From the NCBI GenBank assembly GCA_965276965.1, contig OZ255713.1, forward strand, positions 3,418,650 to 3,442,649: a stretch of DNA of 24,000 bases. The letters run 5' to 3'. Under the pieces are notes generated by a model. That model saw nothing but the letters and a program-made list of their open reading frames with translations. It searched no databases and was not told the origin of the DNA. Below are positions 1-24,000 of the stretch, one piece after another (the first letter of the stretch is position 1; every line of letters begins with the position of its first letter). A program made the position numbers and the translations under genes. The DNA comes from Bryobacteraceae bacterium. Lineage in GTDB: Bacteria > Acidobacteriota > Terriglobia > Bryobacterales > Bryobacteraceae.

Positions 1-544
1 GGCCCTGTTGCCGCGCCGTCTGGATGTGATAGGTGACCCGGCCCTGCTTGCGCGTGTCGTGCACCTGCGGCAGCCGCATCACGATCACGCGCCCGCCCTT
101 GGCGATGAGGGCGTCGGCCGCCTCCTCGGAGGCTGCGCGGGGGAACTCCGCCGAACTGACGTGGTTGTCGGTCTCCAGTGCGGGGCTGCCGGTCTTTGAC
201 CGGGCGAGACCCGTGCCGGAGGTGATGACGAGCGGCCGGTCCGAGCCGGCCAGCACCTCGCCGAGCGTCTCGATGACCTTGCGGTCGTCCTCGCTGTTTT
301 GCTTCAAGTTGGAGAAGTCGTGGTTGAAGGCCGCGTGGATGACGCCGTCGGCCGCCTGTGCGGCGGTCCGCAGGCGGTCCAGGTCGTTCACGTCCCCGCG
401 GAAGACCTCCGCCCCGGCACGGGTGAGCGCCTCGGCGCCAGCCTCAGACCGGGCAAGTCCAATTACCTGATGGCCAGCGCCGATCAATTCCGGGACGACC
501 GCCGAACCTATGAAACCTGTAGCACCCGTAACAAATACTCGCAT
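1..544 (-). CDS. NAD(P)-binding SDR/NmrA-type (epimerase-like) oxidoreductase, N-terminal part only. The C-terminus lies beyond the left window edge.
   Basis: Absent from the ORF track because it is open at the window edge. The reverse complement from ATG (comp. 542-544) reads MRVFVTGATGFIGSAVVPELIGAGHQVIGLARSEAGAEALTRAGAEVFRGDVNDLDRLRTAAQAADGVIHAAFNHDFSNLKQNSEDDRKVIETLGEVLAGSDRPLVITSGTG..., with no stop down to position 1. It has a Rossmann GxxGxxG motif. It is clearly homologous (roughly half identical by eye) to the product of 632..1552. An AAGGA-like RBS lies upstream. Confidence 0.8.
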   Translation of the reverse strand, partial: MRVFVTGATGFIGSAVVPELIGAGHQVIGLARSEAGAEALTRAGAEVFRGDVNDLDRLRTAAQAADGVIHAAFNHDFSNLKQNSEDDRKVIETLGEVLAGSDRPLVITSGTGLARSKTGSPALETDNHVSSAEFPRAASEEAADALIAKGGRVIVMRLPQVHDTRKQGRVTYHIQTARQQG

Positions 545-575
545 TGTCCTATCCTTTGCTTTGTGAACTCGCGGC
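516..575 (-). repeat. Copy A of a ~60-nt block (first ~10 codons plus RBS and 5' leader) shared with 1524..1584
   Basis: cctgtagcacccgtaacaaatactcgcattgtcct-atcctttgctttgtgaactcgcggc compared with 1524..1584 differs by one indel and one substitution, although the two gene bodies are otherwise diverged. Confidence 0.9.
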
Positions 576-590
576 TGCTTTGTGAACTCG
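557..590 (-). promoter_or_regulatory. Perfect 15-bp direct repeat TGCTTTGTGAACTCG x2 (557-571, 576-590) in the leader of the first oxidoreductase gene; candidate operator
   Basis: Read directly from the sequence. The two copies are 19 bp apart. One copy with a single mismatch (tgctttgtgaattcg, 1566-1580) sits at the equivalent place upstream of the second paralog. A regulatory function is inferred only. Confidence 0.3.
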
Positions 591-631
591 TGAAGTGCGG
601 TCAGAAGTAAAAGTGCAAAGGGCGTAGTAGT

Positions 632-1552
632 TCAGTCCGTCGAGTTTCTGAAATAATGGGGGCCATCAAGATCCGTTGCCAGTGTTACCTCCACCGGCTT
701 CCAGCCAAGTTCAACTCGGGTTTTGTCACTTGCGGCAGGAGCATCAAGTTCCGCAAAGAACTTAAACCACCCGAAATGAGCCGCAGCTTCTTCAGGTTTT
801 ATTGAGACAACTGGCACCCCCAAACCACGGCCAATCGCGTGTGCGATGTCTCGAAACGAGATCGCCGATTCGGCTGCCGCATGAAAGCGTTTACCAGGCT
901 TGGTATTTTTGAGCGCCAAGCGATAAAGGCGAGCGGCATCAAGGCGATGCACAGCACTCCAACGATTGAGGCCTTCTCCTACGTATGCTGAAAAGCCTTT
1001 TCCGCGAGCGGTTCGGATAAGGAGTGGCACAAAACCATGGTCTCCTTCGCCATGTACGGTTGGAGACAGCCTGATAACCCCTATACGGACTCCACGGCGA
1101 GCGACAGAATCCGCCCCGTACTCACATAAAACTCGAAATTGTTCGGGCGAATAAGCGGTACTATCGTCCTCATCGGAAAGTGAGCCAGGCTTTAGAGTGG
1201 CTGTCCCTGTTGTAACAAGCAATAGACGCTCACTTCCTTCAAGCTGCTGACCCATGGCTTCGATGGCAACCCGATCATTCTCGCTATTTTGCTTGAGTTG
1301 TGCGAAGGTTTCATTTTCGCTAAAGGCGGTATTGAAGGCAGTGTGGATCACGCCATCACATAATTTCGCACCTTCGCGTAAGCTCGCCAAATCCTCAATA
1401 TGGCCCTGAAGCACGTCCACACCAAGCGATTTCAACGCTTGGGCCGATTTCTCAGAACGAGCCAGTCCAAGCACTTCATAGCCATTCTGGAGTAAATCTT
1501 GAACGACTGCCGAGCCTACAAAGCCTGTAGCACCCGTAACAAATACTCGCAT
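632..1552 (-). CDS. NAD(P)-binding SDR/NmrA-type (epimerase-like) oxidoreductase, 306 aa
   Basis: Track ORF 632..1633. I trimmed the start to the internal ATG at comp. 1550-1552 (MRVFVTGATGFVGSAVV...). That start carries the Rossmann motif directly at the N-terminus, is preceded by AAGGATAAGGA, and matches the start of the upstream paralog. Confidence 0.85.
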   Translation of the reverse strand: MRVFVTGATGFVGSAVVQDLLQNGYEVLGLARSEKSAQALKSLGVDVLQGHIEDLASLREGAKLCDGVIHTAFNTAFSENETFAQLKQNSENDRVAIEAMGQQLEGSERLLLVTTGTATLKPGSLSDEDDSTAYSPEQFRVLCEYGADSVARRGVRIGVIRLSPTVHGEGDHGFVPLLIRTARGKGFSAYVGEGLNRWSAVHRLDAARLYRLALKNTKPGKRFHAAAESAISFRDIAHAIGRGLGVPVVSIKPEEAAAHFGWFKFFAELDAPAASDKTRVELGWKPVEVTLATDLDGPHYFRNSTD

Positions 1553-1584
1553 TGTCCTTATCCTTTGCTTTGTGAATTCGCGGC
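1524..1584 (-). repeat. Copy B of the shared start/leader block
   Basis: cctgtagcacccgtaacaaatactcgcattgtccttatcctttgctttgtgaattcgcggc, near-identical to 516..575. Confidence 0.9.
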
Positions 1585-1682
1585 GCCCTGCGCCCTGCCC
1601 GCTCTTATTTCTGTCGATTGGAGTGCTGTGCACGGGCTCTCGGAGTGTGTGGCGCCAGGCGCGCAGAGAGGCGCTGTAGCTG

Positions 1683-2399
1683 CTACCAGGGCACAGTGCG
1701 GCCTAAATAATCCAGGTACTCAAGACCGGCATTGCCTTGTTTTTTGAGCAGAACATTCACCAGGTTTGGAACGCTTTCGTCAATGCTCAGGCGTGCATCC
1801 GGTCCGCCCAACTCCGTACGGACCCAGCCGGGAGCCATTAGAACCATTGCACGCAGCGTAGCGGAGTTGCGGGCGGCGTAGCTGCGCATCAACTGGTTCA
1901 AGGCTGCCTTGCTACCGCGATAGACCTCACGCCTTCCGCTAACGTTGTTAGCGACACTCCCTTGCCCGGATGACATCACCCCGATCAGGCCGCTGGCGGA
2001 GACCAAATCCTGTAGCGACTCGACGACTCGCATCGGACAGAGCGCATTTGTGACCATGACGCGCACGAACTCATCCGTTGTCACATCTCCGATCGTTTCT
2101 GTTTCGTCATTGGTCGTGCCGGCGTTCACAAAAAGCATGTCGAAGACCCGCCCCGATAGGCGATGCCGTAAAGCTTCGACTTGGGCCTGTTCGCAGATGT
2201 CCAGCGTTTCTATTGCAAGCCGTTCCTGAAATTGGTCAGCAAGATCATGCAGTTTTGTTCGGCCAGATCCCGCCCGAACTGTTCCAACAACATTCCACCC
2301 GTCCTTGAGAAATTCTTCTGCCATTGCCAGGCCAAGACCGCGCGAGGCGGCGATGAGAAGGATAGTGCGGGCTGTTTGCTTGGAAAAGTTGGAGGGCAT
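1683..2399 (-). CDS. Classical short-chain dehydrogenase/reductase (SDR), 238 aa
   Basis: N-terminal TILLIAASRGLGLAMAEEF (TGxxxGxG-type cofactor motif variant), NAG motif (FVNAGT) and YRGSK active-site motif. Divergent from a LysR gene. Confidence 0.85.
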   Translation of the reverse strand: MPSNFSKQTARTILLIAASRGLGLAMAEEFLKDGWNVVGTVRAGSGRTKLHDLADQFQERLAIETLDICEQAQVEALRHRLSGRVFDMLFVNAGTTNDETETIGDVTTDEFVRVMVTNALCPMRVVESLQDLVSASGLIGVMSSGQGSVANNVSGRREVYRGSKAALNQLMRSYAARNSATLRAMVLMAPGWVRTELGGPDARLSIDESVPNLVNVLLKKQGNAGLEYLDYLGRTVPW

Positions 2400-2529
2400 G
2401 CCGTTTCTTCTTTGTCTTTACTACCTTCGATTATGGGCAAATGCCGGAGTAAGCGCCAGACGCACGAGATGCACTTCATAATTGCACCTGACGCTATCAT
2501 TCGAGCGCCGGAGACTCTATACTGCTCCA

Positions 2530-3459
2530 ATGGATGCCGTCGACCTGAATCTTCTTAGTGCGTTGGATGTACTTCTGGCGGAAGGCAGCGTGATCGGAGC
2601 GGCCCGCCGACTGGGCCTTAGCTCCTCCGCAATGAGCCGTACACTTGTGCGCCTGCGACGAGCGACAGGTGATCCGTTGCTGGTGCGCGCGGGGCGCGGG
2701 CTGGTACCAACTCCTCATGCCACAGCGTTGCGCGAGCGGGTGCACTCGCTCGCCCTTGATGCGAAGTCGGTTCTGCAGCCTTTTCGAGCCCACTTGGACC
2801 CTGCCGCGCTCGACCTGACGTTCACCATTCGTGCCGGAGAGTGGTTCATGGAGGTGCTTTCAAGCGCCATCATCTCAGACATCATCAAAGCCGCGCCAGG
2901 CGTGCGCCTTCGCTTTGTGCCGAAGCATGAAGCAGATCCGGATCTCCTCAGAGACGGCGTGATCGACTTAGAAATCGGGAAACGAGGAACGTCAGCGCCG
3001 GAGGTCCGCACGCACTTTCTCTTTCGGGACAAGTACATCGGCGTCGCCCGAAGTGGGCACCCACTTCTCGCAGGCGGAAAGGTGACGCCTAAGCGTTTTG
3101 CTGCCTGCGGCCAGGTTGCTTCGACGCAGCGCGGAGGATCCAAAGGCCTGGTGGACGCTGCCTTACACAAAGTTCATCTCGGACGGGTGGTGCAGGTTGT
3201 CGTGCCTGGCTTTCCGGATGCCATGCGAGTGGCGGCCAGCTCCGATCTGATCGCACTGGTACCACGTGCAAGCCTGGCGAACGCTCTTATCAAGGACCGA
3301 AGTACCACTTTGGGTGTCCAGCAATTCGAGATTCCGGTACCCATGCCAGAGATACTGGTTTCTGCAATGTGGCACCCGCGAGTGGATGCCGACCCTGCCC
3401 AGCGCTGGCTGAGACAAGTGGTGATCTCGGTGTGCAAGAACGCGTACCCGGCGACGTGA
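2530..3459 (+). CDS. LysR-family transcriptional regulator, 309 aa
   Basis: Track ORF 2482..3459, trimmed to ATG 2530 (MDAVDLNLLSALDVLLAEGSVIGAARRLGLSSSAMSRTLVRLR...). This is a typical LysR winged-HTH N-terminus followed by a substrate-binding-domain-length body. The classic divergent arrangement with the adjacent SDR gene is present. Confidence 0.9.
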   Translation: MDAVDLNLLSALDVLLAEGSVIGAARRLGLSSSAMSRTLVRLRRATGDPLLVRAGRGLVPTPHATALRERVHSLALDAKSVLQPFRAHLDPAALDLTFTIRAGEWFMEVLSSAIISDIIKAAPGVRLRFVPKHEADPDLLRDGVIDLEIGKRGTSAPEVRTHFLFRDKYIGVARSGHPLLAGGKVTPKRFAACGQVASTQRGGSKGLVDAALHKVHLGRVVQVVVPGFPDAMRVAASSDLIALVPRASLANALIKDRSTTLGVQQFEIPVPMPEILVSAMWHPRVDADPAQRWLRQVVISVCKNAYPAT

Positions 3460-3639
3460 GCAGATCTGGGGTTGAACCGCAATCTCGAGCAGTGGGCAGT
3501 GGCCCGGGCTAAGCCGCCCGCTTGAGAATCGGTACCGTGAAGTCGGCCTAACTGCGACTTGCCGAGCGACCCGTTTGAGGCGGGTAGCTGAGACTAGAGC
3601 GAGGAATGTAGGCGCCCCTCGCCTTGGCCACTCGCCGAG

Positions 3640-4518
3640 TCATGGATGTTTCGCTTCGGCTTGCGACAAGAAGTTGCGGAGAGTCTCGCTCATGGCCGTA
3701 GGTTTGCGCCCCAGGATCCGCTCCAGCGTTGGATCGACCACGTCGAACTCAAGAGCTCTGGTCGCGCCAAAAAGCGATGCAAGCAGGTCGACCATCCGCC
3801 CGGGAAATCCATGCGCAAGCTGGGCTCTCCGATACTCCTCATCGCTGACGACGACCCTCGTTATGTCGCGTTGGAGTATCTCAGAGGCAAGCCTGGCAAT
3901 ATCCGCAAATTCCACAGCTTCGGAGGCGGTCAGCGGTGGTGTGATCCCCTCGAAGAGACTCGTGTCGGTCAGTGCAGCTACGGCCGCTACCGCAAGATCG
4001 GCGCGAGCCGTCCAGGAGACCGGACCATCTTCCGGCAAGGCAAGCCGGCCGGTCTCTTTCATCCCACCCAGCTGATACACAGCCGATTCGGCATAGAACC
4101 CGTTGCGTAGCGAGACAAACGGAACACCAGAGGACTGAAGCAGCGCTTCCGTCGCGGCATGATCCCGCGCGAAGGCAACAGCCGACGATGGGTTAGCTGC
4201 CTGATGGCTGGTATAGAGGATGCGTTTTGCGCCGGCGTCCTTGGCGGCCTGAATCGCGTTGCCATGCTGCCGGACCCTTTCTTCGCCGAGGGTGTTCCCA
4301 GAGATGATCAGCACCTGTTCCGCGCCGTCCAAGGCTTCGGCCAGACTGGAAGGATCGGTGAAATCTCCCTTGGACACTCGAACGCCACGCTGTTCGAAGT
4401 CTCTGGCCTTTTCTGGATCACGAACGCTCGCACCAATCTGCGCACTCGGTAATTGCGTTAAAAGCCCTTCGACGATCTGCCGGCCTATCTGCCCGGTTGC
4501 CCCTGTAACCACGATCAT
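3640..4518 (-). CDS. NmrA-like / atypical SDR NAD(P)H-binding protein, 292 aa
   Basis: Track ORF 3640..4572, trimmed to ATG at comp. 4516-4518 (MIVVTGATGQIGRQIVEGLL...), preceded by AAAGGA. It has a Rossmann motif at the N-terminus and NmrA-like length. Confidence 0.85.
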   Translation of the reverse strand: MIVVTGATGQIGRQIVEGLLTQLPSAQIGASVRDPEKARDFEQRGVRVSKGDFTDPSSLAEALDGAEQVLIISGNTLGEERVRQHGNAIQAAKDAGAKRILYTSHQAANPSSAVAFARDHAATEALLQSSGVPFVSLRNGFYAESAVYQLGGMKETGRLALPEDGPVSWTARADLAVAAVAALTDTSLFEGITPPLTASEAVEFADIARLASEILQRDITRVVVSDEEYRRAQLAHGFPGRMVDLLASLFGATRALEFDVVDPTLERILGRKPTAMSETLRNFLSQAEAKHP

Positions 4519-4570
4519 GCTGTCATCCTTTCGGCAAGGAAATCGCTCGCCTGCTGTTTTCATTGATAAC

Positions 4571-4580
4571 ATAAATTTAT
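4571..4580. promoter_or_regulatory. Perfect 10-bp palindrome ATAAATTTAT in the 94-bp divergent NmrA/TetR intergenic region; candidate TetR operator or shared promoter element
   Basis: The palindrome is read directly. The AT-rich island sits between divergent start codons (4518 and 4613). An operator function is inferred from the usual TetR autoregulation logic. Confidence 0.25.
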
Positions 4581-4612
4581 ATTCAGTGGTAACAATCGGC
4601 TAAGATGAACCG

Positions 4613-5389
4613 GTGGCAACGAAAGCTCGAAAGTCCGTCTCCGAGAAGAGCAGAGAGGGTGAGTCTGCGCCGTCGAGCGGCCATCGTGAGCGCATTCTCA
4701 AGGCGGCGTTGGCGCTTCTGACGAAGAGTGGCCGCGACGCACTCACCACCCGCGCGGTGGCCGAAGCTGCGCGTGTGCAGCCGCCTACTCTTTATCGACT
4801 TTTCAACGACAAAGCGGGCCTGCTGAACGCAGTTGCGGACTATGGTTTCGGCGTTTACATGGCGAAGAAGCGGCCCCCGGTAATTACAGAAGATCCCGTC
4901 GAGTCACTTCGCGCGGGCTGGAGGCTGCACATACAGTTCGGGCTTACCAACCCTGAGCTCTATCTGCTGATGTATGCAGACCCCCATCCAGGGACGGAGA
5001 GCTGGGCGGCCGAACGATCACACCGCATGCTGCGACATCACATGCAGCGCGTGGCTGCGGCTGGACGGCTGCGTGTCAGCGAAGAACGAGCAGCGCATCT
5101 CTTTCATGCAGCCGCCTGCGGCATCGTGATGATGTTGCTCGGCATGACGGGCGAGCAGCGCGATATGTCCTTGTCGGATACAGCCTGCGATGCGGCACTG
5201 GCAGTCATTGTCACGGATCAATCCATCTTGCCTGCTCCGACCGTTGCCGCGGCAGCCACCACGCTACGAGCTCTTGTTACCGGCGTTGCAGAGGCGCATC
5301 CATCTGAACCAAACGTCTTCACTGAAGCTGAACGTGCTTTGTTGGTCGAATGGCTCGATCGCCTTACAAAAGCCCGCTCCCGCAAGTAA
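4613..5389 (+). CDS. TetR/AcrR-family transcriptional regulator, 258 aa (GTG start)
   Basis: N-terminal HTH region RERILKAALALLTKSGRDALTTRAVAEAARVQPPTLYRLFNDKAGLL is typical of TetR. Divergent from the NmrA-like gene. Confidence 0.85.
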   Translation: MATKARKSVSEKSREGESAPSSGHRERILKAALALLTKSGRDALTTRAVAEAARVQPPTLYRLFNDKAGLLNAVADYGFGVYMAKKRPPVITEDPVESLRAGWRLHIQFGLTNPELYLLMYADPHPGTESWAAERSHRMLRHHMQRVAAAGRLRVSEERAAHLFHAAACGIVMMLLGMTGEQRDMSLSDTACDAALAVIVTDQSILPAPTVAAAATTLRALVTGVAEAHPSEPNVFTEAERALLVEWLDRLTKARSRK

Positions 5390-5392
5390 GGA

Positions 5393-5409
5393 CAAGTCGG
5401 CCTCGATCC
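5393..5409 (+). repeat. 17-bp perfect direct repeat CAAGTCGGCCTCGATCC, left copy (4 nt after the TetR stop codon)
   Basis: Identical to 11753..11769. The flanking bases differ on both sides. Confidence 0.9.
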
Positions 5410-5584
5410 ATCCAATCTACTCCGGCTCAAGCCCGATGCGATCGTTGACGACATCGCGGATTCTTTGTTTGCAGCCCAAGTACCGTTCTGTCGTTTGGAC
5501 GCTTACATGCCCGAGCATACGGGTCAAGTGTGGAGGTGCGATCGCCGGTGCCAGAAAGTCGATGACAGCGGACAACCCCTTTCC

Positions 5585-6004
5585 TTAGGACGGGGTCGAA
5601 TCCGATTCTGCCGTTGCGTTAATAACATTGGCCGGATTCCAATAGTCTTTCCAGTGAGAGATCCGTCCGTCACGGAATGTGAGCACAGTAATGTACTTCT
5701 GCAGGTAGGGCCGTCCCGTTTGCGTGGCTTTGCCTCTGCCTTCGAACTCAAGAACAGCGACGTTGGGATTGGTAGTCTGATGTGCCGCGACCAAAAGAAT
5801 TTCATCGACGGTCAGTAAATCCCCGAAAGCAGAGAAGAATTCCACGATTTCCTGCTTCCCGACTAGCTGAGCTGGGGTCGTCGGAAGATGATATGGAAAT
5901 TCCATGACCGCATCTTCGGTCAACATCTCCAGCAGATCGTGGTGCTTCGAAGTCACAAGATTGCTCAGGAAGTCCTGCAGCTTCGCATCAATAAATTTAG
6001 GCAT
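5585..6004 (-). CDS. NTF2-like superfamily protein (SnoaL / PhzA-PhzB-like fold), 139 aa
   Basis: Track ORF 5585..6025, trimmed to MPKFIDAKLQDF... Its size and C-terminal pattern (...YITVLTFRDGRISHWKDYWNP) resemble SnoaL/PhzAB-type NTF2-fold proteins. The assignment is by pattern memory only. Confidence 0.65.
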   Translation of the reverse strand: MPKFIDAKLQDFLSNLVTSKHHDLLEMLTEDAVMEFPYHLPTTPAQLVGKQEIVEFFSAFGDLLTVDEILLVAAHQTTNPNVAVLEFEGRGKATQTGRPYLQKYITVLTFRDGRISHWKDYWNPANVINATAESDSTPS

Positions 6005-6295
6005 GTTTGGGGCTCCAGGCTGCACGAGGTTCCGTGCTAGCGGTTGCGATTTTCCCGAATTCTCATTATGTCCAGGCCTCGGCGACCTGCTACACGCAGT
6101 CGCAAACCTATGCCGGGGATCTCAGGACGATGAACTCGTCTATGCGCGAAAGATGGTCGAACTACTGGTTGACGGCTTGCGTTACGGAGCGAGTACGCGA
6201 ATCGACAAGCCCTAAAAGCCGACTTGAACGAAGCCGAAGCGGCAGACGCTACGCGTGGGCGTTCCAAGCGGCGATGTGGAAACTGGGATAGTGTC

Positions 6296-6321
6296 GGGTC
6301 ACAAGGAGGTCCTTGTGACCC
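6296..6321 (+). promoter_or_regulatory. Perfect hairpin GGGTCACAAGG-AGGT-CCTTGTGACCC that encloses the AAGGAGG RBS and the GTG start of the IS recombinase gene
   Basis: An 11-bp (formally 12-bp) perfect inverted repeat is read directly. The RBS (6303-6309) is in the left arm and loop, and the GTG (6315-6317) is in the right arm. The homologous position in the decayed copy (11658-11683) keeps only 8 outer pairs. Confidence 0.5.
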
Positions 6322-7193
6322 AGCTTAGAAAGATGATGCTCGAAGAACTCGAGCGTCGGAATTACTCTCAGAGTACTGTACGCACGTACGTCAAAACGAT
6401 TGCCGACCTGGCGCGCTATTTCAAACGTCCACCGGATCAACTCGGCCCAGACCAACTTCGCCAATATCAGGCCTACCTATTCCGCGAGCGCAAACTGGCT
6501 GCCAACACAGTCAACCAGCGAACTGCTGCGCTTCGATTCTTCTTCGTGACGACGCTGAAGAAACCCTGGACCATTGCTGAAACACCCTACCCGCGAAAGA
6601 CGTTTCGACTGCCCAAAGTCCTCAGCGTGGAGCAGGTATCGAAACTGATCGATGCCGCTCCCACTCTCTTCTACCGCATTCTCTTGATGACCCTGTACGC
6701 GACTGGATTGCGGCGTGCTGAACTGGCGCACTTAAAAATGCCGGACATTGATAGTGAACGGATGTTGATTCACGTCAAAGGCGGAAAAGGCCGCAAAGAT
6801 CGCGATGTCATGCTCAGTCCGATCCTCCTGGAGGAGCTTCGGACTTACGTGCGCGGACTTCGAAGGAAACCGGACGTCTGGTTATTTCCCGGCAACCGTT
6901 GGCACACCGGCAAAATGCCGATCAGCACGAAGGTGATTTGGTCGGCCTGCCGACAGGCTGCGACACGTGCGGGGCTCGGAGATGAGATCCATCCCCACAC
7001 GCTTCGGCACTGCTTCGCGACTCATTTGCTCGAGTCAGGCGCCGATCTTCGCACCATCCAACTGCTGCTCGGGCATCGCGATCTGGAAGAGACCACGCTG
7101 TACCTGCATCTTTCCAATGCTCGAATGAGTGCTACAGCCAGTCCTCTGGACAAGCTGAAGTTAGCCGCCTTTCTCGCGCAAGACGACGAATAG
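6315..7193 (+). CDS. Tyrosine recombinase (phage-integrase family) encoded within the IS, 292 aa
   Basis: Track ORF 6255..7193. I prefer GTG 6315, which lies 5 nt after AAGGAGG. Catalytic signature residues are visible: ATGLRRAEL (Arg), HTLRHCFATHLL (HxxR) and LLGHRDLEETTLYLH (His, Tyr). The stop TAG abuts the transposase ATG (TAGATG). Confidence 0.85.
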   Translation: MTQLRKMMLEELERRNYSQSTVRTYVKTIADLARYFKRPPDQLGPDQLRQYQAYLFRERKLAANTVNQRTAALRFFFVTTLKKPWTIAETPYPRKTFRLPKVLSVEQVSKLIDAAPTLFYRILLMTLYATGLRRAELAHLKMPDIDSERMLIHVKGGKGRKDRDVMLSPILLEELRTYVRGLRRKPDVWLFPGNRWHTGKMPISTKVIWSACRQAATRAGLGDEIHPHTLRHCFATHLLESGADLRTIQLLLGHRDLEETTLYLHLSNARMSATASPLDKLKLAAFLAQDDE

Positions 7194-8390
7194 ATGAACC
7201 GGCCATCGCTTGAGATGGCCGATGTCGTTCGCAGTGCGGGCCGGAACTTCATCGAACGAAATCGTTCCTGGCTGAACCGGCTCCACTTAAAAGTGTTGAC
7301 AGCCATCGAGCGCTGCCGCACCGCTGCGCTCGGCGGTCATCTCGATAAGTGTGTGCGCTGTGGACATCATGCCATCTCATTCAACTCCTGCAGGAACAGG
7401 CACTGCCCCAAGTGTCAGGCGAACGCTCGCGATCATTGGCTAGCAGCCCGCCAACGCGAACTTCTGCCGACACGATACGCGCATGTTGTTTTCACTCTGC
7501 CGCATGAACTGGCGCCACTCGCTTTGCAGAATAAGAAAGTGGTTTACGACTTACTCTTTCGAATCAGCGCCGAGACATTACTTGAGGTCGCTCGCGATCC
7601 GCAGCATCTCGGCGCGGACATTGGCTTCTTCAGTGTGCTGCATAGTTGGAATCAGAAACTCCAACATCATCCCCACATTCACTGCATCGTTCCGGCCGGC
7701 GGATTAGCGCCCGATCGCACCCATTGGATACCGTGCCAGCAAAAGTTCTTCCTTCCAGTCGGCGTGTTGGCCGAAGTCTTTCGTGGCAAGTTCACCGAAG
7801 CGCTGAAGGAAACTTTCGCAGGCAACAAACTCGGGTTTCATGGGTCCATGAAGCCACTCGGACGGCCCAAAGTCTTCGCGCAACTAGTACGACAGACCTT
7901 TCGTAAGAAGTGGGTTGTTTATGCGAAACGGCCGTTTGGCGGCGCGGAACACGCCCTCCGTTATCTCGGCTGCTATACCCATCGAGTCGCTATCTCGAAT
8001 CCTCGGCTTGTCGCGTTTGCCGACGATCAAGTGACTTTCCGTTGGCGCGATTCGGCACACCAGAACCAGCAGCGCCTCATGACTCTGCACGTTAACGAGT
8101 TCTTGCGACGCTTCCTGTTGCATGTCCTGCCGCCACGCTTTGTGCGCATCCGCCACTTCGGCTTCCTCAGTACACGCAAACGCTCCACGCTTCTGCCGTT
8201 GTGTTTTCGTCTGCTGGGCGCAACCGCTGTGGTGCCGGAAAAGGCAGCTACAAGCACTGGGCGACAATCACAGCCGCGCGTGGCCTGGTTGTGCCCGCGC
8301 TGCCATGGGCCGATGATGATTCTGGAACGCTGGAGCGCTTTACAACTTCGCTTCCGCGCTCCTCCGCCACTCCACTCAACCGCGGCCTAA
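7194..8390 (+). CDS. tnpA: IS91-family HUH / Y2 transposase, 398 aa
   Basis: The N-terminal zinc-binding cluster is CVRCGHHAISFNSCRNRHCPKC. The HUH motif is HHPHIHC and the two-tyrosine motif is ALRYLGCYTHRVAISN. A C-terminal CPRC is present. The start codon directly follows the recombinase stop. Confidence 0.9.
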   Translation: MNRPSLEMADVVRSAGRNFIERNRSWLNRLHLKVLTAIERCRTAALGGHLDKCVRCGHHAISFNSCRNRHCPKCQANARDHWLAARQRELLPTRYAHVVFTLPHELAPLALQNKKVVYDLLFRISAETLLEVARDPQHLGADIGFFSVLHSWNQKLQHHPHIHCIVPAGGLAPDRTHWIPCQQKFFLPVGVLAEVFRGKFTEALKETFAGNKLGFHGSMKPLGRPKVFAQLVRQTFRKKWVVYAKRPFGGAEHALRYLGCYTHRVAISNPRLVAFADDQVTFRWRDSAHQNQQRLMTLHVNEFLRRFLLHVLPPRFVRIRHFGFLSTRKRSTLLPLCFRLLGATAVVPEKAATSTGRQSQPRVAWLCPRCHGPMMILERWSALQLRFRAPPPLHSTAA

Positions 8391-8876
8391 GTCCACATGA
8401 CGTTTTGCTACACATCTCTCGAATCCGCTTCGCACGTTTGTGCGTTTACCCGACGTGTGACTTTTATGGCTCGACTCACCCAGCACGAGAACTTCACTTC
8501 AAGCTCACCGACCCACTTCTCACGCCTCCCGCTGCTCACAGGTTGAATCCGGTGTTTGAAAACCCATAAGCCGGAGCATTCGTCGCGGCTTCCTTCAAGT
8601 CCCAGTATCAAAAGCGATCCGGCAAGTGACCTCGTCCACCTTCCTCAGCCGTATCGTGCCGAATCGCTCCTGATACTGACCTAAGACTTAAGGCGATCCA
8701 TTAGTCTTACAATTCGCCATCTCGTCAGAATCCGCAACATGGCGAAATGCACGTTTTTCAGTACTGATGCCACCAATTCAACAGTTTGAAAGTATATAGC
8801 CATGCGCCTGGGTGGACCTTTTGGCGGCTTCCAGGCGATTTGAGCGGTGAAATGCCGCTGATGTAAGCTGCCGGGT

Positions 8877-9329
8877 ATGAGAATCCTGGTGCTTGCTTTG
8901 TCCTTTGCCGTTTTGAGTTTGAGAACGATTGGACTGTCCGCTCAAAGCGCTGCTCCGGCCACGGCTGCGGTTTCGCGGGTCCACCAACTCGAGATTGAAG
9001 ATCAGTCGGAAAATCCGGGCATTATTTCCGCGGCGGAATATTACCGGTATGGGGATGCGCGCCGTGCGGAGATCCGCAAACTTCTTGAAGAGCGGAAGAT
9101 TACCTCGGGCGAAGACTTCTCCGACGCTGCGCTGATCTTTCAGCATGGACAGACGCCGGAGGACTTTCTGTTCGCGCATGTTCTTGCAGTCGAAGCGCTG
9201 ATCCGCGGGGGTTCGGCAGACAAGTGGCTTGCCGCCGCGACAATGGATCGCTATCTTCAGGCGGTGAATCGCCCACAGATATTTGGAACACAGTACCCCG
9301 GGGACAAAGGCTGCGGGAAACATGCCTAA
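8877..9329 (+). CDS. Hypothetical secreted protein, 150 aa (possibly truncated or frameshifted at the C-terminus)
   Basis: It has a clear signal-peptide-like N-terminus (MRILVLALSFAVLSLRTIGLSAQSAAP), is the only sizeable ORF between the two IS copies, and has a protein-like composition. No convincing SD is present and I do not recognise a family. Confidence 0.45.
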   Translation: MRILVLALSFAVLSLRTIGLSAQSAAPATAAVSRVHQLEIEDQSENPGIISAAEYYRYGDARRAEIRKLLEERKITSGEDFSDAALIFQHGQTPEDFLFAHVLAVEALIRGGSADKWLAAATMDRYLQAVNRPQIFGTQYPGDKGCGKHA

Positions 9330-10253
9330 GCCGCAGGTCGGACCCGCGTGTGATGAATGTCCAGCGCACCCAGCAGCCGTATGACGCGAAGCTGCTTCCG
9401 GACTCTGTGCGTCAGGACTTCTGCGGACCGGACGTGAGTCGGCAGGAGAAGAATCTCGCGATCTTCAACACCGGTCATAAGCCTGAGGGCAAGCTGATGC
9501 GAGCGACCACGTGCTCCCATTAGCTATTGGGAGCCTCACCGGATAGACCGCTTCGGGGGGTTGGTCGGTCGAGCCAGGGCTTCGGACCGAATCAACGGCG
9601 AGACTGTGCCCGTCACGTATATCCGAAGCGCTACCGTGCCGTTGAACGTGACCGGGCTTGCGGGGTTGTCGATCAGGTTCGGGAAGACCCGGGCAGCGCT
9701 GCCGATCGGGGTGACGCGGATCTTTGAACACCAGAAACAGAAGCGAACATCGCTATCAGGGGCGAGATCGGCTAGATCAAGCCTCCGCCAATAATGGACA
9801 CCTACGCGGCACAGCAGTCAAGCTACAGCACTGGCTTCGTGCTCTCTGTTGGGCCATAGCTACGCCAACGAGATAGCCAGCTCCAGCCCTCGCTGGAACT
9901 CTTTGCCATCGGAGTGCTTTGCAGAAGTTCCAGGTCTTCTAACATTCGTCCTGAGAAGTCTTAGGTCAGTATCAGAAGTGATTCGGCAGTGTACACCTTC
10001 GTAAAGTGGGCAAAGGTCGTTGGCCGAATCGCTTTCGATACTGGGACTTGAAGGAAGCCGCGACGAAAGCCCACGTTATGGGCTTTCAATACTGCGATTT
10101 ACGGCATGAGAGGGAGAAAGCGAAAGAAGTGGGCCTGGCGTGAAGCCAAAAATCTAAGTTGTGGGAAAGCCGAGCTGCGGAAGACACACGTAGGATAAGC
10201 ACACCGGGGTACGCTACACATTCGAGATATCTGTACCGAAAGATCATGCTGAC

Positions 10254-11160
10254 TTAGGCCGCGGTTGGGTTGAGAACCGGAGGAGAGCGGAAGCGAAGTT
10301 GGGAAGCGGTCCATCGTTCCAGAATCAGCATTGGTCCATCGCAGTGAGGACATAGCCAAGTGACACGCTGGTGTGGTTGACGATTAGTGCTCGTAAGGGC
10401 TGCTGATGGCTGGGCAGCTGTTGCACCAAGCAGACGGAAACACGAAGGCAACAGCGTGGAGCGATTGCGTGTGCTGAGGAATCCAAAGTGACGGATGCGT
10501 ACAAACCGAGGAGGTAGAACGTGCAACAGGAAGCGTCGTAAGAACTCATGGACGTGCAGAGTCATGAGCCGTTTCTTGTTATGGTGTGCCGAATCGCGCC
10601 AGCGGAAAGTCACTTGATCATCGGCAAACGACACCAGTCGATGATTCGAGATAGCAACTCGATGCGTGTAGCATCTGAGATAACGGAGGGCCTGTTCCGG
10701 TCCTCCAAACGGCCGTTTCGAATAGACCACCCACTTCTTACGAAAGGTCTGCCGTATGAGTTGCGCGAAGAGCTTGGGCCGTTCGAGTGGTTTCAGCGAA
10801 CCGTGGAACCCGAGTTCGCCGCGAGTAAATGCTTCCTTCAACGCTTCAGTGAACTTGGCGCGAAAGACTTCTGCCAACACGCCGACCGGAAGGAAGAATT
10901 TCTGCTGGGAGGGGACCCAACGGGTGCGATCCAGCGATAGCCCGCCAGCCGGCACAACACAATGGATATGGGGATGATGTTCGAGCTTCTGATTCCAACT
11001 ATGCAGCACACTGAAGAAGCCTATGTCTGCTCCCAAGTGCTGCGGATCGCGAGCGATCTCGAGCAGTGTCTCGGCGCTGAGCCGAAAGAGTAAGTCGTAA
11101 ACCACTCGTTTATTCTGCAAAGCAAGCGGCGCCAGTTCATGTGGCAGAGTGAAAACGACG
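10254..11160 (-). pseudogene. IS91-family transposase remnant lacking the N-terminal ~100 aa (zinc-binding domain)
   Basis: Track ORF 10254..11120 aligns with residues from ...FTLPHELAPLALQNK onward of the intact transposase, and the HUH (HHPHIHC) and Y2 (ALRYLRCYTHR) motifs are retained. Homology extends upstream to ~11160, where it meets recombinase sequence out of frame. Confidence 0.85.
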
Positions 11161-11664
11161 GGCTAAGCATGACATCGCGGTCTTTGCGGCCCTTCCCACC
11201 TTTGACGTGAATGACCATGCGTTCTTTGTCGATGTCGCTCACTCTTACAATGCGCCAACTCAGCGCGCCGCAATCCGGTCGCGTAGAGCGTCATCAAAAG
11301 GACCCGGTAGAAAAGCGTCGGAGCCGCGTCGATCAGTCTGGAGACTTGCTCGGTACTGAGGATCTTGGGCAGACGGAAAGTCTTCCGTGGATAGGGCGTC
11401 TCGGCGATGCCCCACGGCTTCCGCAGCGTGGCCACAAAAAAACCGTAGTGCGGCGGTTCGCTGAATCATGGTGTTCGGAGCCAGTTTTCGTTCGCGGAAC
11501 AAATACGCCTGGTATTGGCGAAGCTGGTCTGGGCCGAGTTGATTCGGTGGACGCTTGAAATAACGCGCCAGATCTTCGATCGTTTTCACATAAGCGCGTA
11601 CCGTACTCTAAGAGTAATTGCGACGCTCGAGTTCCTCGAGCATCATTTTTCTGAGATGGGTCAC
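11161..11664 (-). pseudogene. IS tyrosine recombinase remnant (nonsense mutation, at least 2 frameshifts, 3' deletion)
   Basis: Reading from GTG (comp. 11662-11664) gives VTHLRKMMLEELERRNYS*, with TAG (comp. 11608-11610) where copy 1 has CAG. There is a frameshift at an A/T homopolymer run (~11441-11447) and another near ~11245. The gene ends at ...KDRDVMLSP at the deletion junction, so the HxxR and Tyr motifs are lost. Confidence 0.85.
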
Positions 11665-11752
11665 AGGGACCTCGTTGTGACCCGACACTATCCCACTTTC
11701 CATACTGCCGCTTAAAACGCCCACGCGTAGCGTCTGCCGCTTCCGCTTCGTT

Positions 11753-11769
11753 CAAGTCGGCCTCGATCC
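11753..11769 (+). repeat. 17-bp perfect direct repeat CAAGTCGGCCTCGATCC, right copy (spans the outer end of the decayed IS copy)
   Basis: Identical to 5393..5409. The first 9 nt are IS-end sequence (also present, inverted, at 6218-6226). The last 8 nt are flank. Confidence 0.9.
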
Positions 11770-11942
11770 GCTAATTTTCGATTTGTGCGTAAACCTAGCG
11801 CAATCCGGAGATTTCGGAGACGTGAGTGGAGCAGGACAAATGCAGGATCAATTCGCGAAGGCCGCTTGACGACCGGCACCAGCGGTGTGCAGATTAGAAT
11901 CTGATAAGTGTAGAACGCTGACTCGCAGTTCACCACAGCACC

Positions 11943-12578
11943 ATGAAAAAGCGGGTATTTCGCGATACAGAAGTAGTCACCATTAAAGATGCGTTGGGGC
12001 TCGAATGGGACATCAAAGAAGCGCGGGTAACAAAATACGGCTTCGACGTATATTACGGCAAGAGAAAGGACTGCACGGGGTACGATGTGGGAGGTCCTAA
12101 CCGACTCATTTACACAAATGAGTTAAAAGCATTCTGGGAGAGCTGTGCTCTCAAGCACGATGGAACCATTTTCGATTTGCCGGCTGGGCGCACAACCCTG
12201 AAGCGGGCGCGGCTGGCACTGGGCTTTAACTGGGACAAGGATTCAGAGAAGTTCTGGCGGAAGCACAAACACGAACTGAAGACGCTCACCCCACGAGAGT
12301 TTGAAACGAAGCACAAGCACCAGGAGATCACTGGACTGCGAATGAGTTCGTGGCGGCTCAAGATAATAGGCGGCAAGGCGCGGCCATTAGGCTGGTGGAA
12401 AGAACCGGAAGTGCTGAAACTTCTACTATCAGAAGAAAAGTCTCTAAACCAAGTGCGAGCCGAGCTTAAAGAGCAAATCTCAACTTCCCAGGTATTCCGC
12501 CTGAGGCTCCAGGCGAAAAGTGCTTACAAGATCAGCAACGGGAAGGTGCTTCCAACAGCGGCCGTTCTCGAGCGGTAG
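11943..12578 (+). CDS. Hypothetical lysine-rich protein, 211 aa, with possible HTH-like segments
   Basis: A long ORF with an ATG start and visibly lower GC than its neighbours. It has a basic composition (KHKHELK, KHKHQE). Segments AGRTTLKRARLALGF and SLNQVRAELKEQISTSQVFRLR look like short HTH motifs. I do not recognise a family. Confidence 0.55.
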   Translation: MKKRVFRDTEVVTIKDALGLEWDIKEARVTKYGFDVYYGKRKDCTGYDVGGPNRLIYTNELKAFWESCALKHDGTIFDLPAGRTTLKRARLALGFNWDKDSEKFWRKHKHELKTLTPREFETKHKHQEITGLRMSSWRLKIIGGKARPLGWWKEPEVLKLLLSEEKSLNQVRAELKEQISTSQVFRLRLQAKSAYKISNGKVLPTAAVLER

Positions 12579-12680
12579 GCGTAGAATGTTTGAGCCGTGA
12601 ATTGTGTCCGAGCGGCGGCCAACCGGAAAGTGTCCGCCAGATACGGAGCGGAAAGTCGGCCAGCATCCGGCAATGGGCCT

Positions 12681-15600
12681 TCAAGGACGTTTTCTGTTGT
12701 AGCGGTTAAGCGCGCCGGGGGTGGGGACATTGTCGGTAACCTGCGCCCCGATCGCATGCGCCCGTGTTAAGGCAAAGGCGAGCGTGATGCCGGTACCGGA
12801 GACCTGTGCACCAGCAGTGTGTGCATGTTTCAGCGGCGCGGTGAGGGTGATTGAGGCGCCGCCGGATCTCCGAACGGATGCGATGACCGCGGTCTCAGAG
12901 TTTGTGTCACTGCCGATGGTGATGGTCTGGCCTTTGCGAAAGCCAGTCGCGCCGGCGACAGCCATCGCGGTCGCTCCTGCTTCGGTGGCTGTGTTCACGG
13001 TGGTCGCGCCCGCACTGCCGACCTTCGCGATGACGGCCCTCTCGAGGTTCACGCCCGTATCGATCATGATTTTCTGGCCAGCATTGAAGTCTTCCACGCT
13101 GTCAACACTGATGTTGGTTGCGCCGGCGCTTGAAGCGGCAGACAGAGTCGCAGCAGCCTGTGTTTGGAAATCATTGCAGTTGCTGTCGGTGTCAGCTCCG
13201 TCCGGGAAGCGGCCCGCGCTTGTGTTGGTGTCGGCCGCAGCTTCAGCGGGTGGCTCGTAGCTCATCAGCGCGCCTGGCGCAGGCACGTGGCAACCGCTCT
13301 GCTCCGATCCCGAGGTGCCTTGGTAGCCTTCGGCAGCCCACGGGTCAACCAGGCCGCCGTAATTGAGGCTGTCGACAACTAGGCCAGAAGTGTCCCGTAG
13401 CACCATGTTGCCTTCTCTAAAAGTGACGGCGGACCTCCCGAACAGGACCGCTTTGGTGATGAACTCGGGGCCCCCGAACCACTGATTGGGCGCCGGCTTG
13501 CCCTGGTAGCCGGCGGTCGTCACCTCGGCGTCACGGACGACCGCGTTGATGGGATGGGCGTTGGCCAGCGGCTTATCGAGCGTGATGCCGGCGCCGAGCG
13601 CCTGGACTGGTTCGTTACTCGAATGAGGGAAGGCTGTCGCCGGTGTGAAGCTGATTCCTGTTCCTCGATCGCTGAAGGGGAGGTTGGCCGCATGGCTAAA
13701 CTTCAGTGGCCTGGCGAGATCGAGGCCCGTGCCTGTAACCAGCGCATTCTCGCCATCAACATGCGCCGCGGCGAGGGCTGGCGTGAAGCGTAGACCGGCG
13801 CCGTTCGGCCCCGCAGTACCCACGGCGGTGATGGTGACGGTATTCTTGTTCGCCGGAGTGCCAATGGTCAGCTTGTCGCCGACCGCAAAGCCGTTCACGT
13901 TGCGGACTTTAATATTCGTCGCGCCGGCATTCGCATTTTCCAGCAACGTCGTGCGGCTCGTCGCCGCGCCCACGCGCGTGACCGTGACCGTGTCGATCCC
14001 ATGGCGGAGGCTGTCAATGTCGAGCCTAATCTTGTCGCCAACCGAGATGTTGGAAACGGACGTCACTTCGATATTCGTGGCGCCAGCAGCCGCATCCGCT
14101 CCCAGATAAGCTTGCGTGCCCTGCTTGCCGACCCCGGTGACGGTGGCCACCTCAACCTTCTCCTCGGCCTTTGCTACCGCCGGGTAAGTCGCGCCGTAGC
14201 CAATGGCAATCTTCTCGCCGACTGCGAAGCCCGATGCGCTCGTGACAGGCACGTTGGTCGACCCAACTGGAATCGTGATAACCGGACCATCGGGCAGCGG
14301 TTGCCAAAGTGTTGTATGGTTGCTGGCCGCCGTTCCGAGGCGTGCGATTTTGCGCGGCTCTGCCTTGACGCCGGCGCCGACGTAAACCGTGTCGCGCGCT
14401 GACATGCCTGTCGTGCTCCTGACGTAGATTGTGCTATCGCCTGTGCGCGCCGGCGCCACCAGTCCGGAGTTGGAAAGACCGAGCAGATAGAAGCCGCCAG
14501 CTGCGAGCTTCGTCCCAGCCGGAATTTTCACCGTCGAGAAGATCGCTTGTTGCGTTGGGTGCTCAGTCAAGGCCCAATTAGAGATGTCGACGCTATGGGC
14601 GCCGGTGTTGTAGAGCTCGATGAACGAGTCCGTCGGGTTAGCGGGAGAGCCCGAGCTAATACGAAACTCGTTGATTTTGACTGGGTGTACGTTGTGTACC
14701 TTTTCGGCCGTTGTCTCGAATTGCTTTTGGCCGCTGGTTGGGTTCGTCCACGAGGCTTTGCCCACCAGGTCGCCGTTGAAGGCCCGCAGCCCCGAAGTCA
14801 CTTTGAACGTGGCGCTCACGCTTTCACCTGGAGCAACCGGGTCAGCGAATGTCTTCGACGTCCCCTTCGCGCCCGCAACAAAAGAAGTCCACTCCTTGCC
14901 GGGCAAGGAAATGGTTAACCTCACGCCCGCCGCGGGCGCACCCGTTGTGTTCGTGAACTTCACAATAGTGTCTTGGGAAGACCCCGTTGAGAATGTCTGC
15001 AGTCCCGGCGGCGTTGCCGTTGCCGACGCAGGCGCCAGCGTAAGTGGCGCCACGTCGTACCTGGCGGCCACAATATTGGCCTGCACCAGTTGGTCGGTCG
15101 CGTCGGTCGGAAAGGTGTCCGCAGCTGTCATCGCGCCTTCGTAGAAAGTTCCTTGCGAGCTGTTGCTGTTGTCGCCGCCATTGCCGAGCAGAATGGCCCC
15201 TTGCTTTCGCATCGGGTCATAGGTGGCATTGACACGTGCTCCGTCGAACATCACGGATAGAACGCCCTTCTGCGCGTCGCCGCCCAGCGAGGTCCAGCGG
15301 TGCGGTTTGCCCTTGGCGATCGCGGTCACAAATCGCCACGTGATGCTCGGCAGATTGGGGCAGCCTTTGGATCCATCCAGGTTCACGCAGCCAACCAGAT
15401 TGTTCTCCTGGTCGGTCATAATCCACGGCCCCGAGCCACTCCCGCTAAACCACGGGGTCGCGTTGCCAAAGTAGGCGGTTTCCATTGTGCCGTTGTCATC
15501 GTCGCGGCTGTCGATCTCCGCGTTGCCGTAGTCGAAGCAGCAGCCGGAGTTGAAGTGATGGCCGTTCACCACCCAATACTGCCCCTCCGCCTGGTCGTCC

Positions 15601-16157
15601 ACTGCCGTACCTTTCACATCGTTCTGGCGCAGGCCCATGCCCGGCATGATGAAGACGCCATAAACCTTGTGGCCCATGATCGTAATCGGCGCGGTGTCAG
15701 CGAGCGGGAGATTGTTAAACCCACCTAAGGCCGGACCGCTGAATCCGCCGCGGGGCGCCTGTGTCAGATCGTTGTGCTTGGGAGACTGGTCGTAGATCCT
15801 GACGATCCAGCAATACGTCATGGCGCAGAACTTATCCTGCGCGGCTGCATCCGCGTATCCGCCCGTATCCGGATAAGGCGTCGCGGAAGGCTGAACGACA
15901 CCGATGTCCAAAGTCTTTCCGTCCGACTGACGGAGGACGTTGTAGAGCGGGCCGTTATAGGAGGCGTACAGCGCGCGTGTAGTACTGTGGGCCGCTACGC
16001 AGAGATCACCAGCGGCGGCGTAGATGTCACATGTACCTTTGGGCCTGGGCGGAGGAATATTAGGTCCCGCCCCAGCCTGTTTCGCCATCGCCAACGCCGG
16101 ACCCATCACAGTGAGCAACAGCGCGAGCACACGTACAAGACTGATTGTCGATTTCAT
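12681..16157 (-). CDS. Secreted multidomain glycoside hydrolase: GH54-type alpha-L-arabinofuranosidase catalytic domain + NEW3/NPCBM-associated-like domain + lamin-tail domain (LTD) + uncharacterised repeats, 1158 aa
   Basis: Track ORF 12681..16202, trimmed to MKSTISLVRVLALLLTVMGPALAMA (signal peptide). Residues ~57-385 (nt ~15048-16034) match the blocks I recall from Aspergillus AbfB: CDIY..AG..CVAAHSTTRALY, CCFDYGNAE, GPWIM.D.ENNL and GAILLGNGGDNSN..QGTFYEGAMT. The LTD hallmark is VKINEF...DSFIELYNTG..VDISNW.L....IPAGTKLAAGGFYLLG, followed much later by GNMVLRDTSGLVVDSLNYG and SAGRFPDGADTDSNCNDF. Confidence 0.85.
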   Translation of the reverse strand: MKSTISLVRVLALLLTVMGPALAMAKQAGAGPNIPPPRPKGTCDIYAAAGDLCVAAHSTTRALYASYNGPLYNVLRQSDGKTLDIGVVQPSATPYPDTGGYADAAAQDKFCAMTYCWIVRIYDQSPKHNDLTQAPRGGFSGPALGGFNNLPLADTAPITIMGHKVYGVFIMPGMGLRQNDVKGTAVDDQAEGQYWVVNGHHFNSGCCFDYGNAEIDSRDDDNGTMETAYFGNATPWFSGSGSGPWIMTDQENNLVGCVNLDGSKGCPNLPSITWRFVTAIAKGKPHRWTSLGGDAQKGVLSVMFDGARVNATYDPMRKQGAILLGNGGDNSNSSQGTFYEGAMTAADTFPTDATDQLVQANIVAARYDVAPLTLAPASATATPPGLQTFSTGSSQDTIVKFTNTTGAPAAGVRLTISLPGKEWTSFVAGAKGTSKTFADPVAPGESVSATFKVTSGLRAFNGDLVGKASWTNPTSGQKQFETTAEKVHNVHPVKINEFRISSGSPANPTDSFIELYNTGAHSVDISNWALTEHPTQQAIFSTVKIPAGTKLAAGGFYLLGLSNSGLVAPARTGDSTIYVRSTTGMSARDTVYVGAGVKAEPRKIARLGTAASNHTTLWQPLPDGPVITIPVGSTNVPVTSASGFAVGEKIAIGYGATYPAVAKAEEKVEVATVTGVGKQGTQAYLGADAAAGATNIEVTSVSNISVGDKIRLDIDSLRHGIDTVTVTRVGAATSRTTLLENANAGATNIKVRNVNGFAVGDKLTIGTPANKNTVTITAVGTAGPNGAGLRFTPALAAAHVDGENALVTGTGLDLARPLKFSHAANLPFSDRGTGISFTPATAFPHSSNEPVQALGAGITLDKPLANAHPINAVVRDAEVTTAGYQGKPAPNQWFGGPEFITKAVLFGRSAVTFREGNMVLRDTSGLVVDSLNYGGLVDPWAAEGYQGTSGSEQSGCHVPAPGALMSYEPPAEAAADTNTSAGRFPDGADTDSNCNDFQTQAAATLSAASSAGATNISVDSVEDFNAGQKIMIDTGVNLERAVIAKVGSAGATTVNTATEAGATAMAVAGATGFRKGQTITIGSDTNSETAVIASVRRSGGASITLTAPLKHAHTAGAQVSGTGITLAFALTRAHAIGAQVTDNVPTPGALNRYNRKRP

Positions 16158-16895
16158 GCTTATCCTGTCTGTCTGTCTTGCCGAATTTGTTTCGGCATCC
16201 AAAAGCGGCGGACTTTTATCCCAGCTTTAAGCCGTTTGGCTCTTTGGGCTTTTCTCCGAGAATCGTACACCACAGTTCTTTGACAATGTCTCCACTCTCT
16301 TTTAAGGCTGTGTTTCGGGAATATGTATACCGGCCCATCGTGCAATTCGGTGCGGTAGCAATCTGAAGCATAGGGAATTGCTATAGCTCACATTCCACTC
16401 AGGCGCGCTGACTACGAGATGGCAGGATGAGGCGTACACGGAATCACATCTGGCTTCAGCAATGCTTGCTGTGTCACATCCTTAATTCCGATCCGTAACG
16501 ATCCGTCGGTTGCCTTTGTTCAAAGGTTACAAATCCGGCTGCGATCTGATGACTTGTAAGCGACTTGGTTGGTCCGTAACTGACGACAATTGACGCATCA
16601 TGAAACAGGATTGATTTGCAAGCGGCTCTTAGGCCGCTCCTTCTCGGTGCTGCGGACAAAATTTAGAACACACCGGCTTGCAACGCTTAACTTGCTTGTC
16701 GGCGTCAGCCGTTTCCTTTCCCAGGCTCAGCAAAGCCTGAATGGTCGCCCGGAGAATGGCGTCCACACTGGCTTGGATCTGAGGCTTTTTCATTCAGTCA
16801 ACGGATACGCAACCAGGAGCAATTATTTTCGATTTCTTTCATCACCGCTGAAGCCAACTTAACTTGTCGCTAGAATCCAGCCAGGAAATGCCGAT

Positions 16896-17291
16896 ATGAA
16901 TTTTGCAATGGTAATAGAAACTTTCGATTCAACAGACATCGACAATGTGATGGCACGCATGAACACGGCCGAGATTGACAAGCTTGCCTTTGGCGCCGTT
17001 CAACTGGATCCCAAGGGAACAGTTCTGGCCTATAACGTTGCCGAAGGAGAGATTACGGGCCGCAATCCGAAAGATGTGATCGGCAAAAACTTCTTCAAAG
17101 ACGTCGCACCCTGCACCCGCAGCCCGAAGTTCGAGGGCTTATTCAAAGAGGGTGTTAAAGCGAAAAACCTGAGCGTTGTATTCGATTACACGTTCGACTA
17201 CAAAATGAAGCCGACGCAGGTGCGCGTCCAGATGAAAAAGGCGATATCCGGCGACACTTACTGGATCTTCGTCAAGCGGCTTGTACGGTAA
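16896..17291 (+). CDS. pyp: Photoactive yellow protein (PYP), stand-alone PAS photoreceptor, 131 aa
   Basis: It aligns over its full length with Halorhodospira halophila PYP as I recall it (roughly 60% identical by eye): [50 protein letters not shown]...[26 protein letters not shown]. The chromophore-pocket residues are conserved: Y46/E50/T54/R56 (= Y42/E46/T50/R52) and the chromophore Cys73 (= C69, codon 17112-17114). AGGAA lies upstream of the ATG. Confidence 0.93.
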
Positions 17292-17294
17292 GGC

Positions 17295-18446
17295 GTGCTC
17301 GATTTTGAACTACTGCCCGTGCTCTCCAGCCTGATAGCTGGAGAGCTTGCAGGCGCCAGAAGAATTTCGGCGCTCGATCCAATATTCCAGGAGCTTGAGC
17401 CGGAAACCGAGTTCGGCAAAGGCGCGCTGGGGACGGATTCGCTCGACCTTTTGAACCTGGCGGGTGCGATCACGGAGATGTTCCACCTCCATGAGACTGG
17501 GGTCGAAGAGTATCTGCTGCGCTACCGGACGCTGGAGAACTGGTGTGATATTGTGCGCGTTTCTCTTAACAAGAAGGCGGAACGAATCACGTTTCGAACA
17601 TCGGGCTCGACGGGCGCGCCTAAACGCTGCGCCCACTTGGTTGAACGACTCGAGGCAGAGGCGGTTGGGCATGCGGAGACATTATCGGGTTGCCGGCGCG
17701 TGCTGTCCATGGTGCCGACCCACCATATTTACGGATTTATCTGGGCCGCTCTGCTATCGGCCCAATTGCGGATTCCAGTATTGGATGCGCGCCGGTGGAC
17801 ACCTTCGCGTGTCGTGCGCGAAGCACGGGAGGGTGATCTGTTGGTAGGTGTGCCAGCGAATTGGCAATTGCTGGTACGCAACATCGATCTTGTCTCAGGC
17901 GGCATTCTGGGCGTCACATCCGGCGCGGTTTGCCCGGAGTCTCTCTTTGAAAGTGTGACCAGGGCCGGAATCGGATTTCGGGAAGTATATGGCTCGAGTG
18001 AGACTGCGGGCGTAGGGGTCCGTCATCAGGCAGGAGAGCCATTCAATCTGCTCCGGCACTGGCGCACTGGCGATCCGGAACTTTCACCTCCAGACCGGCT
18101 TGTATGGCAGACGGAACGGACGTTTTACGTTGGCGGACGAGAAGACGGGGCGGTGCAAGTGGCCGGAAAAAACGTCTTTCCAGCGCGAGTGGCGGAAGTA
18201 TTACGTTCCTTTCCGGGCATCGAAGAGTGCAGCGTCCGGATGACGCGCCCAGAAGAAGGCAATCGACTGAAGGCCTTCGTGGTGTGGCGTGCCGGCCACT
18301 TCGATCAGGAACGATCTGAGCGGGGTTTGCGGGATTGGCTCGCTTCACAATTGCAACCGCACGAGCAACCGGTGAGCTTCACTTTCGGTGCAGCGGCGCC
18401 GGTCAATGACATGAACAAATTCACAGATTGGACTATTGCGTGTTAG
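17295..18446 (+). CDS. pcl: p-hydroxycinnamate (4-coumarate) activating ligase of the PYP-activation type (compact adenylate-forming enzyme) with an N-terminal carrier-protein-like segment, 383 aa
   Basis: The GTG start is 3 nt after the pyp stop. Adenylate-forming motifs are present: FRTSGSTGAPK (P-loop-like A3), VYGSSETAG (A5), GGREDGAVQVAGKNVFPARVAEVL (A8) and a C-terminal Lys (DMNKF). Its size and its position between pyp and tal fit the PYP-associated pcl family. The N-terminal 1-88 contains ALGTDSLDLLNLAGAITEMF. Confidence 0.85.
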   Translation: MLDFELLPVLSSLIAGELAGARRISALDPIFQELEPETEFGKGALGTDSLDLLNLAGAITEMFHLHETGVEEYLLRYRTLENWCDIVRVSLNKKAERITFRTSGSTGAPKRCAHLVERLEAEAVGHAETLSGCRRVLSMVPTHHIYGFIWAALLSAQLRIPVLDARRWTPSRVVREAREGDLLVGVPANWQLLVRNIDLVSGGILGVTSGAVCPESLFESVTRAGIGFREVYGSSETAGVGVRHQAGEPFNLLRHWRTGDPELSPPDRLVWQTERTFYVGGREDGAVQVAGKNVFPARVAEVLRSFPGIEECSVRMTRPEEGNRLKAFVVWRAGHFDQERSERGLRDWLASQLQPHEQPVSFTFGAAAPVNDMNKFTDWTIAC

Positions 18447-20035
18447 CGGAGTTGGAAAGCAAGGTCCCGCCGGTTGCGCTTGGCTCGGCGGCCGAAGAGT
18501 TCGTCAAGCTGGAGCAGTTTGCCGAGGTCGCGAGCGGCACCCGTATCTTCGCGCTGTCACAAGGGTCATTGGACGCGATGAACCGGTCACGACGGCTGCT
18601 TGAGGACGCGGTGGAAGAGCGGCGTTTGATCTACGGCTTAACAACTGGATTTGGTCCGCTGGCGGGGCGATACATCAACATTGAGGACACCGAAGAGCTG
18701 CAACGCAACTTGGTGTATCATCTGGCGTCGGGAGTGGGCAGGCCTTTCAGCCCTTTGCAGACCCGGGCCATTATGGCCGCCCGAGCCATCAACCTCGCTA
18801 AGGGTCATTCCGGCATCCGGCCGCAAGCGGTGCAGTTGCTGCTGGATTGCCTGGAAGCGGACCTTTTGCCACTGATTCCGTGCATGGGAACGGTTGGAGC
18901 CAGCGGGGATCTTACGCCACTCGCGCACATGACGCTGGCGCTTTTTGGCGAAGGGGATGTGCTACTGAAGGGCGAGCGGATGAGCGCTTCGACCGCGTTT
19001 CGGCTTGCCGGGTTATCGCCATTGACGCCGGCTCATCGCGAAGCGCTGGCGTTGGTTAACGGTACGTCCGCAATGACGGCTGTCGCGGCTCTGAATGCAA
19101 TTGACGCGCAGCGAGCGCTGCAGGTGGCGCTTCGGTCTACGGTTCTTTATGCCGAACTGCTCGGCGGGAGGTTGGAAGCGTACCATCCGCACTTTGCGGC
19201 GGTCCGGCCGCATGCAGGTCAACAGTGGGCCACAGCGGAATTGCTCAGGCTATGTGCCGGTTCCAGGCGGCTTCAGCAATATGCGCCGAAGTTCCTGTCA
19301 GAAGGTACAGCCGGCGTACACGAACTGCCTCAGGACCCATATACGATCCGCTGTGCGCCGCAAATCTTCGGAGCAATTGCCGATGTCTTGCGATTCCATA
19401 ACGGCACGGTTGAAACGGAACTCAATTCGGTTACCGATAACCCGATTTTTGTGGAGGACGATGTACTGCACGGCGGGAACTTCTACGGACAGCACGTTGC
19501 GTTTGCTTCGGATGCGTTGATGACCGCGGTGGTTAAACTGGCGGTCCACAGTGAGCGAAAGATCGCACGAGTTACAGACGAGACACAGAACCGAGGGCTG
19601 CCGGCGTTCCTGCAGGGAAACCAGACGGGGCTCCACAGCGGGTTCATGGGGGCACAGGTGACGGCCTCTGCGATTGTTGCGGAGATGCGCACGAAGGCCG
19701 TTCCGGCATCTATCCAATCGATCCCCACAAATGCCAATAATCAGGACGTAGTCTCGATGGGCACGATCGCGGCAAGGCGGACCGCAGAGTTGATCGACTA
19801 CTTGTTTGATTTGCTAGCGATCGAAACTCTGGTGATGGTCCAGGGATTCGATATCTGCGGTGGCTTTCAGTCGGACGAATTCGCCGCTTCCTCTCAAGAT
19901 CTTGCCTGCCTGGTACGAAGCGTCTCAGCCTTCGTCAAGAAGGACCGGCCTCTATATGCAGATATTGCGCGCTTAAGCCAGCAACTAAGGACTTCTTTGA
20001 TTATTCCGGGCAATTGCGTGCAGGCTGACTTCTAA
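18428..20035 (+). CDS. tal: Tyrosine ammonia-lyase (HAL/PAL/TAL MIO-dependent family), ~531-535 aa
   Basis: The MIO-forming triad is in GTVGASGDLTPLAH (Ala-Ser-Gly codons 18899-18907). The His-Leu pair is in NLVYHLASGVG (18719-18724), at the position of the known TAL versus PAL selectivity switch. The length is typical of the aromatic ammonia-lyase family. The start is ambiguous: TTG 18428, or GTG 18440 overlapping the pcl stop (GTGTTAG). Either choice implies translational coupling. Confidence 0.88.
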   Translation: MDYCVLAELESKVPPVALGSAAEEFVKLEQFAEVASGTRIFALSQGSLDAMNRSRRLLEDAVEERRLIYGLTTGFGPLAGRYINIEDTEELQRNLVYHLASGVGRPFSPLQTRAIMAARAINLAKGHSGIRPQAVQLLLDCLEADLLPLIPCMGTVGASGDLTPLAHMTLALFGEGDVLLKGERMSASTAFRLAGLSPLTPAHREALALVNGTSAMTAVAALNAIDAQRALQVALRSTVLYAELLGGRLEAYHPHFAAVRPHAGQQWATAELLRLCAGSRRLQQYAPKFLSEGTAGVHELPQDPYTIRCAPQIFGAIADVLRFHNGTVETELNSVTDNPIFVEDDVLHGGNFYGQHVAFASDALMTAVVKLAVHSERKIARVTDETQNRGLPAFLQGNQTGLHSGFMGAQVTASAIVAEMRTKAVPASIQSIPTNANNQDVVSMGTIAARRTAELIDYLFDLLAIETLVMVQGFDICGGFQSDEFAASSQDLACLVRSVSAFVKKDRPLYADIARLSQQLRTSLIIPGNCVQADF

Positions 20036-20142
20036 CCGGGTCGGATGTGCCATCAAGGAGATAGATTTTCAAAACGCCATTCCCTGCAGTCTGCCATTAA
20101 CTCGCCGGACAGTGTCATTCTTGTGACCGTAGAGTGTAGTAA

Positions 20143-21042
20143 ATGCCGGAGCTACCAGATATCTTGGCGTATATCGAGGCTCTCACGCCGCGCGTCATCG
20201 GCCAGCCACTCGAGCGGATCCGCGTGGCCACACCTTTTCTTCTTCGCACGGTCGATCCGCCGCTTGCCAGCGTCGAAGGTCGAGTGATGCGCGAGCTGCG
20301 CCACATTGGGAAGCGCATTGCATTCGGTTTGGAAGGCGATCTTTGGCTTGTGTTGCACCTGATGATTGCGGGTCGGCTGCATTGGAAGGCAGCGAGTGCG
20401 AAACTCTCGGGACGTCAGAACTTGGCCAGCTTCGATTTCCCTCAAGGCTCGTTGGTGTTAACGGAGGCCGGGACAAGGCGCCGAGCGGCATTGCATCTCG
20501 TTCGGAGTGAAGGATCGCTGCCTCACTTCGATCCCGGCGGTATTGATGTTTTCACCACAGACTTCGCAACCTTTCAAGCAACTCTGACAGCAACAAACCA
20601 CACTCTGAAACGATCGCTGACCGATCCTCGTATCCTGAGCGGGATCGGCAACGCATACTCGGATGAGATCTTGCATGCGGCGCGGCTATCTCCTATCGCC
20701 CAAACGCAAAAGCTGCAACCGGAAGAGTGGGAGCGACTATTCAGCGCGACCAGAGCAACGCTCGAACTCTGGATCGGGCGCTTTCGCGAAGAAGCCCGGC
20801 AACAGTTCCCCGAGAAAGTCACTGCGTTCCGCGAAGGCATGGCGGCACATGGACGATATGGCTATCCGTGTCCGGTATGCGGAGAGAAGATCCTGCGCAT
20901 CCGCTATGCCGACAATGAGACGAATTATTGCGCACGCTGCCAAACAGGCGGAAAGGTGCTCGCTGACCGTGGATTGTCCCGGCTATTGGGGTCCGATTGG
21001 CCGCGCAGCTTGGAAGAACTTGAGACCGTGCAGAAGCGTTAG
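20143..21042 (+). CDS. Fpg/Nei-family DNA glycosylase / AP lyase, 299 aa
   Basis: The N-terminus MPELPDI carries the catalytic Pro2/Glu3 signature. The H2TH motif is ILSGIGNAYSDEILHAARLSP. The C-terminal zinc finger is CPVC-x16-CARC. Confidence 0.88.
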   Translation: MPELPDILAYIEALTPRVIGQPLERIRVATPFLLRTVDPPLASVEGRVMRELRHIGKRIAFGLEGDLWLVLHLMIAGRLHWKAASAKLSGRQNLASFDFPQGSLVLTEAGTRRRAALHLVRSEGSLPHFDPGGIDVFTTDFATFQATLTATNHTLKRSLTDPRILSGIGNAYSDEILHAARLSPIAQTQKLQPEEWERLFSATRATLELWIGRFREEARQQFPEKVTAFREGMAAHGRYGYPCPVCGEKILRIRYADNETNYCARCQTGGKVLADRGLSRLLGSDWPRSLEELETVQKR

Positions 21043-21162
21043 ATGATCACCGGCTTTCCTTACTTCAGAAAGGTTGACTTAACTCGATCGGGAAGCAGAG
21101 CCGGCCGGCCACTCAAGCCGGATTTAGTTGACTGTCCAGACGCTTATTGATAAGATTGCCTT

Positions 21163-21729
21163 ATGCCGAGACCGAGAAGCGACGAGAAGAGAGGCGCGAT
21201 TTTGGAAGCAGCGACGCGCATCATCGTCATACAGGGGCTCAGTGCTCCAACGGCCGGGATTGCTAAAGAGGCAGGCGTTGCGAACGGCTCGCTCTTCACC
21301 TATTTCGAGACGAAGGCCGATCTTTTCAATCAGCTCTATCTGGAACTGAAAAGTGAGATGGCTGCTGCTGCCTTGCAGGGACTTCCCGAAGGTGCAGACC
21401 TTCGTGACCAGCTTTTTCATGTGTGGCGGAACTGGACAAACTTTGCGGTGTCCTCTCCCGAGAAACGACGCGCTCTAGCCCAACTTGGGGTTTCGGATGA
21501 GATCACTACGCAGACCCGCGCATCGGCCCAAAAGATGATGGCATCGCTCGGAGAGCTGTTGGAGCGGAGTCGAGCAAACGGTCCGATGCGTGCTGTCCCT
21601 ATGGGTTTTCTGGGCACGCTGATGAACGCCGTGGCAGAGTCGACCATGGAGTTTATGACCCAGGATCCGGCCAACGCGAAGAAGCATTGCAAAACCGGAT
21701 TCGAGGCCCTATGGAGAATGATTTCCTAA
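21163..21729 (+). CDS. TetR/AcrR-family transcriptional regulator, 188 aa
   Basis: The N-terminal HTH is RGAILEAATRIIVIQGLSAPTAGIAKEAGVANGSLFTYFETKADLF. It is followed 52 nt downstream by an SDR gene on the same strand. Confidence 0.88.
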   Translation: MPRPRSDEKRGAILEAATRIIVIQGLSAPTAGIAKEAGVANGSLFTYFETKADLFNQLYLELKSEMAAAALQGLPEGADLRDQLFHVWRNWTNFAVSSPEKRRALAQLGVSDEITTQTRASAQKMMASLGELLERSRANGPMRAVPMGFLGTLMNAVAESTMEFMTQDPANAKKHCKTGFEALWRMIS

Positions 21730-21781
21730 TTTGCGGCCTCGGTTATGACTGACCAGACAGACAACTAGAGGAGATGAGTAG

Positions 21782-22705
21782 ATGACAACACCGATGAAGT
21801 ACACCGACCGCAAAGCATATGTCATCACGGGGCCGACCTCCGGCATCGGCCGTGCGACAGCATTTGAGGTAGCCAAACATGGGACCGTAGTCCTCGTCGG
21901 GCGCGATAGCGAAAAGCTCAGCGCACTGCAGAAAGCCATCCAGCAGCAGGGTGCATCGGCCGTTTCAGTCGTGTGTGACTTGTCGGCTATGGCGAGCGTA
22001 CGGCGTGCGGCCGCGGAGATCATCGCGTTGCGTCTTCCGATCGTGGGGTTGCTGAATAATGCTGGAATCTCTCCAATGCGCCCAGCGAAGAGCGCTCAAG
22101 GTTGGGATTTGACGTTCGCCACGAACCATCTCGGACCGTTCGCGTTGACCGAGGCGCTTGCACCGCACCTTCCTGACGGAGCAAACGTAGTGTTCGTCGC
22201 CTCCGCCGTGGAGGACCCCGAGCGCAAACCTGCCAAAGTTTTAGGAATGCGTGGCGGCCGCTATATATCTGCGGAAGCTAGTGCTCGTGGCGAGTGGGAA
22301 CAAGGCGGGTCTAAGCTGCCAGGTGCGGACGCCTACGCCACGTCAAAGCAGTCCATCCTTGCCGCCGCGTTGGCGTTTGCACACGCAACTCCCAGACTGC
22401 ACTTCAACGCTGTAGAGCCAGGAATAACTCCAGGGACCGGACTCGCGCGCGATGGGAATGTTGTCATACGGTTCCTGTTTGGCCAAGTGCTTACGTTGTT
22501 GCCTCCTTTCTCCAAATACAGGAGCACGCCACAGCGAGCCGCGCGGGTCATCACAAAGATACTGACGGATGAATCAGGAAAGTCCGGGGTCTACTACGAC
22601 GAAAAAGGCCGACCGATGCTCGGCTCCGCACTCGTGCGCGATTCGAAGTTCCAAGACCGTGTAGTGGCTGAGACCCGCGCTTTACTTGCTGCAAACCCTG
22701 GCTGA
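21782..22705 (+). CDS. Short-chain dehydrogenase/reductase (SDR), 307 aa
   Basis: GAGGAG RBS. Motifs present are ITGPTSGIGRATA (TGxxxGxG), NNAG and YATSKQ (YxxxK). Confidence 0.88.
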   Translation: MTTPMKYTDRKAYVITGPTSGIGRATAFEVAKHGTVVLVGRDSEKLSALQKAIQQQGASAVSVVCDLSAMASVRRAAAEIIALRLPIVGLLNNAGISPMRPAKSAQGWDLTFATNHLGPFALTEALAPHLPDGANVVFVASAVEDPERKPAKVLGMRGGRYISAEASARGEWEQGGSKLPGADAYATSKQSILAAALAFAHATPRLHFNAVEPGITPGTGLARDGNVVIRFLFGQVLTLLPPFSKYRSTPQRAARVITKILTDESGKSGVYYDEKGRPMLGSALVRDSKFQDRVVAETRALLAANPG

Positions 22706-22846
22706 CCACGCAGGAGAGCCTAACCGGTCAACTCTACAGCGCAAACGGGAGGAAAGCCTTGTTGTCTACTAAGGAAGCGCAGAGGAGAACTTAAGCATGG
22801 AGCATTCCGGACTTAGCTAAGGTCAATCTTATCGAGTAGTAGTGGT

Positions 22847-24000
22847 CTATTCGTAGGGTGCGAAATAACCGGACACGTCCAGAATGAGATCCGTCGTATT
22901 CGATGCGAACGCCCCAATCCGATTGTTTGTCACGGGGACGATCGCCAGGTTCGATGTCACGGAGCCGTCCGGCGCATTCAAGGTGGAAACGAGTGGCTGC
23001 GCCAGATCGGCTTGCCACAGGGTCAGATATCCCAGGGGCCCCTTCGGCACTACCGTGGCGTTCAGAACGAGCGCTTGCGCCGATGGAGGTACTCCGCACG
23101 CCGTTCCCGCATCGTAGGTAGCAGCACCGCTGAGTGGGCCGTTGCCCGTACGCGTATCCAACGCGCGACATGGAACCATCGGATAAAAGTGGAGGCCGCC
23201 ATACGTCCCCGCCGGCGCAAAGTAACCGTTTGTGTCAATCACAAGATCGGCATCCTGCGTCCCGTATACCGAGATGTCGTTCGAAATTCCCGCCTTAATG
23301 GTCGCCGCATTTGCAACCACCGTCCCAGTCGGTGCATTCAACGTCGAGACCAGCGGTTGGGTCTGTCCGCTTGGCCACGCACTCAGGAAATCGAGCGAGC
23401 CATGAGGTATCGCAGTGAAGTTCAGCGAATACGCCTTTGCGGATGATTGCAAGTTGCAAGCACTCTGCAGGAGCGGGACTGCGCGCGGAGAGTTGCCGGC
23501 GAGACCCGGCCCGCCCAGCGGACCATCGCTGTTGCGCGTGTCTAACACACGGCAGGGCGGTACTGGCACGAACCACATCGCAGAATAATCGACCAGGTCA
23601 AAGTATCCCGTTATGTCAATGACCACATGTGTATCGTTTGTAGCAAATACATTTACGCCACCGCCCGAACCCGCAGCCACAATGGCTGCATTCGCCTTGA
23701 TCCGCCCATCATCCGAATTTAATGTGGAAACAAGAGACCGGGTTCCACCGGTCGGCGAGACCGTTAGGTAACCAAGAGGCCCGGATGGCACAACGGTGAC
23801 GTTTAAAGCATAGGCCAGTGCCGAGACCGGAATGCCGCACGAACTCTGCGGAACCAGGAAATCCCGAGACGTGCCTCCCGCAATCAGCGGCCCTCCGAAC
23901 GGCCCTTCCGAGTTGCGCGTGTCTGCAATGCGGCACGGCGTCACCGGCACAAAGCCGAGGCCCACGCCCACATTCGGCGTCGCCGTATTCAATTGGAAGA
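22847..24000 (-). CDS. Uncharacterised (probably secreted) protein made of three tandem ~125-aa repeats; 5'-partial, as the reading frame is still open at the right window edge
   Basis: Track ORF 22847..23992 begins at a TTG, but the frame has no stop up to 24000. There are three repeats (nt ~23600-23953, ~23219-23572, ~22862-23188). Each has F.P..PCR..DTR...GP.GG, a second Cys, LN.T..P.G.L.(Y/F)L...P....QPLVSTLNAP.G....N and D...GYF. Confidence 0.75.
   Translation of the reverse strand, partial: FQLNTATPNVGVGLGFVPVTPCRIADTRNSEGPFGGPLIAGGTSRDFLVPQSSCGIPVSALAYALNVTVVPSGPLGYLTVSPTGGTRSLVSTLNSDDGRIKANAAIVAAGSGGGVNVFATNDTHVVIDITGYFDLVDYSAMWFVPVPPCRVLDTRNSDGPLGGPGLAGNSPRAVPLLQSACNLQSSAKAYSLNFTAIPHGSLDFLSAWPSGQTQPLVSTLNAPTGTVVANAATIKAGISNDISVYGTQDADLVIDTNGYFAPAGTYGGLHFYPMVPCRALDTRTGNGPLSGAATYDAGTACGVPPSAQALVLNATVVPKGPLGYLTLWQADLAQPLVSTLNAPDGSVTSNLAIVPVTNNRIGAFASNTTDLILDVSGYFAPYE

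Follow-up and report, generated by a model that had tools for sequence, protein, structure and literature searches.

Photoactive yellow proteins (PYPs) form a family of 789-984 catalogued members in about 10 phyla, mostly from non-phototrophs (PMC12826048, PMC9664959), so that the preliminary description of the DNA analysed here, which had them characterised mainly in purple and halophilic Proteobacteria, has to be revised on this point. The catalogued hosts include Bryobacteraceae, Edaphobacter, and Terriglobus, with Terriglobia entries in Data Set S4 of PMC12826048. The first pyp operon to be described was pyp-pcl-tal of Halorhodospira halophila (PMC12826048). The same description held that outputs beyond phototaxis and the Ppr-type proteins were essentially unknown, and this too was overstated: control of biofilm is known in Idiomarina loihiensis, in which blue light reduces biofilm and a GGDEF protein encoded next to PYP has been proposed as its partner (PMC9664959). 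An undefined partner is nevertheless the rule among single-domain PYPs (PMC9664959).

The window, by which we mean the whole 24-kb stretch of DNA that was analysed, carries these three genes in this order. Our main reading, to which we assign a probability of roughly 0.85, is that they constitute a horizontally acquired and self-sufficient PYP cassette at about 16649-20040, located in the chromosome of a probable acidobacterium of the Terriglobia, which would operate by the mechanism of its homologues and would find its output elsewhere in the genome. The features on which the argument depends are given below in order of position, with their evidence in parentheses.

16598..16648, minus strand, scar holding the last 16 codons and the stop of a 5'-3' exonuclease gene (blastn, tblastn, alignment A2)
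16649..16907, plus strand, upstream part of the inserted segment, presumed promoter and 5' UTR (non-homologous to the ancestral exonuclease locus)
16908..17291, plus strand, pyp, photoactive yellow protein (TIGR02373, PDB PYPs, start conservation in alignment A4)
17295..18446, plus strand, pcl, short PYP-type 4-coumarate--CoA ligase, 383 aa (TIGR02372, Pfam, motifs)
18440..20035, plus strand, tal, tyrosine ammonia-lyase-type MIO enzyme, predicted, 531 aa (PF00221, 2O6Y alignment)
20041..20072, minus strand, scar holding the first ~9-10 exonuclease codons, LKIYLLDGT (L033 homology, tblastn, alignment A1)

The pyp product was rightly recognised as a PYP from the start. It scores 186.1 bits (E 2e-55) against the curated equivalog TIGR02373, for which the cut-off is 143.05 bits, and only 47.3 bits against the generic PAS model PF00989 of Pfam, which settles the family-model search proposed in the preliminary description in favor of PYP. 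Crystallised PYPs from the PDB align with it end to end (E about 1e-53, residues 5-125 of the 125-aa chains), it is 63% identical to H. halophila PYP, and it is the stand-alone, single-domain receptor that had been proposed, 127 or 131 aa long with an N-terminal cap. The chromophore-anchoring residues noted earlier, Tyr42, Glu46, Thr50, Arg52, and Cys69 in H. halophila numbering, are all present; the pocket residues Phe62, Val66, Ala67, Pro68, Phe96, and Met100 are identical to those of H. halophila, and I31V and G86K are the only differences among 33 positions checked. The thioester Cys is encoded by TGC at 17112-17114, exactly where it had been located, and aligns with Cys69 of H. halophila. 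Its number had been given as Cys73 in a protein of 131 aa, counted from an alternative upstream ATG at 16896, but alignment with relatives places the conserved start at the second ATG (16908), so that the protein has 127 aa and the thioester Cys is its residue 69. For PYPs of the Thr50 type the absorbance maximum is 445 +/- 2.7 nm (PMC12826048), and because Tyr42, Glu46, Thr50, and Arg52 are all of the H. halophila type, the window holoprotein should absorb near 445 nm. No PYP of more than 67% identity was found in a scan of GTDB species representatives; either this species is absent from the representatives or its representative does not carry the cassette. A scan of metagenome contigs returned only PYP relatives of at most 65% identity and none of the close clade, and the distinctive peptides of the window PYP were not found in the sequence supplement of the 984-member PYP catalogue.

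For the lyase, PF00221 scores 522 bits, and the best solved relative is the tyrosine ammonia-lyase of Rhodobacter sphaeroides (RsTAL, 2O6Y), which aligns nearly end to end at 396.7 bits, while HAL and TAM structure entries score at most 281.7 (HAL-annotated: 7tqr 281.7, 6v6h 273.4, 1gkm 268.8). The ASG MIO triad (codons 18899-18907) and the His-Leu pair (codons 18719-18724), both of which had been noticed before, align with A149-S150-G151 and His89-Leu90 of 2O6Y, respectively. VYHLASGVG of the window aligns with VHHLASGVG of RsTAL, the H89F variant 2O78 scores lower, and Tyr60, Tyr300/Arg303, and Asn-Gln of 2O6Y are conserved as well. The HAL/PAL/TAL model search suggested in the preliminary description had a divided outcome: the protein is closest to RsTAL, but its scores stay below the curated NCBIfam cut-offs for HAL, TAM, and the other TAL clades (TIGR01225, 457.8 against 539.15; NF006871, 477.8 against 524; tyrosine aminomutase TIGR03832, 389 against 501). 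We predict a tyrosine-type ammonia-lyase, although sequence alone cannot settle whether the enzyme is a lyase or a 2,3-aminomutase. It could be argued that the 131-aa ORF is a generic PAS protein and the lyase a hut-pathway histidine ammonia-lyase, the resemblance to a PYP module being superficial, and it is true that the two HAL models give the best NCBIfam scores for the lyase (477.8 and 457.8 bits). However, both scores are sub-threshold, the lyase has His-Leu and not the Ser-His of HALs, it reaches 397 bits to RsTAL as against at most 282 to HAL-annotated entries, and hutU and hutI genes are not nearby. The generic-PAS reading of the PYP ORF is itself refuted by its far better score as PYP (186 against 47 bits) together with the full set of chromophore residues including Cys69, and we give the combined explanation practically no credence.

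The ligase has diverged from its curated model. TIGR02372, the PYP-activation ligase, is its best NCBIfam match by more than 200 bits and is covered over positions 11-384 of 386, so that the model check foreseen in the preliminary description did return a best, full-length match, but the score of 277.2 bits falls short of the 334.7 cut-off. For this reason we file the protein as a diverged relative that probably works like pCL, not as a certified TIGR02372 equivalog. Both AMP-binding and AMP-binding_C of Pfam match it, and its ANL motifs are TSGSTGAPK, YGSSET, GRED, and the C-terminal catalytic Lys375; of the 22 PYP-linked ligases compared, at least 90% have TSGSTGxPK, YGSSET, GRxD, and Lys375. 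In 16 of 30 genome loci the gene immediately after pyp encodes a homologue with 29-42% identity, and in 2 more such a gene precedes pyp.

The three genes form one translationally coupled unit on the plus strand, and the self-contained module of the preliminary description is borne out at both junctions. As reported there, 3 nt separate the pyp stop (TAA 17289-17291) from the ligase start, GTG 17295, which aligns with an ATG in two relatives, L034 and L036. The lyase start was likewise correctly said to overlap the ligase stop, by 7 nt (xTGTTAG), but the conserved start is GTG 18440, where L034 has ATG, and not TTG 18428, from which the frame is open. The gaps are thus +3 nt and -7 nt in the window, and the junctions are kept in L034 and L036. 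At least 7 of the 30 unrelated loci that were sampled have the trio in collinear arrangement, and the same gene order is found in L003, L007, L008, L009, L010, L016, L018, L034, and L035. This arrangement bears on the proposal that tal and pcl mainly feed p-coumaroyl-CoA to secondary metabolism (a type III polyketide, an aryl-polyene, or a flexirubin-like pigment), with the PAS protein as an accessory sensor. Pairs of bacterial TAL and 4-coumarate ligase do start flexirubin and naringenin pathways (PMC3992019, PMC4640377), and the FlxA TAL model gives tal a sub-threshold match of 378.7 bits. On the other hand, the scores against FlxA and BagA fall far short of the model cut-offs, PKS, chalcone synthase, and polyene genes are absent from the window, the ligase, which is translationally coupled to pyp, falls in the short PYP-linked clade, and the conserved mobile unit is exactly pyp-pcl-tal. 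We rejected the proposal on these grounds as highly improbable.

The flanks are those first described, a secreted arabinofuranosidase, now seen to be GH54-type with a signal peptide, and a DNA glycosylase of the Fpg/Nei type. A Pfam scan of the window ORFs agrees with the earlier statement that kinase, GGDEF/EAL, chemotaxis, and photosynthesis genes are absent: none of these domains, nor an MCP domain, was found in any ORF scanned in the 24 kb. All named relatives of the Fpg/Nei protein at 77-86% identity are from Acidobacteriota. As the other marker, an SDR (21782-22705), was uninformative, with named matches at 72-75% to Mucilaginibacter and a Firmicutes MAG, the glycosylase gene by itself carries the host assignment. 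The heterotroph of the preliminary description is therefore probably a non-phototrophic acidobacterium of the Terriglobia, and probably a soil bacterium.

The cassette was inserted into an exonuclease gene, the remains of which are found at both ends. Window positions 16590-16649 match L033 9035-9094 at 83% (blastn), and tblastn recovers the 3' end of the exonuclease (TEKERPKSRLQINPVS versus TEKERRPRRSQVNPVS) as well as its 5' end (LKIYLLDGT versus LKIYLIDGT). On the fpg flank, homology to L033 (94%) begins at 20041, 5 nt after the tal stop, and the junction is the same in L001 (alignment A1). The exonuclease-fpg pair is intact in L033 and L053, and the cassette is absent from the exonuclease locus in the closest relatives. 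The body of the exonuclease gene has given way to a segment of about 3.4 kb (about 16649-20040) that holds nothing but the three genes and some 250 bp in front of them; the part lost would correspond to codons about 11-279 of an apparently dispensable 5'-3' exonuclease gene divergent from fpg/nei. Homology to L034 is confined to window positions 16874-19977 (75.7% nt), and the surroundings of the L034 copy are unrelated, with a type I R-M system. Because a close relative thus carries this diverged copy at a different, unrelated site (L033 and L034 are taken as one genome solely on the grounds of a common sample and similar coverage), we conclude that the cassette moves horizontally as a unit and does so without a partner gene.

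Terminal repeats, direct or inverted, were not found at the cassette ends, nor is there a tRNA gene, so that a transposon or integrase-att mechanism for the cassette itself is not supported; illegitimate or homology-poor recombination is more likely. IS91/integrase elements are found at 6.2-11.6 kb, more than 5 kb from the cassette and beyond the arabinofuranosidase gene, and we do not connect them with it. A plasmid search, in which every PYP lay on a large non-mobilizable secondary replicon of Proteobacteria, pointed to no vehicle.

Strong purifying selection acts on all three genes across cassette copies, with dN/dS values between the window and L034 of 0.034 (pyp), 0.095 (pcl), and 0.089 (tal) at saturated dS (1.3-2.3), values that cover the whole history of divergence, including donors, and do not necessarily reflect selection in the present host. 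Upstream of pyp, the promoter and terminator scan gave no sigma-70-like site on the plus strand, the Rfam search gave no match, no conserved motif emerged when the sequences upstream of six close cassettes were aligned, and no stable RNA fold was found (z = +0.89). It is conceivable that the cassette is a recent and selectively neutral passenger, intact but outside host signalling and perhaps not expressed. This would fit with its absence from the locus in the closest relatives, with a landing that destroyed another gene in an IS-rich, rearranged region, and with the lack of an adjacent partner gene and a recognisable promoter. Yet the three ORFs are all unbroken and retain their catalytic residues, two independent assemblies with different IS content nearby share the insertion, purifying selection across copies is strong, and functional single-domain PYPs are normally encoded without an adjacent partner (PMC9664959). 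We consider a neutral passenger unlikely.

Gene identities, key residues, coupling, insertion scars, and purifying selection are shown by the comparisons above. With regard to enzyme activities, spectrum, photocycle, expression, and output, we argue by analogy, and the steps of the mechanism are taken over from well-characterised homologues. The MIO cofactor of the lyase would deaminate L-tyrosine to trans-p-coumarate, which the short ANL-family ligase would adenylate and convert to p-coumaroyl-CoA, and the acyl group would then pass to Cys69 of apo-PYP as a thioester. The holo-PYP, having residues of the H. halophila type, would absorb near 445 nm; blue light would isomerise the chromophore, and its protonation by Glu46 would lead to the partly unfolded pB signalling state. 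Since there is no partner gene in the window, the output must be relayed by a protein whose gene lies in another part of the 6.9-Mb genome. The undefined downstream partner of the preliminary description thus stands insofar as none is encoded in the window, but it is not the peculiarity it was taken for, being general for single-domain PYPs.

A possible lead on this partner comes from sister cassettes. In L035, L050, and L051, the PYPs of which are 71-72% identical to the window PYP, an orthologous and divergent MCP gene lies directly upstream of pyp-pcl(-tal). These receptors look soluble and have a weak PAS-like N-terminus, and a BLUF gene joins the MCP gene in one sister cassette. By tblastn, the window holds no remnant of either gene, and L034 is likewise without an MCP gene or remnant. 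Because MCP genes adjoin the sister cassettes, our best guess for the output partner, made with low confidence, is a soluble MCP-type chemoreceptor. More speculatively, and we regard this as doubtful, the bare trio may be a plug-and-play mobile cassette that entered soil Terriglobia several times independently and whose holo-PYP docks on pre-existing soluble chemoreceptors. If so, a blue-light tactic or avoidance response would be expected in non-phototrophic soil bacteria. The window itself makes the partner question no more tractable, but the conserved MCP neighbour of the sister clade, once accompanied by BLUF, is a testable lead on the partners of single-domain PYPs.

Published links between PYP and MCPs, namely the neighbours in Leptospira clade B and the MCP-PYP fusion of Nitrincola alkalilacustris, are paralleled by L035, L050, and L051, whereas no MCP gene accompanies either the window cassette or L034, its relative at 87%. 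The Leptospira receptors are transmembrane and sensor-less (PMC9664959), while the sister-clade MCPs look soluble. I. loihiensis, a deep-sea non-phototroph, resembles the window host in having a stand-alone PYP of the H. halophila type in a chemoheterotroph, but the window holds no GGDEF/EAL gene. Within the same phylum, the Acidobacteriaceae MAG loci L028-L030 encode single-domain PYPs that share only 42-44% identity with the window PYP and lack a neighbouring pcl or tal, in contrast with the H. halophila-like window PYP and its own biosynthesis genes. RsTAL shares its active-site residues with the window lyase despite considerable sequence divergence, and the activity of the latter is a prediction.

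The closest described system remains the H. halophila operon, which likewise has pyp, pcl, and tal in this order on a single strand, a stand-alone PYP of ~125 aa, and, as predicted for the window, a short PYP-type ligase and a tyrosine-selective lyase. The window operon differs in its probable acidobacterial host, as opposed to a halophilic purple gammaproteobacterium, and in a PYP at only 63% identity and a ligase below the equivalog cut-off. It is a solid, ordinary example of the PYP family and not a new kind of system. What sets it apart from H. halophila is that it is demonstrably an inserted cassette: it replaced an exonuclease gene, it is bounded at both ends by scars of the gene that it displaced, and a diverged copy lies elsewhere. 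It has been inferred in the literature that horizontal transfer brought PYP to organisms outside Proteobacteria and Myxococcota, and this thereby gains direct support at the level of a locus, the minimal transferred unit being receptor plus chromophore synthesis without the signalling partner, and a complete operon for holoprotein biogenesis has been caught, with its insertion scars, in what is probably a soil acidobacterium.

The three genes of the pyp-pcl-tal cassette were recovered on the forward strand exactly where the preliminary description had placed them, and they encode, in order, a PYP receptor, a PYP-type 4-coumarate ligase (pCL), and a tyrosine ammonia-lyase-type enzyme (TAL):

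16896-17291, + strand: pyp, 131 aa
17295-18446, + strand: pcl, 383 aa, GTG start
18428-20035, + strand: tal, 535 aa

The identity of the receptor was decided by comparing family models, as the product cleared the 143.05 cut-off of the NCBIfam equivalog TIGR02373 with 186.1 bits (E 2e-55), whereas the generic Pfam PAS match reached only 47 bits. A generic PAS domain was thereby ruled out. Crystallised PYPs align with the protein from end to end (E about 1e-53), and identity to the PYP of Halorhodospira halophila is 63%. Among 33 functionally important positions 31 are unchanged, with only Ile31 replaced by Val and Gly86 by Lys, and the chromophore residues expected from the first reading are present (Tyr42, Glu46, Thr50, Arg52, and Cys69), as are Phe96 and Met100. 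The codon of the thioester Cys is indeed the TGC at 17112-17114, but its residue number may change from 73 to 69. In an alignment with the two nearest cassettes (L034 and L036), ATG 16908 is conserved and ATG 16896 is not, making the former a candidate start that would yield a protein of 127 aa in H. halophila numbering. ATG 16896 is preceded, 8 nt upstream, by a good AGGAAA Shine-Dalgarno-like sequence, which the conserved ATG lacks; the choice alters just four N-terminal residues and the numbering.

The best family for the ligase is TIGR02372, the short PYP-linked 4-coumarate--CoA ligases, with a lead of more than 200 bits and a match covering profile positions 11-384 of 386. The proposed ligase assignment thus holds in rank and length, but the score of 277.2 bits lies under the curated cut-off of 334.7. 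The adenylate-forming motifs TSGSTGAPK, YGSSET, and GRED and the C-terminal catalytic Lys375 are retained, and they are conserved across an alignment of 22 ligases adjoining pyp genes. A search for solved structures returned no close match to pCL, and other ANL enzymes match the C-terminal subdomain only (about 1e-7). The lyase has the aromatic-lyase fold (PF00221, 522 bits), and its nearest solved relative is the Rhodobacter sphaeroides TAL 2O6Y at 396.7 bits, as against at most 281.7 for HAL and tyrosine aminomutase entries. Both the ASG MIO triad and the His-Leu pair reported earlier align with 2O6Y (selectivity pair His89-Leu90), together with its Tyr60, Tyr300/Arg303, and Asn-Gln. The window lyase fell short of every curated NCBIfam cut-off for HAL, TAM, FlxA, and BagA, in a library that contains no model of PYP-linked TALs as a clade.

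The junctions between the genes are tight, as had been proposed, and the view of the cassette as a translationally coupled unit stands, being conserved at these junctions in the nearest relatives. The pyp stop is followed after 3 nt by the pcl start, a spacing found in both nearest cassettes, where GTG 17295 is an ATG. The conserved tal start is GTG 18440 (ATG in L034), giving a 7-nt overlap with the pcl stop (xTGTTAG) that is likewise conserved. The dN/dS values between the window and L034 are low (pyp 0.034, pcl 0.095, tal 0.089), which indicates that strong purifying selection kept all three genes. The 258 bp ahead of pyp yielded no promoter-like site, no conserved motif, and no structured RNA, so we can only infer that the cassette is expressed. 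In the 74%-75% identical relative L036 (6645-9464; 74% by tblastn), pyp-pcl is followed, in place of tal, by a convergent CarboxypepD_reg/OMP beta-barrel-type gene with a homologue in L034, so the unit does not include the lyase in every member of this clade.

By analogy with characterised homologues (PMC12826048), TAL would convert tyrosine to p-coumarate and pCL would convert this to p-coumaroyl-CoA, by which Cys69 of apo-PYP would be acylated. PYPs of the Thr50 type absorb at 445 ± 2.7 nm, so absorbance at about 445 nm is expected for holo-PYP, which would then pass through a photocycle dependent on Glu46 into the pB signalling state.

The cassette lies within a former exonuclease locus. 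The window and L034, which has the most closely related PYP (87% identity), share DNA homology only across 16874-19977 (75.7% nucleotide identity), a stretch that covers the three genes alone; on its flanks L034 has unrelated genes and a type I restriction-modification system. L033, with an Fpg that is 95% identical, matches the window at 94% nucleotide identity, but only from 20041 onwards, 5 nt past the lyase stop. In L033, a 5'-3' exonuclease gene is divergent from fpg, and the 3' end of this gene matches window 16590-16649. Both ends of the gene persist in the window as remnants:

20046-20072, - strand: first 9 exonuclease codons, LKIYLLDGT
16601-16648, - strand: last 16 exonuclease codons, TEKER...NPVS

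The exonuclease-fpg pair is also intact in the more distant L053 (Fpg 86% identical) and hence represents the ancestral arrangement. These comparisons thus indicate that about 3.4 kb (about 16649-20040) has replaced exonuclease codons about 11-279. An identical junction occurs in L001, a 293-kb ENA contig. Terminal repeats, att-like sites, and tRNA were not found at the cassette ends.

A single sample yielded both L033 and L034, at coverages of 57.00x and 56.76x, and they are probably one genome, in which case a congener holds the cassette at a different site. Vertical descent of the two cassettes would have to accommodate their saturated divergence (dS 1.3-2.3) beside a housekeeping flank that keeps 94% nucleotide identity to L033. 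That the cassettes are far more diverged than this flank argues for independent acquisitions. In L034 (3368-9483) the cassette directly adjoins the hsdM, hsdS, and hsdR genes of a complete type I restriction-modification system, suggesting a variable or defence-island type region.

The flanking genes are those named in the preliminary description, a secreted arabinofuranosidase and a DNA glycosylase (here assigned to Fpg/Nei), and other features of the neighbourhood include mobile elements:

12681-16202, - strand: secreted 1173-aa protein with GH54 arabinofuranosidase, LTD (lamin-tail), and NPCBM-associated domains, upstream of and divergent from pyp
6255-7193, + strand: tyrosine-recombinase gene abutting an IS91-family Y2 transposase
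7194-8390, + strand: IS91-family Y2 transposase with Zn-binding domain
10254-11120, - strand: second, inverted, decayed copy, an N-terminally shortened Y2_Tnp ORF without the zinc-binding domain
11260-11589, - strand: integrase SAM-domain fragment of the decayed copy

The catalytic domain of the secreted protein is of the GH54 alpha-L-arabinofuranosidase B type (PF09206, 405 bits), a family described chiefly from fungi, and the protein's signal peptide is visible from an internal Met (MKSTISLVRVLALLLTVMGPALAMA). Downstream of the cassette, the glycosylase is accompanied by a TetR regulator, an SDR, and a large BACON-type protein; the remaining window genes encode SDR, NmrA, epimerase, LysR and TetR regulators, a SnoaL-like protein, and the two integrase and IS91 elements, which bracket about 1.9 kb without recognisable genes. 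L001 carries window proteins at 96%-100% identity in the same core order, with other IS content upstream. A DDE_3/HTH insertion element occupies the IS91 position there, so IS content varies between strains. Searches of the window found no tRNA gene or Rfam family.

The host probably belongs to the Terriglobia, within the Acidobacteriota. All named relatives of Fpg/Nei (77%-86% identity) are Acidobacteriota, namely Bryobacteraceae and Acidobacteriaceae MAGs and Ca. Sulfotelmatobacter, and the gene lies in relatives among core genes that include TsaD, QueA, Sdh, TsaE, and MetH. The SDR gene at 21782-22705 (+ strand) has its best named relatives, at 72%-75% identity, outside the Acidobacteriota, in Mucilaginibacter (Bacteroidota) and a Firmicutes MAG; this points to cross-phylum exchange of an accessory gene and makes the SDR useless as a taxonomic marker. 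Terriglobia has no known phototrophs, and Chloracidobacterium belongs to another class, Blastocatellia. Chloracidobacterium is the sole known phototroph of the Acidobacteriota (PMC5629043).

Consistent with the first reading, none of the window ORFs scanned showed a kinase, GGDEF/EAL, MCP, or photosynthesis domain; BLUF domains were likewise absent from them, and no gene or remnant of MCP or BLUF was found in the window or L034. In the sister subclade, with PYPs 71%-72% identical, a divergently transcribed orthologous MCP gene lies directly upstream of pyp at all three loci sampled:

L035, 6170-11415: MCP-pyp region
L050, 1519-5597: MCP-pyp region
L051, 1785-4939: MCP-pyp region

These MCPs (47%-57% identity) are apparently soluble, with a weak PAS-like N-terminus only. 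Our best guess, offered with low confidence, is that the output partner could be a chemoreceptor encoded elsewhere. The MCP gene of L050 is present in two tandem copies, and in L035 a BLUF gene directly follows tal, placing two different blue-light receptors in one cluster; in the 2025 catalogue, Caballeronia sp. SBC2 is the only case of a pyp operon with BLUF.

Catalogued PYP members have grown from 14 to 140, 789, and 984, mostly from Pseudomonadota, and Acidobacteriota account for 2.4%, including Bryobacteraceae, Edaphobacter lichenicola, Terriglobus roseus, and Terriglobales MAGs. PYPs are established in the non-phototrophs I. loihiensis (biofilm), Salinibacter, and Leptospira. According to PMC9664959, most PYPs are single-domain proteins whose signalling route is unknown, and of the functional pyp genes 10% or more have TAL nearby and 30% or more have pCL nearby. 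Hhal-like PYP genes (about 62% identity) are also carried by NZ_CP049319.1, NZ_CP049159.1, NZ_CP014508.1, NZ_CP030128.1, and NZ_CP025613.1, which are plasmid records of large secondary replicons (0.29-1.0 Mb) of Caballeronia, Burkholderia, Indioceanicola, and Niveispirillum, predicted to be non-mobilizable; some have up to four matching places each.

The H. halophila operon, the first pyp operon described and the one in which the enzyme activities were shown experimentally (PMC12826048), has the same three genes in the same order as the window cassette. Among 30 species-representative genome loci, collinear pyp-pcl-tal was found in at least seven unrelated taxa, including Iodidimonas, Halomonas llamarensis, Vampirovibrionaceae, Acetobacteraceae, and Ectothiorhodospiraceae. 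The preliminary description was therefore right in its identification, with small corrections at two start codons, but not in the unusualness it implied, and our additions are modest: a base-pair-level insertion scar, evidence that the bare three-gene unit moves, and a conserved MCP neighbour in the sister clade, joined in one case by BLUF. The closest PYP relatives (72%-87% identity) are all metagenome proteins, and distinctive peptides of the window PYP are absent from the available portion of the catalogue's sequence supplement. In sparsely populated phyla, Acidobacteria among them, the presence of PYP has been ascribed to horizontal transfer (PMC9664959). Unlike the window PYP, other Acidobacteriaceae PYPs (L028-L030) have no adjacent pcl or tal and are only 42%-44% identical to it, and the window PYP thus represents a separate, Hhal-like introduction into the Acidobacteriota.
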